DNA of 5,222 bases from a virus, in UHGV virus genome UHGV-0390915, one strand, 5' to 3'. Numbering within the stretch: the stretch's first letter is position 1; every line of letters starts with the position of its first letter. Made by a program: the position numbers and the translations under genes. Below the pieces are notes generated by a model that was given only the letters and a program-made list of their open reading frames with translations, searched no databases and was not told the DNA's origin. This document shows, in pieces, positions 1 to 5,222 of the stretch.

Positions 1-640
1 GAGCAATAGTCGAATTAGCTAAACTCCGATCAATCGAAATACGAGCATTATCTACTGCAACCTGATGAGCAAACGACAAATCAAACTGACGAGCATTCTC
101 TTTACGATTAGCATCTGAAATATCTTTCTCAGTCTTATTACGTTCAGTAGCAATATTCTCATTAGACTGAGTCTGAACATCGACATTACGCTCATTAGAC
201 TTAGTCTGCATACCTGTAACCTCTTTCTGAGTAGTATTATGAGCTTCAGCAACCTTTTCATTAGACTGAGTCTGCATCTCTGTAACCTCTTTCTGAGCTT
301 GTATCTTATCCTTTTCAAGCATTGCACCGACAATCGTCTGTACCATCTGTAACACGCCCTGAGTATCAATCGGGGCAGAATTAGGCGGTTGCGGAGCATT
401 ACCGACAGCGGATTCCATAACGGCACCGCCATGAGCATACACAAGATTAGGATTAAGACCAGCTTCACGCAAGCGAGCCATCTGAGCAACGGGAGCATTG
501 TACGCATTCATTTTATCCTGCATCTCATTCATGCGCATCCATTGCTGATCAGATCTAGCCTGCGCATACTCATTATTAATGAAACCTCCAAGCAAAGAGG
601 ATCCAGCTCCAATTATTCCAGATATAACTGCGGGATTCAT
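1..640 (-). CDS. VP2: VP2 minor capsid / DNA pilot protein, N-terminal part (5' partial in this window). ATG at 640..638, reads through to position 2 with no stop.
   Basis: I translated the minus strand by hand from the ATG at 640: MNPAVISGIIGAGSSLLGGFINNEYAQARSDQQWMRMNEMQDKMNAYNAPVAQMARLREAGLNPNLVYAHGGAVMESAVGNAPQPPNSAPIDTQGVLQMVQTIVGAMLEKDKIQAQKEVTEMQTQSNEKVAEAHNTTQKEVTGMQTKSNERNVDVQTQSNENIATERNKTEKDISDANRKENARQFDLSFAHQVAVDNARISIDRSLANSTIA... This shows a Gly-rich hydrophobic N-terminus, the REAGLNPNL motif typical of gokushovirus VP2, and a long Q/E/K-rich repeat region that looks helical. It sits immediately downstream of VP1 (junction TGATGATATTATG), as in all Gokushovirinae. It is missing from the supplied ORF track because it runs off the window edge. 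The track's ORF 52..507(-) is an off-frame artefact of this gene. Confidence 0.85.
   Translation of the reverse strand, partial: MNPAVISGIIGAGSSLLGGFINNEYAQARSDQQWMRMNEMQDKMNAYNAPVAQMARLREAGLNPNLVYAHGGAVMESAVGNAPQPPNSAPIDTQGVLQMVQTIVGAMLEKDKIQAQKEVTEMQTQSNEKVAEAHNTTQKEVTGMQTKSNERNVDVQTQSNENIATERNKTEKDISDANRKENARQFDLSFAHQVAVDNARISIDRSLANSTIA
158..298. repeat. Imperfect tandem repeat inside VP2. The 33-nt unit cattagact(g/t)agtctg... starts at 160, 193 and 259. A longer 66-nt unit is at 191-256 and 257-322, whose first 42 nt differ at 4 positions.
   Basis: I compared the sequence directly: ctcattagactgagtctgaacat (158-180), ctcattagacttagtctgcatacctgtaacctctttctgag (191-231) and ttcattagactgagtctgcatctctgtaacctctttctgag (257-297). 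At the protein level this gives MQTQSNEKVAE / MQTKSNERNVD / VQTQSNENIAT (11-residue units) and QKEVTEMQT... / QKEVTGMQT... (22-residue units). Confidence 0.8.
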
Positions 641-647
641 AATATCA

Positions 648-2594
648 TCATCTTAAAACATTACCATCGTAACGAGCTAGCGGACGCAATACGTCCACAT
701 TATTATAAGTCACAGACAATACGTGATTATCTACGGGCTTATCCAAAACACGATCTACCAAAACCGGATCTTTATATCCAAAAGCGGTGAAATACATCTT
801 AGACTGCTCATTCAAATTATCAAAAGCTTTAGAATCAAGAATAAACGGATAAGAAACGCCCTCTGAACCAAAACTCATAATATCAGATAAACGAACTCTA
901 GAAGACAAACTAATATCGACTATTGTATCTCTAGAAGAAATCAAAGAAAAATCTGTAAAACTATCGAGAAGAAGAGGAACACCAGAATGAGATAAATAGA
1001 AAGCAGTAAATGAAGTTGAAATGCCATCGACATTAGTATCAATAACAGAAGCAAGTACATGTTTTCCAACATCTGGAGAATCCGAAACAAAAGTAAGAGA
1101 CTCTATACGAATATCATAAGATACCTTTTTAAAGTGTTCTATAGTAGAACCCTCACCAAAATTATTAACGACCTTAAAAACGACATCCTTAAAATTCAAA
1201 TCCTTAGGAACCCAACAAATACCAGTAAAAGGAATGGCTGCACCATCTTTATAAGAATAAGATGCAGGATCATTAGGATTCAAAACAACATCACTAACAA
1301 GACCCTTGAAAAGATGCAAAGAAAGCGGAGTATCTCTAAATGAAAATATACGATTATCAGGATGACAAGTAACAAAATCAGCAGATAATCGCTCCTTAGA
1401 AATATCTCTAGACATATGCCAATAATCAAGCGAACGCCTAAAATCACCTGATACTATATCATTACCATAACGATAATCATCATAACGAGGTACATAACCG
1501 AAAGCTTCATCTTTAGAACGAGTTACATCAAGTTCACGACCCTCTATCTCCTGATAACCTAAAGCCGAAAAATGAGGATTAAAGAAATCAAAATAAGTAC
1601 GTCTAGTAAACATCTTAGGACAACCGCCGATATTTGACGGTCTAGGACGAACGAAATGAAGACCAATAATCAATCCATGTTCATACACATCATACTGAAT
1701 CTGACCCGTACGATTAACAGAAACAGATTTACCATAACTTTCACCAACTGAACCAAGTTCAGAAGGAGCTGTCTGGTCAACATCTGACACATTAAGTACG
1801 TAACTATCACCACCTAGATACTTAGGTATTTGAACTCTAGCATCCAAAGGCTCAACACCGAAGAACTCCTTAATATAATTAGCATACTTACCACCAACAC
1901 GCAAAAGACGCTCGCGGAAAGACTGCAAACGCTCAGCGAGACGCATCTCTGGCACAGTAATAGTATTATTACCATCCATATCCAGCTGTACCATATTACC
2001 GTACTGCGTAGAGGTATGTGCGCTAGTAAAGTAATCGAGTCCCTCATTAACGTACATCACATTACCAATGTATTTGCGCAAAGAAGCACTACTAAAGTTT
2101 TCAGGGCGCAACTGATCAACATAACGTTCATCTAGATCTGACCTCATATAGTAGTGATTATATATAAGGTAATAAGCTAGTAGGGGAGTAGCATTAAGAT
2201 CCTTAAGCGCATTAGCAGGGTTAACATCTTCATTAGATGTAGCAAGTCCAAAATACTCTAGCAAAGGCTTCTCTAAAAAGAGATCCTTAAAGGTCTTAGC
2301 GCTATACTGTAAATACTTATCCATACCTGGAACAGTCTGACCACTATCAGGATCAGTTAATATCTGCTCATAGTTAGGTATAAGCAATCTATAAGGCACA
2401 TAATAGTACCTCTGGAAGTAATCAAGTCTATGCATCAGCGGAGATAACATAGGCTGTAAACGCACGAGTGTACTAGATTGTACACGATATTTATCACCCG
2501 GCACAACCTCCTGACAGAGGAAAGGAATAAGTTGGCCCATCTCAAAGCTAGATCTTACCTCATGATCTAGCGAATACTTAGTTAGATTTGGCAT
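648..2594 (-). CDS. VP1: VP1 major capsid protein (Microviridae F/VP1 family), 648 aa.
   Basis: This is the longest ORF. The N-terminus MPNLTKYSLDHEVRSSFEMGQLIPFLCQEVVPGDKY matches the conserved gokushovirus VP1 start (F..EV.PGD). Its size of about 650 aa is consistent with a gokushovirus VP1 carrying the large insertion loop. The tandem stop TGATGA is followed 4 nt later by the VP2 ATG. Confidence 0.95.
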   Translation of the reverse strand: MPNLTKYSLDHEVRSSFEMGQLIPFLCQEVVPGDKYRVQSSTLVRLQPMLSPLMHRLDYFQRYYYVPYRLLIPNYEQILTDPDSGQTVPGMDKYLQYSAKTFKDLFLEKPLLEYFGLATSNEDVNPANALKDLNATPLLAYYLIYNHYYMRSDLDERYVDQLRPENFSSASLRKYIGNVMYVNEGLDYFTSAHTSTQYGNMVQLDMDGNNTITVPEMRLAERLQSFRERLLRVGGKYANYIKEFFGVEPLDARVQIPKYLGGDSYVLNVSDVDQTAPSELGSVGESYGKSVSVNRTGQIQYDVYEHGLIIGLHFVRPRPSNIGGCPKMFTRRTYFDFFNPHFSALGYQEIEGRELDVTRSKDEAFGYVPRYDDYRYGNDIVSGDFRRSLDYWHMSRDISKERLSADFVTCHPDNRIFSFRDTPLSLHLFKGLVSDVVLNPNDPASYSYKDGAAIPFTGICWVPKDLNFKDVVFKVVNNFGEGSTIEHFKKVSYDIRIESLTFVSDSPDVGKHVLASVIDTNVDGISTSFTAFYLSHSGVPLLLDSFTDFSLISSRDTIVDISLSSRVRLSDIMSFGSEGVSYPFILDSKAFDNLNEQSKMYFTAFGYKDPVLVDRVLDKPVDNHVLSVTYNNVDVLRPLARYDGNVLR

Positions 2595-2597
2595 AGT

Positions 2598-2996
2598 TTA
2601 TAGATCTTCTATTAGTGAGTAATTCAGCAGGCGGGCAAACTCCCAAATGGAGGGCGTCCAACCTTGTTCAACGTGCCACATTGAGTACAACAAGACAACA
2701 TACTCCAAAGTAGTATCTATATCCTCATCCTCATTAATAAGCTGACCAACAAAGGAGATATAAGCGGCAGTATCATTACCATCTTCTTTAGGCGCCCAAT
2801 AACGTATTATATCACGAGGTGTTTTTGCATCATGAAGATTACGATAATTATAGACAAGAAGGAAAGCAGCACGGACACCGTACTTCATATCCGAGAACTG
2901 ACAGAAGCCATTCTTAGGCTCTGTTTGACCTTTCCAATTATTGGCGGGATTATACCGTATATTAAACGGATTATTTCTATACTTACACGTATTCAT
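2598..2996 (-). CDS. 132-aa acidic accessory protein of unknown function. Tentatively a lysozyme-like or peptidoglycan-hydrolase-like fold. This call rests on my recollection of the motifs and has not been searched.
   Basis: The ORF is MNTCKYRNNPFNIRYNPANNWKGQTEPKNGFCQFSDMKYGVRAAFLLVYNYRNLHDAKTPRDIIRYWAPKEDGNDTAAYISFVGQ... It contains N-P-x-N-I-R ... W-x-G, then G-F-x-x-F-x-x-x-x-x-G-x-R-A-x-x-x-L-x-x-N-Y, then T-P-x-x-I-I-x-x-W-A-P-x-x-x-x-N-D-T-x-x-Y. I recall this pattern from phage-encoded small lysozyme-like domains in Bacteroidetes-type phages. It is tightly coupled at both ends: TGA-6 nt-ATG after the upstream small membrane ORF, and TAA-ACT-ATG before VP1. It does not correspond to any core gokushovirus gene. 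Confidence 0.6.
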   Translation of the reverse strand: MNTCKYRNNPFNIRYNPANNWKGQTEPKNGFCQFSDMKYGVRAAFLLVYNYRNLHDAKTPRDIIRYWAPKEDGNDTAAYISFVGQLINEDEDIDTTLEYVVLLYSMWHVEQGWTPSIWEFARLLNYSLIEDL

Positions 2997-3002
2997 AGCA
3001 TA

Positions 3003-3200
3003 TCAGATTAAGAATACAGACCAACCAAAGGAGACTAAAAGCACTCCAATAGCTACAAGTAGCAAGATGATAGGGATGCGGAACTTACGCAACTTTGCGA
3101 AGAATCCGATTTTAGGTTTGAGAATACTCATATTACAAAGGGGATTTTTTGTTATTAGCGCGGATAGATTTAGACATACGGTCTTGTATGTAGCGCGCAT
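3003..3200 (-). CDS. Small protein with a basic N-terminus and a C-terminal transmembrane helix. It is 65 aa from the ATG at 3200, which overlaps the last 68 nt of VP4. More likely it is 42 aa from the ATG at 3131..3129, which lies 2 nt after the VP4 stop codon. Candidate holin-like or amurin-like membrane protein.
   Basis: The protein is MSILKPKIGFFAKLRKFRIP-IILLLVAIGVLLVSFGWSVFLI. Positions 5-18 carry seven K/R residues. The final 24 residues form one continuous hydrophobic segment that ends the protein. Junction with VP4: TTG TAA T ATG. Junction with the 132-aa ORF: TGA tatgct ATG. Confidence 0.55.
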   Translation of the reverse strand: MRATYKTVCLNLSALITKNPLCNMSILKPKIGFFAKLRKFRIPIILLLVAIGVLLVSFGWSVFLI

Positions 3201-4071
3201 TTTCTACATACTGTTTTACTGTTAGATTAGCGTCAGACGCGAGTTCAGATATACGGGCTGATTTAGCCTCAGGCGATATATCGGGGGCAATAGCTTCGCG
3301 CCATATCTCTGGCACTAGCTTCTTTAGATAGATACGCGGTAGCGTATAGGAGTGACCTCCGATAGCGTAAGTAGGATAGGATTCACCTAGTTTCAAGTGA
3401 TCCCAAAACCAACGGATAAAGGCAGGCTCACGCAGGAGCTGACAACCTAAACCTTGGCTAGCAACAATGAAACTAAACTTTTTCAGATAATACTCAACTA
3501 TATAACGATGCTGAAGATCTCTATTAGACCATATATGATTAAAGATATAATCTACTGATCGACCGGAAACCTTGACATTACGAAACTGCTTAGTAACATA
3601 CTTAGATAGATAATGTATCCGAGCAGGAGTGACAAAATCACATTGTATATTACCATAAGTCCAAACATCAGATATCAAACGGCGCATATCTGTGAGAGTC
3701 ATAGATCGATCAAGATATAATATCACATGATAGTGAGGTCTCAAAGACTCATCGCCATACTCGTGACAGAGGAAATACCGCACTTTGGCAGGCTGTAACG
3801 CCTTACGCAGGCGCTTAAGCCAGCGCTGATAATGATATTTCAAGGGCATACGCAAATTAGACGAAGCATGAAACGGAAGACCTAGCAGAGCGGTATCATT
3901 GTACGTCAAAGTACAGAAGAACGCAGATTCAGAGTACTGCAATTCAACTGTATTGCGGAACATCCAAGACGATCGTTTATTGCTTTGACAAGCGTAACAA
4001 GTACCACAGGGCACTTTGATAAATTTTCCCGTCTTAGGATTCAAGACTTGTATTTGATTAACACATAGCAT
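3133..4071 (-). CDS. VP4: VP4 replication initiation protein, a rolling-circle HUH endonuclease of Microviridae, 312 aa.
   Basis: All three superfamily motifs are present: motif I FFCTLTY, motif II (HUH) PHYHVILY, and motif III with catalytic tyrosines YLSKYVTKQ (Y..KY..K). The N-terminal Cys cluster VPCGTCYACQ is typical of gokushovirus Rep proteins. Confidence 0.95.
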   Translation of the reverse strand: MLCVNQIQVLNPKTGKFIKVPCGTCYACQSNKRSSWMFRNTVELQYSESAFFCTLTYNDTALLGLPFHASSNLRMPLKYHYQRWLKRLRKALQPAKVRYFLCHEYGDESLRPHYHVILYLDRSMTLTDMRRLISDVWTYGNIQCDFVTPARIHYLSKYVTKQFRNVKVSGRSVDYIFNHIWSNRDLQHRYIVEYYLKKFSFIVASQGLGCQLLREPAFIRWFWDHLKLGESYPTYAIGGHSYTLPRIYLKKLVPEIWREAIAPDISPEAKSARISELASDANLTVKQYVENARYIQDRMSKSIRANNKKSPL

Positions 4072-4116
4072 TTACTAGAATGAGTTATACGTTTAGTCCA
4101 AAAGCAGGCTTTTACA

Positions 4117-4139
4117 ATCTTAATAATCAAGAGTTACCC
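4117..4139 (-). promoter_or_regulatory. Motif gggtaaCTCTTGATTATTAAGat on the viral strand, about 55 nt upstream of the VP4 start. It loosely resembles the phiX174 origin nick region CAACTTG^ATATTAATAAC. Candidate Rep nick site.
   Basis: The similarity is a shared CTTGAT core followed by an A/T-rich tail. I judged this by eye only. Confidence 0.2.
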
Positions 4140-4179
4140 GCTCATGGAACAAATGTACTACAAATTATTTAGAGAGACA

Positions 4180-4207
4180 ACACCACAATGTATTTGGATC
4201 GTGGTGT
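4180..4207. other. Stem-loop 1. acaccac (4180-4186) pairs with gtggtgt (4201-4207) as a perfect 7-bp stem with a 14-nt loop.
   Basis: I checked the inverted repeat base by base. Confidence 0.6.
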
Positions 4208-4212
4208 CACTT

Positions 4213-4244
4213 GGCGATTACATGTCAAGTAATAGGTAATCGCC
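4213..4244. other. Stem-loop 2. ggcgattac (4213-4221) pairs with gtaatcgcc (4236-4244) as a perfect 9-bp stem with a 14-nt loop.
   Basis: I checked the inverted repeat base by base. Confidence 0.65.
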
Positions 4245-4267
4245 ATTCTCTTTCATCATATTAACGA

Positions 4268-4361
4268 GCGGGGGGGCGGTCCAAAGGACTTATTCGGCTA
4301 TTGCCATTGCCCCCACCTCAAAAGAGGTGAGGGGGGCAATGGACAAGCCATCAGCCCCCGC
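4268..4361. other. GC-rich nested structure. The inner hairpin (4304-4342) is ccattg-cccc-cacctc / aaaa loop / gaggtg-a-gggggg-caatgg, roughly 16 bp with a 3-nt bulge. It is enclosed by an outer 7-bp G/C stem, gcggggg (4268-4274) pairing with cccccgc (4355-4361).
   Basis: I traced the inverted repeats by hand. It contains runs of 7 G, 6 G, 5 C and 5 C. It starts right after the stop codon (4373-4375) of the 100-aa ORF. It is not followed by a T-tract on either strand. Confidence 0.65.
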
Positions 4362-4372
4362 ACTCATTAACA

Positions 4373-4675
4373 TCAATCGGCTACTGGAGCCGTACCAGTA
4401 TCAGCTGGCGCAGGTGCATCAACACTCACCGGCTGAACCTTAGCAAGTAGATTATCAACATCCGAAACAGTCATATGACGGAAATCATACTTAGTAAGAT
4501 CTGGAGTATCTAAAGTATCAGATGTATCTTCTGATAGAGACAATCCAACATTAAGAGCCTGACCATCCATTAGTTGTTTGACCAAGATCTTTAAATCTAC
4601 AGTCTGATTAGGCAAAGTATCAGACACTGTACTCTGTGGCGATCTAGCCACATACTTATAACTTCTCTTTTCCAT
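4373..4675 (-). CDS. 100-aa acidic protein with an Ala/Pro-rich C-terminal tail. Tentatively the internal scaffolding protein VP3.
   Basis: The ORF is MEKRSYKYVARSPQSTVSDTLPNQTVDLKILVKQLMDGQALNVGLSLSEDTSDTLDTPDLTKYDFRHMTVSDVDNLLAKVQPVSVDAPAPADTGTAPVAD. It is strongly acidic, as scaffolding proteins are. The segment QTVDLKILVKQLMDG is vaguely like the ECDINKIM...TG motif I recall from Chlamydia-phage VP3. If VP2 wraps around the circle, this is the only ORF left that could be VP3. Its start overlaps the upstream small ORF by 20 nt. Confidence 0.45.
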   Translation of the reverse strand: MEKRSYKYVARSPQSTVSDTLPNQTVDLKILVKQLMDGQALNVGLSLSEDTSDTLDTPDLTKYDFRHMTVSDVDNLLAKVQPVSVDAPAPADTGTAPVAD

Positions 4676-4793
4676 GATTATTAAAATTGCGAATCTTGCG
4701 AATTATACTAAGAGTCAATGTCACAATAACCCAAACAGCACACGCAAAAAAAGCAACCATAACAACATAGGTCAATAAATCTGCGAAATTCAT
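4656..4793 (-). CDS. Small single-pass membrane protein. It is 45 aa from the ATG at 4793. The ORF track extends it to 66 aa from a GTG at 4856, which would overlap the VP2 C-terminus by 26 nt.
   Basis: The protein is MNFADLLTYVVMVAFFACAVWVIVTLTLSIIRKIRNFNNHGKEKL. It has a short N-terminus, then a hydrophobic helix of about 26 residues, then a basic C-terminal tail (RKIRNFNNHGKEKL). It lies between the VP2 stop (4831) and the 100-aa ORF. Canonical gokushoviruses have no gene at this position. Confidence 0.5.
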   Translation of the reverse strand: MNFADLLTYVVMVAFFACAVWVIVTLTLSIIRKIRNFNNHGKEKL

Positions 4794-4830
4794 AGCTATA
4801 TAATTAGTTACGCGACAAAGATAAAACAAA

Positions 4831-5222
4831 TCATTTAATAGTAGCAGCTGCAACACCTAACTTAATAGGAGTAGAAGACGCATTCCAAAAGGCATTCCAA
4901 CCAGCATACCAAGCAGCAGCGTCGGCACGCTCAAAATCAGCTTCGCCCGTTTTCTTCCACAACTCAAACTGCTGATTATGAAAATCTGCTATAGTCTTAA
5001 GCTGATAACCAGCAGGACGAGGTAAACCAGCCTTATCAAAAGCAGCACCTAAATCACCTTCTCCAATATACTGAGGTAAAGAAAGGAAATGATTAAGCGA
5101 TTCATTACCATACGAAAAAGCCAAAGACAAAGCCTCATATTTAGCCTTATCTTGAAGATACGGCTGAATAGATTCAGACAACTGAGCAGACAATTCATTA
5201 ACACGAATCTGAGACGAATGAA
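4831..5222 (-). CDS. VP2: 3' (C-terminal) part of a CDS that enters the window at 5222. Most likely the C-terminal portion of VP2, joined around the circle to the part at 1..640.
   Basis: The apparent M at 5193 in the ORF track is actually TTG. The reading frame stays open up to the window edge, reading ...HSSQIRVNELSAQLSESIQPYLQDKAKYEALSLA... Two leftover nucleotides at 5221-5222 plus the one leftover nucleotide at position 1 of the VP2 N-terminal part make exactly one codon (CTT). The two pieces are therefore in frame if the molecule is a 5222-nt circle. The amino-acid composition continues smoothly across the junction (S/Q/N/I/A/L-rich). Confidence 0.55.
   Translation of the reverse strand, partial: HSSQIRVNELSAQLSESIQPYLQDKAKYEALSLAFSYGNESLNHFLSLPQYIGEGDLGAAFDKAGLPRPAGYQLKTIADFHNQQFELWKKTGEADFERADAAAWYAGWNAFWNASSTPIKLGVAAATIK

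Follow-up and report, generated by a model that had tools for sequence, protein, structure and literature searches.

A compact microvirus genome very probably encodes, directly upstream of its major capsid protein gene, a 132-aa peptidoglycan hydrolase of the Enc34/PM2-P5 type (PHA02564; phrog_873), as judged from sequence comparison and a predicted structure. The gene is preceded by a 42-aa ORF for a membrane protein, here termed TM-A. On balance, we favour the reading that the virus is a temperate Porphyromonas microvirus and that both ORFs serve it as accessory genes for lysis, in which a glycosidase would be combined with release by a membrane protein.

The stretch of DNA analysed here (the window, 5222 nt) is a complete circular microvirus genome that was cut inside VP2, and joining its two ends yields one continuous VP2-like ORF of ~340 aa. 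The minus strand carries every gene in the window, and the features are as follows, in reading order.

3133-4071, minus strand: Rep/VP4 replication initiator (PF23343, E=1.8e-18; phrog_942, E=4.5e-50)
3132-3200, minus strand: upstream in-frame extension of TM-A (65-aa form), overlapping the 3′ end of Rep; judged to lie outside the gene
3003-3131, minus strand: TM-A, 42-aa membrane-protein ORF with its ATG at 3131; holin candidate, or a candidate membrane partner for the lysin
2598-2996, minus strand: 132-aa ORF, Enc34/PM2-P5-type peptidoglycan hydrolase (very probable assignment) comprising the bare catalytic domain; putative catalytic Glu110, with Tyr79 and Trp67
648-2594, minus strand: VP1 major capsid protein (PF02305, E=6.6e-55; phrog_514, E=9e-100)
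spanning the junction of the window ends, minus strand: VP2
4656-4793, minus strand: TM-B, 45-aa membrane protein between VP2 and the VP3-like gene; second holin candidate
4373-4675, minus strand: VP3-like ORF, 100 aa
after the VP3-like ORF in reading order: non-coding stretch of 300 nt

Thus, the reading order is Rep/VP4, TM-A, the 132-aa ORF, VP1, VP2, TM-B, the VP3-like ORF and the non-coding stretch. The first four genes are packed with minimal spacing: 1 nt separates the Rep stop from the TM-A start (TAA-T-ATG), 6 nt lie between the TM-A stop and the 132-aa ORF (TGA-TATGCT-ATG), and 3 nt between the stop of the latter and VP1 (TAA-ACT-ATG). The initial annotation had described two tightly packed ORFs between VP4 and VP1 with these junctions, which the sequence confirms. 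TM-B overlaps the VP3-like gene by 20 nt. A scan for promoter-like sites returned 10 against 5.7 expected, using a sigma-70 consensus that does not cover Bacteroidota promoters, and a terminator scan was likewise uninformative.

The 132-aa protein gave no significant match in Pfam or NCBIfam. In PHROGs, it was assigned to phrog_873 ‘endolysin’ with E=6.3e-25, aligning to profile positions 361-442 of 1277, and weaker matches were obtained to one tape-measure family and one head-protein family. Searches against the PDB identified two entries. The entry 7q47, named ‘Endolysin’, was matched with E=1.8e-6 by the single sequence and with E=2e-18 by a profile of 60 homologues, and the N-terminus of Gp29 (9vvp, 1295 aa) with E=8e-5 and E=1.4e-27, respectively. 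An exhaustive HMMER search with the 132-aa protein returned 4091 cluster representatives at E<=1e-3, 60 of which served as the input alignment for AlphaFold2. The resulting model (pLDDT 94.5, pTM 0.88) shows a predicted all-helical fold like the alpha-lobe of lysozyme, and Foldseek returned 7q47 as its only significant neighbour, with a probability of 1.00 and a TM-score of 0.71-0.72. The description of the protein as ‘lysozyme-like’ in the initial annotation is therefore upheld by sequence, profile and predicted fold, which converge on the Enc34 catalytic domain with its catalytic residues kept. The annotation had named Pfam as one place to look for the family, where nothing was found, whereas the endolysin match came from PHROGs; the modelling and structure search that it had likewise proposed gave a confident model with a single significant neighbour. 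The absence of a muralytic fold, named in the annotation as the outcome that would speak against the claim, was not what we observed, as PHROGs, 7q47 and Foldseek all match.

The structure 7q47 represents the catalytic domain of ORF39, the endolysin of Hafnia phage Enc34, a member of the family PHA02564 (PMC8943055). This domain is all-helical, resembles the lysozyme alpha-lobe and is distantly related to GH73 and GH23; Glu131 is catalytic, Tyr95 and Trp79 are important, and the authors conclude that the enzyme is most likely a beta-N-acetylglucosaminidase (PMC8943055). M4Lys of Salmonella phage BSPM4 and Chivirus endolysins keep company with Enc34 in PHA02564. The Pae87 lysozyme (7q4s/7q4t, PF11860) belongs to an unrelated family (PMC8972805). 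Trp67, Tyr79 and Glu110 of the 132-aa protein align with Trp79, Tyr95 and Glu131 of Enc34, respectively, and across 157 family members the first of these positions is aromatic in every case (157/157), the second is always Tyr (157/157), and the third is Glu wherever a sequence is aligned there (150/150). Moreover, protein P5 of phage PM2 is 30% identical to the 132-aa protein (pairwise E=1e-10) and carries the same three residues. Within 12 close-clade genomes, the window included, the gene shows a median dN/dS of 0.11 at a synonymous divergence of ~0.5. On this evidence, we consider it settled in silico that the 132-aa protein belongs to this family and is likely to be catalytically competent.

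With a pI of 5.1 the protein is acidic, and it ranks with the smallest family members that we saw. It contains neither a hydrophobic segment (the 19-residue maximum is 0.74) nor a signal peptide. A C-terminal transmembrane domain is absent, as the protein stops after the catalytic domain, and so is an N-terminal signal-anchor, the N-terminus MNTCKYRNNPFNIRY already being a conserved catalytic-domain motif; an N-terminal membrane anchor is present in many relatives of the enzyme. Peptidase_M15 gave no Pfam match in the 132-aa protein at E<=1.

TM-A, with the sequence MSILKPKIGFFAKLRKFRIPIILLLVAIGVLLVSFGWSVFLI, is a real, conserved small membrane protein. Its N-terminal 20 residues are basic (6 K/R, no D/E, pI 12), and the hydrophobic stretch comprises residues 21-42, reaching the C-terminus, with a mean Kyte-Doolittle value of 2.66 over the 19 residues 21-39. 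An equivalent ORF occupies the same position in 14/14 relatives checked. These are 13 close relatives (five GenBank genomes, five IMG/VR contigs and the three integrated prophage copies L020, L027 and L028) and the more distant L001, in which the lysin is 60% identical and TM-A still stands just upstream of it. The shared motif reads K[ILV]GFFxxLR[KR][FY]R[IV]P...FGW. In 12 close-clade genomes, the window included, TM-A shows a median dN/dS of 0.18 at a synonymous divergence of ~0.5, and the gap between TM-A and the lysin gene is 4-8 nt. The 42-aa ORF overlaps no other gene and is also predicted by gene callers in the integrated prophages. Among 5.8 billion proteins, homologues of TM-A were found only as stand-alone proteins of 41-42 aa from the same clade. 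The small membrane ORF of the initial annotation thus stands in its 42-aa form, whereas the 65-aa form that had been offered beside it does not, because in-frame stops occur just upstream of the conserved ATG in three relatives (L006, L008 and L010).

Like holins, TM-A is small, has at least one transmembrane helix and is encoded adjacent to an endolysin gene. Neither TM-A nor TM-B matched a family significantly in Pfam, NCBIfam or PHROGs, where only sub-threshold matches to generic membrane families were seen. Moreover, TM-A lacks the highly charged hydrophilic C-terminal domain that typically forms the cytoplasmic tail of a holin: each of its 6 basic residues sits in the N-terminal part, and the chain ends within the hydrophobic stretch. 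We also considered an MS2 L-like lysis protein. Proteins of this type carry a conserved Leu-Ser motif. TM-A shares with them a basic N-terminus and a C-terminal half that is hydrophobic, but its motif is [SA]FGW and not LS, and this candidate was rejected. The holin-endolysin layout proposed in the initial annotation holds for the enzyme; a holin role of TM-A is plausible, but no holin family is matched, the charge is N-terminal and the gene is missing from two lysin-bearing relatives (see below). That TM-A itself is the holin is accordingly a tentative proposal, to which we give less weight than to its being wrong.

TM-A lies immediately upstream of the lysin gene in all 14 close-clade genomes. 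A related-locus search with a 10-sequence alignment returned close relatives only. The initial annotation had proposed looking for the gene pair in related contigs; 14/14 relatives checked for TM-A carry both genes, but L005 and L021 keep the lysin (51-57% identical) without TM-A, and in both Rep abuts or overlaps the lysin gene. In the more distant lysin-bearing microviruses L018, L019 and L007 no membrane protein is encoded next to the lysin on its upstream side, and in L018, L019 and bajarodmic virus 972 the lysin gene is found elsewhere in the genome, again with no membrane protein upstream. PV594030, the next-closest VP1 lineage (48% VP1 identity), contains unrelated small ORFs in the slot between Rep and VP1. 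From L005 and L021, the distant microviruses and PV594030 we therefore conclude that TM-A and the lysin make up an accessory module that is specific to this lineage and occupies a variable slot.

Among the homologues of the lysin, P0009, P0010 and those in GenBank microvirus records were confirmed as microviral, and at least ~20 such records contain a detectable homologue; P0017, P0033, P0089 and P0077 reside on short or non-microvirus contigs. In GenBank, the homologues from rodent-faeces microviruses are labelled ‘P5-like structural protein’. In the close GenBank relatives the lysin gene is ‘hypothetical’ or unannotated, and the 42-aa ORF is annotated in none. In MG945638 the homologue is labelled ‘similar to VP3’, which agrees with no profile result and was discarded.

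Homologous gene blocks were found integrated in bacterial contigs beside housekeeping genes. The Porphyromonas genomes containing such a block are uncultured Porphyromonas UMGS166, with a lysin 89% identical to that of the window, and a Porphyromonas MAG (51%). A stretch of ~24 nt located just upstream of Rep (window positions 4074-4097) was found at each end of the two prophages L020 and L027 and is therefore taken as the attachment core. GenBank relatives originate from human vaginal and other human samples. The closest named relative by VP1 is Parabacteroides phage YZ-2015b (34% identity), listed at NCBI as unclassified Microviridae. A prophage-forming lineage of Bacteroidota microviruses was named Alpavirinae by Roux et al. 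(PMC3394797), and the phage studied here is a temperate Porphyromonas microvirus of this Alpavirinae-type lineage. The initial classification as a gokushovirus of the Chlamydia-phage type was thus imprecise, given the prophages in Porphyromonas and the 34% VP1 identity to Parabacteroides phage YZ-2015b.

When compared with its structural relative, the enzyme of the window is reduced. For its toxicity the Enc34 endolysin depends on a C-terminal membrane domain of two helices, and its gene belongs to a four-gene cassette that also encodes a holin and spanins (PMC8943055). In contrast, the window enzyme consists of the 132-aa domain alone, spanin-like genes were not found in the window, the only nearby membrane element is the separate 42-aa ORF, and the virus is a 5.2-kb ssDNA microvirus. 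A parallel is provided by the Pseudoalteromonas phage PM2, which, like the phage of the window, is small and tailless and combines a P5-type enzyme with two proteins of ~50 aa, reminiscent of TM-A and TM-B. The lysis factors of PM2 are P17, which is holin-like, and P18, which acts in outer-membrane disruption. By analogy, TM-A and TM-B could act together in the way that P17 and P18 do beside P5, although a comparison of the sequences by eye revealed no resemblance of P17 and P18 to TM-A and TM-B. Furthermore, P5 has an N-terminal hydrophobic segment of its own and forms part of the virion, whereas the window enzyme has no such segment, and PM2 is a dsDNA corticovirus whereas the phage of the window is an ssDNA microvirus.

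Within the microviruses, two other routes invite comparison. The E protein of phiX174 is a small membrane protein whose layout, an N-terminal helix followed by a basic C-terminus, is shared by TM-B. It blocks MraY and is accompanied by no muralytic enzyme, and its gene lies within another one. Unlike this arrangement, the window encodes a putative muralytic enzyme, and the TM-A gene occupies a separate slot, with Rep on one side and the lysin gene on the other. The M15_3 peptidases of Alpavirinae, Gokushovirinae and Occultatumvirinae are likewise horizontally acquired wall hydrolases of microviruses that were proposed as endolysins (PMC3394797, PMC11499846). In some alpavirus-type Bacteroidota microviruses, the M15 gene occupies the same VP4-VP1 slot, often beside a small unknown ORF (PMC3394797). 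However, M15 enzymes are metallopeptidases acting on peptide cross-links, whereas the window enzyme is predicted to have an unrelated, glycosidase-type lysozyme-like fold.

The strongest competitor for the role assigned to TM-A is the second membrane protein, TM-B (MNFADLLTYVVMVAFFACAVWVIVTLTLSIIRKIRNFNNHGKEKL), in which a transmembrane helix at the N-terminus is followed by a basic C-terminal tail. It is possible, though in our view unlikely, that the enzyme is correctly identified but that TM-B is the holin, leaving TM-A as a lineage-specific accessory protein, for example an antiholin or a regulator of lysis timing, a membrane tether or a factor for superinfection exclusion. TM-B is conserved more widely than TM-A. 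The same architecture is seen at the same junction in L001, L005, L006, L014-L017 and L020, ORFs of the TM-B type were seen in all the complete relatives that we examined, L005 without TM-A among them, and L021 has a TM-B-like ORF downstream of VP3. In addition, its short N-terminus, single helix and basic cytoplasmic tail are closer to the layout of typical holins. TM-B also gave the sole match to a holin family that we observed, to holin_2 of NCBIfam; at 17 bits against a cut-off of 50 this match is non-significant, far under the threshold, and it was not reproduced by other TM-B variants. On the other hand, TM-B is not adjacent to the lysin gene and its sequence is very divergent among relatives, whereas TM-A is under clear purifying selection and its gene is tightly coupled to that of the lysin. 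TM-B is the better holin candidate by breadth of conservation and charge layout, TM-A is the candidate nearest by position, and overall we rate TM-B no lower than TM-A as a holin candidate. That one or the other supplies the holin function seems to us somewhat more probable than that neither does.

A different reading concerns the enzyme itself. The 132-aa protein could be a virion-associated entry hydrolase that opens the peptidoglycan locally for the VP2 pilot tube, with a small membrane protein achieving lysis alone. PM2 P5 carries the annotation of a structural protein of the virion, and the GenBank label ‘P5-like structural protein’ on microvirus homologues echoes this. The domain also forms the N-terminus of the 1295-aa Gp29 (PDB 9vvp), tape-measure and head-protein PHROGs match it as well, and single-gene lysis is given in reviews as the way of ssDNA phages (PMC10707117). 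As the domain is also used in virion proteins, the entry role retains some probability. However, the 132-aa protein has no recognisable capsid- or pilot-binding extension. We know of no microvirus virion with a wall hydrolase, which counts against an entry role. Moreover, stand-alone Enc34-type enzymes of tailed phages belong to lysis cassettes and act in cell lysis (PMC8943055), PM2 P5 was reinterpreted as an Enc34-type endolysin by Yutin et al., and in related microviruses putative M15 endolysins are encoded in the VP4-VP1 slot (PMC3394797). We thus regard the entry role as rather improbable, and a release (endolysin) role of the 132-aa protein as probable. A third possibility is that TM-A and the lysin are made as one protein by read-through of the TM-A stop codon, resulting in a self-exporting anchored enzyme similar to PM2 P5 or to a signal-anchor-release endolysin. 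Many family members do combine a basic N-terminal stretch, a transmembrane helix and the catalytic domain in one chain, and in 7 of 12 genomes (the window and 6/11 others) TM-A and the lysin are in frame, separated by the stop and two codons, which resembles an anchored P5-type lysin that has been split. Nevertheless, gaps of 4, 7 or 8 nt place them in different frames in the remaining 5/12, the TM-A stop varies between TGA, TAG and TAA, and no fused homologue of TM-A exists among the 5.8 billion proteins; the frame differences, the stop variation and the lack of a fused homologue rule out the fusion, to which we assign next to no probability.

Returning to lysis by a glycosidase with membrane-protein release as the favoured reading, the 132-aa protein would act as a peptidoglycan glycosidase in which Glu110 serves as the catalytic acid and Tyr79 and Trp67 position the sugar. 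It would probably cut as a beta-N-acetylglucosaminidase, by analogy with the conclusion reached for Enc34. Because Rep, TM-A, the lysin and VP1 form one tight same-strand block, the lysin is probably expressed together with the late or structural genes and would accumulate in the cytoplasm late in infection or after induction. As it carries no export signal, access to the wall must come via permeabilisation of the inner membrane. TM-A, which is predicted to be tail-anchored and is encoded 6 nt upstream, would be the most economical partner, acting in a holin-like manner, and TM-B may work with TM-A or replace it. A component disrupting the outer membrane was not identified in the genome. It is conceivable, but we would put it forward only with reserve, that this lineage has dropped single-gene lysis, the strategy usually ascribed to small phages, in favour of a miniature multi-component system consisting of a bare glycosidase and one or two proteins of ~40 aa that release it. 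On this reading, TM-A and the enzyme could represent a split form of a membrane-anchored P5-type lysin.

These results place a known enzyme family in a virus group in which it has not been discussed in the searchable papers; they do not describe a new kind of system. A literature search retrieved no paper that links Microviridae and Enc34 in a relevant sense and no experiment on the 132-aa protein or its microvirus homologues, and none was found on PDB 9vvp. According to a 2023 review, ssDNA phages lyse their hosts by means of a single gene and do without an enzyme that degrades the wall (PMC10707117). The view expressed in the initial annotation that only M15 peptidases had been discussed as lysis candidates in this family fits the searchable papers (PMC3394797, PMC11499846), but GenBank already contains homologues labelled ‘P5-like structural protein’.

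The 132-aa enzyme would constitute a second class of wall hydrolase in microviruses, unrelated to the M15 peptidases. The analysis also corrects the database annotation of the lysin gene and of the 42-aa ORF, and the small size of the enzyme may be of interest for engineering lysins against Gram-negative anaerobes. If the multi-component reading is true, TM-A and TM-B would rank with the smallest known proteins of the holin type, and they would come from undescribed families. A putative wall-degrading enzyme together with two conserved miniature membrane proteins offers a testable route to understanding lysis by microviruses other than phiX174. As the Porphyromonas host is culturable, the question of how this phage lyses its host is directly accessible to experiment.

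The sequence directly upstream of the Rep gene links this microvirus to integrated copies of its relatives:

4074-4097, minus strand: attachment core of about 24 nt, ACTAAACGTATAACTCATTCTAG, directly upstream of the Rep start

This core was found twice in each of the integrated prophages L027 and L020, with one copy at either end. Because of this duplication, we assign window positions 4074-4097 as the attachment site. The genome encodes no integrase, which suggests that integration is accomplished by host recombinases, as already proposed for Bacteroidota microvirus prophages. At L005 7541-8605 and L021 6545-7597, the host gene rlmN adjoins two divergent prophages of the clade, which lie in opposite orientation relative to it, whereas dihydroorotate dehydrogenase genes adjoin other prophages (L001 and L027). 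Integration in this lineage is thus not confined to a single locus.

Nucleotide comparison with prophage L027 delimited a divergent segment within the major capsid protein gene:

753-1336: VP1 divergent segment, corresponding to VP1 residues ~420-614

No nucleotide similarity to L027 was observed across this segment, while its flanks are 83-93% identical. Moreover, when the VP1 protein is aligned with those of two close relatives from GenBank, the alignments end at residue 463. Judged from these comparisons, the segment appears to be a capsid module that was swapped or is hypervariable, and it possibly represents a surface insertion that sets the host range.

The pilot protein gene is split by the window ends:

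1-647 joined to 4831-5222, minus strand: VP2, a pilot protein of ~340 aa once joined

Since joining the ends rebuilds VP2, the window represents a complete circular genome. The middle of the protein contains short imperfect QTQSNE-like repeats, and the VP2 homologue of L001 harbors clearer, tandem KSIQSQE repeats.

A second mini membrane protein, TM-B, is encoded between VP2 and the VP3-like gene:

4656-4793, minus strand: TM-B, 45 aa, with an N-terminal helix and a basic C-terminal tail

Its ORF overlaps the start of the VP3-like gene by 20 nt. All complete relatives carry an ORF of this type, even if they lack the 42-aa membrane protein ORF; its architecture is conserved, but the sequences are highly divergent.

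In five close GenBank relatives (OP549878.1, OP549879.1, PV067916.1, PV067918.1 and PV067921.1), the lysin is designated 'hypothetical protein' or left unannotated, and the 42-aa ORF is annotated in none of them. The label 'similar to VP3' on the lysin-homologous region of MG945638.1 is backed by no profile result.

In another microvirus lineage, a different, non-membrane ORF precedes the lysin homologue:

L018, 2690-2878, and L019, 1845-2042: ORF of 62-65 aa, conserved between both

The two proteins have the motif ...VLFE[KR]... in common. Downstream of the lysin homologue, L018 has a small ORF whose C-terminus is hydrophobic, whereas L019 does not. These different neighbours indicate that the partners of the lysin vary between lineages.
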